A stretch of DNA of 64,000 nucleotides, taken from the NCBI GenBank assembly GCA_041946735.1, contig JBHGAY010000001.1:1-64000 (forward strand). The letters are read 5' to 3'. Shown here piece after piece: positions 1 to 64,000 of the stretch. Under the pieces are notes generated by a model. The model worked only from the letters and a program-made list of their open reading frames with translations, had not been told where the DNA came from and did not search any database. The stretch comes from Candidatus Eiseniibacteriota bacterium. Its GTDB lineage: Bacteria; Eisenbacteria; RBG-16-71-46; CAIMUX01; VGJL01. Positions within the stretch are counted from its first letter, which is position 1. The number at the start of each line of letters is the position of its first letter. A program made the translations under genes and the position numbers.

Positions 1-85
1 GATGCTGCGGCTGCTCGGCAACCGCATCATCGAGCGCTTCGGCGAGCGCGTCGCGCCGCGCCAGGAGAAGGAGAAGGAGAACTAA
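1..85 (+). CDS. 3' end of a gene entering the window (..MLRLLGNRIIERFGERVAPRQEKEKEN*), product unknown
   Basis: Frame 2 is open from the window edge to TAA at 83-85, with strong GC3 bias. Confidence 0.6.
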   Translation, partial: MLRLLGNRIIERFGERVAPRQEKEKEN

Positions 86-97
86 AGATCGAGGAGA

Positions 98-688
98 TCA
101 TGACGGAGCGGCGGGCTCTTCCAACTCGTGGCGCAACCACATAGCCGCCACTCTCCAGTCCGCCTGGACGCTGCGCTCCGAGATCCCCAGGACCTCCGCG
201 ATCTCTTTCTCCTTCAGTCCTGTGAAGATTCTCAGCTCCACCACGCGTGCGCCCCGGGGATCCATCGCTGCCAGCCGGGTCAGCGCATCGTCCACCTCGA
301 GGATCTCGAGTTCCGAGCGCTCCGTGAGGTGCAACTCCTCGTCCAGCTGGATCCTCTCCCAGCCGCCTCCCCGCTTCTCCGCGCGCCGTTGCCGCGCGTG
401 CTCGACGAGCACGCGGCGCATCGCCGTCGCGACGATCCCGAAGAAGTGCGCGCGGCTCTGCCAATCGATGGGACGGCGGCCGACCAGGCGCAGATACGCC
501 TCGTTCACCAGCCCCGTCGGCTCGAGTGTTCGCTCCCGGGGCTCATGCCGCATCAAGGCGGAGGCGATCCTGCGCAGCTCGCCGTACGCTGCCTCGAACA
601 GACGGTCCGTCGCTTCTGCCCGGTCTCCGTGCTTCTCGGCCAGGATCCGGAGAATCCGGGTCACTTCCCCTTCCGTGGGCTCGGTCAT
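98..688 (-). CDS. ECF-type RNA polymerase sigma factor (TIGR02999-like family)
   Basis: Motifs YGELRRIA, TLEPTGLVNEAYLRL, WQSRAHFF..AMRRVLVEHAR..AEKRGGG, VVELRIFTGL..EIAEVLGISERSVQADW. Confidence 0.92.
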   Translation of the reverse strand: MTEPTEGEVTRILRILAEKHGDRAEATDRLFEAAYGELRRIASALMRHEPRERTLEPTGLVNEAYLRLVGRRPIDWQSRAHFFGIVATAMRRVLVEHARQRRAEKRGGGWERIQLDEELHLTERSELEILEVDDALTRLAAMDPRGARVVELRIFTGLKEKEIAEVLGISERSVQADWRVAAMWLRHELEEPAAPS

Positions 689-882
689 CGTTCACCTTCA
701 CGGTAGATAGTTCCCGGTAGCTCGCGGACGAGCATAGCAGCGACCCGGCACCACCGCGATAGGCACTGCGGGTTTCGAGCCGACATTTCGCATGGACAAT
801 TGAGGGGTTCGATTGAAGGGTTCGATCGCAAGCCCGAGGGGCCAACGCCCCAAACCAGATGTCGCCACACGAGGAGGAGATC

Positions 883-1455
883 ATGTTCGCGCCGACGCGC
901 GCGCTCGCGGCCGTCGGTCTGACTCTCCTGGTGGCGGGATGTGCCGACGTGAAGCAGCCGGTGGATGCGCAGAGGCTCAATGGAATCGAGCCTAGCCCGT
1001 TCTCGGCATATCAGCGCTACGGATGGATGGAGAATCGCGAGATACCGGACGGCGACCGCAAGGGAACCTTGATCGGGCCGGTCTTCACCGACGGCGAGGA
1101 TGCCGAACTGGGCCTCGTTATCTTGAAGCTCGCGATACGTCACCAGGCGCCCGGGGACCTCGACATCTGGCTTGCCTACGACGCGGACCGAGACGGCAAG
1201 CCGGAGGTTCACGCTCCGATTGAGTTTTTCCGTTCGCGGCAGGACGTCTGGGCGGAGGAGAGGCACGCCTGTCCCGCCGCTCTCGAAGGAGCTTACCTAT
1301 TCCGGAATGGTAGAGGCTGGGAGGAGATGATTTTCGAGCCGTTCCACGGCCTGCCTCGCGGCGGAGCTTTCTACCTTTCGGTCGCGGACACTCTCGCGGG
1401 CGATAGAGGCACGGTGCTCGGCTGGGCGATCTACCTCGAGGAGGCTGGCTCGTAG
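883..1455 (+). CDS. Lipoprotein with proprotein-convertase P-domain-like fold
   Basis: SD GAGGAG before ATG 883; lipobox LVAGC; IPD..IRH..PGDLDIWL and C-terminal YLSVADTLAGDRGTVLGWAIYL resemble P-domain motifs. Confidence 0.65.
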   Translation: MFAPTRALAAVGLTLLVAGCADVKQPVDAQRLNGIEPSPFSAYQRYGWMENREIPDGDRKGTLIGPVFTDGEDAELGLVILKLAIRHQAPGDLDIWLAYDADRDGKPEVHAPIEFFRSRQDVWAEERHACPAALEGAYLFRNGRGWEEMIFEPFHGLPRGGAFYLSVADTLAGDRGTVLGWAIYLEEAGS

Positions 1456-1528
1456 TCCGCCTCCGATGCGCGGTTCCTGCATCCGCCGGATCCGCCGCTG
1501 GCCGTCGAACCCCAGGTCGGCTCCGCCC

Positions 1529-2407
1529 CTACGTATCGAACCCGAGCTCCCGGATATACGTCTTCTCCAGCTTCGACCGGCTTCGCGCGAACCGGCTCCG
1601 CACCAGAAGACCGGCGCCTAGCGCGATCGCGCCCGCACGATGCACGCGCCCGGGAGGGCAGCCCACCGGAACGAATCCAACCTCGCGCCCCTTCGCATAC
1701 AACCGCTCGCGCACCGAATCGAGGAAGGCCGCCGTCTGGCCGAGAACCGGATGCCCCTCCCCGCGTGACGCGACCGCCTTCACGAGGACCGGCAGCAGAG
1801 CGAGTTGCAGCTCGAGGATGCCGAAGTACGCCGTCCGCAGCAGGGCGCTCCCCCGCGCCAGCCGCCGCGTCTCACGCTCCCCCCACGCGACGTGCTTCTC
1901 CTCGTCGCGGCAGATCGCCTCGAGCTTCCTCTTGATCGGCGGCACCCGCGGATCGGAGTCCGGCAGCGTCTGCATGAGGACGTCCCGGAACAGATCGAGC
2001 ACGAGCCCCTCGCCGATCAGGTGCTCCATCATGACCTTCACCGGGTAGTAGTTGTTGTGCGTGGAAAGAAAGCGGATCACCCAGTGCGCGCGCGATGGGC
2101 GCATGTCCAGTTCCCGGAAGATGGAGCCGAACACTTCGAGGTGCCGCAGCTCCTGCGCCGCCTGCCGCACGTAGAACTGCGCCGCCTCGAGCGAGCGCGC
2201 CGCGTAGAGCGACTTGCCGCAGTAGACTCCGGTCGCCTCTCCGTAGAGCGCTTGCGAGAGGATGAAGCGCACGATTTCGCGATCCTGCGGGGACTCGAGA
2301 TCGAACGTCGCTCCCCCGAAGTCGTAGCCAGGGGCGTGGCGGGAATCGGCCGGACTGGGATCGGCCGCAGGGACCTCTGCGGGGCGGGCATCGATCGGGT
2401 CGGTCAT
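1529..2407 (-). CDS. Ferritin-like (di-iron) domain protein
   Basis: Paired ExxH motifs (QELRH, DEEKH), each preceded by a Glu-containing helix (YGE, IGE); GGAGG SD. Confidence 0.75.
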   Translation of the reverse strand: MTDPIDARPAEVPAADPSPADSRHAPGYDFGGATFDLESPQDREIVRFILSQALYGEATGVYCGKSLYAARSLEAAQFYVRQAAQELRHLEVFGSIFRELDMRPSRAHWVIRFLSTHNNYYPVKVMMEHLIGEGLVLDLFRDVLMQTLPDSDPRVPPIKRKLEAICRDEEKHVAWGERETRRLARGSALLRTAYFGILELQLALLPVLVKAVASRGEGHPVLGQTAAFLDSVRERLYAKGREVGFVPVGCPPGRVHRAGAIALGAGLLVRSRFARSRSKLEKTYIRELGFDT

Positions 2408-2641
2408 GTCGAAGGCACCTCCCCCTCATGATAGTGAAGATGCGGGCCAAGCGATCGATCAGCATGAATTTGGCCGCGCCAGCCGCCAGCCGCACGCCGC
2501 GAGGTCGCCCGCCGCGCCGCCGCGAGGCCGTGCGCGTTCTCCCTTGTCGGACTCCTCGGTCGCGGGCTACTCTCCTCGGTCCCCGATGGGCCGCAGCGCC
2601 CGCGATCCCGACAACCGTCCGGCCGCCAGGGAGAACTCCTC

Positions 2642-4753
2642 ATGCGTCCAGCGATCCTGCCCGCCGCCCTGACGATGCTCGCCTGCGCCTGCCTCCTCGC
2701 GACATCCCCCGCAGGAGCCGAGGAGCTGCGCAGCGTGTCGTCCGGAATGACCACCATCCACTGGGACACGAGCCTGCTCACCGATCTGGACTTCCCGATC
2801 GTCGCGGTGACCGGCGATCTGGACCTCGGGCAGGAGGACGATCACCACATCGAGGACCCTCACTGGACCTTCGCCGTCACTCGCGCGACCGACCTGACCT
2901 TCCGCGTCGATCACGGCATCGCGCTCCCCTACGGGATGACGGGCGGCGCCATTCGCCATGCGGGGGCGATCACCTTCCTCGATACGCATACGGGCGCGCG
3001 TCATGCGCTTTCGAACTTCTCGCTCGTCTATCGTCCCGGCATCGTCGATGGTCCGGGCGGGCCGCACCCGACCGATCAGCTCCTGCTGGTCTCGCAGGGT
3101 GAGACCGTCGCCGCCTTCCGCGTGGACGACTCGATGCTCGACTTCCGTCCGGGGAAGGAGCAGCTCCAGGTCCATTACATGAACATCGCGATCGCGGACG
3201 CCTGGGCGGAGGCGATCGGCCGGCCCGACCTCGCCGGCTGGACCGTCGCGAACGCGGAGGTCGTCTCCGACACCCGCCTGATCGAGTCGATCCCCTCGCC
3301 CGGCGAGCCGTACACGCCCCGCTTCGACATCGGCATCGACGTCTCGCTCGGCGGCATCCGCTCGATCCAGCAGATCGACCGCGAGGGGACCTACCCGGAC
3401 GGCGTGACGGCGCTCTCCTTCGCGACCACCGCCTGCAACGTGGGCGATGTCGACGTTCCGTGGCTCGCGCCGATGCAGGAGAACCATCCGGTGATCGCGA
3501 TGGCGCTCTACCGCCTGCTCGACGGGCGGCTGTCGCAGATCGGCTTCTCCGACATGAAACACGGCTTCTACGCCCTCTCGAACAACGACTGCTCGGCTTG
3601 CCAGAATCCCTCCGACGGGAGCTTCCTCGGCGTCGGGTGCTCCGACACCTACGGGGTCATGAACAACTCCGATCGCAACTATCTCGCCCCGCGGTCCGAG
3701 GTCAACGGCTTCACAGCGAAGTGGGACTGCCAGGGCTCGCACTTCGCCGGCGGCCTCGACGACTGCGTCCGCCATCACAACGGGAGCGGCCACGGCCCGA
3801 TCGATCACCGCCTCTTCGCGCGCGACGCCGATCTGGGCAACGACGGCGCGACCTACTACTACGAGGGGTACTACCTCGTGCGCGAGGACGTCGCGAAGGC
3901 GAACAACATCGGCTACCGGCGCTGCACCATGAGCTGGTCGGGAAGCGTGTGGAACTTCACGACGCCGTCGAACGACAATCCGCTCGTCGAGGGCCCGGTG
4001 ATCGACACCTGGGGAGACCGGCGGACCGTGGTGCCGGCCGGCGACGGCGACGGGAACCTCACGCTCGCCGTGCGGACGCAGGATCTCGGGGACGGAATGT
4101 TCCGCTACGAGTACGCCGTGTTCAACTTCGACTCGGACCGCGAAGCGCGCTCGCTCCAGATTCCGGTCGGCTCGCTGGCCGGGATCACGAACATCGGCTT
4201 TCACGATCCCGATCTCGATCCCGCCGACGACTGGCAGGTGTCGCTCGAGAACGGCGTTCTCACCTGGTCGACCGACGCGTTCGGCGACGATCCGGGCGCG
4301 AACGCGCTCGGCTTCGGCATCCTGTTCAACTTCTGGTTCGACGCTCCGGCGACGCCGGTGGACGGCGAGGCCCGTCTCGGGCTCTTCAAGCCTCACGATC
4401 CAGACTTCGTGACCGCCGCCACCATCGTCCCGGCCGCTTCGTCGGCGTCGGTCGTCGACGCTTCGCTCGACGGCCGCCGGCTGCTCCTCGACCCTCTGCG
4501 CCCGAATCCCGCCGCGCCCGGGACGACGATCTCCTTCGAGCTGGCCGCCCCCGGCCCGGTGCGGATGCAGGTCTTCGATCCTTCCGGGCGTCTGGTGGCG
4601 GAGGTCGCCGATGAGGCGATGGCGGCGGGGCGCCACGAGCGCTCCTGGGACGGCAGGGACGCGGGCGGGCGTCCTGTGGCGGCCGGCGTCTACTACGTCC
4701 GGGTGACGGCATCCGGCGAGGAGGCGATCCGCTCGGTGGCGATCCTTCGATGA
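2642..4753 (+). CDS. Secreted Cys/His-rich protein with central lysyl-oxidase-like motif series and C-terminal FlgD-Ig-like domain
   Basis: Signal peptide; TTACNVG..HPVIAM..KHGF..CSAC..GVGCSDTY; C-terminal PNP..TTISF..FDPSGRLV..WDGRD..GVYYVRV. Confidence 0.8.
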   Translation: MRPAILPAALTMLACACLLATSPAGAEELRSVSSGMTTIHWDTSLLTDLDFPIVAVTGDLDLGQEDDHHIEDPHWTFAVTRATDLTFRVDHGIALPYGMTGGAIRHAGAITFLDTHTGARHALSNFSLVYRPGIVDGPGGPHPTDQLLLVSQGETVAAFRVDDSMLDFRPGKEQLQVHYMNIAIADAWAEAIGRPDLAGWTVANAEVVSDTRLIESIPSPGEPYTPRFDIGIDVSLGGIRSIQQIDREGTYPDGVTALSFATTACNVGDVDVPWLAPMQENHPVIAMALYRLLDGRLSQIGFSDMKHGFYALSNNDCSACQNPSDGSFLGVGCSDTYGVMNNSDRNYLAPRSEVNGFTAKWDCQGSHFAGGLDDCVRHHNGSGHGPIDHRLFARDADLGNDGATYYYEGYYLVREDVAKANNIGYRRCTMSWSGSVWNFTTPSNDNPLVEGPVIDTWGDRRTVVPAGDGDGNLTLAVRTQDLGDGMFRYEYAVFNFDSDREARSLQIPVGSLAGITNIGFHDPDLDPADDWQVSLENGVLTWSTDAFGDDPGANALGFGILFNFWFDAPATPVDGEARLGLFKPHDPDFVTAATIVPAASSASVVDASLDGRRLLLDPLRPNPAAPGTTISFELAAPGPVRMQVFDPSGRLVAEVADEAMAAGRHERSWDGRDAGGRPVAAGVYYVRVTASGEEAIRSVAILR

Positions 4754-5898
4754 GCAAACGGGCGGCGCCGCTCGCCCGGACCGGCCGGCGCGCGGCCTGG
4801 GGCGTGGCGCTCCTCGCGAGCGCCGCTTGCTCGCCGGCCACGCACGGCGACGCGCAGCCGCTCGAGGGGATCCGCGTCCCGCCCGGCTTCCGGATCGGCG
4901 TCTACGCCGCCGGCGTCCGCGGGGCGCGCTCGATGGCGCTCGGCGACCGGGGGACGCTCTTCGTCGGCACGATCGAGGAGGGAGTGGTCTATGCAATCAC
5001 CGATGCCGACCACGACGGACGAGCGGAGCGCGTTGCCACGATCCTCGAAGGAGCCGACATGCCCAACGGCGTCGCCTTCCGCGACGGCGACCTGTACGTG
5101 GCGGAGGTCAGCCGCGTCGTGCGACTCGAGGACATCGAGAGCCGGCTCGACGACCCTCCTCCGCCCACCGTCGTCCGGGACGACTTCCCGAACGCGCGGG
5201 CGCACGGCTGGAAGTACCTCCGCTTCGGTCCCGACGGGATGCTCTACGTTCCGGTCGGCTTCCCCTGCAACGTCTGTTTGCCGGACGATCCGATCTTCGG
5301 CACGATCACGCGGATGAAGCCCGACGGCAGCGACCGGGAGATCTTCGCGAGCGGCATCCGCAACACGGTCGGCTTCGACTGGAGCCCGCGCGACGGCGTC
5401 CTCTGGTTCACCGACAACGGCCGCGACTGGCTGGGGGACAATTCGCCCCCCGACGAACTGAACCGCGCGCCGCGCCCCGGCCTACACTTCGGCTTTCCGT
5501 TCTGTCATGGCGGCACGATTCCCGATCCGGAGTTCGGCAGCCGCGCGAGCTGCGACGAGTTCGAGCCGCCGGTCGCCGACCTGGGGCCTCACGTGGCGGC
5601 CCTCGGGATGCGCTTCTACACCGGCTCGATGTTCCCCGAACCCTGGCGCGGGCGGATCTTCGTCGCGGAGCACGGCTCCTGGAACCGCTCGCAGAAGATC
5701 GGCTACCGTGTCGTGACCGTCGAGCCGGACGGCAACGGCCGCGCCGGCCCTCCCGAAGTGTTCGCCGAAGGCTGGCTGCACGACGGCTCCGTCTCGGGCC
5801 GGCCGGTCGACGTCCTCGTCCTCCCGGACGGTTCGCTCCTCGTCTCCGACGACTATGCCGGGGCGATCTACCGGGTCACGTACATAGGAAAGGAATAG
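4750..5898 (+). CDS. PQQ-dependent glucose/sorbosone dehydrogenase family beta-propeller protein
   Basis: HGWKYLRFGPDG.LYVPVG.PCNVC, GIRNTVGFDW, NGRDWLGD, EHGSWNRS, GRPVDV..DGSLLVSDD; ATGA overlap with upstream gene. Confidence 0.9.
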   Translation: MSKRAAPLARTGRRAAWGVALLASAACSPATHGDAQPLEGIRVPPGFRIGVYAAGVRGARSMALGDRGTLFVGTIEEGVVYAITDADHDGRAERVATILEGADMPNGVAFRDGDLYVAEVSRVVRLEDIESRLDDPPPPTVVRDDFPNARAHGWKYLRFGPDGMLYVPVGFPCNVCLPDDPIFGTITRMKPDGSDREIFASGIRNTVGFDWSPRDGVLWFTDNGRDWLGDNSPPDELNRAPRPGLHFGFPFCHGGTIPDPEFGSRASCDEFEPPVADLGPHVAALGMRFYTGSMFPEPWRGRIFVAEHGSWNRSQKIGYRVVTVEPDGNGRAGPPEVFAEGWLHDGSVSGRPVDVLVLPDGSLLVSDDYAGAIYRVTYIGKE

Positions 5899-5909
5899 GA
5901 AGGCACAGG

Positions 5910-6491
5910 ATGAAGCAGCGTTCGATTCGGTCCTCGTTCCCTCTCGCCACCCTGCTCCTCGCCGCCGCCGCCGTTCTCGTCTCGTTCGCGGCGGGCGGCG
6001 CGCGGGCGCAGGACGGCGGCTCCATCGACCGGGCGGTCGCGGTCCTCATGCCCACCGAGGGGAACGCGATCCAGGGGGTCATCTTCTTCACCCAGGAAGG
6101 CGACTCGGTGCATCTGCAGGGAGAGGTCCGCGGCTTTGCCCCCGGGACTACCCATGGCTTTCACATTCACGAGTACGGCGACCTGCGCGACCCGCGCGGC
6201 GAGAGCGCCGGCGGCCACTACAATCCGGAAGGCCACCCGCACGCAGGCCCGATGGCGGCGATGCGCCACGCCGGCGACTTCGGCAACATCACGGCGGGAG
6301 GCGACGGCGTCGCGAAGATCGACTGGATGCTCGGCGGCTTCTCGATCTCCGGCCCGAAGAACGCGATCCTCGGGCGCGGCGTGGTCGTGCATGCGAACCC
6401 CGACGACCTCAAGAGCCAGCCGAGCGGCAACGCCGGGCCGCGCGTCGCGGTCGGCGTGATCGGCGTGGCGAACCCCGCAGTCAAGGGATAG
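5910..6491 (+). CDS. sodC: Periplasmic Cu/Zn superoxide dismutase
   Basis: Signal peptide; HGFHIHEYGD, GGHYNP..HPH..RHAGDFGNI, GRGVVVHANPDD..SGNAGPR. Confidence 0.95.
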   Translation: MKQRSIRSSFPLATLLLAAAAVLVSFAAGGARAQDGGSIDRAVAVLMPTEGNAIQGVIFFTQEGDSVHLQGEVRGFAPGTTHGFHIHEYGDLRDPRGESAGGHYNPEGHPHAGPMAAMRHAGDFGNITAGGDGVAKIDWMLGGFSISGPKNAILGRGVVVHANPDDLKSQPSGNAGPRVAVGVIGVANPAVKG

Positions 6492-6569
6492 GCGAGGACG
6501 GGATCGGCGAGGGCGGGGAGCCGCTCGCGCGCGAGCGAGCGACCGGGCGCGCGAGCCGCCTCACCCCTC

Positions 6570-8609
6570 TCACCAGATCTTCACGCGCAGGCTGTCCGGA
6601 CGCCACATGGCGTCGCCCGGCCGCACGTCGAACGCCGCATAGAACTCCGGAAGGTTCGCGAGCGGCCCGTTGACCCGCAGGAAGACGGGCGAGTGGACGT
6701 CGGTCATGATGAGCTGATCGAGGAACTCCGGTCTCTGCTCTCCCAGCCAGCTCAGCGCATAGCCTAGGAAGAAGCGCTGGTCGGGGGTGAGGCCGTTCAC
6801 CTTCTCCCCCTTCTTCCACTGCTCGGTCTTCTGGAACGCTTCGTAGCCGATGACGAGCCCGCCCAGGTCGGCGATGTTCTCCCCGAGCGTCGCCTCGCCG
6901 CGCACGTGGCGGCCGCCGACGACGTACTGATCAAACTGGTCGGCCAGCAGCTTCGCCCGCTGGGCGAAGCGTGTGGAATCCTCCGGCGTCCACCACGGGC
7001 GGAGGTTCCCGTCGGCGTCGTACTGCCGCCCCTCGTCGTCGAAGCCGTGGGTGATCTCGTGGCCGATCGTCGCGGCCCCTGCGTAGGCATAGAGGATCGC
7101 GTCGTCGGTCATCGAATCGGGCAGCCCGGGGATCAGGAAGACGGCGGCCGGCAGCACGATCTCGACGTTCGAGCCGTCGTAGTAGGCGTTGTACGTCTGC
7201 GGCGTCATCCACCATTCGGTGCGGTCGACCGGCTTGCCGATCTTCTGCGCCATGTAGTCGAACCACCACCGGTTCACACGGACCTGGTTCTGGAAGTAGG
7301 AGTCCCGGGCGATCTCGAGCGTCGAGAAGTCGCGCCATTGGTCCGGATAGGCGACCTTCTTCTTCACCTTCGCAAGCTTCGCCAGCGCCTTCTGCTTCGT
7401 CGGCTCGCTCATCCAGTCGAGCCGGACGATCCGCTCGCGGTAGGCCGCGAAGAAGTCGTCGACCAGCTTCTCGTAGCGCGCCTTCGTCGCCGGTGAGCAA
7501 TACTTCGCGACCCAGACCTGGCCCATCAGGTCTCCGATCGCCCCTTCCTCCGCGTCGAGCACCCGCTTCCAGCGAGGGCGCTGCTCCTGCCTCCCGTCGA
7601 GGATCGTCCCGTAGAAGTGGAAGTCCTGCCTCTCGAGATCGGCGGTCAGTCGGCTCGCGAAGGCGTTGACGAGCGTCCAGCGCAGGTACTGCTTCCACTG
7701 CTCGAGCGGCACCTCCGCGATGAGCGAGTCGGCCGCGTCGTAGAACTCCGGCTGGCCGACGATGACCGAGTCGACCGGAGGGATCCCGAGCAGCCGGAGC
7801 TGCTCCTTCCAGTCGATGGACGGGGTCCGCGCGGAGAGATCCGCGACCGACATCTTGTTGTAGTTCGCGTAGGGATCGCGAAGCTGCTCGAGCGTGCGCG
7901 AGGCGCGCGCCAGCCGCGTTTCGAGCGCGAGGATCGAGGCCGCCGCCTGCTTCGCCTCGGGCTCCGGTTCTCCGATCCGCTGCAGCATCGCCGCGATCTG
8001 CCAAGGATATTGCTCGCGAATCTTCGTCGTGGTCGAGTCGTCGAGGAAGTAGTAGTCCCGGTCGGGCAGGCCGATGCCCCCCTGGAAGAGATGCACCACG
8101 TACTCCTCGCTGTTCCGCTCGTCCTGGCCGACATACATCCCGTAGAGCGGGCGGACGCCGTAGGTCTGGAAGAGCGCGATCACGCGGAGCAGATGGTCCC
8201 GCGAGGAGATCGCATCGATCCGTTCCAGCTCGGGGCGGAGAGGCGTGATCCCGGCTCGCTCGATCGCCGCCGAATCCATCGCCGCCATCCAGAAGTCGCC
8301 GATCTTCTGCTCCAGGCTGCCCTTTGGCGCGCCGGACGCCGCCGCCGACTCGAGGATGCCCCGCATCTGCGTCCGGATCTCGTCGATCACGAGGTTCGCC
8401 AGCCCCCAGCCACGCTCGGCGGGCGGGATCGGGTGGTTCGCGAGCCAGGTCCCGTTGGCGTAGCGGTAGAAGTCGTCGCCCGGCTTCACCGTCTTGTCCA
8501 TGTTCTGGAGCAGCGGGTCGTTCTCGGGGCTCGGCGCCGCGGCGTGGACGCCGAGAGGACCGAGGAGCATGACGGCGACGGCGATCAGGATCGCGAGGAA
8601 TCGGAACAT
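6570..8609 (-). CDS. M13 family (neprilysin/PepO-like) metallopeptidase, secreted
   Basis: PGDDFYRYANG.WL, NAYY, GHEITHGFDD, GENIADLGG, HSP..RVNG.LAN. Confidence 0.95.
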   Translation of the reverse strand: MFRFLAILIAVAVMLLGPLGVHAAAPSPENDPLLQNMDKTVKPGDDFYRYANGTWLANHPIPPAERGWGLANLVIDEIRTQMRGILESAAASGAPKGSLEQKIGDFWMAAMDSAAIERAGITPLRPELERIDAISSRDHLLRVIALFQTYGVRPLYGMYVGQDERNSEEYVVHLFQGGIGLPDRDYYFLDDSTTTKIREQYPWQIAAMLQRIGEPEPEAKQAAASILALETRLARASRTLEQLRDPYANYNKMSVADLSARTPSIDWKEQLRLLGIPPVDSVIVGQPEFYDAADSLIAEVPLEQWKQYLRWTLVNAFASRLTADLERQDFHFYGTILDGRQEQRPRWKRVLDAEEGAIGDLMGQVWVAKYCSPATKARYEKLVDDFFAAYRERIVRLDWMSEPTKQKALAKLAKVKKKVAYPDQWRDFSTLEIARDSYFQNQVRVNRWWFDYMAQKIGKPVDRTEWWMTPQTYNAYYDGSNVEIVLPAAVFLIPGLPDSMTDDAILYAYAGAATIGHEITHGFDDEGRQYDADGNLRPWWTPEDSTRFAQRAKLLADQFDQYVVGGRHVRGEATLGENIADLGGLVIGYEAFQKTEQWKKGEKVNGLTPDQRFFLGYALSWLGEQRPEFLDQLIMTDVHSPVFLRVNGPLANLPEFYAAFDVRPGDAMWRPDSLRVKIW

Positions 8610-8767
8610 CGGGACAACCTCCCTCGTCAGGCGAATGCCGACTTCCCGCCGAGGATAGGTTGGCGAACGAACGAAGGCTAGTCCTGGCGAGGTCCGGATT
8701 CGCGCCGGGGTGGGAGCGCGCCGCGGCGCCGCCGGCGGGCGGAGCCGGCGGGCGGATCGCGGGCAGG

Positions 8768-9502
8768 TCAGATCCGCGCGTCGATCCAGTCCGAAATCGC
8801 CTGGGCCAGCTCGGCGATCACGTCCTCGCCGGTCCGCCCCGTGCGCTTCGGCACGCGGAAGGAATGGTCGGCATCGTCGACTACGTGCAGCGTCGCCCGC
8901 GCGCCGATTTCGCGGCAGACCGTCCGGATCGCGTCGATCGGGGTGAGCCGGTCCCGCGTCCCTTGCAGGAACAGCATCGGCTGGCGGATCTCGAAGAGAT
9001 GGCTCGTGCGGTCCTGCCCCGCCGTCCCACCGAGGCTCTGCAGCGGATAACCGACGAAGACCAGGCCCCGCGCCCGGTCGAGCGACCCCGCAGCCGCCGC
9101 CATCGAGGTGATCCGCCCTCCCATCGACTTGCCGCCGGCGAAGAGGGGCAGCTCATTCACCCCGGCCTCGGCGGCGGCGTCTTCCGCGGCCGCGGCCCCC
9201 GCCCCCCATGCGGCGCCTACCGTGGCCAGGAGGACGGCCGTGGAGTCGATCCGCTTGTTCCCCTTCTGCATGTAGGGAAACTGGTAACGGAACGTCGCGA
9301 CGCCGCGCTCGCCGAGCTTCTCGCAGAGCGCGGCCAGGAAGGGATGGCGCATCCCCGCTCCCGCGCCGTGCGCAAAGCTGAGCATCGCCTTCACGTTCCC
9401 CGGCACGAGGAGGAGAGTGTCCACCTGTCCCGGCCGTCCGACGTCGAGAGAACCGCTCCGTTCGAGCACCGCTGGAACCTCCTCCTCTGCTCCAGGGGGC
9501 AT
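8768..9502 (-). CDS. Alpha/beta hydrolase (KANL3/Tex30-like)
   Basis: AHGAGAGM, GGKSMGGR nucleophile motif, FLQGTRD, ADHSF; GGAG SD before ATG 9502. Confidence 0.9.
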   Translation of the reverse strand: MPPGAEEEVPAVLERSGSLDVGRPGQVDTLLLVPGNVKAMLSFAHGAGAGMRHPFLAALCEKLGERGVATFRYQFPYMQKGNKRIDSTAVLLATVGAAWGAGAAAAEDAAAEAGVNELPLFAGGKSMGGRITSMAAAAGSLDRARGLVFVGYPLQSLGGTAGQDRTSHLFEIRQPMLFLQGTRDRLTPIDAIRTVCREIGARATLHVVDDADHSFRVPKRTGRTGEDVIAELAQAISDWIDARI

Positions 9503-9519
9503 GGTACTCCCTGCTCGCG

Positions 9520-10623
9520 TCACTCCACGACGATCGGGATCGCGGGAGAGCGGAAGTGGACGTGCTCCTCGTGCCACGCGTCGAACGTCACCTCGGTCGT
9601 TCCGGGCGCCTTGCCGGCCACGCGGAACTGCCATTTCCTTCCGGGGACCGGGCGGAGCGCGGCGATCGACGAGTTGGCGATCGTCCACGTGAGACGGTTG
9701 TCCGGGCAGCTGTCCGCGATCGCGAAGGCGGTGCTGTCCGCGTCGAGGAAGAGCGCTTGCAGCTCGTGGCCCGTCTGCCCGGGCGCGGCGCGCAGATCCC
9801 CGTCCCGGCGGCCGAGCCAGCAGGTCACGATTCTCTCGTCGTGGTGGGCGATCACCATCCCGCTCGCGACGATGTGGCCGCAATGTCCCTCGCCGGCCGG
9901 CTCGCCATGGTCATGCCCCCAGAGGAGCAGACCGTAGCGGACCTTGCCGTCGTACTCCGCGACGATCCAGTACGGGCCGGCCGGAGCCTCGACGCCGTCC
10001 TGGTCGGATCCCGCCCAGTGGACGTGATAGAAGCCGGCGGGCGCGGACTGGCCATAGGACCAGACGACCCGTCCGGAGAGATCCAGGACGGAGACGCGGT
10101 ACTCCCCGCTCGCCTCCGTCGTGAACTCCACCCCCGATCCTTCCTCGGGCGAGGGGTTCGGGTAGATCCGGAGATCGCCCGAAGGAGTGACCGAAAGCGC
10201 CTGCGTCACGTGCTCGTCGCGCTCCGGCATCTCGAGCCGCATCTCGGCCAAGCGGCGCCGCGGCACGACCGCCGTGTAGAGCGTGCAGCTCCCGGCGGGG
10301 ACGTTCGGGAAGCTGTACCGCCCGTGGATCGTCTGCGTGGAGTCCGTCCCGCCTCCCGCGTGCCGGCAGAAGACCCACACACCGTCCGGGTCGTCGATCT
10401 GCTCGATCCCAACGGGCGTGCCTTGCTCGTCGGTAAGGGTCGCGAGCAGGACGACGGAGCCGGTCATCGAATGGGTCGTCTCCTGGGGGGGCGTGACGGC
10501 ACGCTCCCCCTTGTCGCTGCAGCCGGCGGCGAAGGAGCCGGCTGCGGCGAGGGCGATTGCGAGGTTCGCGATCCGCTGGCGGGCGGAGCGGGCGCCGGAG
10601 ATTCGTCGGTCGGTCGAAGACAT
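9520..10623 (-). CDS. Lipoprotein with internal FlgD-Ig-like domain and His-rich C-terminal Ig-like domain
   Basis: AAGGAGG SD before ATG 10623; lipobox FAAGC; YPNP..LDLSGRVV..W.G.D..GPY; GHDHG..GHCGH and WHEEHVHF. Confidence 0.75.
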   Translation of the reverse strand: MSSTDRRISGARSARQRIANLAIALAAAGSFAAGCSDKGERAVTPPQETTHSMTGSVVLLATLTDEQGTPVGIEQIDDPDGVWVFCRHAGGGTDSTQTIHGRYSFPNVPAGSCTLYTAVVPRRRLAEMRLEMPERDEHVTQALSVTPSGDLRIYPNPSPEEGSGVEFTTEASGEYRVSVLDLSGRVVWSYGQSAPAGFYHVHWAGSDQDGVEAPAGPYWIVAEYDGKVRYGLLLWGHDHGEPAGEGHCGHIVASGMVIAHHDERIVTCWLGRRDGDLRAAPGQTGHELQALFLDADSTAFAIADSCPDNRLTWTIANSSIAALRPVPGRKWQFRVAGKAPGTTEVTFDAWHEEHVHFRSPAIPIVVE

Positions 10624-10742
10624 GGGGCCTCCCTCCTTACGATCGGAAGGTGTCGAGCGGCGCCGCCGCGTGATACTCCGCGACGCGCGCCGCCCCCTCC
10701 CCGATCGTTCGGCGTCCTGCCCGCCCGGGGACCCGATCTGAC

Positions 10743-11201
10743 TTAGCGTGTCATCTTCGAGACGCGCTCGCGGATCTGCTCCTCCGTCGGATCCTCCTTG
10801 TGAGTCGCGATCGCCCACTTGTGACCGAACGGATCGACGATCACCCCGTAGCGGTCGCCCCAGAACTGATCGGCGAGAGGCATCTTCACCTTGCCGCCGG
10901 CCTGGACCGCCCGCTCGAAGACAGCGTCCGCGTCGGGGACGTAGAGATGGAGGGTGACGCCGCTCCCTCCGTTCGTGAGAGGCGAAACCGCGCCCATGTC
11001 CGGGAACTCGTCGTTCAGCATGAGGACCGAGTCGCCGATGCGCAGCTCCGCATGCCAGATCGCCTTTCCGTCGGGCGAAGCCATGCGCCCCCGCTCCTCG
11101 GCGCCGAACGCCTTCTTGTAGTAGTCGATCGCTTCGGCAGCACCGCGGACGATCAGGTGCGGCGTCAACGAGTGGAATCCCTCGCGGATCGGTCGGGTCA
11201 T
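10743..11201 (-). CDS. VOC/glyoxalase family protein (PhnB-like)
   Basis: LTPHLIVRGAAEAIDYYKKAFGA, HAELRIGDS, DQFWGDRYG..DPFGHKW. Confidence 0.93.
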   Translation of the reverse strand: MTRPIREGFHSLTPHLIVRGAAEAIDYYKKAFGAEERGRMASPDGKAIWHAELRIGDSVLMLNDEFPDMGAVSPLTNGGSGVTLHLYVPDADAVFERAVQAGGKVKMPLADQFWGDRYGVIVDPFGHKWAIATHKEDPTEEQIRERVSKMTR

Positions 11202-11318
11202 GGCTCTCTCCTGGACGATCGGTCGTTGCGTCGATCGTGGTGGGAAGGTGGAACGAAACCGCTGGCGGGAACGCCGGACCGGAGCCGGCCGTTCCCGAGG
11301 ACCGGCCAGAATAGCCGA

Positions 11319-13001
11319 TCAGGCTCCGGCCCGGAAGCGGGATGCGGCCGGCTGCGGCGCGCTCCGGCGTTGCGTGCGCCGCGCCTCCGCGCGCCCGAGT
11401 GGCTGCGGAGCGCGCGGGCGAGCCGTCCTCGGGGGAATCAGCAGGAGCGCGCTCGCGCCGCTCGCCGCCGCCCCGGCGGCGCAGATCAGCATCACGATCC
11501 GGAACGCCCGCACGAACGCTTGTAGGATCGCCTCGCGCGCGGCCTCCCGCGCCGGCCCGGCCGCCCAATCGGGGGCCGGCGTGGCCGCGAGGTTTTCGCT
11601 TCGCTCCACGATCCATTCGCGCAGCGCCGGCGCGGCGGCGATTCGCTCGAGGCCGGCGACGAGCGCGCCGCGGAACAGTCCGGCGAGCAGCAACCCCAGG
11701 ATCGCGACCGCCAGCAGTCCCGCCACGCGCGAGACGGAGTTGTTGATCCCCGAAGCGGCGCCGATCTGCTGCGGCTCCACCGCCCCCATCACCGTCGCGG
11801 TGAGCGGCGCGACGGTGACCGCCATCCCGAGCCCGAGGAGGACGATGCCCGGGAAGAAGGTCGTCCAGTAGGAGCCGCCGATCCCCGGCGCCGCCATCCA
11901 CGCGAACGCAGCCGCGACCATCGTGGAGCCGGCGGCGAGAGGGGCGCGCGGGCCGTAGCGGTCGGCGAGTCCGCCCGACCAGCGGGACAGTCCGGCGAGC
12001 AGAAGCGTGAACGGCAGCAACGCCGCTCCCGCCGCCGCCGCGCTGTATCCCTGCACCTGGATCAGATCGAACGGCAGGAAGACCAGGACGCCGGTGAGAG
12101 AGAAGTAGAGGAAGAGGGTGAGCAGATTCGCGCCGAGGAAGGTGCGCGAGGCGAAGAGCCCCAGCGGCACGAGCGGATCGCGGGCGCGGCGCTCGACCGC
12201 GACGAAGAGGACGAGCAGCGCGCCGCCGAGGGCGAGCGAAGAGACGACCGCGGCGTCGCCCCACCCGCGGTGCTGCGAGCTGATCAGTCCGTAGGTGAGC
12301 CCGGCCAGGCCGAGGGTTGCCAGGAGCGCGCCGGGCCAGTCGAGCGGCGCGCGTTGTTGTTGCTGCTGCTGCGCCGCGCGGCTTTCGGGCACGCGCGCGA
12401 ACGCGATCGCGAGCGCCGCGGCGGCGAGCGGGATCTCCAGGACAAAGATGAAGCGCCAGGAGAGGCGGTCGACGATTGCTCCGCCGGCGATCGGGCCGAT
12501 CGCGACCGCGACCGAGGTGAGCGCCGACCAGGTGCCGATCGCCCGCCCTCGCGACTCGGCCGGATACGCCGCGCTCAACAGCGCGAGGCTCGCCGGCACG
12601 TACATCGCCGAGCCGAGCCCTTGCAGCGAACGCGCGGCGATCAGCGAGGTCGTTCCCGGAGCCAGCGCGCAGGCGATCGATCCGAGCGAGAAGATCGAGA
12701 GCCCGAGCCGGAAGATGCGGCGGCGCCCGTAGCGATCTCCCGCCGCGCCGCTCGCGAGGATGAGCGCGCCGAGCAGGAGCGCGTAGGAGTTCAGGATCCA
12801 CTGGATTCCGGCGAGGGTCGCTCCGAGATCCTGCTGGATCGCGGGCAACGCGATCGAGACGACGGAGCCGTTGAGGAAGCCGACGCCGGACGCGAGGATC
12901 GAGGCGGCGAGGACCCACGGCCGGTCGGCGGGCGCCGTGGCGCATGGCCCGGCGCCGGAACGAAGAGATGCCTCGTCGCAGGGAGCGCTTTCGATCCGCA
13001 A
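11319..13001 (-). CDS. MFS transporter, DHA2 (EmrB/QacA-like)
   Basis: GAAGDRYGRRR motif A, VSIALPAIQ, ARSLQGLG, GAASGINN..RVAG; many hydrophobic segments; GGAGG before TTG start. Confidence 0.92.
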   Translation of the reverse strand: MRIESAPCDEASLRSGAGPCATAPADRPWVLAASILASGVGFLNGSVVSIALPAIQQDLGATLAGIQWILNSYALLLGALILASGAAGDRYGRRRIFRLGLSIFSLGSIACALAPGTTSLIAARSLQGLGSAMYVPASLALLSAAYPAESRGRAIGTWSALTSVAVAIGPIAGGAIVDRLSWRFIFVLEIPLAAAALAIAFARVPESRAAQQQQQQRAPLDWPGALLATLGLAGLTYGLISSQHRGWGDAAVVSSLALGGALLVLFVAVERRARDPLVPLGLFASRTFLGANLLTLFLYFSLTGVLVFLPFDLIQVQGYSAAAAGAALLPFTLLLAGLSRWSGGLADRYGPRAPLAAGSTMVAAAFAWMAAPGIGGSYWTTFFPGIVLLGLGMAVTVAPLTATVMGAVEPQQIGAASGINNSVSRVAGLLAVAILGLLLAGLFRGALVAGLERIAAAPALREWIVERSENLAATPAPDWAAGPAREAAREAILQAFVRAFRIVMLICAAGAAASGASALLLIPPRTARPRAPQPLGRAEARRTQRRSAPQPAASRFRAGA

Positions 13002-13040
13002 CCGGCCTCCTCCACGGGCGGCCCGGCCGGGCCGCGCGCC

Positions 13041-14171
13041 TTATTTGGCGGCGGCCTTCCCGCCGTAGATTTCGAGGAGGCGATCCACGTGTCCGTCGAG
13101 ATCGCGGGACGGTGGGGCGCCCTTGCTGTACTGGCATTCGGCGCACGCCCGGATCGACGCCCGGTTGCCGGTCAGATGCGCGAGGCGGATCGCGCGAAGC
13201 GGCTCGCCTCCCCACACCTCCTCGAGCGTCTGCGTCCTCAGATCCCCGACGATCGTGCCATAGCTCCAGTCGACGCAGCAGATCGAGACCTGACCGTCCC
13301 AGTTGATCGCGAGACGCGAGAACGGCTCGGGGCAGACCTGCCGCTCGCGGAGAGGGGAGGAGCCGTCCATGCCGGTCGTCACCTGCACGCCAAGCGTGAA
13401 GTCCTTCACATCGGAGAGCGACCAGCCCATCATCGTGTCGATCGCAAGCAGATCGGCGATCGAGGAGTAGTCGCGCTCGAACCGCTCCTTGTGCTCGGCC
13501 GTCAGCCCGCTGTCGTTCGTCTTCACGATGACGCGCAGCGGGCTCCCGCGACGCCGCTTCTCGTGATAGAGGAACGCGACGTTCTCGAGGATCCGCTGGT
13601 AGGGGACCTTCGTCTGGGTGAGCTCCTGAAACGTCTTCTCCTCCACGTGGACGACGGAGATCCGGATCTGGTCGAGCCCGGAATCGATCAGGCGCGAGGC
13701 CAGCTCGCGCGTCAGCAGCGAGCCGTTCGAGGTGGTCGAGACGACATGAGCCACCTGCGCCTTCTTCGCGTACGCCGCCATCTCCGGGAGGCGCGGGTTG
13801 AGGAGCGGCTCTCCGTCCTTGTACAGGTGGAGGGTGGAGAGCTTCCTGCCGGCGCGCTGCACCATGGCGTGCAGGTCGTCGACGATCCGCACGTAGAGGT
13901 CGTAGTCCATCACCCCGTTGGGCCGTCCCACGGACTTCAGCAGCCCCTTGTCCGCCGTCGGACAGAACGAGCAGCGGAAGTTGCAGAGATTGACCGGATC
14001 GAGATGGATCGTCTCGGGGAGCGGCAGCGGAAGCATCTCGTGCAGCGGCCGGACGTGGGTCTTTCGGTACGCGTTCATTCGTCCGCGGATCGAGTGCGGC
14101 AGGCGGTGGTAGACACGCCTCAGGAGGCCGCGGACTCTCGGACGAACCTGGCCATCGCCGGAAAGGAACAT
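13041..14171 (-). CDS. Radical SAM / SPASM(twitch)-domain protein
   Basis: CNFRCSFC, DGEPLLNP, C-terminal CPEPF..GQVSICC..CAEC; GGAGG SD before ATG 14171. Confidence 0.9.
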   Translation of the reverse strand: MFLSGDGQVRPRVRGLLRRVYHRLPHSIRGRMNAYRKTHVRPLHEMLPLPLPETIHLDPVNLCNFRCSFCPTADKGLLKSVGRPNGVMDYDLYVRIVDDLHAMVQRAGRKLSTLHLYKDGEPLLNPRLPEMAAYAKKAQVAHVVSTTSNGSLLTRELASRLIDSGLDQIRISVVHVEEKTFQELTQTKVPYQRILENVAFLYHEKRRRGSPLRVIVKTNDSGLTAEHKERFERDYSSIADLLAIDTMMGWSLSDVKDFTLGVQVTTGMDGSSPLRERQVCPEPFSRLAINWDGQVSICCVDWSYGTIVGDLRTQTLEEVWGGEPLRAIRLAHLTGNRASIRACAECQYSKGAPPSRDLDGHVDRLLEIYGGKAAAK

Positions 14172-14267
14172 CGTGCCTGCACCTCCTCGGGCCGACGACC
14201 AGGATAGCATGCCGGCCGGAAAGGTGATAGAATTGCCTCGCTTCTGACGCTGCCTTCGCTCCGCAGG

Positions 14268-14310
14268 CGAGTGGGCGGGGTCGGTCGAACGAGTGGGCGG
14301 GGTCGGTCGA
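14268..14310. repeat. Two exact 21-bp direct repeats (CGAGTGGGCGGGGTCGGTCGA), 22-bp period
   Basis: Copies at 14268-14288 and 14290-14310 in the divergent intergenic region. Confidence 0.85.
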
Positions 14311-14336
14311 GCGAGGTCGGGAGCCGAGGAGAGGCC

Positions 14337-15365
14337 ATGGCGAGCAGCATCGCACGTCACGCGGAGAGCGCGCTCACATTCGAGGTGAGCGACTCGGTCG
14401 CGATCGACGAGTGGGAAGAGATCGCGCGCCGCTGCACATGGGCGACGTTCTTCCACACCCCGCGCTGGCTCCGCGCGTTCGAGCGAGCCCTGCCCGGCCT
14501 TCGCATCGCGACGAAGCGGTTCCGCTTCGCGGACGGCGTCACCGCCATCTTCCCGCTGATGTCGCACAGCCGTGCGATGGGGTTGCATCGCGGTTACATG
14601 AGCACGGCGGCGTGCTGCTACGGCGGCCCGATCTCCGCCGATCCGCTTTCTCCGTCCCACATGGAGGAGATCGCGCGCGCGGTGCTCCATGCCTGCCCGA
14701 ACCTGTTCTGGCGCCTGAACCCGCTCCAGCCCGGGCAGGAGGCGCTCGCCCCCTTCGTGACGGAGTCCGATTCGACCGAGATCCTCGACCTGCGCTCGAT
14801 CGAGAGCATCGAGGAGCTGCGGATGCATTACCGCCACAGCGTCCGCAAACAGATCAACAAAGGATGCCGCGCCGGGCTGCGCGCGGTCGAGGCGGCCGAG
14901 TGGCCGGACTGGGAAGCGTACTACGCGCTCTACGAGAAGCGCCTCGAGCAGTGGGGAGACCAGGCGACGAGCCGCTATCCGATCGCGCTGTTCCGTGAGC
15001 TGTACGAGGCGCGCGGCGCGGGGGTCAAGCTCTGGCTCGCCTACCAGGAGGATCGCCTGATCGGCGGCAACCTGAACTTCTACCACGGGCGGCACTGCGT
15101 CGAATGGCACGCCGCCTACGATTGCGACTTCTTTCCCTGCGGCGTGCGCGACTTCCTGGTCGACTGGATCGTCCGCGACGCCCGCGAGCGCGGGGCGTTC
15201 CTCTACGACTTCAATCCGAGCGGCAATCACGAAGGATCGCGCCGCTTCAAGCAGACCTTCGGCACGACCACCTACGGGTCCGACCTGATCGTGCAGCGCT
15301 CCGCCGTCTCCCGTCTCGCTCAGGCCTGCCGGAACTACGGCAGGCAGGCGCGGAGCTCGGCCTGA
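14337..15365 (+). CDS. GNAT / FemAB-like acyltransferase
   Basis: ATFFHTPRWL, YGGPI, SVRKQINK, YDFNPSG..GSRRFKQTFG; SD GAGGAG. Confidence 0.85.
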   Translation: MASSIARHAESALTFEVSDSVAIDEWEEIARRCTWATFFHTPRWLRAFERALPGLRIATKRFRFADGVTAIFPLMSHSRAMGLHRGYMSTAACCYGGPISADPLSPSHMEEIARAVLHACPNLFWRLNPLQPGQEALAPFVTESDSTEILDLRSIESIEELRMHYRHSVRKQINKGCRAGLRAVEAAEWPDWEAYYALYEKRLEQWGDQATSRYPIALFRELYEARGAGVKLWLAYQEDRLIGGNLNFYHGRHCVEWHAAYDCDFFPCGVRDFLVDWIVRDARERGAFLYDFNPSGNHEGSRRFKQTFGTTTYGSDLIVQRSAVSRLAQACRNYGRQARSSA

Positions 15366-15462
15366 GCGAAGCCCGCCGCCTCGAGTTCCTCGCCGGCGCC
15401 TGCGTCAATCCCTGACACCCCCCCTGCGCCATACTGGCCTCGTCGAAGGCAAGGAGCCGCCG

Positions 15463-15981
15463 ATGCCGGCGGAGGAGGAACCTCGCATGGAGGGATCGCA
15501 CGGAAAGAAACCGAAGGACGCCGCGCGCAAGCCGCGCGCCGCCCGGCGCTCCGCCCCACGGGCGCGACGCGGAGGTGAGGAGCCGCGGGCGGTCGTCACT
15601 CCCGTCTTCGGCGAGGCGCCGCTGCCGCCGCCGCTCGAGCCGTTTGCGCTCGGTGTGACGTATCTCGCCGGCTTCCAGCATCACCATGGGATGCACCCCA
15701 AGGTGCTCGCCCGCCTGGAGCCGGGGCTCGTCCTCACGCTCGTCCGGGAACCGGGAAATCCTCACGATCGCTTCGCGATCGCGGTCTACACCCCCGAGGG
15801 CGCGCGGCTCGGCTATCTCCCGCAGGGATGCAACGCGCCGATCGCCTGCATGATCGACGGAGACGTCACCGTCCGCGCGGCGATCCACGAGGTGCACCCC
15901 GAGGAGCAGGCCTGGAAGCGCGTCTCGGTTCTGCTCTGGATGATGATCCCCGCGCCGTGTCCGGGGCCGTCGGAGAACTAG
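15463..15981 (+). CDS. HIRAN domain protein
   Basis: LAGFQHH..LTLVREPGNPHDRFAIAVY..LGYLP; basic N-terminal extension; alternative start 15487. Confidence 0.88.
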   Translation: MPAEEEPRMEGSHGKKPKDAARKPRAARRSAPRARRGGEEPRAVVTPVFGEAPLPPPLEPFALGVTYLAGFQHHHGMHPKVLARLEPGLVLTLVREPGNPHDRFAIAVYTPEGARLGYLPQGCNAPIACMIDGDVTVRAAIHEVHPEEQAWKRVSVLLWMMIPAPCPGPSEN

Positions 15982-16034
15982 GCGGCCGGGGACGTCCGGC
16001 CGATCGGCCGAGGGCGGAAGACCGCGCGCGTGGC

Positions 16035-17567
16035 TTACGCGGGCGGGCTCCCCGGCGCGGAATCGGCGAGGGTGATGGCGCAGTCCATTTCGAGGACGAA
16101 GCGACCGCGGCGAACCGGGACGAGCCGCACCTCCGGGCACTTCTGCGCGAGACGTTTGCGGAGCAGGATGAGCCGGCTCTCGAGGTTGTCTTTGATCGGC
16201 GGCAGACCGAGGGAGGGATCGAGGCGCAGCTCGCGGTTGGTGAACTCGTTGCGCCCCTCCTGCCGGCTCACGTTCAGGAGCTTCCAGAGAATCTTCCCCG
16301 GCACGTTGCGCACGAGGTACTCGCCGTCGACGAACACCGAGTCGTCGCGCGCGTCGTAGGCGAAGGTGCGGCGTTGCTGCGTCTCCCCCGGCTGCGTCTC
16401 CCCCGGCTGCGTCTCCCCCGGCTGCGCCCCCGCGGCCGACGAACCCGCCGGCTCGGCGCCGTCGCACGGCGCCTCCTCGTCGGCCGCCTGCATGCGGTCG
16501 ATCCCCATCGCGATCTGGTTGCCGAGGATCTGCAGGAACGCCTCGTCCCATTCGTCGAAGCAGAGCGGGTCACGGCTCTCGACCGACAGCACCCCGACCA
16601 GGCGATCGCCCGCGAGAAGCGGAAGCGCGAGCAACGCCTGGGCGTCCGGCAGGCCGGGCAGCGGGATCTCCGGCGACAGGCGATCGCACTCCTCGCCGCG
16701 CTCCTCCACGCGCCCGCGGATCGCCCGCCCATAGCGCAGCGCGCTTTCCATCCCGGCGACGCGGATCATCCGGCGGTGTTCCGCCACCGTCCCGAGGATG
16801 CCCTCGCCGATCGCCACCTCCGCGCCGATGCCGTGCGGGCCGTAGCCGCGCATCGCGATCGCGACGAGCCGTCCGCTCTCCTCCTGCGGGACCAGGATCA
16901 TCGAGTGGGAGAAGCCGAGCAGCTCGTCGAGCGCGGCGAGCGCTCCGGCGAGCAGCCCTTCGAGATCCCGGGCGCGGGCGATCCTCTCCGAGACCACGTG
17001 AACGCCGCGAAGCTCGGTCAGCGGCCCGGCCGGCAGCGGCTGGGGCTGCGCGTCGAGCACCGGATCCGGCGGGAGCAGGAAGCGCTCGACCGGCTCGATC
17101 GCGAGGACGTCGTAGACGTCGGCCGAGAGGAGCTTGAACACCCCCGCCATCCCGGTGTGCGAGGCGATCACCTGGATGCGCATCGCCATCGTGTCGAACA
17201 GGGGACCGTCGTACTCCGAATGATCGAACCTAAGTCGCAGCCGCCATGCCTCGAAGGTCACCGGATGGAAGGAGATCACCGTCGCGTAGGGGTTCCCGGC
17301 AATGTTCCGCCGGGTTTTGTTGAAGAACTGGCACGACAGCGCCAGGCGCTTCGGATCGACGTAGTAGACCTGAGAAATATAGGTGACGTTCGGCTCTCCG
17401 TCCGCCGAGCAGGTCGCGATGATCGAGGGGACGATCCCCTGAAAGCAGGGAAGGAGATCCTCCAGCCGGCCCGCGGCGTGCGGCGCGGCTGCGGAGGCCG
17501 CCGCGGTCGGAGCCCCCGCCGGAGAGGACGGCACGGACTGATACGACGGCTGCGCCGGTTCGCTCAA
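16035..17567 (-). CDS. PNPOx-like (FMN-binding split barrel) + GAF + C-terminal winged-helix-like putative transcriptional regulator
   Basis: ATCSADGEPNVTYISQ..FFNKTRRNI.GNP; GAF-like GEGILGTVA..LALPLL..LVGVLSVES..FDEWDE; C-terminal GKILWKLL..FTNRELR..NLESRLILLRKRL..RGRFVL; TTG start overlaps upstream TGA. Confidence 0.8.
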   Translation of the reverse strand: MSEPAQPSYQSVPSSPAGAPTAAASAAAPHAAGRLEDLLPCFQGIVPSIIATCSADGEPNVTYISQVYYVDPKRLALSCQFFNKTRRNIAGNPYATVISFHPVTFEAWRLRLRFDHSEYDGPLFDTMAMRIQVIASHTGMAGVFKLLSADVYDVLAIEPVERFLLPPDPVLDAQPQPLPAGPLTELRGVHVVSERIARARDLEGLLAGALAALDELLGFSHSMILVPQEESGRLVAIAMRGYGPHGIGAEVAIGEGILGTVAEHRRMIRVAGMESALRYGRAIRGRVEERGEECDRLSPEIPLPGLPDAQALLALPLLAGDRLVGVLSVESRDPLCFDEWDEAFLQILGNQIAMGIDRMQAADEEAPCDGAEPAGSSAAGAQPGETQPGETQPGETQQRRTFAYDARDDSVFVDGEYLVRNVPGKILWKLLNVSRQEGRNEFTNRELRLDPSLGLPPIKDNLESRLILLRKRLAQKCPEVRLVPVRRGRFVLEMDCAITLADSAPGSPPA

Positions 17568-18034
17568 CGGCTGGCACCCCCGAGAGCGGCGCCCGCCCCC
17601 GGCCCGGGCGTCTGCAAGAAGATGCCGTCCACGTGCAGGCGCACCGCGTAGCACGGCCAACAGTTCATCCGGAGCGTCAGTCGCGGCGGAATTCCGATGA
17701 AGCCGAACGCTTCGGCGAGCGCGGCGCGATAGCGTTGCACGATCCGGCGGTCGTCCTCCCCGCCTTCGCGGATCGAAACCACCTGCCCCTTGAGCTGCAG
17801 CGAGCGGTGGTCGCGCGCCCTGGAGAAGCAGACGGCGATCCTGCCGTTGCTCTTCACGTTCTCGACGTTCCCCTCGCCCGTCGCGGCCGGGAGGAAGACG
17901 GTCAGCTCTTCGCCGTCGTCTTCGACGCGCGCGCCGACGGCGCGGCAGCAGTCGGGGAGCAAACGGTCGCTGCGCGTCCCGACCAGGATCGAGACGCCCG
18001 ACTGCAGGTATTCCGCGTGTTCGAGAAGGTTCAT
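17564..18034 (-). CDS. Small PNPOx-like FMN-binding split-barrel protein
   Basis: SILVGTRS..PDCCRAVG..ENVKSNGRIAVCFSR..HRSLQLKG..FLQTPGPGAG; translationally coupled to the downstream regulator. Confidence 0.75.
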   Translation of the reverse strand: MNLLEHAEYLQSGVSILVGTRSDRLLPDCCRAVGARVEDDGEELTVFLPAATGEGNVENVKSNGRIAVCFSRARDHRSLQLKGQVVSIREGGEDDRRIVQRYRAALAEAFGFIGIPPRLTLRMNCWPCYAVRLHVDGIFLQTPGPGAGAALGGASR

Positions 18035-18198
18035 TGGTCGGCTCTCCAGAACGGGGCATCGTAGACGCGGCGGCCGCGATCGGCAACAGAGGATCCCGGG
18101 AACGTGCGGGCGAGCGCGAACCCGAAGAACGTTCGGACCTTGCGAAGCCTGCCGCGCGGCCGACCGCGCCGGACGCTCGAAGCCGACCGGATCGTTCT

Positions 18199-20760
18199 CT
18201 AGAACTTGTCCTGCGACACGATCAAGGTTGCGGTCGCGACGTGCTCGTCCTGCGGATCCTTGATGTGGAAGGTGCGGATCGCGTGGTCGAGCTTATGCGT
18301 CGAGAGGGCGGGATGCGCGAGGGACCCGTCCTTCTCGAGCACCTCGTCCCTCGTTTCCGCCTCGATGATCAGCTGGAAGGCGTCGACGCCCGTGCGCCAC
18401 TGGATGATCTCCCCGGGATGGACGGCGTAGCAGTCCTCGCTGGCGATCTGGAGAACGCCGTCCTGGTCGTACACGAGGATCACGTTCTCCTTGGCGGTCT
18501 TGTTGTACTGCGGCGGCGGCGGCGGTGTCGGCGGCGCCGGTGGCGGGGTCGGCGGCGGTGCCGGACCGCTCCCTGGCGGGCGCTTCGCCTCCGGAGGTCC
18601 CTGCTTGCCTCCCTTCCCGAACGGTTCCGTTCCCATCACGTCCTCCTTCTCACGCTCACGGTCGGATTCCACGGACGGCTCGTAGCGTCGCAGCAGAGCC
18701 GCGACCTCTTCGGACTGCACACATTCGCGGAACGCTCGGTCCCGGCGCAGCGCGGACGCGCGGAAGCCGAGCTTCAGCGCCGCCTCCATGTGGGCGAGGC
18801 ATCCCTCCCGGTCCCCCGTCTCCCAGCAGACCGAGGCGGCCGACACTTCGACGTCGACCCAGCCGCCTCCGAGCGAGAGCGCCCGTTGGATGCGAAGGCG
18901 CGCGGCCGTCCTGTCGCCCACTTCTAGGTACAGCTCGGCGAGCTGCGCGAGCACGACCGCGTCGCGCGGGTTCTCGGCCGCCGCCGCTTCGGCCAGCTCG
19001 ATCGAGCGCAGGAAGGCGTGGCGGGTTCGCTCCGGGTCCCGGCCGAGCACGAGCAGCGTGAGCGCGAGCGCCTTCCAGACGAGGAAATCATGATCCTGCA
19101 GGCGCAACGCCTCCTCGAGCACCTCGACCGCCTCCTCGGGGCGGTCGGTATCGCGGTAGAGCGAGGCGAGGTTGCAGAGCGCGGCGTAGTTCGGGCGGAT
19201 CGCTTGCGCGGTGCGGTACGCCTCGATCGCCTCGCCGATCCGCCCCTCGTATTGCAGCGCGGCGCCGAGGTCGGAGTAGCTGCGCGAGTCGTCCGGAGCG
19301 CGGTCGACCGCGTCGAAAATGTGGGCGATCGCCTCGGCCATGCGGCCGCGGCGCAGGCAGAAGCGACCGAGGACGGCGTGCGTCTCCGCCCAGTCGGATC
19401 GCTGCCGCACGCATCGCTCCAGCTCCGCCTCCGCTTCCTCGTAGCGTCCGGCGCTCTCGAGCGAAAGCGCGTGACCGATGCGGGCGGGCACCCAGGAGGG
19501 ATCCTGCTCGAGCGCCTCGCGGAAGGACGCCTCCGCCAGCTCCGTCCTCCCGGTGTGCCGCTGCGTCGTCCCCATGGCGGTGAGGACGGCGGCGGAGCTC
19601 GGATCGATCGTGTGCGCCCGCAGCGCTGCTTCCTCGGCCTTGTCCTTCCAGCGGTCCTCGTGCGTCTCCATATGGCGGGCCCACCAGGTTTCGGCGAGAC
19701 CGGCCCAAGCGACGGCGAGATCAGGATCCTCCCGAAGCGAGCGCTCGAAGAGACGCTCCGCATCGAGGAGATTCGCTTCCGTGCGGGGGCGCTCGAGGTA
19801 GCGCAGTCCCTGCAGGTAGAAGTCGCGGGCGCCGGGCGCCGCCGCGCGCGGCGACGATCCGCGCCACGGCGTCTCGCCATAGACGAGCGAGCGCAGGTCG
19901 CGGAGCGAGGCGGCCGCGGGGCGGGCGCGCGGGTCACGGTCGAGCAACGCGTGGACGATCCGCGCGAGCGAAGCGGGAACGGCAGGGATGATCGAGCGGA
20001 TCGCGGGCGGCTGCGCGCGCAGGATCGCATCGCGCGTCTCGGGGATCGTCGGGCGGAAGAAGGGATGCCGGCCGGTGAGCATCTCATAGAAGACGAGACC
20101 GAGCGCGAAGAGATCGGCTGGAGGGGCCGGCGCATCGCCGAGGATCCGCTCGGGAGCCATGTACGCCGGCGTCCCTCCGAGACGCGGCTCCCCCTCCGAC
20201 TCCGTCGGGTCCGCCGCGCGCTCCGCCGCGTTCGCCGTTTCACCGGAAGGACAGGAGGGCTCCGGCGCCCAGCGATAGGCGAAGCCGAAGTCGAGGAAGT
20301 GCGGGCGCCCCTCACGGTCGACGAGGATGTTCTCCGGCTTCACGTCGCAGTGCACGATTCGCTGCGCGTGGGCGGTTGCGAGCGCAGCGAGACACTCCTC
20401 CGCGAACGGGTAGAAACGCTCGAGCGGCCATGCCTGGCCGAGATGCGCGCGGAGCGTGGGACCGTCGACCCATTCGGTGACGAGGACCGCTTCCCCTTCG
20501 TGCTCGAGGATGTCGTAGGTGGCGACGATGGCGGGATGGCGAAGCGTCGCGCCCGCGCGTCCCTCGTGAAGCAGGCGCCGCGCCCGCTCCCGCAAATCCT
20601 CGTTGCCGGGGCGAAGCCGCTTCAGGGCAACGTCGCGGCGCAGCCCAACGTCGAAGGCGCGGTACACGTCCCCGGTGCCCCCCGCGCCCCGGTGTTCGCG
20701 GACCTCGTACCGGCCGATCGCGCGGCCGGTCCAGTCCGCCGACGGCGGCTGGGAATCCAT
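18199..20760 (-). CDS. Hanks-type Ser/Thr protein kinase with TPR repeats and C-terminal Pro-rich/beta domain
   Basis: GAGGTGDVY, VALK, HCDVKPEN, DFG, GTPAYMAPE, DLFALG; multiple TPRs; no transmembrane segment. Confidence 0.92.
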   Translation of the reverse strand: MDSQPPSADWTGRAIGRYEVREHRGAGGTGDVYRAFDVGLRRDVALKRLRPGNEDLRERARRLLHEGRAGATLRHPAIVATYDILEHEGEAVLVTEWVDGPTLRAHLGQAWPLERFYPFAEECLAALATAHAQRIVHCDVKPENILVDREGRPHFLDFGFAYRWAPEPSCPSGETANAAERAADPTESEGEPRLGGTPAYMAPERILGDAPAPPADLFALGLVFYEMLTGRHPFFRPTIPETRDAILRAQPPAIRSIIPAVPASLARIVHALLDRDPRARPAAASLRDLRSLVYGETPWRGSSPRAAAPGARDFYLQGLRYLERPRTEANLLDAERLFERSLREDPDLAVAWAGLAETWWARHMETHEDRWKDKAEEAALRAHTIDPSSAAVLTAMGTTQRHTGRTELAEASFREALEQDPSWVPARIGHALSLESAGRYEEAEAELERCVRQRSDWAETHAVLGRFCLRRGRMAEAIAHIFDAVDRAPDDSRSYSDLGAALQYEGRIGEAIEAYRTAQAIRPNYAALCNLASLYRDTDRPEEAVEVLEEALRLQDHDFLVWKALALTLLVLGRDPERTRHAFLRSIELAEAAAAENPRDAVVLAQLAELYLEVGDRTAARLRIQRALSLGGGWVDVEVSAASVCWETGDREGCLAHMEAALKLGFRASALRRDRAFRECVQSEEVAALLRRYEPSVESDREREKEDVMGTEPFGKGGKQGPPEAKRPPGSGPAPPPTPPPAPPTPPPPPQYNKTAKENVILVYDQDGVLQIASEDCYAVHPGEIIQWRTGVDAFQLIIEAETRDEVLEKDGSLAHPALSTHKLDHAIRTFHIKDPQDEHVATATLIVSQDKF

Positions 20761-20768
20761 GCGGAAGG

Positions 20769-20797
20769 ATCGTAGTCCCGGCGCGGGCGCCCGGCAA
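20769..20797 (-). promoter_or_regulatory. Putative sigma70 promoter TTGCCG-N17-TACGAT, 8 nt before the kinase ATG (near-leaderless)
   Basis: Consensus-like hexamers with canonical spacing; no SD before the ATG. Confidence 0.55.
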
Positions 20798-20987
20798 CGC
20801 GGAGCAGGCGGGGTGGGCGGTCGCCTCGCGGGTCCGCAGGCGTCGGGCAGGCGGGGTGGGAGGCGGGCTTGGCGCGCCGGGGCGGCAGCCCATACGCCGA
20901 AAGCCCGGGAGCGGCGCGACCGCCGCCCCCGGGCCCCTGTCGGGAAACCCTCGCGGACCTCTGCGGGCCTCGCGCCGACGCCTTCGC

Positions 20988-21662
20988 CTACTGCTTGCCG
21001 CCGGCCGGCGGGATCGGCTCCGGCACCTTGTTCTTGATCGGCGGGATCGACTGCAGGTAGGTGAAGACCGCGTGCAGGTCGTCATCGGTCAGCGCGGCGA
21101 GGTTGAAGTACGGCATGGGGGGCAGGATCGGCCGCCCGCGGCCCTGATGCCGCCCGGACTTCATCGTCGCTCGGAAGTCCGCTTCGGTCCACTTTCCGAG
21201 GCCGGTGTCCGGATCGGGCGTCAAGTTCGCCGGAAAGCTCACGCCCCACGGCCCGGACCACGCGGTCATCGTCGCCGAGGCCGTGATCGCCCATGGGGCC
21301 TTCGACGGGTCGATCGCGGGAGCAGCCGGCATCTTCAGATCCTGGGGATGCCCGGAGAGCATCCGCGTCATGTCCATCTCCGGACCGTTCTGCCCCATCT
21401 TCCACGGGGTGTGGCAATCGTTGCAGCCCATGATGCTGACGAGGTACTCGCCGCGTTTCACCACGTCGGCGTTCGACGCGGCCGCGCCGCCAGCCGCGCC
21501 CTGCGCTTGCGCCGAGCCGGGTCCGCCGATCGTGAGCGCAACGACGGCGACGGTCAGGACGAATGTGCAGGCGGCACCCAACGCGTAGACCTTCCGGTCG
21601 CCAAGACGCCCGCGGACGCGGCCGCCGAGGCGGCCGGCATCACCGACACGCAGATCGTTCAT
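20988..21662 (-). CDS. Exported mono-heme c-type cytochrome
   Basis: Signal/TM segment; RGEYLV..GCNDCHTP, PWGVSFPANLTPD.DTGLG.W, PPMP; ATGA overlap with upstream gene. Confidence 0.9.
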   Translation of the reverse strand: MNDLRVGDAGRLGGRVRGRLGDRKVYALGAACTFVLTVAVVALTIGGPGSAQAQGAAGGAAASNADVVKRGEYLVSIMGCNDCHTPWKMGQNGPEMDMTRMLSGHPQDLKMPAAPAIDPSKAPWAITASATMTAWSGPWGVSFPANLTPDPDTGLGKWTEADFRATMKSGRHQGRGRPILPPMPYFNLAALTDDDLHAVFTYLQSIPPIKNKVPEPIPPAGGKQ

Positions 21663-22864
21663 CGACTTCCATCCTCCGTTCCATGCAGTTTCGTGAAAGT
21701 TTCGACGTCCCGCGGGCCGAGGTCGTCGCGAATCCATCCTCTGATCAGCGCCACGGCCACGGAGTCGACGAGGTTCGTGCCGAGGGGAGGCATCTGGAGA
21801 AGTGGCTGGCGGGAGGACATCCTCGTCACGACGAGGCTCTTGTCCGGATTTCCCGCCGCGATCCTCCACGAGTACGCCTCGGGATCGGCGGACGGCTGGT
21901 AGCGGCTCGCGCGGCTCACCGCCGTGAAGAGCGCCCTCGCCCGGGTCCCCTTGACGGCGCCGAGCGAATACTCGAGCGAGAGACCGAGCTGCGCGAGCGG
22001 CCCCGACTCGTTGTGACAGATCCCGCAGTTCGCGCTGAGATATCCCAGCGCGGCGCGCTCGCGCGGCGTCGAGGCCTCGACGCGCGGCGGGTGGCTGACG
22101 AGGTCCTCGGGCAGTCCCGCGATCCATCCCCGGTCCACGAACCCCTTGAGATCGAGCGCGCCGGGAAGCGGGGTCTGCTGGTGGGGCGCCATAGGGTCTC
22201 GATCGCTGGAGAGCTGGAGCGCCGTGAAGCCGAGGATCCTTTCCGGACGCCCTTCGTGGCAGGCGAGGCAGTCGTACCGGCTGGGGATGTCATGGCCGAC
22301 GCCCGGCGCGATCCCGACGACCGAGCGGATTCCCTGCTCCGGCGCGAGGACCGCGTCGGTCCCTTCCGCATTCCACCGGTAGGCGAAGTACATCCACTCG
22401 CCGTTGTCGCCGCGTGTGATGAAGCGTGTCTCGACCGGCCGCCCGTCGAAGGAGAACTCCTTCCAGAAGCGCGTGCCGATCGGGAACTGCCAGTGGTCGG
22501 GGTCGGACGCATCGATGTGCGTGCCCGGCGGAATGTGAACCCAGCGCCGCTTCACGGCGCCATCGCTCCACAGCGGGTACTGCGGCTCGTAGGAAATGTT
22601 CTCCTGCGCGACCGTTCTCGTCGCCGGATCGGAGTAGAGCCCCGTATCGGCGAGCCGCGCCGGCGCGGCGTCCGTCGCCGGCCCAGCGCTCGATCCCGAA
22701 GCGACATCGGAACCCGACGCCAGGCCGGCGGAGGAGCGGGGCACCGCCGCGAGGAAGGTCGCCACGGCGGCCAGCAGCGCGAACGCGAGGATCCATCCGA
22801 GCGGACTGCCCGCTCGCCGGTGCGTTCGCAGCCTCGGCCCTACTCTCGTCCCTTCCCGCAACAT
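21659..22864 (-). CDS. Exported di-heme c-type cytochrome (SO2930-like)
   Basis: CLACH and CGICH; PLWSDGAVKRRW, FPIGTRFWKEF, VETR, QMPPLGT; start chosen at ATG 22864 with GGAG/GAGGT SD. Confidence 0.88.
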   Translation of the reverse strand: MLREGTRVGPRLRTHRRAGSPLGWILAFALLAAVATFLAAVPRSSAGLASGSDVASGSSAGPATDAAPARLADTGLYSDPATRTVAQENISYEPQYPLWSDGAVKRRWVHIPPGTHIDASDPDHWQFPIGTRFWKEFSFDGRPVETRFITRGDNGEWMYFAYRWNAEGTDAVLAPEQGIRSVVGIAPGVGHDIPSRYDCLACHEGRPERILGFTALQLSSDRDPMAPHQQTPLPGALDLKGFVDRGWIAGLPEDLVSHPPRVEASTPRERAALGYLSANCGICHNESGPLAQLGLSLEYSLGAVKGTRARALFTAVSRASRYQPSADPEAYSWRIAAGNPDKSLVVTRMSSRQPLLQMPPLGTNLVDSVAVALIRGWIRDDLGPRDVETFTKLHGTEDGSR

Positions 22865-22904
22865 CGCTCTCACCTCTCCGCCGGCCTTGCCTTCCGGGTC
22901 GTCT

Positions 22905-22939
22905 CTCTCCAACGACTCTCCAACGACTCTCTCCAACGA
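22905..22939. repeat. Three copies of CTCTCCAACGA
   Basis: 22905-22915, 22916-22926 and 22929-22939, between the hemerythrin and cytochrome genes. Confidence 0.75.
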
Positions 22940-22952
22940 TCGAGAAGCAGGA

Positions 22953-23579
22953 TCAGGCAAACGTCGCTTCGCGCATCGACGCGGGGATCGTCTCGTACAG
23001 CTCGGCCGGCAGAAGCTTCTGCAGTCCGGCGAGGAATCCCGCCCGCTCCACCGGGCTGATCTCCGGCAGCAGCGCTCCCGCCCAGCGGGTCAGCGCGAGC
23101 GGCTCGATCGACCGGAGGATCGTCACGCGCATCGCGATCAGCTCGTCATCGGTCTTGTGGGCGCGCAGGAGGCGGTTCGCCACCGTCTCCTCGCGCTCCA
23201 TATGGAGGAGGTGCTCCGCGGCGAGGCGTCCGAGCTTCTCGTGCAGCCGGGCGCCCAGCGACTCGCGCTCGGTCCCTTCCGATGCGATGACGCGGTCGAG
23301 AAGCTGGCCGATCTCGGTCTGCAGCCCGCCGATCCTCAAGTGATCGCCGTGGAGATCGGCGTAGACGGCAGGGCCGAGCTTCTCGACCTCGGGGAAGATC
23401 ACCGCGTCCTCGGCCCGCGCGTGCTCCTCGAGCAGCTCGAGGAGCTGCCTCACGGCGAGGACGACCCGCTGCGTGGACTCGGAATCGCGGTAGTCGGCCC
23501 GCGCGGCCTCGCGCACCGAGTCGAACAGGGCGGCCCGGATCCCCTTGTGCACCGTCGTGAAGAGATCATTGCGTGCCAT
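22953..23579 (-). CDS. Hemerythrin-like (HHE) domain protein
   Basis: VHKGIR, EEHARAED..IFP, GDH, HLLHMEREE; AAGGAGG SD. Confidence 0.9.
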   Translation of the reverse strand: MARNDLFTTVHKGIRAALFDSVREAARADYRDSESTQRVVLAVRQLLELLEEHARAEDAVIFPEVEKLGPAVYADLHGDHLRIGGLQTEIGQLLDRVIASEGTERESLGARLHEKLGRLAAEHLLHMEREETVANRLLRAHKTDDELIAMRVTILRSIEPLALTRWAGALLPEISPVERAGFLAGLQKLLPAELYETIPASMREATFA

Positions 23580-23649
23580 GCGTCGCTTCCTCCTTCTTGC
23601 TCTTGCTTCGTCCTGCGTTTCTTTCGCGCCTGTGTGGCTTCGAAAGCGC

Positions 23650-23749
23650 AGGTTAGGGGGAAGCGAGTCGGAGCGGTTCCTAAATGGTCCCTTGCGAATC
23701 CCTAAGAGTTTCCTAACCGGAGAGTTTGTTGACCGGCAGGACTTCCTAA
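23650..23749 (-). promoter_or_regulatory. Promoter with -10 TAACCT and phased TTAGGAA boxes (putative winged-helix activator sites)
   Basis: On +: TTCCTAA 23677, TCCCTTG 23688, TCCCTAA 23699, TTCCTAA 23710, TTCCTAA 23743, all offsets multiples of 11; AGGTTA at 23650-23655. Confidence 0.65.
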
Positions 23750-23871
23750 CCGGGCGGGGAGTTTCGAGGACGGGGTGCGGGTACCGAACGGGCTGCTGTC
23801 GTGGGAAAGCGGCGCATACGCGGCAAGGGGACCGCCTCCGGATGGAGACGGTCCCCCTTCGCTCACGGCGC

Positions 23872-23943
23872 CACGCGCTGCGCCGCGACTGCACCCACAC
23901 ACTGCGCCGCTGCCGCACTCATGCGCTGCGCCGCGACTGCGGA
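23872..23943. repeat. Three imperfect 24-bp tandem repeats (CACGCGCTGCGCCGCGACTGCACC-like)
   Basis: Intergenic; read directly from the sequence. Confidence 0.7.
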
Positions 23944-23978
23944 CACCCGCCTGGGCGGCTCGGGCCCGCCGCGTGCGA

Positions 23979-26900
23979 TCACTCGTCGAGGACGACGACC
24001 CTGCGCCCGGCTCCGCCGCGCGACGTCTCGACGCGCGCGAGGTAGATCCCCTTCGCGACGCGGCGGCCACCGTCGTCGGTCAGGTCCCACGAGATCGCCT
24101 GCTCTCCGGCCGGGAACGCGCCGTCCGCAAGCGTCCGCACCTCGCGCCCGCTAACGTCGTAGACGGTCAGGCGAACATCGCCGGGCTCGGGCAGATCGAA
24201 GACGAGCGGCGCGCTGCCGCGGGCGGGATTGCGCCCCGCGAGACGGAGCGTCACGCCGCCGGCCGCTCCGTGCTGCGTCGACGGCCAGCCATCGACGACG
24301 TCGCTCGGCACCGCGTCCAGCCTGCGCACGTCGGTCTCGTGCTGCCCGTTGCCGGCCGGTGTGAACCACGGCGAGTACGGAGCCCACCGCGACCCGCTCC
24401 TCACGCGCAGCCGCCAGTGATGTCCCTCCCCCAGGTCCAGGTCGTTCACGAGCATGCTGAAGATCTCGCGGCTTCCCCAGCCCCCGGCGGGGCTGCCCGT
24501 GTCGAACCATCCTCCCTGGATCAGATTCGAACCGTCGAAGGGAACGCCGGCCGGCTCGATCTCGTATTGGACGCTGACGTACTCGCGTCCCATCGGATGC
24601 CGAGCCCAACCTTGCAGGCGGAACCCCTCCGGCCCGACGCGACCGCGGAGCGGAATCGTCTGGCCGCTCGTCGGGTGGATCTGATGGACGAGCCGCTCCG
24701 GACCGACATGCCCGCTCTGGTGGAAGACGAGAACCTTCGGGACGTTGTCGTTGTCGCAGGTCTGACGCACGAGCGCGACCTCCGGACTGCCGTCGCCGTC
24801 GACGTCCCCCCAGGCCGCCATCGCCTGGCCGATCCGCGCGCGGCTCGAAGAGCCGGTGTAGAGCCAATCGGGCGCCGTCGGTCCCGGGAACGGAGCGAGG
24901 AAGAGCTGGACCTGGCCGAACTTCGGGTAGAAAAGGTCGCCGTAGTCGAACCACGGAGCGCCGACGAGCAGGTCGCCGAGGCCGTCGCCGTTGACGTCGC
25001 CCACGCCGCTCACGCGAGCCCCGAAGGCGTCCGTATCATTGCCGCCCGCGCGGCTCCAGATCAGCTGCGCCGTGCCGGCGGCCGTCCCCTTGTAGACGTG
25101 AATCCATCCAAGCTCGTAGGCCTCGAGCCAGCCGCGGCCGGGAGCGCCGGCGACGAAGTCGCTGCGCCCGTCGCCGTTCACGTCCCCGAGGCCGGCGACG
25201 CTCGCGCCGAGGAATCCCTTGTCCGCGGTGCCGAAGACGTGCCAATCGGAGATCGAGTCCGGCTCGGCGCCGCCGAGGAAGAGATCGATCCGCCCTGCGG
25301 TGATGCCGTTGTTCGTTGCCAACGGAGTGCCGACGACGACGTCGTCGTAGCCGTCGCCGTTGGTGTCGCCCGCGCAAGCCACCGACCACCCGAAGCGCGC
25401 GTACGGGGAGGAGACGTGCGCGGCGAACGCTTCGGTCAGCCCGTTCGGTCCGCCCAGGTAGAAGTGCACCCGTCCGTCGTCGTAGTCGAAGAGCGGCTCG
25501 CCGACGACCACGTCCGCGTAGCCGTCGCCATTGATGTCGCCGGCCGAGGAGAGGCTGACCGCGAACCCTTCTGCCTGGCCTTCCAGCACCATCGCGGGCT
25601 CGGCGGCGAGCCCATCCGGCCCGCCGTGGAAGAGATGCACGAATCCGGGATAGTCCGGGTCGCCGTTCGCCGCATAGGCGGGAGATCCGATCAGTAGATC
25701 CTCGTAGCCGTCGCCGTTGACGTCGCCCGCCGTCGAGAGCACGCCGCCGAACTCCTTCACGCCGGTCGGGTCGTAGGTCCAGTCCGGCGAATCGGACAGT
25801 CCCGCGTGGCCGCCATAGAACGCCTCCGCGTGTCCGGTCCAGTACACGCCCCAGTCCGGATCGCCCACGGCGAGATCGCTGAAGCCGTCGCCGTTCCAAT
25901 CGCCGAGAGCCGTCTCGACTCCCGCCGTGATGGCCGGATCGCGGACGAGGCCGGTCCAGCTCCATTGCGGTGTCGCTGGAAGCCGGCGCGCGCTGCCGTA
26001 GTAGCCGAAGACGCGCCCTTCGTCCCCTTCTCCGGCGTCGAAGGAGTAGGCGCCGATGACGAGATCGCTGCGGCCGTCGCCGTCGACGTCCCCCGCGCCG
26101 CTGACGCTCGCGCCGAAGTAGGCGTTCGCCTGGGCGCAGATGTACTGGCGGGCAGCGTCCGGACCGTCCGGGCTGCCGAGGTAGACGAGGACGAGCCCTT
26201 CGTTCGGCTCGTAGTACTGGTAGGTGCTCGCGCCGATGGCGAGGTCGGCGTAGCCATCGCCGTCGACGTCGCCGGCCGGCGCCACGCACGCGCCGAACGC
26301 GCCGCCCGCCTGGTCCCCCTCGTAGGTCCAGGATGCGGTCGCCTGCGGACCGTTGGCGCCGCCTCGGAAGATGTGCACACGCCCCTCGTCGACCTGGCCG
26401 TGATCCTCGTTCATCGCCCCGATCGCGACCTCGCCGTAGCCGTCGCCGTCCATGTCGCCGACGCCGCAAACCGAGCCCCCGAAGAAGGCGCTCGCCTGGT
26501 TGCTCTCGACGCGCCAGGCGGGATCGATCGCGAGTCCGAAGAGACCGCCGAGGTAGACGATCGCGCACCCCTCGCCCGACTGGCCGTTGGTCCAGGTCGG
26601 GGCGCCGGCGACCACGTCATCGAACCCGTCGCCGTTGACGTCCCCCGCCCACGCGACGCTCGCTCCGAACCAGCAGTTCGCGACGTTCGACTCGCGCGTC
26701 GTCGACGGCTCCTGGGGCAGGCCGTAATGGGATCCGTAGTAGAGCAGGACGGCCCCTTCGTTCTGCGAGCCGTTGTCGTAGCGAGGGGCGCCGATCGCGA
26801 CGTCGTCCAGGCCGTCCCCGTTCACGTCGCCGACGCCCGCGATCGCGGTGCCGAAGCCGGAGTAGGCCTGGTTCGACTCGACGCTCCAGTCCGGCGTGGA

Positions 26901-27401
26901 GGACGGCCCGTTCGCATGGCCGAGGAACAGGTCGACGCGCCCTTCCTCCGTCTCGCCGTTGGCGTACTTCGGGGAGGAGACGAGCAGGTCGTCGAAGCCG
27001 TCGCCGTTCACGTCCCCGGCGGCGGAGACGACCGCACCGAAGCGGGAGGAGTTCTGAGAGCCGTGCGCCGTCCATGCCGGTTGCGAGACGAAGCCGTTCG
27101 GGCCGCCGTAGTAGAGGCGGGCTCCACCGAGATCGAGGAGCATGCCGTGCTCCCAAGGGGAGCCGACGATCACGTCGCCGTAGCCGTCGCCGTTCACGTC
27201 GCCGGCCGCGGCGACCGATGCTCCGAAGGCCGCGCCTTGCACCGGTCCGGTGGCCGTCCAGTCGGGCATCGGATCGGGATCGAGGGCTTCCGCGCGCTCT
27301 GCGCCGCCGAACGCCATGAGCGCCACGAGCGAAGCGATCGCGGCGAGGAGCGCGCTTCTCCAACGCCGCAGTCGATCGAGTTTCCTGCCAGTCCGCTGCA
27401 T
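23979..27401 (-). CDS. Secreted FG-GAP (integrin-alpha-like) repeat protein with C-terminal FlgD-Ig-like domain
   Basis: More than ten FG.SV..AGDVNGDG..D..VGAP repeats; C-terminal NP..YDVSGREV..WD.TD..GIYLARV; AAGGAGG SD before ATG 27401. Confidence 0.93.
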   Translation of the reverse strand: MQRTGRKLDRLRRWRSALLAAIASLVALMAFGGAERAEALDPDPMPDWTATGPVQGAAFGASVAAAGDVNGDGYGDVIVGSPWEHGMLLDLGGARLYYGGPNGFVSQPAWTAHGSQNSSRFGAVVSAAGDVNGDGFDDLLVSSPKYANGETEEGRVDLFLGHANGPSSTPDWSVESNQAYSGFGTAIAGVGDVNGDGLDDVAIGAPRYDNGSQNEGAVLLYYGSHYGLPQEPSTTRESNVANCWFGASVAWAGDVNGDGFDDVVAGAPTWTNGQSGEGCAIVYLGGLFGLAIDPAWRVESNQASAFFGGSVCGVGDMDGDGYGEVAIGAMNEDHGQVDEGRVHIFRGGANGPQATASWTYEGDQAGGAFGACVAPAGDVDGDGYADLAIGASTYQYYEPNEGLVLVYLGSPDGPDAARQYICAQANAYFGASVSGAGDVDGDGRSDLVIGAYSFDAGEGDEGRVFGYYGSARRLPATPQWSWTGLVRDPAITAGVETALGDWNGDGFSDLAVGDPDWGVYWTGHAEAFYGGHAGLSDSPDWTYDPTGVKEFGGVLSTAGDVNGDGYEDLLIGSPAYAANGDPDYPGFVHLFHGGPDGLAAEPAMVLEGQAEGFAVSLSSAGDINGDGYADVVVGEPLFDYDDGRVHFYLGGPNGLTEAFAAHVSSPYARFGWSVACAGDTNGDGYDDVVVGTPLATNNGITAGRIDLFLGGAEPDSISDWHVFGTADKGFLGASVAGLGDVNGDGRSDFVAGAPGRGWLEAYELGWIHVYKGTAAGTAQLIWSRAGGNDTDAFGARVSGVGDVNGDGLGDLLVGAPWFDYGDLFYPKFGQVQLFLAPFPGPTAPDWLYTGSSSRARIGQAMAAWGDVDGDGSPEVALVRQTCDNDNVPKVLVFHQSGHVGPERLVHQIHPTSGQTIPLRGRVGPEGFRLQGWARHPMGREYVSVQYEIEPAGVPFDGSNLIQGGWFDTGSPAGGWGSREIFSMLVNDLDLGEGHHWRLRVRSGSRWAPYSPWFTPAGNGQHETDVRRLDAVPSDVVDGWPSTQHGAAGGVTLRLAGRNPARGSAPLVFDLPEPGDVRLTVYDVSGREVRTLADGAFPAGEQAISWDLTDDGGRRVAKGIYLARVETSRGGAGRRVVVLDE

Positions 27402-27581
27402 TTCGTTCCCTCCTTGTTCGGTGGATGGGGCCGCCGCAGGGAGGTACGAGACCTGCCCGCCCGCTGCGAGCGCCCGAACACCGGAGAACGAAGGAAGGGA
27501 GGAAAAGCGCACGCGGAGGCCGCGAGCGCTCGCCAGGCGCTTCCCGAGAGGACTTCGCCTTGGACCGGCCAGGGGTTGGCG

Positions 27582-28364
27582 CTAGAACTGCAGCGACACT
27601 CCCAGGTATGCGGTGAGGAGATCGGTGCGCGACTCGAGCAGATCGAAACGGACACGGCCGCCTTCGCGGCGGATCGATCCCTTCTTCAGGTACTCCGCTT
27701 CCGATCCATAGAGATAGCGGACGCGCGCATCGAGGAAGACGCCTTCGATACCGGGACCGGAGGGAGAATTCCGGCCCGGCCCTTGGTAGAGGCGGACGAG
27801 CAACCCGGCTCCCCCTCCCGCGCTGAACGCAGCGTCGTCCTGGTTCGTGCTGCTCGCGACCTCTTCCCCGCCGTCCTGGTCGTGGATCGAGGTGCTCGTG
27901 GAGAGGTAACCGAGGCCGATCAGCCCCTCCGCGTACGGGCGGAGGACACCGCTGCGCGGCTGAACCCTCAGGAAGAGATGCCCGAGGAAGATCGAGTTGT
28001 CGGTCGTGACGTCGACGGTGACGTCGGGGATGGAGCTGCTGAACGGCTCCTCGCGCTTCTCGTGGCCGTAGATCAGGAAGCCGAGATCCGCTCCGAGCAT
28101 CAGGGGCGCCTGCCCGGGCATCCAGCCGAAGTGACCGGCGAGGCCGTAGCCGTTGTCGTCCACGTTGTCGTCGAACTCCCCCTGGGGGAAGCCGGCGAGG
28201 AACCCGAGCCCCGCGTCGAAGCGAGCCTGCGCGGCAGCGGGGGCGGGCGACGCGAACCCCGCGAGAAGAGCCGCGAGGAGCGGGGCGAGCAGCGGTGCGA
28301 GCAGCGGGGAGCGAACCTCGACGAATGTTCGCGAGCGCGAGTCCCGCGGGGAATTCCTGAACAT
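27582..28364 (-). CDS. Outer-membrane beta-barrel protein
   Basis: Signal peptide; amphipathic strands (RPYAEGLIG, FLDARVRY); terminal YLGVSLQF beta-signal. Confidence 0.8.
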   Translation of the reverse strand: MFRNSPRDSRSRTFVEVRSPLLAPLLAPLLAALLAGFASPAPAAAQARFDAGLGFLAGFPQGEFDDNVDDNGYGLAGHFGWMPGQAPLMLGADLGFLIYGHEKREEPFSSSIPDVTVDVTTDNSIFLGHLFLRVQPRSGVLRPYAEGLIGLGYLSTSTSIHDQDGGEEVASSTNQDDAAFSAGGGAGLLVRLYQGPGRNSPSGPGIEGVFLDARVRYLYGSEAEYLKKGSIRREGGRVRFDLLESRTDLLTAYLGVSLQF

Positions 28365-28450
28365 CGTGTAACCTCCTGAACGCTCGAGTCGCCCATGTGG
28401 GCCGGCGCTGCCGCGCCCGGGTGTCCTACATCAGACTGCGATTTCCATCA

Positions 28451-28484
28451 GGCTGCGATTGGGGCTGCGATCGGGCTGCGATCG
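28451..28484. repeat. Three GGCTGCGAT(T/C)G direct repeats in a divergent promoter region
   Basis: Copies at 28451, 28463 and 28474. Confidence 0.65.
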
Positions 28485-28669
28485 AAACGCCCGGCCGAGC
28501 CTAGCACGCGACGGCGAGGGCGCGCGTGACATTTCCCGTTCCCCATCGCGCGCGGGAATCGGTATCGTTGCCGGTTCTCTTGATCCGTGCCGGCCAGGAT
28601 ACGTCCACGAGACCCTTCGGCCGCACTTCCCACTGCAGATCCATCTCGGAAGCAAGGAGGATCCTCTAG

Positions 28670-30127
28670 ATGAGACGTCTCCGCCTGGCGGGGCATGCCC
28701 TGCTCCCGTCGCTCGTCCTCGGACTCGTCCTCGGACTCGCGCTGTTCGCCGGTTGCTCCAGCGACGACGGCGGCGGCACGACGAGTCCGCCGCCGGATCG
28801 CCCCAGCATCACCTCGATCTCGCCCGACACGGTCGTGGCGGGCACCACCGCGCGCCTTCGCGGCGAGCGCTTCGGCTCCACCCGCGGCTCGAGCGAGATC
28901 TGGTTCGGAGGAAAGAGCGCTCAGTCGCTTTCGTGGAGCGAGAAGAAGATTCTCGCCGTCGTTCCCGACGACGTCGCCTCCGGCAACCTGACCGTGAAGG
29001 TCGACGGCCAGGAGAGCGATGCGTTCGCGTACAAAGCGGGCAATCGCCCCGCGGTGATCGCGCAGATCGTCCCCTCGAGCGGTCCGGTCGGCGGCACGAT
29101 CGCCATCGAGGGACGGCTCTTCGGCGTCTCGAAGAAGGACAGCAAGGTCTTCTTCGGGACGGTGGAGGCGCAGACGCTCGCCTGGGGCGACTCGATCGTG
29201 CAGGCGACCATCCCTCCGGGAGCGCAGACCGGAACGGTCCATCTCGTCGCGCGGACGCTCTCGAGCAACGAGGTGCCGTTCACGCTCGTGCAGGAGATCG
29301 ACCCCCTCATCACGTCGGTCGAGCCCGACAGCGGCCTTCCGGGCGCCGGATTCCGGATCGTGGGTCAGGACTTCACCGAGGCGGGGACCGGCGGCCAGGT
29401 GAAGGTGGGCGGCCTGATCGCTCCCATCTCGAGTTGGAGCGACACCGAGATCGAGGCTTCCGTTCCGGCGAGCCACGCCGGCGGAGCGGCGACGGTGCAG
29501 GTGACGATCGCGGGTCAGTCGAGCAACAGCGTCCCCTTCAAGGTGCTCCAGCCGTCCGTGCCGGTCGTCATCACGAAGCTCGAACCGAGCCGCACGACGG
29601 TGAGCGACATCATCACGATCTATGGAACCGGCTTCCGCACCGCCACGATCGATCCCGAGGTGACCTTCCAGGGGCCGGACGATACGAGGATTCCGACCAC
29701 GATCACCGTCTGGGACGAGCAGAGCATGCGCGTCTGGGTCCCGCAGGGAGCGGTCGACGGACCGGTGATCGTCAAGTTCGACGACCAGGTCAGCGAGGGA
29801 GCGTTCTTCTCGGTCGCTCCGCGCCGCATCCGGTTCACGACCGACATCCATCCGCTCTTCGAGGACAAGGGATGCCTCGGTTGCCACTCGGGCTCCTCGC
29901 CGGAGGCGAACCTGAACCTCTCGACGAAGTTCGACGCGAACCACGGCACCAGCGACCACGGGCCGGTCATCATCTCGCGCAACGGCCCGGGCAGCATCAT
30001 CGTGCAGAAGGTCGGGCCGAACCCTCCGTTCGGCGCGCGCATGCCGTTCGGCTGCACGACCACCTGCCTGTCGGAGGACGAGATTCTCCTCATGTCCGAC
30101 TGGATCGATCAGGGATTGGACAACTAG
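28670..30127 (+). CDS. Lipoprotein with four IPT/TIG domains and a C-terminal c-type heme domain
   Basis: Lipobox LFAGC; four ITS.SP..G..FG..W repeats; GCLGCH, RMPFG, WIDQG. Confidence 0.87.
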   Translation: MRRLRLAGHALLPSLVLGLVLGLALFAGCSSDDGGGTTSPPPDRPSITSISPDTVVAGTTARLRGERFGSTRGSSEIWFGGKSAQSLSWSEKKILAVVPDDVASGNLTVKVDGQESDAFAYKAGNRPAVIAQIVPSSGPVGGTIAIEGRLFGVSKKDSKVFFGTVEAQTLAWGDSIVQATIPPGAQTGTVHLVARTLSSNEVPFTLVQEIDPLITSVEPDSGLPGAGFRIVGQDFTEAGTGGQVKVGGLIAPISSWSDTEIEASVPASHAGGAATVQVTIAGQSSNSVPFKVLQPSVPVVITKLEPSRTTVSDIITIYGTGFRTATIDPEVTFQGPDDTRIPTTITVWDEQSMRVWVPQGAVDGPVIVKFDDQVSEGAFFSVAPRRIRFTTDIHPLFEDKGCLGCHSGSSPEANLNLSTKFDANHGTSDHGPVIISRNGPGSIIVQKVGPNPPFGARMPFGCTTTCLSEDEILLMSDWIDQGLDN

Positions 30128-30148
30128 AACAAGGGTCTAGCAGCCGCG

Positions 30149-30216
30149 GGCTAACGGCGGCGGCCGGCTAACGGCGGCGGCCGGCTAACGGCGGCGGCGG
30201 GCTAGCGGCGGCCGCC
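30149..30216. repeat. 17-bp tandem repeat GGCTAACGGCGGCGGCC (3 copies plus 1 degenerate)
   Basis: 30149-30165, 30166-30182, 30183-30199, 30200-30216; duplicates the 3' end and stop of the minus-strand gene. Confidence 0.85.
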
Positions 30217-30564
30217 GCCGGAGGACGCCTCGCTTTCCGCGACGCGGTCGGGATCGACGCCCGCGTCCCGGTATTCGCGACAGAGATCCGCGGCGAGCCG
30301 CAAATGTCCGCGCGCGACCAGCAGGTCGAGCGCCCTCGTCAGGCTCTCGCGCGCCTGCTCTCGCGACCCGGCTCGCAGCCGTAGGCGGGCGAGCGCATGT
30401 CGGACGAGCGGGTGCGGAGCGTACTCGCGATCGAGGGACTCGAGGTTGGCGATGGCGGCGGGCAGCTCTCCGGACGCCGCTCGATCGATCAGCCGCGTCA
30501 CTCGCTCTCGCGCATCGTAGAGACAGGGCACGTTCTCGTTCGGAATCGAAGCGGAGTTCCACAT
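30202..30564 (-). CDS. Small TPR-like helical protein
   Basis: GGAGG SD; ALARLRLRAG..QARESLTRAL TPR-like pattern. Confidence 0.6.
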   Translation of the reverse strand: MWNSASIPNENVPCLYDARERVTRLIDRAASGELPAAIANLESLDREYAPHPLVRHALARLRLRAGSREQARESLTRALDLLVARGHLRLAADLCREYRDAGVDPDRVAESEASSGGGRR

Positions 30565-30686
30565 CGGTCTTCCCCTCCCCGGGAACGCGCCGGTTCGCTC
30601 GCGGGGGCGCCGGCGCCCTCCGGGATATGCATCGGCCGGCCGGGCAGGCTTCTACAGGATCCGTACAGTCGACTGCCGCGCCCGCA

Positions 30687-30758
30687 GTTCGCACGGTTCG
30701 CACGGTTCGCACGGTCCGCACGGTTCGCCCGGTCCGCCCGGTTCGCGCGTTTCGCGCG
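30687..30758. repeat. Eight-unit 9-bp tandem repeat (GTTCGCACG-like)
   Basis: Intergenic; ends just upstream of the msrB -35 hexamer. Confidence 0.9.
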
Positions 30759-30763
30759 TTCCC

Positions 30764-30793
30764 TTGTCGGGACCTGCGGGGCCACCGTAGAAT
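30764..30793 (+). promoter_or_regulatory. Putative sigma70 promoter TTGTCG-N18-TAGAAT for msrB
   Basis: Consensus-like hexamers 45 nt upstream of the ATG. Confidence 0.55.
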
Positions 30794-30837
30794 GCCCGGT
30801 TCGTTTCCCGCGTCCGCCGCTTCGGATAGGAGGAGCC

Positions 30838-31284
30838 ATGGCGCGTTCACGGTCCGGGTATGACATCACGCCGCTGCCGCCCGAGAGGATCGAGGAGCTT
30901 GCGCGTGAGCTCACCGCCGAGGAGCGGACCGTCCTGCTCGGAAAGGGGACGGAGAGGGCGTTTTGCGGCCTGCTCCTCGACGTGAAGGAGGCCGGGACGT
31001 ATCACTGCCGCCTCTGCGACCTGCCCCTCTTCTCGTCGGGATCGAAGTTCCACTCGGGAACGGGATGGCCGAGCTTCTTCGCGCCGATCGATCCCGAGCA
31101 CGTTCGCGAGGCGCGCGACACGAGCCACGGGATGATTCGCACGGAAACCCTCTGCGCCCGCTGCGGAGCGCACCTCGGGCACGTCTTCGACGACGGTCCG
31201 CCCCCGACGGGGCTTCGATATTGCATGAACTCCTGCGCGCTTCGCTTCGTCCCTGCGGGCGCGGAACAGGCATCGACGTCCTAG
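30838..31284 (+). CDS. msrB: Peptide methionine-(R)-sulfoxide reductase
   Basis: GTERAF, CRLC, KFHSGTGWPSF, CARC.AHLGHVF.DGP.PTGLRYCMNS; AGGAG SD. Confidence 0.97.
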   Translation: MARSRSGYDITPLPPERIEELARELTAEERTVLLGKGTERAFCGLLLDVKEAGTYHCRLCDLPLFSSGSKFHSGTGWPSFFAPIDPEHVREARDTSHGMIRTETLCARCGAHLGHVFDDGPPPTGLRYCMNSCALRFVPAGAEQASTS

Positions 31285-31315
31285 CAATCGATCGCAACCG
31301 ACAGGAGGATCGTCC

Positions 31316-31792
31316 ATGCCCGAGATCACGATGCAGACCGCCATCCAACAGATCTTCGCGCTGCTCTCGGAGTGCTTCGAGGGCCCCCAGGGGCAGGGCA
31401 GCTGGTTTCTGGACAACGACCCGAAGGCAGGCTGGTTCGGCACGCTCGAGAACGTGAGCGCCGAGCAGGCGTCCCGCGTGATCGGCGGGAGCACGATCGC
31501 CGCTCACGCCCACCACATGCTCTTCTCGCTCGAGGCCTCGGCGGCCTGGATTCGACAGGAGCGGACCCCGCGGAAGTGGTCGGAGAGCTGGAAGACGCAG
31601 ACCGTCGACGAAGCGGCGTGGTCCGCCCTGCGCGAGCAGATGCAGCGGCGGTATCGCGAGCTGCGCGAAGCGATCGCGGGGCACGCGGCCGGCGAAGAGG
31701 AATCGATGGGAGGCGCAATCGGGGCTCTCGCCCATGCTGCCTACCACCTCGGAGCGATTCGCCAGAAGCTCGTCTGCATGCGTGACCTCTAG
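31316..31792 (+). CDS. DinB/YfiT-like four-helix protein
   Basis: STIAAHAHH, AHAAYHLGAIRQ; AGGAGG SD. Confidence 0.85.
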   Translation: MPEITMQTAIQQIFALLSECFEGPQGQGSWFLDNDPKAGWFGTLENVSAEQASRVIGGSTIAAHAHHMLFSLEASAAWIRQERTPRKWSESWKTQTVDEAAWSALREQMQRRYRELREAIAGHAAGEEESMGGAIGALAHAAYHLGAIRQKLVCMRDL

Positions 31793-31808
31793 GGACTCCG
31801 GGGGCCGC

Positions 31809-33872
31809 ATGCGCGAGGGCGATGCGGGCGCTACGGGCCATGCGGGCCACGCGGGCCATGCGAGCCATGCTGGCCATGCGGGCCATGCGGGGCCCGGCGC
31901 CGCAGCAGCGCACTCGCACGAGGCGATGCTCGCCGACTTCCGCCGGCGTTTCTGGCTTTCGGTGATTCTCACCGTCCCGGTGCTCGCCCTCGATCCGATG
32001 ATCCTCGGCGCCGTGGGCCTCGGCGGCCGGATCCACTTCCCCGGTCAGATGCAGGCGCAGCTCGCCCTCTCGTCCATCGTCTATTTCTATGGCGGCTGGC
32101 CGTTCCTGCGCGGCATCGCGGGCGAGCTGCGGCGCGTCCGCCCCGGGATGATGACCCTGATCGCCGTCGCGATCAGCAGCGCCTACCTCTACAGCGCGGC
32201 GGTCGCGCTCGGGCTGCCCGGCAAGGACTTCTTCTGGGAGCTGGTGACGCTGATCGACGTCATGCTCCTCGGCCACTGGATCGAGATGCGCTCGGTCCTC
32301 GGCGCATCCGCGGCGCTGCAGAGCCTCGCCGCTCTCCTTCCCGCCGAGGCGCACCGGATCGGGCCCGGCGGCGTCGACGACGTCCCGCTCGCCGAGATCC
32401 ACCCGGGCGACCGGCTCCTCGTCAAGCCGGGCGAGAAGATTCCCGTGGACGGAGCCGTCGTCGAGGGATCGAGCTGGATGAACGAGGCGATGCTGACGGG
32501 CGAGAGCCGCCCGGTGGAGAAGTCCGCGGGCAGTCCCGTCATGGGAGGATCGATCAACGGCGACGGGTCGGTCACGATCGAGGTGTCGCGCACCGGGGAG
32601 CAGACCTATCTCGCGCAGGTGATGGAGCTGGTGCGGCGCGCGCAGGAGAGCCGCTCGCGCACGCAGGATCTCGCGAATCGCGCGGCGATGTGGCTCACGA
32701 TCGTCGCGCTATCGGCCGGCGCGATCACCCTCGCCGCATGGCTTGCGGCGGGCCGGCCGTTCGTCTTCTCGCTCGAGCGGATGGTGACCGTCATCGTGAT
32801 CGCGTGCCCCCACGCCCTCGGGCTCGCCGTGCCGCTCGTCGTCGCGGTGTCGACAGCGATCTCCGCCCGCAACGGCCTCTTGATCCGCGATCGCTCCGCG
32901 TTCGAGCGGGCGCGCGAGGTCGGCGCGGTCCTCTTCGACAAGACCGGCACGCTCACCGAGGGACGCTTCGGCGTCACGGACATCGTCGGCTTCGACCACC
33001 GGTCCGATCCGGACCTTCTCCGTCTCGCGGCGTCGATCGAGAGCCGGTCCGAGCATCCGATCGCGGCCGGCATCGTCGAGGAGGCGCGGCGGCGCGGTCT
33101 CTCGATCCCGGAGCCGGCGGAGTTCCGCGCGCTCCCGGGGCGCGGCGCCGAGGGAGTCGTGGAGGGGACGGCGACGGCGGTCGTCGGCCCCGGCTGGCTT
33201 CGCGAGCGCGCGAAGGACCGCGAGCTGGAGCGGGCGGCGCCGCTCGCCGCCGCGAGCAAGACGCTCGCTTTCGTCGTCGTCGCAGAGCAGCCGGTCGGGG
33301 TGCTCGCGCTCGCCGATCGGGTGCGCGAGGAGTCGCGGGAGGCGATCGCGCAGCTGAAGGCGATGGGGGTGCGCGTGATGATGTTGACGGGCGACTCCGC
33401 GGCGGTCGCGCGCTCGGTCGCCGCGGAGCTGGGCGTCGACGAGGTCTTCGCCGAGGTGTTGCCGGCCGAGAAGGCTTCGAAGGTGCGCGAGGTGCAGCAG
33501 CGCGGACTGGTCGTCGCGATGACCGGCGACGGGGTCAACGACGCGCCGGCACTCACGCAAGCCGACGTCGGGATCGCGATCGGCGCCGGCACGGACGTCG
33601 CGATCGAGTCGGCCGACGTCGTGCTCGTCCGCTCCGATCCGCGCGACGTTCCGGCGATCCTCCAGCTCGCCCGCGCGACGCACCGCAAGATGGCGCAGAA
33701 CCTTCTCTGGGCGACCGGCTACAACGTCGTCGCCCTTCCTCTGGCCGCCGGAGTCCTGTACGGCGAAGGGATCGTGCTCTCGCCCGCGATCGGGGCGGCG
33801 CTGATGGCGCTGTCGACCGTCATCGTCGCCGTGAACGCCCGTCTCCTGCGCTTCCGGCGATCCGCCGCCTGA
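31809..33872 (+). CDS. copB: Copper-translocating P1B-3 type ATPase
   Basis: His-rich N-terminus, TGES, IACPHALG, DKTGTLT, SEHPIA, GDGVNDAPAL, YN, MALST. Confidence 0.93.
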   Translation: MREGDAGATGHAGHAGHASHAGHAGHAGPGAAAAHSHEAMLADFRRRFWLSVILTVPVLALDPMILGAVGLGGRIHFPGQMQAQLALSSIVYFYGGWPFLRGIAGELRRVRPGMMTLIAVAISSAYLYSAAVALGLPGKDFFWELVTLIDVMLLGHWIEMRSVLGASAALQSLAALLPAEAHRIGPGGVDDVPLAEIHPGDRLLVKPGEKIPVDGAVVEGSSWMNEAMLTGESRPVEKSAGSPVMGGSINGDGSVTIEVSRTGEQTYLAQVMELVRRAQESRSRTQDLANRAAMWLTIVALSAGAITLAAWLAAGRPFVFSLERMVTVIVIACPHALGLAVPLVVAVSTAISARNGLLIRDRSAFERAREVGAVLFDKTGTLTEGRFGVTDIVGFDHRSDPDLLRLAASIESRSEHPIAAGIVEEARRRGLSIPEPAEFRALPGRGAEGVVEGTATAVVGPGWLRERAKDRELERAAPLAAASKTLAFVVVAEQPVGVLALADRVREESREAIAQLKAMGVRVMMLTGDSAAVARSVAAELGVDEVFAEVLPAEKASKVREVQQRGLVVAMTGDGVNDAPALTQADVGIAIGAGTDVAIESADVVLVRSDPRDVPAILQLARATHRKMAQNLLWATGYNVVALPLAAGVLYGEGIVLSPAIGAALMALSTVIVAVNARLLRFRRSAA
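31836..31889 (+). repeat. Six 9-bp units encoding the (G/S)HA His-rich metal-binding tail
   Basis: GGCCATGCG-type tandem units, in frame. Confidence 0.9.
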
Positions 33873-34069
33873 CTGCGCGCTTGCGGACCTGCCCGCCCGA
33901 GCGGGCTCGATCCCCGGTCGAGCCGGACGATCCCCGGTTGCCGGTATCACCGGCCGCGCCGGACGCGACCGTCCTTTGGCCGCCAGCGTCCCAGCGACAG
34001 AAGCGGGTTCCGCGCCCCCCTTCCGGCGCCATCGGTGTCCATGACTCTCGAGCTTGTGGAGGAACTCCC

Positions 34070-35503
34070 GTGAGAAGCGTTGCGCGCCTCGTCCTCGCTC
34101 CTGGCCTCGCTCCCGCCCTTGCTCCTGTCCTCGCTCCCGTCCTTGCTCTCGCTCTCTGCTCGATCCTCGCCGCCCCCTGCCTCTCGCAGCCTGCCTTTAC
34201 GCCGCTCGGATTTCTCGATGGCGACTTCGGTCCTTCGATCGCGTTCGGCGTCTCGCCCGACGGCTCGACCGTCGTCGGAGAGTCGAACTCCAGCCAGGGG
34301 ATCCAGGCGTTCCGCTGGCGCCGCGCGGAAGGGATGATCGGCTTGGGCGACATCCCAGGCGGACCGTTCGCGAGTTTCGCCTACGCGTGCTCGGCCGACG
34401 GCTCCATCGTCGTCGGGGCAAGCGACGACGCGACGTCGGGTGAAGAGGGCACCCCGTTCCGCTGGACCGAGGAGACGGGAATGGTCCCGCTCGGCACCCT
34501 CGGCGGCCCGACGTCCTACGGGCAGGCCGACGCGATCACACCCGACGGCTCCGTGATCGTCGGCGCGAGCCAGGCTCCCGACGGCATCTTCGCGTTCCGC
34601 TGGACGGAGCAGACGGGGATGGCAAGCCTCGGCGACTTCGCGGGCGGACCAGCGCTGAGCCGCGCCGCCGGGGTCGACGCGGCCGGCCAGTTGGTCGTCG
34701 GCACAGGCTCGAAGATCTCCGGCTACGACCAGGCATTCCGCTGGACGTCCGGCGGAGGCATGGTGGCGCTCGGCTCGAACAACTTCGCCACCGCTGTGAC
34801 TCCCGACGGGACGGTGATCGTCGGCTCGGACTTCCAGGGCGTCTATCGCTGGACGCAGCAGACCGGATTCGTGCATCTCGGCAGGCTCTACGGCAACCTC
34901 GGCATCGATCGTGCGGGGGCGGTCAGCGCGGACGGATCGGTGATCGTCGGGCTCGCGAACTACGACGCGACGCTCGGAACCGGCGCCGCCTTCGTCTGGG
35001 ACTCGGGCCACGGCATGCGCGATCTCAACCTGGTGCTGGCGAACGACTACGGTCTCGACCTGCAGGGGCTCTACCTGCTCTGGGCGCTCGGAATCTCTGC
35101 GGACGGGAAGGTGATCTCCGGCTATGGCTTCAACCCCGGCGGCGAGCAGGAGGCGTGGGTGGCCGACCTGCGCGAGTCGACCGGCGTCGCGAACGGCGGC
35201 CCGTTCGGAGTGGACGCCGCCGCTAGGCCGCACCTGACGTGGAGCCGGCCGAACCCGTTCACCTCCTCGACGACGATCGCGTTCCGGCTGCCGCGCGAGA
35301 CGCCGGTGTCCCTCCGCATCTTCGACAGCGCCGGGCGCCTCGTGAGGACGCTGCTCGACGGGGAGTCGCTCCAGCCGGGCGTGCACGCAAGCACGTGGGA
35401 CGGAAGCGGCACGGATGGGCGGACCGTGCCGGCCGGCACCTACTTCTACCGGCTGGAAGCGGACGGCCGGATCGAGACGGGCAAAACGATCGCCGTGCGC
35501 TGA
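34070..35503 (+). CDS. Secreted HAF-repeat-like protein with C-terminal FlgD-Ig-like domain
   Basis: GGAGG SD before GTG 34070; repeated A..VS.DGS.IVG..AFRWT..GM..LG; PNPF..IFDSAGRLV..WDG..GTYFYRL. Confidence 0.88.
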   Translation: MRSVARLVLAPGLAPALAPVLAPVLALALCSILAAPCLSQPAFTPLGFLDGDFGPSIAFGVSPDGSTVVGESNSSQGIQAFRWRRAEGMIGLGDIPGGPFASFAYACSADGSIVVGASDDATSGEEGTPFRWTEETGMVPLGTLGGPTSYGQADAITPDGSVIVGASQAPDGIFAFRWTEQTGMASLGDFAGGPALSRAAGVDAAGQLVVGTGSKISGYDQAFRWTSGGGMVALGSNNFATAVTPDGTVIVGSDFQGVYRWTQQTGFVHLGRLYGNLGIDRAGAVSADGSVIVGLANYDATLGTGAAFVWDSGHGMRDLNLVLANDYGLDLQGLYLLWALGISADGKVISGYGFNPGGEQEAWVADLRESTGVANGGPFGVDAAARPHLTWSRPNPFTSSTTIAFRLPRETPVSLRIFDSAGRLVRTLLDGESLQPGVHASTWDGSGTDGRTVPAGTYFYRLEADGRIETGKTIAVR

Positions 35504-35514
35504 GGACCGGGCAT

Positions 35515-36273
35515 CTAGGAACGGATGCGGGAAGAGCCGCGAAGTTCAGGCGCGGCGGAGCCGCGCCAACTCTCCAGCAGCCGGGCGGCGAGAGCCGGGC
35601 CGGCCCCCGCTTCCTCGTGCTTGAAGAAGACGAAGGCCTGGTTCCATGCCTGCGTCGCGATCCGTTCGCACCACGCCTCGAGGTCCCGCTCGTCGTAGTC
35701 GGGACGGCGCAGCCGCAGGTACCCCCAGGTGGAGGTCGCGGTGAAGGGGATCTCCAGCCCCTCCTCGCCGCCGTCGACGAAGCAGAGCGAAACTCCGTGG
35801 GACGATAGCAGGTCGAGGACGTCCGGCTCGAACCAGCTCGCGTGGCGGAACTCGAACGCCACCGGAGGAGCGGGGGTCGCGCGGGTGGCGAGGTGGTCGA
35901 GGAACGACTCGAGCCGTTCGCGATCCTTCGGAAGGTTTGGCGGCAGCTGGAACAGGATGGCTCCAAGCTTTTCGCCGAGGCAGGCCGCGGTCGCGAGGAG
36001 GTAATCCGTCTCGTCCTGCGCGCCCTTCAGGCGCTTGAAGTGCGTGATGCGCCGCGACGCCTTCAGGGTGAAGCGGAAGCGGTCGGGAACCTCCTGCGCC
36101 CATGCCTCCAGCACGCTGCGGCGCGGCAGGCGGTAGAAGGTGTTGTCGATCTCGACGGCCGGGAGCCTCTCGCCGAAGTAGCGGAGCATCTTCGCCGCGG
36201 GGAGGTCGCCCGGATAGAAGCTCCCCTTCCATTCCTTGTAGCCGTAGCCGCTCGTGCCGACCCAGAGGTCCAT
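35515..36273 (-). CDS. DUF72 (YecE-like) family protein
   Basis: WVGTSGYGYKEWKGSFYP, VEIDNTFY, FTLKASRRITH, LFQLPP, FEFRH, YLRLR, FFKHE. Confidence 0.93.
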   Translation of the reverse strand: MDLWVGTSGYGYKEWKGSFYPGDLPAAKMLRYFGERLPAVEIDNTFYRLPRRSVLEAWAQEVPDRFRFTLKASRRITHFKRLKGAQDETDYLLATAACLGEKLGAILFQLPPNLPKDRERLESFLDHLATRATPAPPVAFEFRHASWFEPDVLDLLSSHGVSLCFVDGGEEGLEIPFTATSTWGYLRLRRPDYDERDLEAWCERIATQAWNQAFVFFKHEEAGAGPALAARLLESWRGSAAPELRGSSRIRS

Positions 36274-36441
36274 CGTCGTCCTCGAGGTCTCGCCCGTCTC
36301 CCGGGGCGGACCGATGCATGTCGGTGGACGATCGGCGGCCGCGAGGAGACCCATGAGGCTAGCGGGTCCCCCTCGCCTTCCTCCACCTCGAACGGGTAGC
36401 ATGGTCCGTCCGCCGGGACCGGGGCCCCGGGGCGGAGGAGC

Positions 36442-38163
36442 ATGAGCAGCGCGCAGAACGACCCGTCCACCGCGGCCGCCTCTCCCGCGGCGATCGCCGC
36501 CGCGCCGCAATCGCCGGAATCGGCGCAGGCCGCCGCCGGCGCCCCTCGCGTGCGAACGATCCTCGGCATCCATCCGCTGAAGCTCGTCTTCGCGCTCGAG
36601 TACGTGCTGCAGGGACTCGCGAATCCGTTCCAGGGGATCACCTATCAGCCGTTCTTCCGGCACTTCCGCTTCGACTACGGAATGAGCGAGGCGGCGACCC
36701 AGGGGCTCTTCGCGAAGTCGTATCTCGCCTGGAGCTTCAAGCCACTCCTCGGCTTCCTCATCGATGCCTACGGCCGGACGAAGACGATCCTGATCGGTCT
36801 CTTGTCCGCCGCGATCCTCGGCTACGTGCTCACCCCGCTCCTCGACAAGACCGCGATGATGTTCTTCTGGTTCATGTTCGGGTTGTCGATCATCCTCGCC
36901 GCGACCGACGTCTCGGTCGACCGCGCGACGGTGATCGCGGGGGACGAGGAAGCGAGGGCGACCGGAAGATCGAAGTCGACGACGGTCGGACTCAACCAGG
37001 CGATCTGCTGGACCGCGATCTACGGGACCGGGATTCTCGCCGCCGTGCTTGGCGGCTACTTCTCGGAGCACGTGCCGTTCGACGGGCTGATGGTCGGGCT
37101 CGCCCTCGTGCCGCTGCTGGTCCTCGCGGTCGTCCTCCTGCTTCCGCGCGACCGCGCGAATCCGATCCCGCTCAAGCGGTCGGTCCTGGGCTTCTGGACC
37201 GGCCTGAACTCGGGACCGATCCTGGGCGTCATGCTCTTCTACTTCATCTTCCACTTCCAGCCCGCGATGGGAGCGCTCTGGAACAACTATCTGATCGAGA
37301 CGCTCGGCTTCACCCAGACGCAGATCGGAATCTCCGACGGCGTGACCTATGTCGGCTACTTCGCGGGGGTGCTGCTGTTCGCCTGGAAAGGGGTGCGGTG
37401 GCAGGATCGCTTCGGGCTGCGGAAGATGTTCCGGATCTACATCCTCGTGAGCATCGGGATCAACCTGACGCAGTACGTGATGGTCGATCCCTGGTTCAGC
37501 ACGATCGCCGGGGGCGTCCATCGGGTCCTGCCGTTCTGGAGCGAAGCGACGACGAGGCTGCTGACGCTCGCCGTCTACAACGGGCTGATGGCGATCGGCA
37601 TCGCGTCGATCCGCATGAGCACCTACTCGCTGGTCGGCGCGATCATCCCGGTCGCCGCGGCGGGAAGCCTCTTCGCCGGATTCATGTCGGTGGCGAACCT
37701 CGCCTACTCGTTCTGCTATTCGAGCGGCGCGTGGCTCTACGACCATGGAATGCGCTTGGGAGCGCTGCGCGGACTCCAGGCGACGCTGTTCGGTCTGCCG
37801 GGCAGCGCGGCCGATCACCTCTCCGTGAACATGCTGATCCTGGTGGGCTCCCTCGCCTACCTGCTGAGCTTCGTCACCGTCCATCTGCTGCCCGACCGCA
37901 AGCAGACGCTGGCGACGGCAGACGAGGAGGAGCGCTACCCGGGTCCGGAGCGCTGGGACGTGCTTCCGGCCGGTCCACGCCGCGCGATCGACGCCGGGAC
38001 GATCGTGGCCGGCGCCGCCACCTTCCTGATCGCCTGGCGCTGGGCGAACCTCGACTTCATCTCGGGGGTGATGGTCAGCTTCTTCGGCTTCACGCTGATC
38101 CGGAAGGTGATCCTCGACACGCTGCTCCGATCGGGCGCGGGAGGAATGCGGACGGCCGGATAG
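36442..38163 (+). CDS. MFS-type membrane transporter (BT1/folate-biopterin-like)
   Basis: AWSFKPLLGFLID, AATDVSVD; many TM segments; GGAGG SD. Confidence 0.75.
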   Translation: MSSAQNDPSTAAASPAAIAAAPQSPESAQAAAGAPRVRTILGIHPLKLVFALEYVLQGLANPFQGITYQPFFRHFRFDYGMSEAATQGLFAKSYLAWSFKPLLGFLIDAYGRTKTILIGLLSAAILGYVLTPLLDKTAMMFFWFMFGLSIILAATDVSVDRATVIAGDEEARATGRSKSTTVGLNQAICWTAIYGTGILAAVLGGYFSEHVPFDGLMVGLALVPLLVLAVVLLLPRDRANPIPLKRSVLGFWTGLNSGPILGVMLFYFIFHFQPAMGALWNNYLIETLGFTQTQIGISDGVTYVGYFAGVLLFAWKGVRWQDRFGLRKMFRIYILVSIGINLTQYVMVDPWFSTIAGGVHRVLPFWSEATTRLLTLAVYNGLMAIGIASIRMSTYSLVGAIIPVAAAGSLFAGFMSVANLAYSFCYSSGAWLYDHGMRLGALRGLQATLFGLPGSAADHLSVNMLILVGSLAYLLSFVTVHLLPDRKQTLATADEEERYPGPERWDVLPAGPRRAIDAGTIVAGAATFLIAWRWANLDFISGVMVSFFGFTLIRKVILDTLLRSGAGGMRTAG

Positions 38164-38181
38164 TCGGGACGGCGGAATGGC

Positions 38182-40743
38182 CTAGAGAGCAGCGAGCTTC
38201 TCGCGCACCTCCGCCGCCTCCGGCCGGTCGGGATAGAGCGCGAGGAACCGGCCCCACATCGAACGGCATCGCTCGCGATCGCCGGAGGAGAAGGCGAGCC
38301 CGCCGAGGTTCAGGAGGGCGAGCGGGTGGTCGGCCCTCTCCTCGAGGAGCATCTGCCAGATCGCCGCCGCCGCGTCGCCACCTGTTTCGCCCGCGCCGAC
38401 TTCGCCACCGTCTTCAGCGCCGCCTGCGCCGCCGTCTGCCACGCCGCCTCCACTGCCGTCTCCCGAGCCTCCCGCCTGCAGGATGCGCACCGCCTGATGG
38501 TTCAGATCCTCGGGCGTGAGCTGCCCGGCGCGCAGCAGACCGCGCCAGAGCGGAAGGCCGCGCGATGCCCGCCCGGTCGCGGCGAAGAACGACGCGAGGT
38601 CGCGGGCGATCGCGGCCGCGGCTGGCGAAGCGCGGAGCGCCTGCTCGGGCGCCGGGGGGGACGGCGACAGCGACGGCGACAGCGACGACGACAGCGAGGA
38701 CGACAGCAGTCGCACTGCCGGCTCGTACGTCTCGCGATCCTCCGTCATCGCCTCCCACGCCCGCGTCGCTTCCGGCAGCTCGTCGAGCCGGAGAAGCTCC
38801 TCGAGTCGGAGGCGTCGGACCTCGGCGAGCCGCTCGGTCCCTGCCTGTTCCAACGCGGCGTGCATGCCTGCCGCAAGGCGCAGCGCCTCCTCGCGCCGCT
38901 GCCAAGCGAGGCCCGACCGCAAGTCGATCGCGGCCTCGTGGAGCGAGCGCGCCCGGTCGAGGATCCCGGCGCTCGTCGTCCCTCCGCGCGCGAGGGTGTC
39001 CCGGTAAAGGACGACCGCCTCCCCTTCCTCGCCGCGGCGCAGGAGCATGTCGGCCAGGCTCAGCCGCGCTTCGTCCGATTCGGGATGGAACGCCATCTCG
39101 CGGCGGTAGGCGGCCTCTGCCGAGTCGGCCCGGCCGCTCAGGTCGAAAAGATTCCCGAGAGTGAGCTGCGCGCCGCGCAGGCGCGGATCGCGGCGAAGCG
39201 CCTCGCCGATCGCGCGCGTCGCCTCGGGAAGGCGTCCCGAGCTTCCGTATTCCGTCGCGAGACTGACCCAGGACTCGACGCGGTCCGGGTCGGCCTCCAC
39301 CTGGCGCGTGAGAAGCGCCTCCTCGGAGACGAGCGGGGCGGCGCGCGCCGGGACGCGGAAGAGCCCGATCAGGGCGAGCAGGAAGACCGCCGCCGGAATC
39401 GCGGGAGCCGGAAGCCTGCGGCGCACCGCGAAGGAGCCCGCGAGCGACTGCGCGCCGGCGGCGACGGCGAGCGCGAAGCCTGCGGACGGGACGTAGAGCC
39501 AGTACTCCGTCACGATCGCCCGGAAGACGAGAGGCGCGAGATGCGATACCGGCAGCAGGCTCACGACGATCCAGCCGAGGCCGAGACCGGCCGCATGCCC
39601 CCGCCGGATCAGCAGGATCGCGCCGGCGATCGTCGCGCCGAGCACAGGCAGTCCCAACAGAACGCGCGGATCGAGAAAAGAGGCGACCGGCGGGAACGAG
39701 ACCTCGAGCGCCAAGGCTCCGGGCAGCAGCAGAGCCTTGGCGTACCAGAGGAAGGCGGCCGGCAGGATCGCGGGCCGCAGCGAGCCGCTCGCCGACCGCG
39801 CCCCCGCCTGCAGATCGGGCAGGCCCAGGATCGCCGCGCGGAAGACCAGCAGGAGAACAGCGGCGGCTGCCGTAGCGGCAAGCTCCGCCCACGGCCAGGC
39901 GGGGACGGCGGCTGGGACCGTGGCGGAGGCGGCGCGGCCCTCCCGCTTCTCGCCCGCGGGCGCCCGCCGCGCCTGCGAGCGCCGCAGCCACGCGTGCAGC
40001 AGGAGCAGCCCCGGCAGCGAGAAGGCCATCTCCTTCGAGAGCAGGGCGAGGACGAACGCGACGAGCCCGACGGCGAGATCCGCCCTCGCCTTCCATCGGC
40101 CGGCAGCCTGGCCCTCCGACGCCCGCGAGGCGGCTCCGGCGTCCATCGACCGGTCGATCGCGACCGAGAGGCGGTCGTAGGCGAGGAGCAGGAAGACGGC
40201 GCAGAGCAGGTCGGTCCGGCCCGAGATCCAGGCGACGCTTGCGACATGGACCGGGTGTGTCGCGAACAAGAGAGCGCCGGCGAGCGCGAACGGCCGGCGG
40301 AGGCCGAGGCGCAAGAGGATCGAGCAGACGAGAAGGCTCGCCAAGGCGTGCAGCAGCAGGTTCGTGGCGTGAAAGGCCCGTGGGCTGCCGCCGCCGATCC
40401 GCGCGTCGAGCGCGTAGGAAAGAGTGACGAGCGGGCGGTAGTAGTCCTTCTCCTCGCCCGGCAGAGCGCCGTACGCGCCCCCCTTCCAGAACGGCGACGT
40501 GAACGCGTCCGCGACGGGGAGGCTGCGCGTGTAGGACGGCAGGCGGTCGACGATCAGATGGCGGTCGTCGCTGACGAACCCGTAGCGAAGCGATCCGCCG
40601 AAGGCGAGCAGGCAGGCCAGGAGGATCGAGCCGGTCGCGATCCAGCGGAACGCTCGCGCCCCTCCGTCGACGGCCGCGCCCGCCCCCTTCCCCGCTTCCC
40701 TCGCTTCTTCAGCCGCCGGCGGGCGGCCCTTCGCCCGTGCCAT
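38182..40743 (-). CDS. TMTC-like GT-C glycosyltransferase (putative protein O-mannosyltransferase) with C-terminal TPRs
   Basis: GFVSDD, YYRPL, FHATNLLLH, LFATHPVH..VAWISGR.DLL, ALLSKE, WLYVPS; TPR tail. Confidence 0.85.
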   Translation of the reverse strand: MARAKGRPPAAEEAREAGKGAGAAVDGGARAFRWIATGSILLACLLAFGGSLRYGFVSDDRHLIVDRLPSYTRSLPVADAFTSPFWKGGAYGALPGEEKDYYRPLVTLSYALDARIGGGSPRAFHATNLLLHALASLLVCSILLRLGLRRPFALAGALLFATHPVHVASVAWISGRTDLLCAVFLLLAYDRLSVAIDRSMDAGAASRASEGQAAGRWKARADLAVGLVAFVLALLSKEMAFSLPGLLLLHAWLRRSQARRAPAGEKREGRAASATVPAAVPAWPWAELAATAAAAVLLLVFRAAILGLPDLQAGARSASGSLRPAILPAAFLWYAKALLLPGALALEVSFPPVASFLDPRVLLGLPVLGATIAGAILLIRRGHAAGLGLGWIVVSLLPVSHLAPLVFRAIVTEYWLYVPSAGFALAVAAGAQSLAGSFAVRRRLPAPAIPAAVFLLALIGLFRVPARAAPLVSEEALLTRQVEADPDRVESWVSLATEYGSSGRLPEATRAIGEALRRDPRLRGAQLTLGNLFDLSGRADSAEAAYRREMAFHPESDEARLSLADMLLRRGEEGEAVVLYRDTLARGGTTSAGILDRARSLHEAAIDLRSGLAWQRREEALRLAAGMHAALEQAGTERLAEVRRLRLEELLRLDELPEATRAWEAMTEDRETYEPAVRLLSSSLSSSLSPSLSPSPPAPEQALRASPAAAAIARDLASFFAATGRASRGLPLWRGLLRAGQLTPEDLNHQAVRILQAGGSGDGSGGGVADGGAGGAEDGGEVGAGETGGDAAAAIWQMLLEERADHPLALLNLGGLAFSSGDRERCRSMWGRFLALYPDRPEAAEVREKLAAL

Positions 40744-40773
40744 CTGTCCGTCCCCTCCGTCCTTCGACGCGCC

Positions 40774-42480
40774 TCAGCGCGAACCGGCCGTCGCCCGGCC
40801 GCCGCCGCCCGGGGCGGCGGACGCGCGGCGATCGAGCCGCACGCGCACGAGCGCCACGCCGACGAGGTAGAGGGCGAGCAGGATCAGCGCGATCGCAGCC
40901 AGTCCATTGACCATCTCGAGGTTCAGGCCACGGGCGGCGCGGAAGTTCGCGATCCCGAGCCGCAGGAGAGCGGTCAGCGTCGCGGCCAGCACGAAGAGCA
41001 TCGGCAGCAACGTGAACGCGATCCGCTTGCGGGCGCGATGGAGCCAGTAGGTGACGGCGAGCAGCGTCAGCGCCGCGAGGAGCTGGTTCGAGGCGCCGAA
41101 GAGCGTCCAGAACTTCGCCCAGCTCCCCGCGCTCGTCGCGAGCAGGAAATAGAGCGGCAGTGCAGCGGTGATCAGCGTGCCGGCGAGCGCGCCCCACCGT
41201 CCCCGCCATCCGGTCAGCTCCTGCAGAATGTAGCGGCCGAGCCGCATGCAGACGTCGAGCGTGTCGAAGACGAACGTCGAGAACGCCATCGCGCCGAAGG
41301 TGACGGCGAACGCCAGGTTCTTCTCGCCGACCAGGAGCGTGAGGAAGCGGCCGATTCCGTTGCCGTAGATCGTTCCGGGAGCCAGGCCGGCCAGATTCCG
41401 GGGCGCGACGATCATGATCGTCACGAGCGCGATCAGCGCTACGAACCCTTCGGCCAGCATTGCGCCGTAGCCGATCGGCTTCATGTGGCTCTCGCGCGCG
41501 ATCTGCTTCGACGTCGTCCCCGAGCAGACGAGGCCGTGGAATCCCGAACAGGCGCCGCAGGCGATCGTCACGAACAGGAACGGGAAGAGCGCGCCGGTCA
41601 TTCCCCCCACGTCCCAGGAGCGGAAGGCCGGCTGCTGGATCGAGTAGCCGCCGAAGAGCACGCCGATCACGCCGGCCGCGAGCGCGGAGTACAGGACGAA
41701 CCCTCCGAGATACCCGCGCGGCTGCAGGAGCGACCAGACCGGGACGACGGAGGCGACGCAGCAGTAGGCGAGGATCAGCAACGCCCAGGTGCGATGGTCG
41801 AGAAGCAGCACGTGGGAGACGTGCGTCCCGAGCCATGCAAGCCCGAAGGTGGCGGGCACGAAGACGAGGGTGGCCAGCCAGAGAGGCGGCTTCAGGAAAC
41901 GGTTGACGATCCCCAGGACGACGGCGAGGGCGAGGTAGAGCACGCTCGCCGCCGCGACCGCGCCGCCGGGATGGAAGGAAACGCCTCCTTGCCGCAGCTC
42001 TTCGGTCCCGGCGACGAAACTGCCCGCCGTGATGTCGGAGAACGCGACGATCACGTAGACCAGGGCGATCCAGATGAAGACCAGGATTGCGCGTCCCGCT
42101 CCGGTCCCGAGGTGCTCGCGCGTGATCTCGGCGATCGATTGCGCGCCGTGCCGCACGGAAGCCGCGAGGCTCGTGAAGTCGTGGACCGCGCCGATCAGCA
42201 CGACTCCGAAGCCGATCCAGATCAGACACGGCAGCCACCCGAAGGCCTGGCAAGCGAGGATCGGGCCGGCGATCGGCCCGGCGGCGGCGATGGCGGAGAA
42301 GTGCTGGGCGAAGAGGTAGAACGGAGGGGTCGGCACGAAGTCCACTCCGTCGTTCACGGTCCGCGCCGGGGTCGTGCGCGCGTCGTCGACCGCGAGTTGC
42401 CGCGCGATCCAGCGCCCATAGAGCTGGTAGGCAAGGACGAGGACGACGAGGAATCCCACCGCGAGAATCGTCAAAGACAT
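40774..42480 (-). CDS. cstA: Carbon starvation protein A family transporter
   Basis: TPA..NDGVDFVP, HFSAIAAAGPIAGPI, GAVHDF, PVWSLLQPRGY, FVTIACGACSGFH, GYGAML.EG, WTLFGASNQLLA. Confidence 0.95.
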   Translation of the reverse strand: MSLTILAVGFLVVLVLAYQLYGRWIARQLAVDDARTTPARTVNDGVDFVPTPPFYLFAQHFSAIAAAGPIAGPILACQAFGWLPCLIWIGFGVVLIGAVHDFTSLAASVRHGAQSIAEITREHLGTGAGRAILVFIWIALVYVIVAFSDITAGSFVAGTEELRQGGVSFHPGGAVAAASVLYLALAVVLGIVNRFLKPPLWLATLVFVPATFGLAWLGTHVSHVLLLDHRTWALLILAYCCVASVVPVWSLLQPRGYLGGFVLYSALAAGVIGVLFGGYSIQQPAFRSWDVGGMTGALFPFLFVTIACGACSGFHGLVCSGTTSKQIARESHMKPIGYGAMLAEGFVALIALVTIMIVAPRNLAGLAPGTIYGNGIGRFLTLLVGEKNLAFAVTFGAMAFSTFVFDTLDVCMRLGRYILQELTGWRGRWGALAGTLITAALPLYFLLATSAGSWAKFWTLFGASNQLLAALTLLAVTYWLHRARKRIAFTLLPMLFVLAATLTALLRLGIANFRAARGLNLEMVNGLAAIALILLALYLVGVALVRVRLDRRASAAPGGGGRATAGSR

Positions 42481-42488
42481 GACGCGCC

Positions 42489-42518
42489 AGTATGCGCTTC
42501 GCTCCCGGGGACGGTCAA
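42489..42518 (-). promoter_or_regulatory. Putative sigma70 promoter TTGACC-N18-CATACT, 8 nt before the cstA ATG (near-leaderless)
   Basis: Hexamers and spacing read directly; no SD. Confidence 0.6.
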
Positions 42519-42671
42519 CGAACAGAAACCCGATGACGGGCGCCGGCCGGTGTGCGACGATCCCGGCGCCGGTCGTGACCCCGGCGCTCGACCTTCGGTC
42601 TTGGTGCGAAGCTCCTCGAGACGGGAGAGGAGGCCGGAGGGAGAGGCGGCCGGCATGAGGTCGGTGCACGC

Positions 42672-44249
42672 ATGAGACTCGAGGCTCGCCTCGCCCTGAT
42701 CCTGGTCGGTGTCGTCGCACTCGCCGGCCTCGGCGCGCTCACCGCCCTGCTCGCCGCCCGCTCGCTCGGAGAGACGATGGAGGAGATCATCACCTCCAAC
42801 GTCTCCAGCGTGCGAGCCGCCGAGGAGCTGGAGATCTCCCTGCTCGAGCAGCGCGGTCTCACCTCCGCTTTCCTCCTGGACGACGGCAACGAGGCGTGGC
42901 TCCAGGAGCTCGAGACCCGCCGGGCCGAGTTCGAGAAGTGGCTCGCCCGCGCCCGCGCGGCCGCCCGTGAGCCGGAGGAGCATCGGATCCTTGCGGATCT
43001 CGGCACGACCTACCTGCGCTACGACGCGGTGCGCGACAGGGTGCTGGAGACCTACCGGAGAGGGGAGAAAGACCAGGCGCGCCGGCTGCAGCTCGGCTCC
43101 GTCAAGGAGCTGTCCGAGGCGACCTACCAGCTTTCCGAAGCGCTCATCGCGACGAACGAGCGGGCGATGGACCGGAGCGTCCAGGCGGCCCGCCGGAAGA
43201 TCGCCCGCACCACGCTTCTCGTCTCGGGATCGCTGGGCCTGACGATCCTCGGAAGCCTGGCGCTCCTCCTCGCGTTCGTGCGAGGCGTGCTCAATCCGGT
43301 CCGCCGTCTCGCTCGTGAGGCGCGGGAGGCGCGCGGCGAGGAGGCGCCTTCCCGGCTCGCGGGTCCCGAGGACGAGCTGCGCGAGGTCGGCCGCTACCTG
43401 CGCGATCTCGTCAGCGACGTGGAGGAGTCCCGCGAACAGATCGAGCGAAGCCGGGTCCATCTGGAGAGCGCCGAGAAGCTGGCGAGCGTCGGCAAGCTGG
43501 CGGCGAGCGTGGCGCACGAGATCCGCAATCCCCTGACCTCGATCCGCATGCGGCTCTACACGCTTCGCCATCAGATCGGCAGCGGTGGTAGCGGCGGAGG
43601 AGGCGGCAGCGCTGGGGGAAGTGGCGGTCGTGGCGGCGGCGGCGGGATCGATGGGGCCGGCGGAGTCGACCTCGCCGATCAAGCGGAGGACTTCGAGGTC
43701 ATCGACTCGGAACTGCGGCGGCTCGAGTCGATCGTGCACAACTTCCTCGAGTTTTCCCGTCCCCCGCAGCTCTCGCCTCGCGTCGAGCCGATCCCCCCGC
43801 TGATCGAACAGACGCTCGAGCTGATGGAGCCCTGGCTCGAGTCCCGTCGCGTCCGCGTCCACTGCGATCTCGAGACGGACCTTCCCCGCGTCTTCGCCGA
43901 CGCCGCGCAGATCCGCCAGGTCTTCGTGAACCTGATCCGCAACGCGGTCGAGGCAATGCCCGAGGGAGGGGAGCTGACCGTGACCGGTTGCGCCGCACGC
44001 AATCCGTCCGGATCGGACGGCGTCGCGCTGCGCTTCGAGGACACCGGGCCGGGGATCGCGGACGAGGCGCGGGAGCGTATCTTCGATCCGTTCTTCACGA
44101 CGAAGGCGGAGGGAACCGGCCTGGGGTTGACGATCGCCGCCTGGATCGTCGCCCGGCACGAGGGTCGCCTGGACCTCGAGGGGACCGGGCCGCGCGGAAG
44201 CCGATTCTCCCTTTGGCTGCCCTCCGCAGCCGCGCATCGGGAGGGATGA
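42672..44249 (+). CDS. Sensor histidine kinase (TM - four-helix-bundle sensor - TM - HAMP - HisKA - HATPase)
   Basis: AHEIRNPL, NLIRNA, DTGPGI, FFTTK.EGTGLGL. Confidence 0.95.
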   Translation: MRLEARLALILVGVVALAGLGALTALLAARSLGETMEEIITSNVSSVRAAEELEISLLEQRGLTSAFLLDDGNEAWLQELETRRAEFEKWLARARAAAREPEEHRILADLGTTYLRYDAVRDRVLETYRRGEKDQARRLQLGSVKELSEATYQLSEALIATNERAMDRSVQAARRKIARTTLLVSGSLGLTILGSLALLLAFVRGVLNPVRRLAREAREARGEEAPSRLAGPEDELREVGRYLRDLVSDVEESREQIERSRVHLESAEKLASVGKLAASVAHEIRNPLTSIRMRLYTLRHQIGSGGSGGGGGSAGGSGGRGGGGGIDGAGGVDLADQAEDFEVIDSELRRLESIVHNFLEFSRPPQLSPRVEPIPPLIEQTLELMEPWLESRRVRVHCDLETDLPRVFADAAQIRQVFVNLIRNAVEAMPEGGELTVTGCAARNPSGSDGVALRFEDTGPGIADEARERIFDPFFTTKAEGTGLGLTIAAWIVARHEGRLDLEGTGPRGSRFSLWLPSAAAHREG

Positions 44250-45781
44250 TGAGCCGTATCGTAGTCGTCGACGACGAGCCGCAGATCCTCGCCTCGTTCG
44301 CGAAGCTGCTGCGCAGCCGCGGCCACGAGGTCGAGACGTACCGGCGGGCCGAGGAGGGAATGGAGGCGATCTCGCGCGAGGTCCCCGATCTGCTCGTGAT
44401 GGACATCCGTCTGCCGGGGATGAATGGGCTCGACGCCCTTCGCCGAACGCACGAGATCCATCCGCGCCTCCCCGTGATCTTGATGACCGGCTACGGGACG
44501 ATGCAGACGGCGGTCGAGGCGACGAAGCGCGGCGCGTTCGACTATCAGCTGAAGCCGTTCGATCCGGAGAAGCTGATCGAGGCGATCGATCGCGCGCTGG
44601 CCGGAGCGCGCCTGATGCGCCGGCCGGTCGAGCTGGATCCGGTGGCGCCGCCGGAGCAGGGAGACGCGTTGATCGGCCAGTCGGCCGCGATGCAGGAGGT
44701 GTACAAGACGATCGGCCGCGTCGCTCCCACCGACGCGACGGTGCTGATCCGCGGCGAGACCGGCACCGGGAAGGAGCTGGTCGCGCGCGCGATCTACCAG
44801 CACAGCCGGCGCAGCGCGGCGCCGCTCGTCGCGGTCAACTGCGCCGCGATCCCGGAGACCCTGCTCGAGAGCGAGCTGTTCGGGCACGAGCGCGGGGCCT
44901 ACACCGGAGCGGTCGCCAGCCGCATCGGCCGCTTCGAGCAGGCGCAAGGAGGCACGCTCTTCCTCGACGAGATCGGAGAGCTGCCCTCGCTCGTGCAGGC
45001 GAAGGTGCTGCGCGTGCTCCAGGAGAGAAGCTTCGAGAGGCTCGGCGGGACGGACACCGTGCGGGTCGACGTACGGCTCCTCGCCGCCACCAACCGCGAT
45101 CTCGAGAAGGCGATCCCCCAGGGGGAGTTCCGCGAGGACCTCTACCATCGCCTCCACGTCGTCACGATCCACCTGCCGCCGCTGCGGCAGCACCGGGAGG
45201 ACATCCCGCGCCTCGCCGCCTACTTCCTCGACCGCTTCTCGCGCGAGTTGGCGGTGGAGCGGCCGATCCTCGCGCCCGAGGCGCAGGAGACGCTGCTGGC
45301 CCATCCCTGGCCGGGCAACGTCCGGGAGCTGGAGAACGCGATCCAGCGCGCCGTGATCTTCACCCGGGGCTATCCGATCCAGAAGGCGGACATCCTGCGC
45401 GCCCTCGAAGGGGCTGCAACGCCCGGTGGGCCAACGACGGGAACGGGGACGGGGACGGGGACGGGAACGGGGACGGCGGAGGATGGGGGACGAGTGGCGA
45501 GGCCGGCTGGGACTGCCGCGGCGGGATCGGGACCGGCGCAGGCGAACGCGCCCGGCGAGGAGCCGATGCGCGCCATCGTCCGCGCGCATCTCGAAGCCCA
45601 CGCAGGGAACGAGGCGCATGAGAAGCTCCTCGATCTCGTCGACCGCCTGCTCGTCGTCGAGGCGATGCGGATCGCCGGAGGCAACCAGACGCGCGCCGCG
45701 AAGCTCCTCGGGCTCTCTCGCCCAAGCCTCCAGACGCGGCTGCAGAAGCACGGCATCAGGATGGAGCCTCGCGAGGGGTAG
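44246..45781 (+). CDS. Sigma54-dependent response regulator (NtrC/AtoC family: REC-AAA+-Fis HTH)
   Basis: VVDDE, MDIRLPG, GETGTGKEL, ESELFGHERGAYTGA, FLDEIG, WPGNVREL, GNQTRAAKLLG; ATGA overlap with the kinase. Confidence 0.96.
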   Translation: MMSRIVVVDDEPQILASFAKLLRSRGHEVETYRRAEEGMEAISREVPDLLVMDIRLPGMNGLDALRRTHEIHPRLPVILMTGYGTMQTAVEATKRGAFDYQLKPFDPEKLIEAIDRALAGARLMRRPVELDPVAPPEQGDALIGQSAAMQEVYKTIGRVAPTDATVLIRGETGTGKELVARAIYQHSRRSAAPLVAVNCAAIPETLLESELFGHERGAYTGAVASRIGRFEQAQGGTLFLDEIGELPSLVQAKVLRVLQERSFERLGGTDTVRVDVRLLAATNRDLEKAIPQGEFREDLYHRLHVVTIHLPPLRQHREDIPRLAAYFLDRFSRELAVERPILAPEAQETLLAHPWPGNVRELENAIQRAVIFTRGYPIQKADILRALEGAATPGGPTTGTGTGTGTGTGTAEDGGRVARPAGTAAAGSGPAQANAPGEEPMRAIVRAHLEAHAGNEAHEKLLDLVDRLLVVEAMRIAGGNQTRAAKLLGLSRPSLQTRLQKHGIRMEPREG

Positions 45782-45933
45782 CGCCGGATTCCCTGCGATC
45801 CGCCGGAAACCCGGCACCCGGCACGCGCACCGGCGGAAGGTTCCGCTCAAGTCGCGCGGGCGACTTCGTCGTTCGTTCGCGAAAGCTTCGTGGCTGAAGC
45901 ATCTTGCCGTTGCTCGCCCCGCATCCGCTCCTC

Positions 45934-45949
45934 TGGCACGAGGCGTGCT
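45934..45949 (+). promoter_or_regulatory. Sigma54 (-24/-12) promoter TGGCACG-AGGC-GTGCT
   Basis: GG-N10-GC spacing is exact; one mismatch to TGGCACG-N4-TTGCW; about 150 bp downstream of a sigma54 activator gene. Confidence 0.75.
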
Positions 45950-45959
45950 TCTTCCGGGA

Positions 45960-46165
45960 CGTCCTTGGTCGGCAACGACCTCGTGACGGCTCGTGGAAAC
46001 GGCCACTCCCCGGGAGCAGAAGAACCGCTGTTTCCGGGGAGGCGCCGGCGGCGAAGGCGAAGGCGGGCGTCCCGATCAGCGCGCTCGGCCCTGGGTTCGC
46101 CGCCGGCGCGTTCGTTCGTATCGGCTCGGCACCGGACTCCGAGGGGGAGAGTTTCCGAGCCCCGC
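45960..46165 (+). ncRNA. Candidate sigma54-dependent structured small RNA (~200 nt)
   Basis: Five consecutive hairpins after the promoter, including GNRA loops (GGTCG-GCAA-CGACC; CGT-GGAA-ACG) and two 14-bp stems; G-U pairs favour the + strand; no credible ORF. Confidence 0.5.
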
Positions 46166-46196
46166 TCCCACCCGTGGTTCCCGCGACCGTGCCTGC

Positions 46197-47087
46197 CTAA
46201 TCCCCCTGCTCCCCGAGCAGCCCCCGGTGGATCGCCAGATGGCGCAACGCGAGCCGCGGGCGCCCCAGCTCCTCGTAGACCAGCGCGAGATTCATGTGCG
46301 CGTCGGCGAGATTCGGATCGAGCGTGATCGCGTGCCGGTAGTAGCGGACCGCCCGCTCGCCCCGGCCTCGGTCCTGCTCGCAAACGCCGAGATTGAACCA
46401 GGCGGTCGCGTCCTCCGGCCGGGAGCGAGCCGCCTGCCGGTAATGAGCCGCGGCCGCGGAGAGATTGCCTTCCTCGTGAAGCAACCTTCCGAGATTCAGA
46501 TGGGCGTCGGCATGGTCGGGATCGAGCTCGAGCGCGCGGCGATACGCGTCACGCGAAGCCTCCGGCTCGCAGCTCTCAAGGTCGCAGGCCAGCTCGTACC
46601 AGTCGGACGCCTCGAGGCGGCGATCCTCCGCGATCGCCTCGCGCGCGGCCCGGCGCACGAGGGGAGCGACCTCGGCCGCGATCTCGGAGACTTCGAAATC
46701 GAGGATCGTCTGCCCCGAGGCCGGATGCCAGGCGTCCCGGCCGTCGTGAACGACGAGATCCTCACCTTCCGCCGTGATGCGAACCGCGGTGAGATCGCGG
46801 CCGACCGGGAGCTGCTCGCGCAGGCGCGTGAGCGCGGCGCGGAGCCGGCGGGGCGGAACGGTCCGCGAGAGGTCGCGCGCCGTCCGCAGAAGGACGAGGT
46901 CCTGGAAGGAGAAGCGCAAGGCGCCGCGCGCGCCGCGGCGCGGCTCGAGGAGCCCGGCGCGCACGAAGGCGCGGATCTGCTGCTCGGTAAGCCCGAGCGC
47001 GGCCGCGGCCTCGCGGATTCCGTAGCCACTCGGGAAGCTGAGGCGGGCGAGATCGTCCGGACGTCCCTGGCGCTCGATCGTCGTCAT
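46197..47087 (-). CDS. MerR-type HTH + TPR protein
   Basis: YGIREAAAALGL..IRAFVRAGLL..RFSFQDLVLLRTA; TPRs AHLNLGRLL, AWFNLG, AHMNLALVY. Confidence 0.87.
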   Translation of the reverse strand: MTTIERQGRPDDLARLSFPSGYGIREAAAALGLTEQQIRAFVRAGLLEPRRGARGALRFSFQDLVLLRTARDLSRTVPPRRLRAALTRLREQLPVGRDLTAVRITAEGEDLVVHDGRDAWHPASGQTILDFEVSEIAAEVAPLVRRAAREAIAEDRRLEASDWYELACDLESCEPEASRDAYRRALELDPDHADAHLNLGRLLHEEGNLSAAAAHYRQAARSRPEDATAWFNLGVCEQDRGRGERAVRYYRHAITLDPNLADAHMNLALVYEELGRPRLALRHLAIHRGLLGEQGD

Positions 47088-47129
47088 GACTCTCCGTTAC
47101 CAGATCCGGAGCGAGAACGAAAGCGCGCG

Positions 47130-48170
47130 TCAAGCTCCTCCGCCGGCGCCCGAGCGCCTCGCCTTCCCCTTTCCATTCGACGAGCCTCTCCCGGCGGCGC
47201 CGGTGCCCGTCTTCTTCTCGTCCGGTAGGGCGGCCGAGCGAGGCGGCCGGCGCGTCGCGGCGCCCGCGCGTCCCCGAGAAGCGGCGGCGGCCCCTTCCGC
47301 TTCGCGCTCGGCGTCCCGGCGCGGGGAGGCGCCCCTGCGCGGGGAGGCTGCGCCGCCGGTGCGCGAGGCGGATCCCTTCCCGCCGCCGGCCGCCGGCGCC
47401 TCCGCGAGGCTCGCCTTCAACGCTTCCATCAGGTCGATCACCTTCGGCGGAGGCGCCTCGCTGGAAGCGATGGTGAACTGCTGCCCCTCGATCTTCTTCT
47501 GCAGGATCTCTTGGAAGCGCTTGCGGCTCTGGTCCTCGTACCGCTCCGGATGGAACTCGTCCGAGGCGGACTGGCGCAGGAGCTGAAGGGCGAGAGCGAG
47601 CTCGGCGTCCTTCACCTCGCCGCCGTTGCCGACGGGGACCTCCGAGATCGGCCGCACCTCCTCCGCGTGACGCAGCTGCTGCATGACGAGACCGCCGTCG
47701 AGCGGCCGCACGAGGACGATGTACTCCTTACCGCGCGCCGCGTAGCGCGCGAGGCCGCCAAGCCCGGTGTCGGCCATCGCCCGCGCGAGGAGCTTGTACG
47801 CGCGATCCCCTCCCTTGTCGGGCCCGAGGTAGTACGCCCGGTCGAAGTAGACGGGATCGATCGTGTCGAGCGGCACGAACTCCTCGATCGCGATCGCCTT
47901 CGTCGCCTCCTCCTCGAGCGCCTCGATCTCCTCCTGGGAGAAAAGGACGAACTGATCCTTGGCGAACTCGTAGCCCTTCACGATCTGGTCCCGATCGACC
48001 TTCTCGTTGTCGGCCGGGCAGACGTACTGCTGTCGGATCGGCGTGCGGCACTTCGCGTGCAGCATCCGGAAGGAGATCCCCTCGCTCGACTGCGCGGTCG
48101 AGAACAGCTTGACGGGGATCGAGACGAGCCCGAAGGACACGGTAGCGGTCGCGATCGATCGGGGGGCCAT
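47130..48170 (-). CDS. ku: Non-homologous end-joining protein Ku
   Basis: SFGLVSIPVKLF, IVKGYE, IEEFVP..IDPVYFDRAYYLGPD, VIDLMEALKASL, basic tail; AGGAGG SD. Confidence 0.96.
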   Translation of the reverse strand: MAPRSIATATVSFGLVSIPVKLFSTAQSSEGISFRMLHAKCRTPIRQQYVCPADNEKVDRDQIVKGYEFAKDQFVLFSQEEIEALEEEATKAIAIEEFVPLDTIDPVYFDRAYYLGPDKGGDRAYKLLARAMADTGLGGLARYAARGKEYIVLVRPLDGGLVMQQLRHAEEVRPISEVPVGNGGEVKDAELALALQLLRQSASDEFHPERYEDQSRKRFQEILQKKIEGQQFTIASSEAPPPKVIDLMEALKASLAEAPAAGGGKGSASRTGGAASPRRGASPRRDAEREAEGAAAASRGRAGAATRRPPRSAALPDEKKTGTGAAGRGSSNGKGKARRSGAGGGA

Positions 48171-48540
48171 GAGAGCTTCCTCCTGTCCGGAGCAACCGGT
48201 GCGGGCCTCCCGGTTCTTCTCGACGAACCGGTTCATTCTATCGACTCGGCCCGCCGCCTGAGGAGTCGCAAGTCGACGCGCGGCCGGAGGAAGGGGCGCC
48301 GGGAGCCGGTTCATGGGGCGCCGAAGCGATCGATCGATCGGGAGTGCGGCCCGTTCGAGGGCTCCGTCTGCCCCGCCTCGCTGCGGCGACGGCGGCGACG
48401 CATCGATGGAATCGGATCGAGGTCCGATCCCGTGGCGAAGCTCGAGGCTCGATCCCCGAATCGGCGCGCGCCACACGCGACGCCCCGGTTCGATGCTCGA
48501 TGCTTCGAGACTTTGGACTGCTGGCCTCGCTCGGGAAGAG

Positions 48541-48580
48541 CAGACGCGGAAAAGGAGACACAGAAAAGAGACACAGAAAA
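48541..48580. repeat. 13-bp purine-rich tandem repeat GAGACACAGAAAA x2 plus one degenerate copy
   Basis: 48555-48567 and 48568-48580; degenerate copy 48541-48553. Confidence 0.75.
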
Positions 48581-48731
48581 GCGGTGACGATCCGGGAGCC
48601 GATCGCGCTACCCTCTCCCGGGACGGTCTGGGATGGCGCAGGGGGGGATCCCGGACCGTCGCCTTTCCTTCCCGGAGAAGCCGATTGCGGGGCGCCAGCG
48701 AGATCGGAAGCATGTCTGCAGAAGTCGATCG

Positions 48732-49571
48732 ATGATTACCGAGCATGAGGGTCTCTCGGTCGTCGTGCCGGTGCACGACGAGCAGGACGCGCTCCCGGCC
48801 CTTTGTGAGAATCTGCTCGCGACGCTCGCCCCCCTCGGCCGGCCCTTCGAGATCCTCCTCGTCGACGACGCCAGCCGCGACGCAAGCCCCGAGGTGGCGC
48901 GATCCCTCTCGCGATCCGAGCCGCGTATCCGCAGCCTTCGCCTCTCGCCGCACGCCGGCCAGTCGGGCGCGCTCGCGGCCGGTTTCCGCGCCGCCCGGAT
49001 GCCGGTCATCGTCACCCTCGACGCGGATCTGCAGAACGATCCAGCCGACATCCCGCGCTTGCTCGATGCGCTGCGCGACGCGGACGCGGTCTGCGGAATC
49101 CGCGCGGAGCGGCGCGACACCTGGGTACGACGCGCCTCGAGCCGCATCGCGAACCGCATCCGAGACGGCGTGACCGGCGATCACGTGACCGACACCGGCT
49201 GCGGTTTGAAGGCGTTCCGCGCCGAGTTCCTTCGCGAGATCAAGATGTACCGCGGGCTCCACCGCTTCCTGCCGACCCTGCTGCGCCAGGAGGGGGCGCG
49301 CGTCGTCGAGATCCCCGTCGCGCATCGCCGGCGCACCTCGGGCCGCTCGAAGTACGGCATCCGCAACCGCGCGCTCCCCGCGTTGCGCGACTGCTTCGCC
49401 GTCCGCTGGATGCGCGATCGATCCTTGCGCTACGAGGTGCACGAGGATGCCCCGCCGCCACCGCCTGGATCGCCCGGACCGCCCGGGCCGGCTGGACCGG
49501 CCGGACCCGGGCAGGCAGAGGCGGCCGGCGGCGCGACGGGCGATCAGAGGAGCCGGCGCAGCCTCTCGTAA
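48732..49571 (+). CDS. GT2 glycosyltransferase (polyprenol-phosphate glycosyltransferase; DPM1/ArnC-like)
   Basis: LSVVVPVHDE, VDDASRD, GQSGAL.AG, TLDADLQNDP, DTGCGLKAFR, HRFLP, R.SGRSKY. Confidence 0.92.
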   Translation: MITEHEGLSVVVPVHDEQDALPALCENLLATLAPLGRPFEILLVDDASRDASPEVARSLSRSEPRIRSLRLSPHAGQSGALAAGFRAARMPVIVTLDADLQNDPADIPRLLDALRDADAVCGIRAERRDTWVRRASSRIANRIRDGVTGDHVTDTGCGLKAFRAEFLREIKMYRGLHRFLPTLLRQEGARVVEIPVAHRRRTSGRSKYGIRNRALPALRDCFAVRWMRDRSLRYEVHEDAPPPPPGSPGPPGPAGPAGPGQAEAAGGATGDQRSRRSLS

Positions 49572-50371
49572 CCGGTTCGGCTGACCGGCAGCTGCGTGCC
49601 GTCGCGAAGCACCGCGACGCGGCTGTCCTTGGTGAACGGCTCGATCCGGGCGAGGAAGGAGAGGTTCAGCAGGAACGACCGGTGAATCCGGACGAAGCGG
49701 CGCGGGTCGAGCGAGGCTTCCAGATCGTTCAGCGTCTGTTGCTTCAGGTGGCTTTCTTCGGCCGTCACGATCCGGACGAAGTCGTCCTGCGCCTCTGCGA
49801 AGAGGATCGCATCGGCCGGGACGACCGACACGCGCGAGCCATCCCGGATGAGCACGCGCTCGAGCGGCCGCGCCGACCTGCGGATCTCGCGCGCCGCCTG
49901 CGTCTCGGGAAGCGGCGGGATCGATTCCCCCGCCGCCGGCACGGCGTCCTTCGCCTCGCCACCGCCGCCGGGGCCACGGCTCGCGCGCATCTCGCGCAGC
50001 ATCGCGGCCCTCTGCCGTCCCCTCTCCACCGCCTCGCGCAGCCGGTCGAGGCCCACCGGCTTCAGCAGGTAATCGACCGCGTGCACTTCGAAGGCGCGGA
50101 TCGAGAAGCTGTCATGCGCCGTCACGAATACGGCCGGCACCTCGCGGTCGAGCAGCTCGATCACCTCGAAGCCGTCGAGCTTCGGCATCTGGATGTCGAG
50201 GAGAATCAGATCCGGATCCTTTTCGCCCACCGCCTTCACCGCCTCGAAGCCGTTCGCGCACTCCCCGACCACGACGACTCCGTCGATCTCCGCCAGATAT
50301 TCGCGGAGCAGCGAGCGGGCCGGCTCCTCGTCGTCGACGATCAGAACGCGCAGGGGGTCGGGCGGGATCAT
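49544..50371 (-). CDS. LytTR family response regulator
   Basis: IVDDEEPAR, LDIQMPKLDGF, FVTAHD..AFEVHAVDYLLKP, FVRIHRS, LPVSR. Confidence 0.96.
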   Translation of the reverse strand: MIPPDPLRVLIVDDEEPARSLLREYLAEIDGVVVVGECANGFEAVKAVGEKDPDLILLDIQMPKLDGFEVIELLDREVPAVFVTAHDSFSIRAFEVHAVDYLLKPVGLDRLREAVERGRQRAAMLREMRASRGPGGGGEAKDAVPAAGESIPPLPETQAAREIRRSARPLERVLIRDGSRVSVVPADAILFAEAQDDFVRIVTAEESHLKQQTLNDLEASLDPRRFVRIHRSFLLNLSFLARIEPFTKDSRVAVLRDGTQLPVSRTGYERLRRLL

Positions 50372-51537
50372 GGGGCCTCCGAGCTTTCGGCTGGCGTCGA
50401 GCTCTCCGCCGGCGTATCGCAGATCGCCGGCAGCCGGATCTCGACGCGGAACCGCCCCGGCGAGCGGCGGACCGACACGCGCGCCGCGGCGCCGTAGATC
50501 GCGGCGCACCTCCGGCGGACGTTTGCCAGGCCGAGCCCCTGCCCCGGCCGCGGCGCCGAATCGGGATCGACCGGATTCTCGACCGAGATCGCGAGGTCCG
50601 GCCCCTGGCGCGCCACATCGATCTCGACCGTGCCCCCGTCGATCCGCGAGGCGATCCCGTGTCGCACTGCGTTCTCGACGAGCGGCTGCAGGATCATGGG
50701 CGGCACGAGGCACTCGCGCGTCTCCTCCGGCGCCGCAATGGCGACCCGCAGGCGATCGCCGAAGCGGATCCGTTCGATCTCGAGGTAGTCGCGCGCGAGC
50801 GCCAGCTCGTCCGCGAGCGCGATCCTCTCCCGGTTGCCGACCGACGCTCCCTCGCGCAGGAAGCCTCCCAGGCGGAGACAGACGGAGCGCGCCGCTTCGG
50901 GATCGGCTCGCACGAGCCCCGCGATCGTGTTCAGCGAGTTGAAGAGGAAGTGCGGGTCGAGCTGCGCCCGCAGGAGCTTCAGCTCCGCGTCTCGCCTCGC
51001 GATCTCGAGATCGAGCGCGCGGCGCGCGGCCGCCCGGCTCCGCTCCGACGCCTGGATCAAGAGATGGAGGCTCGCGGCGAGCAGGTAGACGAGCACGCCG
51101 AAGCCGCCGAGAGCCGGGACGATTCGCGCGAATCCATCGTGGAGCGCGCGCGCCGCCGGCCAGAGGGCGGCCAGCGCCTCCGTCCCGACGCGAAGGATTC
51201 CGAGACCGAGCGCGCTCGCGACGACGGCGCCGGCGAGCTGCACGAAGAACCAGCGCTCCCAGGTGTCGGGACCCGCGGGAAGGCTTCGCGCCGGGTACCG
51301 GGCGACGAGGCAGATTCCTCCTTCGAGAAGCGCGGCGGGGATGGCGAAGGCGAGCGAGGCCGGCCATCCCGCTCCGGTCGAAAGCCGCACAAGCGCCGCG
51401 AGGAGGACGCCCGGCGCGAGCCAGGCGGCGAAGTAGAGGACGCGCAGCGTGCGCCGGCTTCGCGCGGGAGGGGGACGGCCCGCGGCCGGCGCAAGCTCGT
51501 CGCCGGCGTCGCGCGGCTCCGTGGCTCGTCCCGTCAT
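50368..51537 (-). CDS. LytS/YesM-type sensor histidine kinase
   Basis: LRAQLDPHFLFNSLN, YLEIE.IRFGDRL, LQPLVENAVRHG, GLGLANV; N-terminal TM segments. Confidence 0.95.
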   Translation of the reverse strand: MTGRATEPRDAGDELAPAAGRPPPARSRRTLRVLYFAAWLAPGVLLAALVRLSTGAGWPASLAFAIPAALLEGGICLVARYPARSLPAGPDTWERWFFVQLAGAVVASALGLGILRVGTEALAALWPAARALHDGFARIVPALGGFGVLVYLLAASLHLLIQASERSRAAARRALDLEIARRDAELKLLRAQLDPHFLFNSLNTIAGLVRADPEAARSVCLRLGGFLREGASVGNRERIALADELALARDYLEIERIRFGDRLRVAIAAPEETRECLVPPMILQPLVENAVRHGIASRIDGGTVEIDVARQGPDLAISVENPVDPDSAPRPGQGLGLANVRRRCAAIYGAAARVSVRRSPGRFRVEIRLPAICDTPAESSTPAESSEAP

Positions 51538-52400
51538 CCGTTGCTGATCTCCACGCCGCCGAGGATGACCTGCCCCGTGATCCAGCAGCGCTTCGCCCCT
51601 TCGTCGGCCGGCTTCAGCGTCTTGTCCTCGATCCCTCCCAGGACGGCGCTCACCCGCACGATCACCCTCCATTCGCGAGGCACCTTGATCTCGATCCCTC
51701 CGAAGGCGGCGAAGACCTCGAGCGACGCCTCCTCTCCGGCGATCGTGCTCTCCCGCAGGTCGATCTCCGCGCCGCCGAACACGGCGCTTACGCGCCCTCC
51801 CCGGAACTCGCGGGAACCGAAGCGGCGCTCGTCGCCGCCGAGGAAGCTGAAGGAATCGATCGTCGACTCGGGATCCTCCGCGCCCGGCCCGCCCGGTGAG
51901 CCCGGTGAGCCCGCCGAAGCCCCAGCCGAGCTTGCCCCCGCGCTGGGGATCCCACCTTCGCTGGCGGCGCGGAAGTGCACTCCGCCGCCGCGCGTAGCGA
52001 AGCCGCCGCCGTGGGGATCCAGGCGGTGCCGGCGCCGCCAGCCCCGGCGCCCCCTCCCCGTCATCGCCTGCCACACGATGCTCAGTCCGACAAGGATCAG
52101 GACGACCGGCCAGAGATCCCAGACCCTCCAGGTGATCGCTCCGAGGTTCTCCAGCAGCAGGAGGACTCCGAAGCCCGCGACCGTGAGACCGAAAAGCCTC
52201 CGGCCGCCGTGCCCCGGATCGATCAGCTTGCCGAGCCCGAAGGCGATCAGCAGCACCGGCCAGTAACGAAAATAGTCTCCCGCTTCGATCACGTGGAGGT
52301 TGTCGAGGGTGAAGATCACGCCGAGCGTGAGGATCGACAAACCGAACAGCAATCGCGCCACCATCGACCTGCCCTCCTCGATAGTCCGTTGCCTGTGCAT
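51534..52400 (-). CDS. LiaF/DUF5668-like membrane protein (cell-envelope stress accessory)
   Basis: TM segments with YWPVLLI and LWPVVLI; C-terminal FGG.EIDLR, FGGIEIKVP.EW, LGG repeats; alternative start 52364. Confidence 0.88.
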   Translation of the reverse strand: MHRQRTIEEGRSMVARLLFGLSILTLGVIFTLDNLHVIEAGDYFRYWPVLLIAFGLGKLIDPGHGGRRLFGLTVAGFGVLLLLENLGAITWRVWDLWPVVLILVGLSIVWQAMTGRGRRGWRRRHRLDPHGGGFATRGGGVHFRAASEGGIPSAGASSAGASAGSPGSPGGPGAEDPESTIDSFSFLGGDERRFGSREFRGGRVSAVFGGAEIDLRESTIAGEEASLEVFAAFGGIEIKVPREWRVIVRVSAVLGGIEDKTLKPADEGAKRCWITGQVILGGVEISNG

Positions 52401-52478
52401 CCGCCGCTCCTTTCCGGCCGGGAACCTCCCGGTCGAACCCGATCCTCGGCCGGTTGGCTTCGACCGGCCAGGCCGGGT

Positions 52479-52510
52479 CGGCGAACGGCGGCTGCGCGCC
52501 GGCGAACGAC
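52479..52510 (-). promoter_or_regulatory. LytTR-type binding site: CGTTCGCCG direct repeats, 21-bp period
   Basis: CGGCGAACG on + at 52479-52487 and 52500-52508 (9 bp + 12-bp spacer), upstream of the liaF-lytS-lytR-like operon. Confidence 0.7.
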
Positions 52511-52574
52511 GGATGCTCCCCTCTCCGTCGCCCGCGCGCGCGCATCCGCGCCCCTTCTCCCCCTTCGGGTCCCC

Positions 52575-53444
52575 TCAGAAAGCGAACCGGACGGTGAGCA
52601 TCGCCGGCGGCGACTCGCTTCCCGGGCGATCGCCGCTCCCGCCGCCTTCGTGATGGACGAGCGGAATCAGGATCCCGGCGGCGGCGCCGAGCGCCGCGCC
52701 GGCCACGACGTCGGACGGGAAGTGCTCCCCTGAGACCACCCGAAGCAGGGCGGTCGACGTTGCGACGGTCAGCGACCCGGCCCAGATCCAGCCGCGGGCG
52801 CGGGAGTCGGGAGCGAGATCGGCGCCGACCGTCCCGAGGAATGTGGCGGCCGCGAACGCGTTCGCGGCGTGGCTGGAAGGCAACGAGCGACGCGCATCCG
52901 CGGAGAGCTTCTCGCCTTCCGGAATGGCGGGGTCGGTCGAGTAGACGAACGGGCGGGGCCGCGCGAAGCAGGCCTTGAGGAGCTGCGCGCTCGCGTTCGT
53001 CCAGAGCATCGTCTCGGCGTACATCGTGATCGGCGTCAGGGGCTCGTCCCGTCCTTCGGGAAGCAAGGGGGAAACGAGCGGCGCGAGCGCCAGGCTCCAC
53101 ACGAGAAGGTTGCTCGCGTCCGAAGCGCGTGGCGACCAGAAACGGGTCGCGAAGCGGTCGAGATCGTGGAGGCCGGCGGCATCGAGCCGCGCGATCCTCG
53201 CGCTGTCCAGCGGAGCGCGCTCGCGATCGATCTCGAGCGCGATCGCCCCGAGCAGCAGTCCGCTCGCCAGGATCGCCGTCTCCCGCGCCGACTGGAGCCG
53301 GTACGGCCCCGCGCGGTCCGACTCCGCGGAGGCGCTGCCGGCGGCCTGCGGCACGCGGCCGGCCGCGAGCGCGAGCACCAGCACAAGCACGAGCACGAGC
53401 AGTTGGGCGAGGACGGCGAACCGGCAGCGGCCGCGGCGGATCAC
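52575..53444 (-). CDS. PAP2 family phosphatase
   Basis: K..FARPRP, SLPSSHA, LRVVSGEHFPSDV; GTG start overlaps upstream TGA. Confidence 0.9.
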   Translation of the reverse strand: MIRRGRCRFAVLAQLLVLVLVLVLALAAGRVPQAAGSASAESDRAGPYRLQSARETAILASGLLLGAIALEIDRERAPLDSARIARLDAAGLHDLDRFATRFWSPRASDASNLLVWSLALAPLVSPLLPEGRDEPLTPITMYAETMLWTNASAQLLKACFARPRPFVYSTDPAIPEGEKLSADARRSLPSSHAANAFAAATFLGTVGADLAPDSRARGWIWAGSLTVATSTALLRVVSGEHFPSDVVAGAALGAAAGILIPLVHHEGGGSGDRPGSESPPAMLTVRFAF

Positions 53445-54322
53445 TCGCGCACCTCCTCCGGCGTCCTCACCTCGGCGGCAGGATTGCGGAAGACGGACCA
53501 TACCGGGAAGTGGTCGCTCGCGGTCGCCGCGCGCGAAACGCCCGCGTCGTCGAGGACGAGCCCTCGATAGAACAGGTGGTCGAGTTGCGCGACCGTGCCG
53601 GGGAGCGTGAGCCAGCGGCTTCGCGAGGTCCCTCCCCTTCCCGCCAGCGCGTCGCGGAATCCCGCGCCACGAAAGAGCCGAAGCACACGGAGGGTGTCGT
53701 CCCGGCTCGCCGTGTTGAAGTCCCCGCCAATCACGATCGGCCCGCCGAGCGCGGCGAGGCTGTCGAGCACGGTCGCAGCCTGCCGCAGGCGCTCGCGCAG
53801 CGGCAGCGCGGGGGTGGAGGAATGGACGCTCACCGCGCGGATGCGCCCGGCCGCGGTCGTGACCTCGGCCACCACCGCGATCCGGTTCGTCCCCGCTAGC
53901 GCTTCCTGCTGCGGGAGCCGGAGAAAGCGAGGCCGTTCGATCGTCCCGCGCGCGAGGATCGCATTGCCGAAGAGACGGTGATGATGGGGATGGATCGTCG
54001 CCGGGTAGTAGACGAACGAAAGCCCGAGAGCGCGCGCGATCCGCTCGACGCCGGCCGGATCCATCTCCTGCAGCAGCAGGACGTCGGCGCGCGCGAGCCG
54101 CGGGTCGCGCCGCAGGTCCTCGATCGCCTGCTCGATCTTCTCTCCGTAGCGGATGTTGTAGGAGGCGACGAACAGCCTCTCGCGCGTCTCTTCCTGCGCG
54201 GGCGCGAGGGAGCGGAAGTCGCCGCGGACGAGATCGCCCATCCGTGTCTGAAAACGGGAGGAGCAGGCGGCGACGACGAGGAGCAGGACGAGCGCGCCCG
54301 CGAATGCGACTTTGCGAATCAT
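53441..54322 (-). CDS. Endonuclease/exonuclease/phosphatase family lipoprotein
   Basis: Lipobox VAAC; SYNI, LLQEMD, GNAIL, GGDFN, LDHLF, SDHFPV. Confidence 0.92.
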   Translation of the reverse strand: MIRKVAFAGALVLLLVVAACSSRFQTRMGDLVRGDFRSLAPAQEETRERLFVASYNIRYGEKIEQAIEDLRRDPRLARADVLLLQEMDPAGVERIARALGLSFVYYPATIHPHHHRLFGNAILARGTIERPRFLRLPQQEALAGTNRIAVVAEVTTAAGRIRAVSVHSSTPALPLRERLRQAATVLDSLAALGGPIVIGGDFNTASRDDTLRVLRLFRGAGFRDALAGRGGTSRSRWLTLPGTVAQLDHLFYRGLVLDDAGVSRAATASDHFPVWSVFRNPAAEVRTPEEVRE

Positions 54323-54329
54323 CGCCGGG

Positions 54330-54358
54330 ATTCGACCAGAGCGGGGCCGGACTGTCAA
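54330..54358 (-). promoter_or_regulatory. Putative sigma70 promoter TTGACA-N17-TCGAAT, 7 nt before the EEP ATG (leaderless)
   Basis: Perfect -35 hexamer, canonical spacing, no SD. Confidence 0.55.
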
Positions 54359-55986
54359 CGTCCCGCTCCCCGTCGCCCCACGCCGGGAGCGAACGCGCGA
54401 CTCAGTCCGCGCGCCTGCTCGACCCCGAGGAGCCGCGCGAGCGCCAGGTAGCACGCGGCATGCAGGAGCAGCGCCGCCCCGGCCGGGACGATCCACGGCA
54501 GCGCGAGATGGGCCGCCAACGCGCGCCGCAGGACGAACGCGGTGCCGGCGCTCGCGATCGCCGCCCCCCACAGGCGGGCCGCAAGAGGTCCGGGCAATCC
54601 GGTCGAGCCGACCCGCCGCCCGAGCGCCGCCCGCAATAGCGCGAACTCGAGCCACCCGGCCACGCCCGCCGAAAGGGTCAGGCCGGCGACCGCGAAGCCT
54701 TGGGGTACGCCCGCCGCACGGGCGAGGGGGAACGACAGAAGCCACCCGAGCCCCCCGGTCAGGACCACGCGCGCGGCCGCGAACCGGAGCGGGGTGCGCG
54801 TGTCCCCGAGCGCCCAGAACGCGGAGGCGTAGAGGCGGCCGAGCGTCGTGGCGAGCAGTCCGACGGTCGAGCCGGCCAGGACCGCCCAGACGCGAATCGA
54901 GTCTTCGCGGCCGAACCGTCCCGTCTGGAAGACGATCGCGGCGATCGCGTCGCCGAGCAGCAGGAACGCCGCCGCCGACGGGATCACGAAGAAGGCGATG
55001 CGCGCGCTCGCGCCGTTCAAGCGGGCGCGCAACGTGCGGGAACGCTCCTCGCCGGAGCCCAGGGCGCCGGACATCTCCGGCAGCTCCGCGCTCGATACGG
55101 CCATTCCGAACAGGCTGACCGGAAGGAGGTAGAGCGTCTGCGCGTAGGCGAGCGTCGCCACCGCGCCGGTGGGGAGGAACGAGGCGAGGATCTGGTCGAC
55201 GTAGCTCGAGATCTGGTTCACCCCTCGCGTGCCGGCGCTCGGGACGAAGTTGTGGATGACAGTGCGGACGGTCGGGCGCGCGGCGTCGAGCGAGGGGCGA
55301 AGCCTCCCCGCCAGCCGGAAGACCGACGGAAGCTGAACACCGAGCTGCAGGGCGCTGCCCGCGACCGATCCCCACGCGACGATCTCCGCGAGCCGGTATC
55401 CCGAGGCGCGCGGACCGAAGCCCGCCATCGCGCCGATCATCGCCGCGTTCCACAGAACGGGAGCCGCGTAGGGCAGGAAGAACCGGCGGTGGCTGTTCAG
55501 GATGCCGAGGCACCACGCGGACTGGACGAGGATGCCGATCCCGGGGAAGAGGATTCGCACCATCCGGATCGTCTCCGCCCGCTTCTCGCCCTCGAAGCCC
55601 GGCGCGATCAGGTCGATCAAGAGAGGCGTCGCGAGCACTCCGATCAGGACGAGGATCGCGATCGACAGGGCGAGTATGGAGCCGACCGCGCGGGCGACGC
55701 GGTTCGCCTCCTCGGTCTCCCCCTCCGCGAGCAGGCGCGCATAGACCGGGATGAAGGAGGCGGAGAGCGCCCCTTCGCCGAAGAGGTTCTGCAGGAGGTT
55801 CGGAATCTTCAGCGCCGCCTTGAAGGCGTCGGCCGCCTCGGAGCTGCCGAAGTAGTGAGCGAAGATCCTCTCACGGACGAGGCCGACCAAGCGGCTCAAC
55901 AGGATTCCGGCGCCCACCAGGATCGCGTTGCGCGAGGAGCGAGGAGGCTTGCCCCTCGAGGCACCATCGCGCGCGGACGACGCCAT
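54355..55986 (-). CDS. murJ: Lipid II flippase MurJ (MviN)
   Basis: SRLVGLVRE..FG..ADAF..A.KIPNLL..LFGEGALSASFIP, QLP, LYLLPVSLFG, FWALGDTRTP. Confidence 0.95.
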   Translation of the reverse strand: MASSARDGASRGKPPRSSRNAILVGAGILLSRLVGLVRERIFAHYFGSSEAADAFKAALKIPNLLQNLFGEGALSASFIPVYARLLAEGETEEANRVARAVGSILALSIAILVLIGVLATPLLIDLIAPGFEGEKRAETIRMVRILFPGIGILVQSAWCLGILNSHRRFFLPYAAPVLWNAAMIGAMAGFGPRASGYRLAEIVAWGSVAGSALQLGVQLPSVFRLAGRLRPSLDAARPTVRTVIHNFVPSAGTRGVNQISSYVDQILASFLPTGAVATLAYAQTLYLLPVSLFGMAVSSAELPEMSGALGSGEERSRTLRARLNGASARIAFFVIPSAAAFLLLGDAIAAIVFQTGRFGREDSIRVWAVLAGSTVGLLATTLGRLYASAFWALGDTRTPLRFAAARVVLTGGLGWLLSFPLARAAGVPQGFAVAGLTLSAGVAGWLEFALLRAALGRRVGSTGLPGPLAARLWGAAIASAGTAFVLRRALAAHLALPWIVPAGAALLLHAACYLALARLLGVEQARGLSRAFAPGVGRRGAGR

Positions 55987-56004
55987 CGACTTCCTCCGCT
56001 CGTG

Positions 56005-56067
56005 CGCTGCGGCCGCTGCGGCCGCTCCGGCCGCACTGGCCGCTCCGGCCGCTCTGGCCGCTCCGGC
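56005..56067. repeat. Seven-unit 9-bp tandem repeat (CGCTCCGGC-like) upstream of murJ
   Basis: Read directly from the sequence. Confidence 0.85.
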
Positions 56068-56251
56068 CGCTCACCGCCGCGCATGCCGCGCGTCGCAGGC
56101 GAGCCGCCGGCCCCGCCCCGGCCCTCTGGGGCCCTTCACGCCAAGCGCCACGGCCGTACGGTCGGCACGCTACCGGCTCCCTCCCGACCCGCGCAAGAAA
56201 GGGATCGCGCCGGGCGCGCGCGCGGCGCCGCTTCCCGCTATGCTTCGGCCC

Positions 56252-57853
56252 ATGCGCATCCCGCTCTTCCGGCGCCCCGTGGCGGCGCGCGTCGCGTTTG
56301 CCGTCGCGGCGGCCCTCTGGTTCGCAGCGTCCGGCGCGCCGCCGGCCTCGTTCGCGCAGAGGCCGCAGGCGCAGGCGCAGCCGGCCTCGTCTGCGCAGGC
56401 GCCGCAGCCGCAGGCGCAGGAGCAAGCGCGCGCACCGCGCGCGGCGGCCGCCGCTGCCCAGGAGTTCGCCCGCGTGCCGTGCGCCGACTCGAGCCTCACC
56501 TACGCCCTGTTCCTCCCCTCCACCTACACGCCCGACCGGCGCTGGCCGATCCTCTATTGCTTCGACCCGGCGCGCGACGGCCTCCGTCCCCTGCGCCTCT
56601 TCGAGCGCGCGGCGGAGCGGCTCGGCTTCCTGATCGCAAGCACGAACGATTTCGACAGCTCCGATTCCTCGCCCGAGCGCATCGGCGCGATCCTCGCCGG
56701 CGTCTGGAACGACACACAGTCCCGCCTCTCGATCGATCCCGACCGCGTCTACGCGGCCGGTTTCTCCGGCGGAGGACGGATCTGCTGGTCGTTCGACCGG
56801 GTGACGCCGGGCATCGACTTCGCGGGGATCCTCGAGACCGGCGCCGGCCTCCCGGCCGACGAGCAGACCGACGATCTCGCCCCCGGCTTCTGCTTCATCG
56901 GCGTCGAGGGACGGAGCGACTTCAACTACTACGAAATGCGGGCGCTCGAGCAGGCTCTGTCGAGGAGCGCCGTGTGCCATCGCATGCTCTACTTCGATGG
57001 CGGGCATCAGTGGCCGCCGGAGGAGGACTGCGCCTGGGCGCTCACCTGGCTCGCGCTCCGCTCGAAGCGCGCCGGAAGGCCTCCGATCGCGCGCGACGAT
57101 TCCTGGATCGACGATCTCCTCACGACGGAGCGGGAGCGAGCGCGCCGGCTGCTCGCCACGGACCGCCCGCTCGAAGCCCTCGCGTCGCTGCGACAAACCT
57201 GCGACGACTTCGACGGACTGCGGGACGTCTCCGATCTCCGGGCGCAGCGGGATTCCCTCGCCGGCGATCGGCAAGTCGAACGTCGCGCGGATCGCGAACG
57301 CGGGCTCGCGCGCACGGCGAGCCGCCGCATCCGCGAGGCGATCGACGTGCTCGAGGAGGTGCGCCGCTCGCCGGAGGGGCGCCCGGTCCCGGGGGCGGAG
57401 GACCTGTGCCGGCGCCTGGAGTGCGACTCCCTGCTCGCGCAGGCTGCCTCGAGCGACCCCGAAGAGCGCCTTGCCGCCGAGAGGGTCATCCAGTCGATCT
57501 ACGTGCGGGCGGCGAATGTCTTCCCGGTCCGGCTCCTCAAGGAAGGCAGGGTCGATCACGCGATTCCGATGCTGCTGGCCGCGACCTTCCTGCGGCCGGA
57601 GCGCCCCGTCGGGTGGTACAACCTCGGCGCCGCTCTCGCGCGCCAAGGGGACCGAGAGGCGGCGATGCGCGCGCTGCGGCGCGCCGTCGACCTCGGCTTT
57701 CGCGACTGGGAGCGGATGCAAAGCGATCCCGACCTGGAATCCCTACGGGGAAGCGAAGCGTTCGAGGAGCTGCTGCGCAATCGAAGCGAGGCGGCGCCGG
57801 CGCCGGCGCCGGAGGAGAGCGGCTCACCCGAGGAGGAGCGACTCTCGCCGTGA
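56252..57853 (+). CDS. Secreted alpha/beta-hydrolase (esterase-like) with C-terminal TPR
   Basis: Signal peptide; YALFLPS.Y..WPIL, IDPDRVYAAGFSGGG, G.SDFN, FDGGHQWP; WYNLGAALA..AVDLGF..DPDLESLR; alternative start 56240. Confidence 0.85.
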   Translation: MRIPLFRRPVAARVAFAVAAALWFAASGAPPASFAQRPQAQAQPASSAQAPQPQAQEQARAPRAAAAAAQEFARVPCADSSLTYALFLPSTYTPDRRWPILYCFDPARDGLRPLRLFERAAERLGFLIASTNDFDSSDSSPERIGAILAGVWNDTQSRLSIDPDRVYAAGFSGGGRICWSFDRVTPGIDFAGILETGAGLPADEQTDDLAPGFCFIGVEGRSDFNYYEMRALEQALSRSAVCHRMLYFDGGHQWPPEEDCAWALTWLALRSKRAGRPPIARDDSWIDDLLTTERERARRLLATDRPLEALASLRQTCDDFDGLRDVSDLRAQRDSLAGDRQVERRADRERGLARTASRRIREAIDVLEEVRRSPEGRPVPGAEDLCRRLECDSLLAQAASSDPEERLAAERVIQSIYVRAANVFPVRLLKEGRVDHAIPMLLAATFLRPERPVGWYNLGAALARQGDREAAMRALRRAVDLGFRDWERMQSDPDLESLRGSEAFEELLRNRSEAAPAPAPEESGSPEEERLSP

Positions 57854-57896
57854 GCGCTTCGCTCGGCGCTCGGCTCCTCCCTGCCCTTCCCGCCGG

Positions 57897-58493
57897 TCAG
57901 CCGATCGCGGAGCCGTAGTCGCTCGAGCCGTCCCCCCTTCGATCCGCATCGTTCGCGCCCGGCCGGCCCGCGCCCGCGTCGCCCGCTTCCGTCCCGTTCC
58001 CGTCCGCCGCGCCCGCGTCCGCCGCGCTCGCAGCCCGCTTCCTGCGGAAGAACCGGCGCAACCTCGCTGCGGACTCCTCTTCCTCGATTCCCCCGACGAC
58101 GCGAAGACGATGGTTCCACCCCGGAATCGCAGGGATGTCGACGACGGAGCCGCAGGCGCCGAACTTCGGCTCGCGGGGACCGAACCAGACGGTGCCGATG
58201 CGTGCGAGGAGCATCGCGCCGGTGCACATGACGCAAGGCTCGAGGGTGACGTAGACTTCCGCCCCCTCGAGCCTCCAGCTCTCGACCGTCGCGGCCGCGG
58301 CCGTCAGCGCGATCATCTCCGCGTGCGCGGTCGGGTCCTGAAGCGCGGCCGTCCGGTTGTGTCCCCTCCCAATCACGCGACCGCCGAGGACGACGACGCA
58401 TCCGATCGGAACCTCGTCCTCCTCCTCCGCCCGCTCTGCCTCGCGCAGCGCCTGCCGCATCCAGTGCTCCGGCTCCGACGCGAACCGCAGCAT
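57897..58493 (-). CDS. tadA: tRNA adenosine(34) deaminase
   Basis: WMRQAL.EA, EVPIGCVVV, DPTAHAEM, YVTLEPCVMC.GA, EPKFGACGS; alternative GTG start 58544. Confidence 0.95.
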   Translation of the reverse strand: MLRFASEPEHWMRQALREAERAEEEDEVPIGCVVVLGGRVIGRGHNRTAALQDPTAHAEMIALTAAAATVESWRLEGAEVYVTLEPCVMCTGAMLLARIGTVWFGPREPKFGACGSVVDIPAIPGWNHRLRVVGGIEEEESAARLRRFFRRKRAASAADAGAADGNGTEAGDAGAGRPGANDADRRGDGSSDYGSAIG

Positions 58494-58554
58494 CCCTTCC
58501 TCGGGATTGCGTGGCGGCCGTTGCTCGGGCGGGATCGCGTTCACGATCCGCGGA

Positions 58555-59298
58555 TCAAGGAAGTGGCGCGCCGGCCGGCTTGTCGGGCAGGCCGGCGACG
58601 AGGTTCTTCACGACACTCTCGGCGACGTCCTCGGCCGGCGGCGGAGCAGGCGCGATCTTGTCGCCGCGCTCGGTCCGCTCGGCCGTTCCGCCCGACTCGG
58701 AGTAGATCCCGGTCCCCGATTTCTCGTGGCGATAATGGACCGACTCGCGCCGCTCCATCTTCTCCCCCTTCCAAGCGAGGATTCCGGTATTCGACTCGTA
58801 GATCTGGACGTCGATCCCGACTTCGGTGAAGGAGCTCCCCTCGCTCGTCCAGTCGACCTGCTCCTCGCGCCAGGTGCCGAGGCTCCCGGCGACCACGCCG
58901 TCGATGCCGAGCTTGTCCCCGAGCGACTTCAGGATCGAGCGGTCGATGCTCCCCTTGTCCTTCCACAGCTGGACGATCCGCGCCAGCTCACCCGAGACGC
59001 CTTGCTGCATCGCGCGCGACCGCAGCGTCGACTCGTCGACGATCAGGAACTTCTGCTGCTGCCCGGTCAGATAGGAGCGAAGCAGCCCATCGGTCGTCTG
59101 GATCGCGACCGCGTCGGGGACGAGGCTGTGGAGACCGAGATAGGCGAGGCTCTCGAGATGGAGGTTCGGATACTCGGGCGCGAGCAGGACCGCGTCGGGT
59201 CCGGTGAGAGCGGTCGAGGAGCCGGTCGTCGCCTTGCACCCGGGGAGCAGGGCGAGCAGGAACGCGAGTGCAGCCGCGTGCCGCGCGAGGCGCTTCAT
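58555..59298 (-). CDS. Lipoprotein of unknown function (LpoB/CsgG-like fold possible)
   Basis: AGGAGG SD; lipobox LPGC; LGDKLGIDGVVAGSL..TGILAW pattern. Confidence 0.75.
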   Translation of the reverse strand: MKRLARHAAALAFLLALLPGCKATTGSSTALTGPDAVLLAPEYPNLHLESLAYLGLHSLVPDAVAIQTTDGLLRSYLTGQQQKFLIVDESTLRSRAMQQGVSGELARIVQLWKDKGSIDRSILKSLGDKLGIDGVVAGSLGTWREEQVDWTSEGSSFTEVGIDVQIYESNTGILAWKGEKMERRESVHYRHEKSGTGIYSESGGTAERTERGDKIAPAPPPAEDVAESVVKNLVAGLPDKPAGAPLP

Positions 59299-59376
59299 CG
59301 CATCCTCCTGTCGAAAGCGGATCCTGGAAACGACAGGGCCGCGGCGGCCTGCCGCGGCCCGACAAAGAAGAGGGTG

Positions 59377-59450
59377 TGCGCCCAGGAGGAGTCGAACCCC
59401 CAACCTTCTGATCCGTAGTCAGACACTCTATCCAATTGAGCTATGGGCGC
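59377..59450 (-). tRNA. tRNA-Arg (ACG)
   Basis: GCGCCCATAGCTCAATTGGATAGAG..CTGAC-TACG-GATCAG..GGTTCGACTCC..TGGGCGCA; CCA not encoded. Confidence 0.97.
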
Positions 59451-59462
59451 ACCAACCACTGC

Positions 59463-59553
59463 TGGCGGAGAGGGGGAGATTCGAACTCCCGGTAGGCTTT
59501 TGACCTACAACACATTAGCAATGTGCCGCCTTCAGCCACTCGGCCACCTCTCC
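59463..59553 (-). tRNA. tRNA-Ser (GCT)
   Basis: GGAGAGGTGGCCGAGTGG..GCACA-TT-GCT-AA-TGTGT, long variable arm, TTCGAATC, encoded CCA. Confidence 0.97.
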
Positions 59554-59580
59554 AGGAACATCCCGCCTCGCCGAGTCTCT

Positions 59581-59663
59581 CGGAGGGAGTAGGATTCGAA
59601 CCTACGGGTCTTTCGACCTGCGGTTTTCAAGACCGCCGCCTTCAACCACTCGGCCATCCCTCC
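59581..59663 (-). tRNA. tRNA-Ser (TGA)
   Basis: GGAGGGATGGCCGAGTGG..GCGGT-CT-TGA-AA-ACCGC, variable arm GGTC-GAAA-GACC, GGTTCGAATCC. Confidence 0.97.
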
Positions 59664-59778
59664 CGGCCGCGATGATACCGCGGATCGGAACGGCCGGCCC
59701 GACGAATCCCCTTCGCCCCTCTCTGCGGGCTCCTCGTGGCCGAACGCCGCGAGGGCCCGAAGCGGCCGAAGCGGGCTC

Positions 59779-59808
59779 AACGTAGCATCCCGGTCCGGGC
59801 AAGCGCAA
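59779..59808 (-). promoter_or_regulatory. Possible sigma70 promoter of the tRNA cluster (TTGCGC-N18-TACGTT with TGn extension)
   Basis: Hexamer-like elements upstream of tRNA-Ser(TGA). Confidence 0.4.
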
Positions 59809-59963
59809 GGGGGGCGGCCGCTCCGGCCCGCGGGCCGCCGGCCCCGACCGGCCCCGCCGACGGCGTGCCATCCCGCCCACGAACCGATCGTGAGATCATC
59901 CGCGAAACGCTGCGTCTCGCGGCGCCGGCCATGAGCGACGCGGCGGCGGAGGGACCGAGGCAC

Positions 59964-61016
59964 GTGCCTGAGTTACCCGACATCGTCGTCTATATCGAGA
60001 GCCTCGAGGCGCGCATCGCGGGTGGCCCCCTCCTCGGGGTCCGGCTTCGCCATCCCTTCGTGCTGCGCTCGTTCGATCCTCCGATCGAAGAGGCCGTGGG
60101 AAGGCCGGTCGGGCCGCTCCGCCGGCTCGGCAAGCGCATCGTCCTGCCGCTCCCGCCGGACCTGTTCCTGGTCGTGCACCTCATGATCGCCGGGCGCCTG
60201 CGCTGGCTGCCGCCCGGCGCCGCGATCCCCGGACGGCTCGGCCTCGCGGCTCTCGACTTCCCGGCCGGGACCCTCGTCCTGACCGAAGCGGGAACGCAGA
60301 AGCGCGCGTGGATCCGGCTCGTGCGCGGCGAGGAAGGTCTCGCCGATCTCGATCCGGGAGGACTCGAGGTGCTCGACTCCGACCTCGCCTCCTTCCGCAG
60401 CGCGCTCCTCGCTGAAAACAGGACGTTGAAGCGTGCTCTCACCGATCCGCGTCTCTTCAGCGGCATCGGCAACGCCTACTCCGACGAGATCCTCCACCGC
60501 GCCCGCCTCTCCCCAGTCCGCCTGACGGAGCAGCTCACCGCGGCGGAGATCGCGCGCCTGCGCGAAGGATGCCTGGCGGTGCTGACGGAGTGGACGGAGC
60601 GACTGCGTCAAGAAGCGGCGGCGGCCGGCGGCTTTCCGAAGGAGGTGACGGCCTTCCGAAAGGAGATGGCGGCCCACGGCCGCTACGGCCTGCCGTGCCC
60701 GGTTTGCGGGACGCCGATCCAGAGGATCGTCTACGCGGCGAACGAGACGAACTACTGCCCCGGCTGCCAGACCGGCGGCCGCCTTCTCGCCGACCGCGCC
60801 CTCTCGCGCCTGCTGAAGAAGGACTGGCCGCGCACCCTCGAGGAACTCGAGGAGCTCCGAGGCGAGCGCGACGGAGGCGGCACGCGCGGCGAGCGAGGCG
60901 GAGGCGGCACGCGCGGCGAGCGCGGCGGAGGCGGCGAGCGCGGAGCGGGCGGCGAGCGGGGCGAGGGCGGCGAGCGTGGAGCGGGCGAAGCGCCGCCGCG
61001 AACGCGGCGGCCCTAG
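59964..61016 (+). CDS. Fpg/Nei family DNA glycosylase with Gly/Arg/Glu-rich repeat tail
   Basis: N-terminal PELPD, R.GK, HLMIAG, FSGIGNAYSDEIL (H2TH), CPVC..CPGCQ zinc finger. Confidence 0.93.
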   Translation: MPELPDIVVYIESLEARIAGGPLLGVRLRHPFVLRSFDPPIEEAVGRPVGPLRRLGKRIVLPLPPDLFLVVHLMIAGRLRWLPPGAAIPGRLGLAALDFPAGTLVLTEAGTQKRAWIRLVRGEEGLADLDPGGLEVLDSDLASFRSALLAENRTLKRALTDPRLFSGIGNAYSDEILHRARLSPVRLTEQLTAAEIARLREGCLAVLTEWTERLRQEAAAAGGFPKEVTAFRKEMAAHGRYGLPCPVCGTPIQRIVYAANETNYCPGCQTGGRLLADRALSRLLKKDWPRTLEELEELRGERDGGGTRGERGGGGTRGERGGGGERGAGGERGEGGERGAGEAPPRTRRP

Positions 61017-62167
61017 CCTTCGAACGGAATCGTCTCGTCGATCCGCGCGCCGCCCAGCATCCGGTCTCCGAGGAAGAAGACGACCGACTGTCCCGGCGTG
61101 ACCGCCTCCTCCGGCGTCACGAACCGCACCTCGCAGCGGTCCGCTTCCAGCAGGCGGACCATGCACGCGGATCCCGGATGCCGGTAGCGGATCTGGGCCG
61201 TGACGCCGGGCCCTTCGAGCAGCGACGCGGGGGCGAGCAGATTCCGTCCGGACGCCCGGAGCCCGGCGCTCCGCACCTCTTGCTTCCGCCCGAGGTACAA
61301 CGTCGCGCTGGACGGTTCGATTCTCGCGACGTAGAGCCGCTCCGCTCCCGGGACTCCGACGCCCCGGCGCTGTCCCAGCGTGTAGCCGATCAGGCCGTCG
61401 TGCTGACCCAAGGGGCGTCCCTCGACCGTGCGAATCGTCCCGGGCCGGAGCATCGGATGCTCGGCCGGCAGCCGCTCCCGAAGGAACGCGGCGTGCTCCC
61501 CGCTCGGGACGAAGCAGATGTCCTGGCTCTCCGGACGGTCCCACGCCGGCAGCCCCAGCCGGCGCGCCAGACGCCGGACCGCCGCCTTGCGGGCGCCACC
61601 GAGCGGGAAGAGGCAACGAGAGAGCCGTTCGCGCGGCAGCTCCCAGAGCACGTACGACTGATCCTTCGCGCGGTCGCGCGCGCGGCGGAGCGCGAAGCTC
61701 GCCTGCTCGCTCGCGCCGTCGTCCACCGGCTCGCACCGCACGTAGTGGCCGGTCGCGATCGCGTCGAACCCCATCCTCTGCGCCTTCTCGAGGAGCGGTC
61801 CGAACTTCACGTGCGTGTTGCACCGGACGCACGGATTCGGTGTGCGTCCGCGCGCGTACTCCGACACGAAGTCCTCCACGACCTGCGATCGGAACGCCTC
61901 CTCCATGTCGACGACCGTGTGCGGGATTCCGAGGATCGCCGCGCTCCTCCGCGCCTCCCGGACCGCTTCCATGTCGCAGCAGGGACGGGGAGGGCCGTCC
62001 TCCTTCCCATAGCAGAAAAGCTTCATCGTCGCCCCCGCCACCTCGTGCCCCGCCCTGCGGAGCAAATGCGCCGCCACGGCGCTGTCGACCCCGCCGCTCA
62101 TCGCGACGAGGACGCGCAGCTGCCGCGCGGGACGCGACCCAACGGTGCGAAGACTCTCCCGATCCAT
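61013..62167 (-). CDS. mnmA: tRNA-specific 2-thiouridylase
   Basis: AMSGGVDS, GRTPNPCVRCN..KF, ATGHY, KDQSY, ESQDICF, YTLGQRRG, IRYRH, VTPGQ. Confidence 0.97.
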   Translation of the reverse strand: MDRESLRTVGSRPARQLRVLVAMSGGVDSAVAAHLLRRAGHEVAGATMKLFCYGKEDGPPRPCCDMEAVREARRSAAILGIPHTVVDMEEAFRSQVVEDFVSEYARGRTPNPCVRCNTHVKFGPLLEKAQRMGFDAIATGHYVRCEPVDDGASEQASFALRRARDRAKDQSYVLWELPRERLSRCLFPLGGARKAAVRRLARRLGLPAWDRPESQDICFVPSGEHAAFLRERLPAEHPMLRPGTIRTVEGRPLGQHDGLIGYTLGQRRGVGVPGAERLYVARIEPSSATLYLGRKQEVRSAGLRASGRNLLAPASLLEGPGVTAQIRYRHPGSACMVRLLEADRCEVRFVTPEEAVTPGQSVVFFLGDRMLGGARIDETIPFEG

Positions 62168-62313
62168 CACGCATCGACTCCTGACCATGAAGCCGTGATC
62201 CTCGAACGCGAAGCCCGGCATGCCGGGAAGGCAGGTCGGGCTCCTTCGCGAACCGTCGAATGTCTCAGAGCGGCGCGGCCGTGGTCAACGCCTCCCGGGG
62301 AACGATCCGTCCA

Positions 62314-63081
62314 TCAGTCCCCCGAGTTCGATGAACTCCCCTGGGTCGACGAGGAGCCCGAACCGGGGGCGGCGGGGGCCGACGGTGCGGCCGGCGTCGT
62401 GGGCGAAGTGGACTTCGCCGCCGGATCGTCCTTCGGAAGGAGGCTCTGGAGCACGCCGATTCCCTCCAGCGCCGTCTGCGCGGCATCGCTCTTCGGATCG
62501 ATCTCGACCACCTTCTGCCACTCGCGGATCGCCTCCCGGTAGATCCCCGCGTCCGCGAACGCGACGCCGAGCAGGTAGTGCGGCAGCTGGCTCTTGGGAT
62601 CGGCCTGGATCGCCTGCTGGTAGAGGCCGATCGCGTCGGAGTACTTCTTCAAGCCATACAGCGCCTGACCCTTGTTGCACAGGACGGTCACGTCGTTGGG
62701 AGCGAGCGGCAGCGCGCGATCGAAGAGCGCGAGCGCCTCCTCGCTCTTCCCGTCCTCGTTCAGCACGACGCCGAGGTTCACCATCGCCTTGACGAAGTCC
62801 GGCTTCTTCGCGATTGCGTCACGGAACGCTTGCTGCGCTTCGGTCCGCCGCCCCTGGTCGTACAGCGCGTTGCCAAGCTGGAACAGGAGGTCCGGATCCT
62901 CCGGCGATTTCTGCAGCGCGACGCGGATCTCCGCCTCACGGGCGGCAGGATCCTTCTGAACCTCCGCAGTCTGCGCCGTCACTGCCCCCGGGGCATCCGC
63001 CCCGAATCCTGCCGTCGCCGCCGATGCGAGCACCATCCCGCTCAGCAGGAGCCATCTTCCCAGATTCCGTCCTCCCGACAT
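62314..63081 (-). CDS. Exported TPR repeat protein
   Basis: Signal peptide; FQLGNALY, MVNLGVVL, CNKGQALY, HYLLGVAF TPRs; S/T/P-rich tail. Confidence 0.88.
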   Translation of the reverse strand: MSGGRNLGRWLLLSGMVLASAATAGFGADAPGAVTAQTAEVQKDPAAREAEIRVALQKSPEDPDLLFQLGNALYDQGRRTEAQQAFRDAIAKKPDFVKAMVNLGVVLNEDGKSEEALALFDRALPLAPNDVTVLCNKGQALYGLKKYSDAIGLYQQAIQADPKSQLPHYLLGVAFADAGIYREAIREWQKVVEIDPKSDAAQTALEGIGVLQSLLPKDDPAAKSTSPTTPAAPSAPAAPGSGSSSTQGSSSNSGD

Positions 63082-63154
63082 TGGACCGCTGATCCCTCCT
63101 GATCGAGCGCGCTCCGCTTGGGCCGCCCGGCCCGCGTTCGCGATCCCGATCGGT

Positions 63155-64000
63155 TCAAACCCGGAAGCGATCGGTTCGCGACAGGTACTGTCGGATCCTC
63201 TCCCGCTCCCTTTCCATGCCCGACCGACCCATGGCTGCGTGGGTGAGACGTTTGCCCTCCTCCACGCCAGGCTGATCGAACGGACTGACATGATACAGCA
63301 TTCCGGCGGCGATCGTAGCCCACTCGTAGAGCTGGAAGAGCTGTCCGAGAGCGAACGGACCGATCGACGGAACATCGAGGACGATCACCGGACGCTCCTC
63401 CGCGAGGAGCGCCATCTCGGTCGCGCTGCGCTCGAGCGCGAGCAGCTCGCCCACGCCATGCCCCGCGACGTGGTCGAGCCCGGCGTCGGCAAGGCCGGGC
63501 AGATCGGCCTGCGGGATGCGCACCTCGGTTCTCGGCGATCGAACGGCGATGGTCGTGATCAACTTGTCGTTCGGCCCCTGGACGTAGAGCTGGAGTTGCG
63601 AATGCTGGTCGGTCGCTCCCACCGCGCGGACCGGAGTCTGGCCGACGGGCGCCCGGCTCGTGCCGGTCGGCGTCTCTCTTTTTCCGAGGCTCTCCGCCCA
63701 GAGCTGGCAGAACCATTCGGCGAACGACCGGAGAGCGTCGGCATAGGGCATGAGAACGGCGATCTGCTTTCCCTTGATCCGGTCCATCCATACGTGGACG
63801 CCGGCGAGCGCGAGCGCCGGATTCTCCTGCCAGCGATGCGAGCGGCAGCGTTCGTCCATCCGCGCCGCTCCTTCCAGAAGCTGCTCAGGGTCGATGCCCG
63901 CCACGGCGGCCGGCAGCAGTCCCACCGCCGTCAGGACGGAGAACCGCCCGCCCACGCCAGAAGGGATCGGAAGCGAGCGCGCCCCGGTCTCGCGAGCGAG
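63155..64000 (-). CDS. pgi: Glucose-6-phosphate isomerase (5' part outside the window)
   Basis: VGGRFSVL, QLWAESLGK, GATDQHSQLQL, PFDQPGVEEGK. Confidence 0.96.
   Translation of the reverse strand, partial: LARETGARSLPIPSGVGGRFSVLTAVGLLPAAVAGIDPEQLLEGAARMDERCRSHRWQENPALALAGVHVWMDRIKGKQIAVLMPYADALRSFAEWFCQLWAESLGKRETPTGTSRAPVGQTPVRAVGATDQHSQLQLYVQGPNDKLITTIAVRSPRTEVRIPQADLPGLADAGLDHVAGHGVGELLALERSATEMALLAEERPVIVLDVPSIGPFALGQLFQLYEWATIAAGMLYHVSPFDQPGVEEGKRLTHAAMGRSGMERERERIRQYLSRTDRFRV

Follow-up and report, generated by a model that had tools for sequence, protein, structure and literature searches.

A predicted split-barrel, GAF and winged-helix regulator and its candidate operator upstream of a hemerythrin-like gene in Candidatus Eiseniibacteriota

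The window, i.e., the whole stretch of DNA that we analyzed, comprises 64,000 nucleotides, and the locus considered here consists of six minus-strand genes and a repeat array (Table 1). The original prediction listed six co-oriented open reading frames with three heme motifs and two translational overlaps, and all of these are upheld: HEM, DIH, MONO, KIN, BAR and REG are real genes, CLACH and CGICH occur in DIH and CNDCH in MONO, ATGA joins DIH to MONO and TTGA joins BAR to REG. One contig of sequencing run X1, which is possibly the source of this DNA, matches positions 16397 to 25000 with zero differences, and two further studies supplied runs X2 and X3, which also contain pieces of the kinase and its neighbors. 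The gene arrangement is therefore not an assembly artefact.

Table 1. Features of the locus, with positions counted in the window.
Feature	Position	Strand	Description
REG	16035..17567	-	split barrel ~35-165, GAF ~181-365, low-complexity linker, winged helix ~397-503 (predicted)
BAR	17564..18034	-	HupZ/COG3576-like small split barrel; QxKG and QTPGPxAG motifs; predicted partner of REG barrel
KIN	18199..20760	-	Ser/Thr Pkinase and TPR
MONO	20988..21662	-	CNDCH; monoheme cytochrome c; predicted target gene; 8hdd_B E 3e-26
DIH	21659..22864	-	401 aa; CLACH and CGICH; SO2930-like diheme c-type cytochrome; N-terminal hydrophobic segment
HEM	22953..23579	-	208 aa; Pfam Hemerythrin E 1e-9; predicted first target gene
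-10-like hexamer	23650..23655	-	TAACCT; 28 bp from start of last box
Operator	23675..23717	-	predicted REG binding site; four direct repeats, 11-bp period, upstream of HEM
Operator boxes	23716, 23705, 23683 (starts); 23694	-	TTAGG at the three starts; degenerate CAAGG at 23694
Extra TTAGG copy	23745..23749	-	33 bp before array's first box

The six genes probably do not form one operon, as a reading of them as a single unit would have it, because KIN is flanked by spacers of ~230 and ~160 bp, each of which has a TACGAT hexamer shortly 5' of the next start codon. A scan of the locus for sigma-70 consensus promoters found none, and zero minus-strand terminators were found. The kinase had been counted as a member of the system, and this part of the prediction did not survive the comparison with other genomes: in 0 of 168 related loci does it stand between MONO and BAR, and in 17 loci, those of the closest relatives among them, the order is HEM-DIH-MONO-BAR without interruption, with the aligned parts only 74-265 bp apart. 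The 17 kinase matches at other loci are 29-40% identical and confined to the kinase domain, and the bacterium's own genome is rich in paralogues (27 tblastn matches). KIN is thus likely a local insertion that lies outside the conserved system. That it is a working part of the switch, with REG or BAR as its phosphorylation substrate, is very improbable in light of these comparisons, although it shares the strand of the cluster that surrounds it and although other proteins (P0155, L112) join barrel-GAF modules to Ser/Thr kinases.

The N-terminal domain of REG is recognized by the Pfam model PNPOx_N (PF01243) at 34.2 bits, above its cut-off, and the GAF domain is also found by Pfam. In structure comparisons, the barrel most resembles the FMN-binding Swol_0183 (Z 16.5, rmsd 4.8, 138 aligned), followed by HupZ (Z 14.4) and FMN-bound YviC (Z 13.9). 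The C-terminal domain had no meaningful match in Pfam or PDB sequence searches, and the PF00486 (Trans_reg_C) model matched none of the 61 REG-family members scanned. However, its AlphaFold model (pLDDT 93.9) has the N-terminal sheet, three helices and C-terminal hairpin of an OmpR/PhoB-type winged helix, and all of the best 18 structural matches are of this type. The best of them, BaeR, has a Z score of 10.5 (rmsd 2.5, 95 aligned), moderately above the background of 7-8 quoted by the structure-comparison tool, and is followed by GlnR (9.4), AdeR (9.2) and PhoP (8.8); with Foldseek alone, no winged helix was matched at E <=0.001 (best E 0.02). The predicted recognition helix is nearly invariant among REG proteins. 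We therefore predict that this domain folds as an OmpR/PhoB-type winged helix, as modeled, which bears out the earlier suggestion of a DNA-binding fold. Fold searches with the whole protein are dominated by the GAF domain. Some REG-type proteins are annotated as adenylate cyclases, and we rejected this label, as a cyclase domain was found in 0 of 25 scanned.

REG shares its predicted effector fold with the OmpR/PhoB regulators (PhoB, PhoP, BaeR, GlnR, AdeR) and with CadC, ToxR/TcpP and SARPs such as AfsR. Unlike this family and its one-component relatives, REG has no receiver domain, cognate histidine kinase or membrane anchor. The barrel and GAF domains occupy the receiver's place as input, complemented by the separate predicted partner barrel, and the neighbors of 80 loci (L001-L080) include no recurring histidine kinase family. 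A GAF domain ahead of an output domain is also found in NifA/Nlh and in CodY, which likewise joins it to a winged helix. However, REG lacks an AAA+ domain, its winged helix is OmpR-type rather than CodY-type as judged by Z score, and it differs from both in the additional barrel input.

The small barrel, BAR, is a candidate member of the same superfamily. Against PF01243 it scores below the cut-off (E 9e-4; 20 bits, with a cut-off of 28.1), and its profile matches HupZ and COG3576 at E 0.006-0.007; BAR and the REG barrel are paralogues (hhalign 94.5%). The original prediction paired these two barrels, and BAR is indeed a near-constant and at times fused neighbor of REG: of the 158 loci whose sequence extends 550 bp or more upstream, 157 have BAR directly 5' of REG. 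In 7 of 150 listed representatives, BAR is the N-terminal domain of a natural in-frame fusion, with P0132 being doubtful, as part of its BAR tail is missing. A Tibeticola-type fusion cluster has 27 members (657-663 aa in 13 of the 15 listed), and clean BAR-REG fusions occur at five genome loci. The motifs of the two barrels do not overlap. F[NSG]KTxxN is present in 127 of 156 REG barrels, and KTxxN in none of 154 BAR proteins, while QxK[GASR] is present in 144 and [QE][TS]PG in 153 of the 154 BAR proteins, and QxKG in none of the 156 REG barrels. We take these motifs to be those of FMN binding, from family resemblance and general knowledge. The two barrels also stay together ahead of another kind of output: in one locus (L112), BAR and a REG-type barrel come before a GAF-AAA-kinase protein.

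It is likely, judging from these sequence comparisons, that BAR and the REG barrel form a heterodimer, whose state may be relayed through the GAF domain; by analogy with structural relatives, the cofactor is more likely to be FMN than heme. HupZ, YviC, Swol_0183 and COG3576 appear to share their fold with both barrels, with weak sequence similarity, and the C-terminal tail pattern of HupZ is common to BAR. However, HupZ is a stand-alone homodimer and proposed heme chaperone according to the available text of PMC9237417 and PMC11602992, whereas here there are two diverged paralogous barrels, one of them fused to GAF and DNA-binding domains. The homodimers formed by characterized split barrels such as HupZ (PMC9237417, available part) nevertheless raise the alternative that BAR works on its own, either as a flavoenzyme or as a chaperone for a cofactor, that the REG barrel homodimerizes and that the real ligand binds the GAF domain. 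GAF-winged-helix proteins of ~300 aa exist without a barrel, and the GAF domain of REG is well conserved and resembles the ligand-binding GAF domains of PtsP (Z 21.3) and fRMsr (Z 20.6). We nonetheless regard this alternative as quite unlikely, given the near-perfect coupling of BAR to REG, the fusions, the non-overlapping motif sets and the joint occurrence of both barrels at L112.

Upstream of HEM lies the TTAGG array, which was not part of the original prediction and which we predict to be the binding site of REG, on the strength of its association with REG. The 11-bp period of its repeats is also that of pho boxes. Among the 138 loci at least 9 kb long, 120 have an operator score of at least 18, compared to 1 of 168 shuffles, and 18 fall below this threshold; the 120 include 64 of 75 Pseudomonadota loci that were absent from training. 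Whether the genes are co-oriented, divergent or convergent, the array points toward the target gene, and it precedes whichever target is first. In the bacterium's own genome (4.9 Mb), the operator matrix, which was trained on the first 52 sites, all from other genomes, and includes the -10 columns, has a single match of 59.3 bits, the only site of at least 12 bits. A looser model of the repeat unit pointed to a tandem repeat on contig C16 (25.0), with all others at 18.8 or less, and we do not count these as regulon members.

The connection between the regulator and hemerythrin-type genes, which had been proposed from the window, is borne out across phyla, with HEM linked to 95 of 168 loci. Of the REG-linked HEM genes, 38 of 40 have the operator in front of them, against 4 of 13 unlinked copies where the genome contains REG and 1 of 26 HEM genes where it does not. 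Such counts overstate independence, since there is relatedness among the genomes sampled. It is important to note that HEM is not exclusive to this switch, since 9 of the 13 unlinked copies are without the operator and 24 of 244 REG-negative genomes have HEM.

The position of the array makes activation by REG likely. A consensus -35 element is absent from the HEM promoter. Of 52 sites, 45 carry NAnnnT at a distance of 27 or 28 bp, and the remaining offsets between 18 and 34 have 0-2 each. A dependence on an activator fits this arrangement of boxes upstream at a fixed distance without a consensus -35. We also considered that REG might be a repressor that sits on the array at rest and is released by the signal, or that BAR might be an anti-activator that holds REG off via its barrel. 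Anti-factors are often co-translated with their targets, as BAR is with REG, and the boxes abut the -35 position. Repression is moreover possible for OmpR/PhoB proteins such as PhoP (PMC11825685, available part). However, the boxes lie upstream of the -10 element and start site and do not overlap them, and in-frame BAR-REG fusions are easier to reconcile with a structural partner than with an inhibitor that must be released, so we consider repression or anti-activation improbable. Activation by REG also has a precedent in tandem OmpR/PhoB dimers and tetramers, which activate from comparable repeat arrays; as described in the same available part of PMC11825685, PhoP activation complexes contain 2, 4 or 6 subunits on tandem direct repeats beside the -35 position, similar to the REG-linked repeats.

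Among the predicted targets, HEM matches FBXL5 best in the PDB (profile E 1e-9) and has no evident signal peptide. Its conserved residues are H11, H53, E57, H80, H126 and E130/E131; in an alignment of 94 HEM proteins, the four His and the Glu residues are kept in 91-94, a conserved Asp in the last ligand helix is absent, and an additional His, which the window's HEM lacks, is present in 73. At the level of sequence, HEM thus fits the FBXL5/YtfE type (four His and two to three Glu in a four-helix bundle). We rejected a true O2-carrying hemerythrin, which would have five His, a Glu and an Asp as ligands; both ligand sets follow the available text of PMC6993866. HEM resembles FBXL5, YtfE (RIC) and the mycobacterial hemerythrin-like proteins in its FBXL5 profile match and its His and Glu ligands, but differs in that it stands alone as a bacterial protein and is extended further at its C terminus, and it scores only 20.5 bits against the RIC model (cut-off 204.7).

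General membership of the cytochromes in the system, as originally predicted, is not supported: the diheme cytochrome occurs in 0 of 83 Pseudomonadota loci and MONO-type genes in 7 of 83. DIH is a predicted target gene outside Pseudomonadota. It matches NCBIfam TIGR03806 (SO2930 diheme cytochrome c) at 169 bits over model positions 2-312 of 314, below the cut-off of 313.3; two CxxCH motifs are present in 32 of 34 DIH proteins, and no relative was found in the PDB. MONO corresponds, as a stand-alone protein, to the first heme domain found in the cytochrome subunits of membrane dehydrogenases. A second MONO-type gene in the same genome, on contig C45, lacks the operator.

Across loci, the predicted targets include the di-iron proteins HEM or ODP, cytochromes c, flavin monooxygenase (FMO), arylamine N-acetyltransferase (NAT), cupin, YceI, sulfotransferase, FAD oxidase and TPP E1. 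Beyond HEM, there are thus targets that oxidize or conjugate small molecules. Pure gas sensing is therefore one option among several. In our estimate, the chance that the signal is a reactive or xenobiotic small molecule is nearly even; O2, NO, peroxide or iron status is possible, and some other signal is unlikely. A more specific proposal, in line with the original prediction, is that the same switch is a dedicated gas, redox or iron sensor. The barrel pair would then detect O2, NO, peroxide or iron through a bound heme or flavin, and the response would be induction of a di-iron scavenger together with periplasmic cytochromes. Two unrelated di-iron folds stand at the first target position (HEM behind 82 and ODP behind 5 of 134 operators), an ODP has an O2-sensor role in Treponema (PMC7666581, available part), and mycobacterial hemerythrin-like proteins have catalase activity and interact with NO (PMC6993866, available part). 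The heme-binding HupZ and HutZ are among the nearest barrel structures, and an ASH-type His is found in 104 of 156 REG barrels. However, this His varies among REG barrels, the ligands of HEM are not those of O2 carriers, and FMO, NAT, sulfotransferase, FAD oxidase and TPP E1 are not gas-detoxification genes. In REG-negative genomes, moreover, HEM neighbors glutathione S-transferases and LysR/LuxR-type regulators. We therefore view a dedicated sensor of this kind as somewhat unlikely.

Our preferred reading, which we hold to be probable, is that BAR and REG constitute one cofactor-gated, phosphorylation-independent activator that acts at the TTAGG array upstream of HEM-DIH-MONO, with KIN as a bystander. 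It builds on computed features, namely gene coupling, fusions, fold, operator, the fixed distance of the operator to the -10-like element, and REG dependence. BAR would pair with the N-terminal barrel of REG to create a flavin-type cofactor site, the state of which would change in response to a signal, most likely some small molecule that is redox-active or reactive. This change would be relayed through the GAF domain, and REG winged helices would bind head-to-tail on the four repeats and recruit RNA polymerase to target genes that may serve detoxification.

More tentatively, we suggest a widespread regulator class in at least five phyla, in which the diverged barrels share a cofactor site as an obligate heterodimeric flavin sensor that controls a Pfam-invisible OmpR-type activator with a TTAGG operator. 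The module would be reusable with Ser/Thr kinase outputs and would direct a detoxification response whose commonest effector is the FBXL5-like di-iron protein. If this is true, thousands of entries named "GAF domain-containing protein" or "adenylate cyclase" are transcription factors whose operator is known and whose regulons genome sequences would reveal, and the PNPOx fold has a new use, as a split-barrel heterodimer sensor. The operator would be a ready reporter for identifying the signal, and the signal's identity would bear on the function of the bacterial FBXL5-like di-iron protein, the ODP subfamily and two orphan cytochrome families.

In the literature searched, which comprised main texts and few subscription journals, we found no characterization of the BAR-REG architecture, and the available text of two surveys of the PNPOx-like split-barrel superfamily does not mention GAF domains. 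The BAR/REG system is also present in harmless bacteria that are tractable as hosts, such as Anaeromyxobacter and Rhizobium etli CFN42 (RHE_RS24895/RHE_RS24900), and for the R. etli locus the same literature contained no published work.

The hemerythrin-like gene (HEM) is preceded by TTAGG-type direct repeats with spacings of 33, 11 and 22 bp, which were absent from the original prediction. Related loci carry these words as clusters in front of the first target gene, whichever gene this is, and on the target's strand. This operator, the predicted binding site of the split barrel-GAF-winged-helix protein (REG), precedes the target in all layouts, i.e., where the target is upstream of, divergent from or convergent to the gene pair encoding the small split-barrel protein (BAR) and REG. 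An operator matrix built from 52 sites in L001-L080, a set that excludes the window, gave a maximum of 2.7 on 40 shuffled control loci; in the organism's own 4.9-Mb genome, the single site at 12 bits or more is the HEM-upstream array (59.3 bits). The matrix included the columns of an NAnnnT hexamer that begins 27 or 28 bp past the last box in 45 of the 52 sites (other offsets, 0-2). With a flexible four-box model, 120 of 138 long loci score 18 or more, versus 1 of 168 shuffles; these 120 include 64 of the 75 Pseudomonadota loci that played no part in training. A short repeat on contig C16 scored 25 on a looser operator model, and was not counted as a site.

The full-length model of REG (mean pLDDT 77, pTM 0.42) has an N-terminal split barrel resembling Swol_0183, HupZ and FMN-bound YviC, and a GAF domain resembling that of PtsP. 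HupZ itself is a homodimer (PMC9237417). Modeled alone, the C-terminal domain (pLDDT 93.9) matches the winged helices of BaeR, GlnR, AdeR, PhoP, VanR, CpxR and CadC, and Foldseek ranks the same family on top (E 0.02 at best); Pfam and PDB sequence searches did not detect it. The predicted fold therefore agrees with the winged-helix-like C-terminus originally proposed, of the BaeR/GlnR/PhoP DNA-binding type. At such arrays, OmpR/PhoB proteins activate transcription as tandem dimers and tetramers, and in doing so they push sigma region 4 off the -35 element (PMC11825685). REG on its repeat array would activate by the same route. While it would work like an OmpR/PhoB activator, it is not a two-component response regulator.

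In a comparison of lists for one sample of 301 genomes, HEM is present in 53 of 57 genomes with REG versus 24 of 244 without. Of the 40 HEM genes linked to REG, 38 have the array in front of them, as does 1 of 26 HEM copies in REG-negative genomes (borderline, at 18.9), although the genomes are related and these counts are hence not independent. We also picked 14 unlinked HEM copies in REG-positive genomes, 5 of them with the array; one turned out to be linked, leaving 4 of 13. These four copies suggest that REG acts in trans. Our confidence in REG as a regulator with its predicted operator is high.

Relatives of REG make up at least 5889 of 8000 scored candidates, and named records come from Eisenbacteria, Planctomycetota, Acidobacteriota, Myxococcota and Pseudomonadota. 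REG occurs in 10 of 151 genomes of its own phylum and in 14 of 401 genomes from the phylum to which an Amaricoccus record (G151) belongs. The G393 family has it in 57 of 301 genomes, and the G388 order in 14 of 301. Among the best 80 of 239 genome-collection loci, the closest relatives are in Candidatus Eisenbacteria records, and two genomes of the same family led to the same loci, which makes this the probable phylum of the host. Our sample of 168 loci comprises these 80 plus 20, 8 and 60 from further searches: the 8 are annotated plasmid records taken from 20 matches, and the 60 are match places from searches of the G393 family and G388 order, with six on short contigs excluded. L081-L092 were removed as duplicates.

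Re-reading the sequence confirmed the six minus-strand ORFs, their heme motifs and both gene overlaps, and contigs from sequencing runs back the assembly's arrangement. Of the 158 loci with enough upstream DNA, 157 have BAR immediately before REG. The proposed linkage to hemerythrin and cytochromes holds in part: within the fetched stretches, 95 of 168 loci have HEM, 64 have monoheme cytochromes (MONO) and 36 have the diheme cytochrome (DIH); 26 have the complete trio. In Pseudomonadota, MONO is found in 7 of 83 loci and DIH in none. The order HEM-DIH-MONO-BAR occurs in 17 loci, where 74-265 bp separate the aligned regions of MONO and BAR. No kinase is between MONO and BAR in any of the 168 loci; the TPR kinase, originally included in the six-gene set, has hence probably been inserted locally between a target operon and the BAR-REG unit.

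BAR and the REG barrel are paralogues with non-overlapping conserved motifs, which would fit one shared cofactor site. Alignment to Swol_0183, together with general background on the fold, suggests a putative role of these motifs in FMN binding. BAR-REG fusions of 629-660 aa account for 7 of 150 listed representatives; one fusion cluster recurs in many assemblies, and five genome loci have clean fusions. We have moderate confidence in BAR-REG as a heterodimeric cofactor sensor. In L112, the gene behind BAR and a free REG-type barrel encodes a GAF-sigma54-type AAA-Ser/Thr kinase, and P0155 is a barrel-GAF-kinase fusion; therefore, the barrel pair serves other outputs too. Some proteins of ~300 aa have GAF and winged helix and no barrel (P0200, P0203, P0207 and the 389 members of an Atlas cluster). 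They may form a subfamily that lacks the barrel, or be split forms of the kind seen in L118.

Behind 134 operators, the first gene is HEM (82), DIH (13), MONO (12), a flavin monooxygenase (6), the di-iron protein ODP (5), a lipoprotein-like family (3), an FAD oxidase, YceI or arylamine N-acetyltransferase (NAT; one each) or other (10). Weaker, sub-threshold arrays are oriented towards cupin-NAT-YceI in R. etli CFN42 and, in L167, towards a run of sulfotransferase, cytochrome and FAD oxidase. TPP-dependent E1 alpha/beta genes recur in target operons, behind HEM or other operator-led genes (L098, L100, L133, L164, L165, L217), with no E2 gene anywhere in the checked stretches. A ~130-aa membrane protein without a Pfam match follows the operator or HEM in L130, L139, L179, L184 and L185; L133 encodes what may be a relative of it, with a weak match to COX1. 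HEM is nearest to the FBXL5 hemerythrin domain and retains four His and Glu ligands, unlike O2-carrying hemerythrins (PMC6993866). In REG-negative genomes, a ~300-aa MONO-type cytochrome adjoins HEM in 14 of 26 loci (L197-L215), and therefore HEM and cytochrome are an effector pair in their own right. These loci look like a second, operator-free regulatory setting of that pair; glutathione S-transferases (adjoining HEM in L204 and L205) and LuxR- or LysR-type regulators are sometimes nearby, and some pairs are near LuxR-type or STAND-type genes.

Treponema ODP is an O2 sensor (PMC7666581), and di-iron targets favor a redox or gas signal. Monooxygenase and transferase targets favor a reactive organic compound, to which we lean slightly, with low confidence in any one particular signal. 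Literature searches, within main-text passages, found no description of the REG architecture, and a term search of two split-barrel surveys (10.1101/2024.11.13.623527, PMC11602992) found neither GAF nor hemerythrin. The regulator-operator system is real, widespread and apparently uncharacterized.

Proteins for cytochrome c assembly are encoded in the organism's genome, where 4 matches exceed the PF01578 cut-off. Flanking genes and smaller features are tabulated.

Locations of flanking genes, repeats and related features
Feature	Location	Strand	Remark
Radical-SAM-like ORF (CxxxCxxC) and divergent ORF	window 13041-15365		second ORF GNAT-like by eye
HIRAN-domain gene	window 15463-15981	+	convergent with REG
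REG linker	window 16380-16425		PGETQ unit, three times
HEM-DIH spacer	window 22905-22940		13-bp unit, ~3 copies
Large FG-GAP repeat protein, FlgD-like tail	window 23979-27400	-	upstream of operator
BAR, free barrel and kinase gene	L112:6342-9732		
Short tandem repeat	own genome (G000) C16 ~24870-24960	-	AGGGAA/AAGGAT words
Second MONO-type cytochrome c	own genome (G000) C45:15221-15856	-	51% identical; lipoprotein-like N-terminus; without operator

Follow-up and report, generated by a model that had tools for sequence, protein, structure and literature searches.

A sigma-54-type promoter and a candidate structured small RNA behind an NtrC-type activator gene in an Eisenbacteria genome

The stretch of DNA that we analyzed (the window, 64,000 nucleotides) belongs to a 4.89-Mb draft genome of a Candidatus Eiseniibacteriota bacterium, with a G+C content of 68.4% and a completeness of 94.8%, which contains one rpoN gene (E 7e-61) and 30 strong matches to the sigma-54 interaction domain (33 listed in all). 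The locus under study consists of a two-component system, a spacer and a convergent gene, with the coordinates of all features given in Table 1. The histidine kinase gene is followed by the gene of an NtrC-type response regulator, i.e., a sigma-54 activator, whose ATG start codon overlaps the kinase stop codon and is preceded by GGGAGGG. On the far side of the spacer lies a convergent gene encoding a protein with a MerR-type helix-turn-helix and TPR repeats, with a Ku-domain gene on its upstream side. A long + strand frame at 38326-42675 in the plain list of open reading frames was discarded as a shadow of the cstA and TPR protein genes. Contigs from a second study (X2) cross the spacer with 0 differences and show 3 differences in 522 flanking coding bases; this absence of differences in contigs that span the spacer demonstrates that the arrangement is real and not an assembly artefact. 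The contigs of the three other studies that we compared all represent the same strain, and therefore offer too little divergence to judge constraint on the spacer.

Table 1. Features of the two-component locus and its spacer (positions are those of the window)
Feature	Position	Strand	Remarks
TPR protein gene	38182-40743	-	
cstA	40774-42480	-	Divergent from the kinase gene
Histidine kinase gene	42672-44249	+	4HB_MCP/TarH-like periplasmic sensor, HisKA, HATPase_c (Pfam)
NtrC-type response regulator/sigma-54 activator gene	44246-45781	+	REC, Sigma54_activat, AAA lid, Fis-type HTH (Pfam; E 1e-73 for the sigma-54 interaction domain)
Spacer between activator gene and convergent gene	45782-46196		415 bp
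Dyad TCCGCCGG-N23-CCGGCGGA	45799-45837		Inverted repeat around tandem CCGGCAC CCGGCAC
Short hairpin AAGTCGC-GCGG-GCGACTT with tail CGTCGTTCGTTCG	45849-45880	+	Local fold
Sigma-54 (-24/-12) promoter TGGCACGAGGCGTGCT	45934-45949	+	11 of 12 consensus positions
Predicted non-coding transcript	45958-46122	+	About 160 nt; start near 45958-45961 by promoter geometry
HP1	45967-45980	+	GGTCG-GCAA-CGACC
HP2	45988-46004	+	GGC(T)CGT-GGAA-ACGGCC
HP3	46006-46019/46028-46041	+	14 pairs including two G-U
HP4	46042-46055/46096-46109	+	14 perfect pairs
Putative terminator	46042-46122	+	HP4 (G+C-rich pairs, structured 40-nt interior) with T-rich tail GTTCGTTCGTATC
HP5	46123-46129/46155-46161		GGCTCGG/CCGAGCC; beyond the putative terminator
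MerR-type HTH and TPR protein gene	46197-47087	-	Convergent (Pfam)
Ku-domain gene	from 47130	-	Upstream side of the MerR-TPR gene (Pfam)

Reading of the flanking genes identified several minor features. The activator gene contains a hexanucleotide tandem repeat (45436-45476; period 6, 6.8 copies), which gives rise to a (Thr-Gly) run in the protein, within the linker that joins the AAA+ lid to the DNA-binding helix-turn-helix, and the dimerisation domain of the kinase has a 29-residue Gly-rich insertion relative to the kinase of L044, a metagenomic relative. Immediately upstream of the kinase gene, a six-codon frame (ATG AGG TCG GTG CAC GCA TGA; 42655-42675) is preceded by a strong GGAGGGAGAGG ribosome-binding site and has a stop codon that overlaps the kinase start ATG at 42672, which suggests translational coupling or an upstream open reading frame for the kinase. 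Part of the frame that carries the Ku domain (47130-49571; 770 codons, with the domain at residues 436-601) is also covered, on the other strand, by a glycosyltransferase family 2 gene (48633-49571), so that the open frame probably overstates the length of the real Ku gene considerably.

Scored over the 12 positions of TGGCACG-N4-TTGCW, the promoter in the spacer has a complete -24 element and a single mismatch, a G that replaces the first T of TTGC. Base-by-base reading gives TGGCACG (45934-45940), the spacer AGGC and GTGCT (45945-45949), with a GG-GC distance of 10 nt, exactly as described in an initial annotation of this DNA made from the sequence alone. A G at this -12 position is present in 3 of 48 consensus-selected sites located upstream of genes, a count that is circular in its selection. 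In the 4.89-Mb genome we identified 14 sites that match 11 of the 12 positions, with 11 of these outside the cores of coding sequences and 3 inside (these cores being rough gene calls). Dinucleotide shuffling of the non-core sequence (10 shuffles) gave a mean of 5.0 sites (range 1-10) vs the 11 observed, and three shuffles of the cores gave 7-11 sites vs the 3 observed, i.e., outside genes such sites occur at about twice the shuffled level and inside genes they are depleted, and approximately half of those outside the cores could be due to chance. In the window alone, one match with a single mismatch is found vs 0.29 expected, and 26 of 100 shuffles contain at least one. By itself the match is no more than chance; its place and strand are unlikely by chance. 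What makes this promoter convincing is that it lies on the same strand as the window's only activator gene, 152 nt past its end, in a spacer that is free of genes. The spacer between cstA and the kinase gene contains no sigma-54 site above 7 of 12 positions.

Activator sites of sigma-54 promoters are located about 80-150 nt upstream of the promoter, and transcripts start about 12 nt after the GC. A dyad between the activator stop codon and the promoter has its centre some 140 nt before the predicted start and is not repeated in any other intergenic region of the genome, and we consider it a candidate binding site for the activator; we found neither a second copy nor an orthologous site for comparison. 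A short hairpin downstream of this dyad, seen in a local fold, is a weak candidate for terminating the activator transcript. Taken as a whole, the 152 nt from the activator stop codon to the promoter fold no better than shuffles (z -0.13).

Downstream of the promoter the picture is different from that in the preceding 152 nt. All five hairpins listed by the initial annotation are present at the positions it gave, and the 167 nt from 45958 to 46124 fold better than chance on the + strand (MFE -96.0, z -3.79, a value that none of 200 shuffles reached; z -3.2 in a re-run). The segment scored here was chosen after the hairpins had been seen. The - strand of the same 167 nt gives z -3.16, also with 0 of 200 shuffles as good, and of 45 intergenic windows of this length taken at random from the genome, 2 reach z <= -3, showing that the value is unusual, not extreme, against the genome background. 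Over all 237 nt up to the next gene, folding is moderately better than that of shuffles (z -2.0 on the + strand and -1.4 on the - strand). Sliding 100-nt windows located the signal more precisely: on the + strand z lies between -0.18 and +1.69 throughout 45600-45969, the strongest window is 45960-46059 (z -4.37 on the + strand vs -1.72 on the - strand), and the signal is gone by 46050. The onset of structure therefore coincides with the start predicted from the sigma-54 promoter and is specific to the + strand for HP1-HP3. The two 4-nt loops of HP1 and HP2 are of the GNRA type on this strand (GCAA and GGAA), which would weigh toward the + strand. The earlier preference for the + strand thus holds clearly for HP1-HP3 and does not extend to the 167 nt taken together, where the difference in energy between the strands (10.8 kcal/mol) is an ordinary one, matched or exceeded in 69 of 300 intergenic windows. 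HP5 could be part of the convergent gene's 3′ end, and 100-nt windows over it fold no better than shuffles.

A search of the window from 44000 to 48000 against Rfam 15 returned five matches at E <= 10, none of them near threshold, and none on the + strand of the spacer. The one match that touches the spacer is to the speF leader, on the - strand, at 14.1 bits vs a threshold of 37; no curated family is thus recognized in the spacer. The ORF reading agrees with the initial annotation that no credible sense frame lies downstream of the promoter, where the frames that start on the + strand are arginine-rich shadows of the convergent gene.

The statement that no U-tract terminator is visible proved too strong, since the 14-bp stem of HP4 is followed by the T-rich tail GTTCGTTCGTAT, with 6 T in 12. 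A generic terminator scan calls no terminator at HP4, and we therefore compared this hairpin with the others of the genome. Perfect palindromes with stems of at least 13 bp number 85 outside the cores of coding sequences vs 18 inside, i.e., they are about five times more frequent outside. Among 76 perfect hairpins (stem of at least 12 bp) that lie no more than 150 nt past a single gene end, the 12-nt tails contain a mean of 3.4 T on the strand of the gene and 2.0 T on the other, and tails with at least 6 T are found in 13 of the 76 on the gene's own strand and in one of the 76 on the opposite strand. This one exception is HP4, counted relative to the MerR-TPR gene. The strand of its tail is thus unique among the 76 hairpins, and HP4 is oriented to stop a + strand transcript and not that of the MerR-TPR gene. 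Because the 40-nt interior of HP4 is atypical in a genome where the loops of most strong hairpins are 3-10 nt, we class HP4 as a probable, and not a certain, terminator. A CGTTCGTTCG motif, of which two copies are present in the spacer, was rejected as a general terminator tail, as it occurs 33 times in the genome, partly in coding and partly in non-coding sequence.

Taken together, these observations suggest that the spacer on balance probably encodes a lineage-specific non-coding RNA of about 160 nt that depends on sigma-54 and on the adjacent activator and forms an independent transcription unit. In the mechanism that we infer from the sequence, the histidine kinase would phosphorylate the NtrC-type activator, which would bind upstream of the promoter, possibly at the dyad, and open it, and RNA polymerase would then make the RNA from near 45960. 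The RNA would fold into a series of four adjoining hairpins, with GNRA loops on two of them, and would end at HP4 and the U-rich tail near 46115-46122. It would be the only recognizable sigma-54 output beside this two-component system, and if it has a regulatory function it would most likely act in trans on mRNAs or proteins. The proposal of the initial annotation that the RNA is the output of the adjacent activator is consistent with the quality of the promoter, the position at which structure begins, the orientation of the HP4 tail, the lack of a frame and the lack of a rival site nearby, and finds no support in conservation or covariation.

Three described systems are built in the same way. 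In the text available from PMC5684412 and PMC5568312, the Pxr sRNA is described from Myxococcus xanthus and other Cystobacterineae, where it accompanies PxrK and PxrR (Nla19); the Myxococcus pxr spacer is about 260 nt long, and the RNA is 108 nt long with three stem-loops. The same text describes conservation of Pxr with its two-component system across the suborder, a proven developmental role, and family hallmarks that comprise conserved SL1 and SL2 and an 8-bp segment of SL3. The likeness of our locus to pxrK-pxrR-pxr, as far as these texts describe it, is one of gene order, with a kinase, an NtrC-type activator, and a spacer with an enhancer region and sigma-54 promoter followed by a multi-stem-loop RNA, the enhancer and the RNA being candidates in our locus. 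The candidate has about 178 nt from the activator stop codon to the predicted start, a length of about 160 nt and four stem-loops, and unlike Pxr it is a singleton predicted from sequence. Its host belongs to Eisenbacteria and lies outside the taxa of the Pxr family, with the closest relatives of its RpoN (77% identity) found in Candidatus Eisenbacteria.

The second system is CrcZ, which according to the text available from PMC5113210 is an sRNA gene directly downstream of cbrB, with an RpoN- and activator-dependent promoter and its own terminator, and can also be viewed as the 3′ UTR of the activator gene. By analogy, read-through from the activator gene followed by processing is an equally possible origin for the candidate RNA. 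Like CrcZ, the candidate lies directly behind a two-component activator gene and has an RpoN-type promoter and a putative terminator of its own, and the position of the kinase gene next to a carbon-starvation transporter gene, cstA, is a loose thematic parallel to carbon control. CrcZ is longer than the candidate and acts by titration of Hfq/Crc (PMC5113210). The candidate RNA, unlike CrcZ, is rich in G+C, and a search of this genome (94.8% complete) identified no Hfq gene. CrcZ titration works through A-rich motifs, and the candidate RNA contains no A-rich tracts; a protein sponge of the CrcZ/CrcY type would be expected to carry repeated motifs that bind an RNA-binding protein encoded by its own host. 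The third system is DVU0679 of Desulfovibrio vulgaris, a response regulator whose mapped target is a sigma-54-dependent sRNA gene just downstream of its own gene, in an arrangement that recurs in related species, with binding determined by DAP-chip and expression by tiling arrays, according to the text available from PMC3333781. The candidate shares this position just downstream of the regulator gene and, unlike the DVU0679 sRNA, is predicted from sequence.

Other roles for the RNA were also considered. CsrA is present in the genome, and a CsrA sponge was rejected, with GGA found 3 times in 163 nt (counted by eye), about as often as composition predicts. A MITE or other repeat element was rejected likewise, there being no other copies in the genome. 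The longest perfect complements to the start regions of the cstA, kinase, regulator and MerR-TPR genes are 7-8 nt, which is the background mode, and whole-molecule duplex energies are uninformative for target prediction.

Our searches for relatives of the candidate RNA identified no homologue in 205 other Eisenbacteria genomes. When the spacer was compared by blastn with 40 relatives, the matches were confined to G+C-rich stretches of 20-70 nt, and in the 205 genomes matches at E <= 1e-4 are present in 10, each 28-55 nt long, on either strand, and restricted to 46034-46111, the low-complexity GGCGCCGGCGGCGAAGGCGAAGG part of HP4. A covariance model, which was built from a single sequence and is limited in its reach by this, gave no match below E 0.02 in 60 relatives, and the best foreign matches (E 0.02-1) were set aside as having no sigma-54 site in front. 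Neither conservation nor covariation was thus found in any genome searched. A second sigma-54 unit of the same genome, L178 (G000:C72:6450-6900, - strand), serves as a positive control for the search, in that the same blastn recovers it from each of the 5 family genomes (E 3e-12 to 9e-26), and the negative result for the candidate RNA is therefore real at the family level. In L178, the promoter TGGCACCGAAGGTGCT is located 198 nt behind an activator gene of 1031 codons; the roughly 300 nt after it show no obvious open reading frame and end in a canonical hairpin and TGTTTTTCTG terminator, and it is the promoter and the 5′ part of the unit that blastn finds kept in all five genomes. L178 and the candidate have in common the GTGCT -12 element, the activator gene upstream, and non-coding sequence followed by a terminator, a putative one in the candidate; L178 differs in its length, in its canonical hairpin with a T-run and in its conservation, and it is not among the matches to the candidate's covariance model.

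The blank in conservation is explained by the rarity of the two-component system itself. The kinase sensor has no orthologue in 60 relatives, where the best matches have 25-32% identity, and within the phylum it was found in 3 of the other 205 genomes, each of which belongs to another family (37-40% identity, E 1e-42 to 1e-49); all three are from one and the same family. In the two of these comparator loci that contain the whole regulator gene, the kinase gene is adjacent (kinase 38-40% and regulator 52-54% identical), and a convergent gene lies 10 and 17 nt beyond the regulator gene; at the third locus the contig breaks off within the regulator gene, after 160 codons. The spacers of these orthologous loci contain no sigma-54 site that matches at least 9 of 12 positions, and the three genomes contain no match to the candidate RNA by covariance model or blastn. 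Short blastn matches to the promoter region in these genomes were rejected as lying inside coding-like sequence. On the other flank, MerR-TPR has one clear orthologue among 20 relatives (65% identity, in genome G015), which sits behind a 362-codon gene in the position of Ku and beside unrelated genes. The spacer is thus specific to this lineage, with both of its flanks having other neighbours elsewhere.

A more speculative reading, which we consider less likely than not, is that we see the birth of an sRNA, i.e., that in this lineage alone a patchily distributed two-component system may have gained a 415-bp spacer with an intact promoter and a four-hairpin RNA as its sole local output. Such a regulator would be young, having originated either de novo or in the leader of an orphaned operon. 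Provided that the RNA is made, it would be a case from an uncultured phylum of a two-component system and sigma-54 acting through an sRNA encoded behind the activator gene. This design is already known from Pxr, CrcZ and the Desulfovibrio sRNA; the special feature of the present locus is that the RNA is not conserved and is absent from the loci of orthologous Eisenbacteria regulators, which, if it is made, would render it useful for understanding how sRNA outputs arise.

A rather doubtful alternative, and the one that survives best, is that the promoter and the RNA are the remnant of an operon whose genes were removed by the rearrangement that brought in MerR-TPR and Ku, so that the leader would perhaps still be transcribed and have no selected function. 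In our search for activator orthologues, candidates from 40 relatives and from metagenome contigs were rejected, as the best have 41-51% identity and are no closer than the paralogues within the genome itself, and sigma-54 sites occur downstream in 9 of 74 such activator loci, with those that we read driving glnB, flgB or other genes. In the metagenomic relative L044 (regulator 51% and kinase 38% identical), a perfect sigma-54 promoter is present 366 nt behind the regulator gene and drives a 190-nt leader, a small open reading frame, a CBS protein gene and, further on, a DASS-type transporter gene. As this promoter drives protein genes, the present RNA could be a former operon leader; L044 is, however, too distant for sure orthology. 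Also in favour of this alternative, the spacer is conserved nowhere, and both of its flanks differ in the sole comparators, which places a breakpoint in or next to the spacer. Decay of a leader would not be expected to leave two perfect or near-perfect 14-bp stems, two GNRA hairpins, an oriented tail and a structure that begins exactly at the predicted start, and the promoter itself is intact.

We consider it improbable that the promoter acts by antisense transcription or interference, with termination at HP4 being weak and polymerase running head-on into MerR-TPR and Ku and lowering their expression, while the hairpins are incidental or tune the read-through. The promoter does face a convergent operon 250 nt away, the generic scan calls no canonical terminator, and 6 T in 12 is a modest tail. 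The orientation of that tail argues instead for termination on the + strand, and interference of this kind has no parallel in the genome, where the lone similar promoter precedes an ordinary gene with a ribosome-binding site.

Equally improbable is a chance match, in which nothing would be transcribed from 45934 and the hairpins would be terminators or protein-binding palindromes of the convergent genes. By chance a 64-kb window should contain 0.29 matches with one mismatch, chance could also account for about 5 of the 11 non-core sites of the genome, the 85 long palindromes outside the cores show that such stems are common in spacers, and both strands of the 167-nt stretch fold well. For chance to have placed the match on the right strand within 415 bp behind the window's only activator gene, however, a probability of roughly 0.29 x 0.003 is needed. 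In addition, HP1-HP3 are biased to the + strand, the strand of the T-rich tail does not fit the MerR-TPR gene, and 415 bp is long for a convergent spacer, given the 10-17 nt behind the orthologous regulators.

A small protein gene, be it the 98-aa frame at 45904-46200, the only + strand frame that is not plainly arginine-rich junk, or a shorter frame in the spacer, is very unlikely, since the 98-aa frame starts with a TTG upstream of the promoter, has neither a ribosome-binding site nor an internal ATG, GTG or TTG, belongs to no Pfam family, and has no match among the 53-172-residue proteins of a large protein collection and noise only in 60 relatives (E 7e-4 and worse, scattered inside long unrelated frames). 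The C-terminal half of this frame is not arginine-rich junk, and G+C by codon position, which is nearly flat across the spacer, shows a weak bias in its phase over 46000-46180 (0.80-0.88, 0.72-0.75 and 0.62-0.72 at the three positions), with a second-position value well above the approximately 0.5 of real genes here. Shadow frames at 45993-47228 (+ strand) and 45847-46383 (- strand) were rejected, as neither belongs to a Pfam family.

Sigma-54-like sites behind activator genes are not restricted to this locus, as 10 of the 30 activator genes of the genome have a site that matches at least 9 of 12 positions within 700 nt downstream. The four other such sites that we read precede an ordinary gene, a hydrophobic frame of 20-22 codons, dnaK and a non-coding stretch of about 300 nt. 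For example, at G000:C67 (about 138200-138435, - strand), the sigma-54-like site TGGCATGCTGCCTGCT is located 242 nt behind another activator gene. Downstream of this site come a strong ribosome-binding site and a hydrophobic frame of 22 codons (MFFGGLMFLFWFLHLALGRAGW), and about 500 nt pass without any larger gene. At G000:C29 (about 39000-39210, - strand), a weaker sigma-54-like site (9/12), 130 nt past the end of an activator gene, is followed by a long leader rich in purines and then by a gene that begins like dnaK (MGKIIGIDLGTTNS...).
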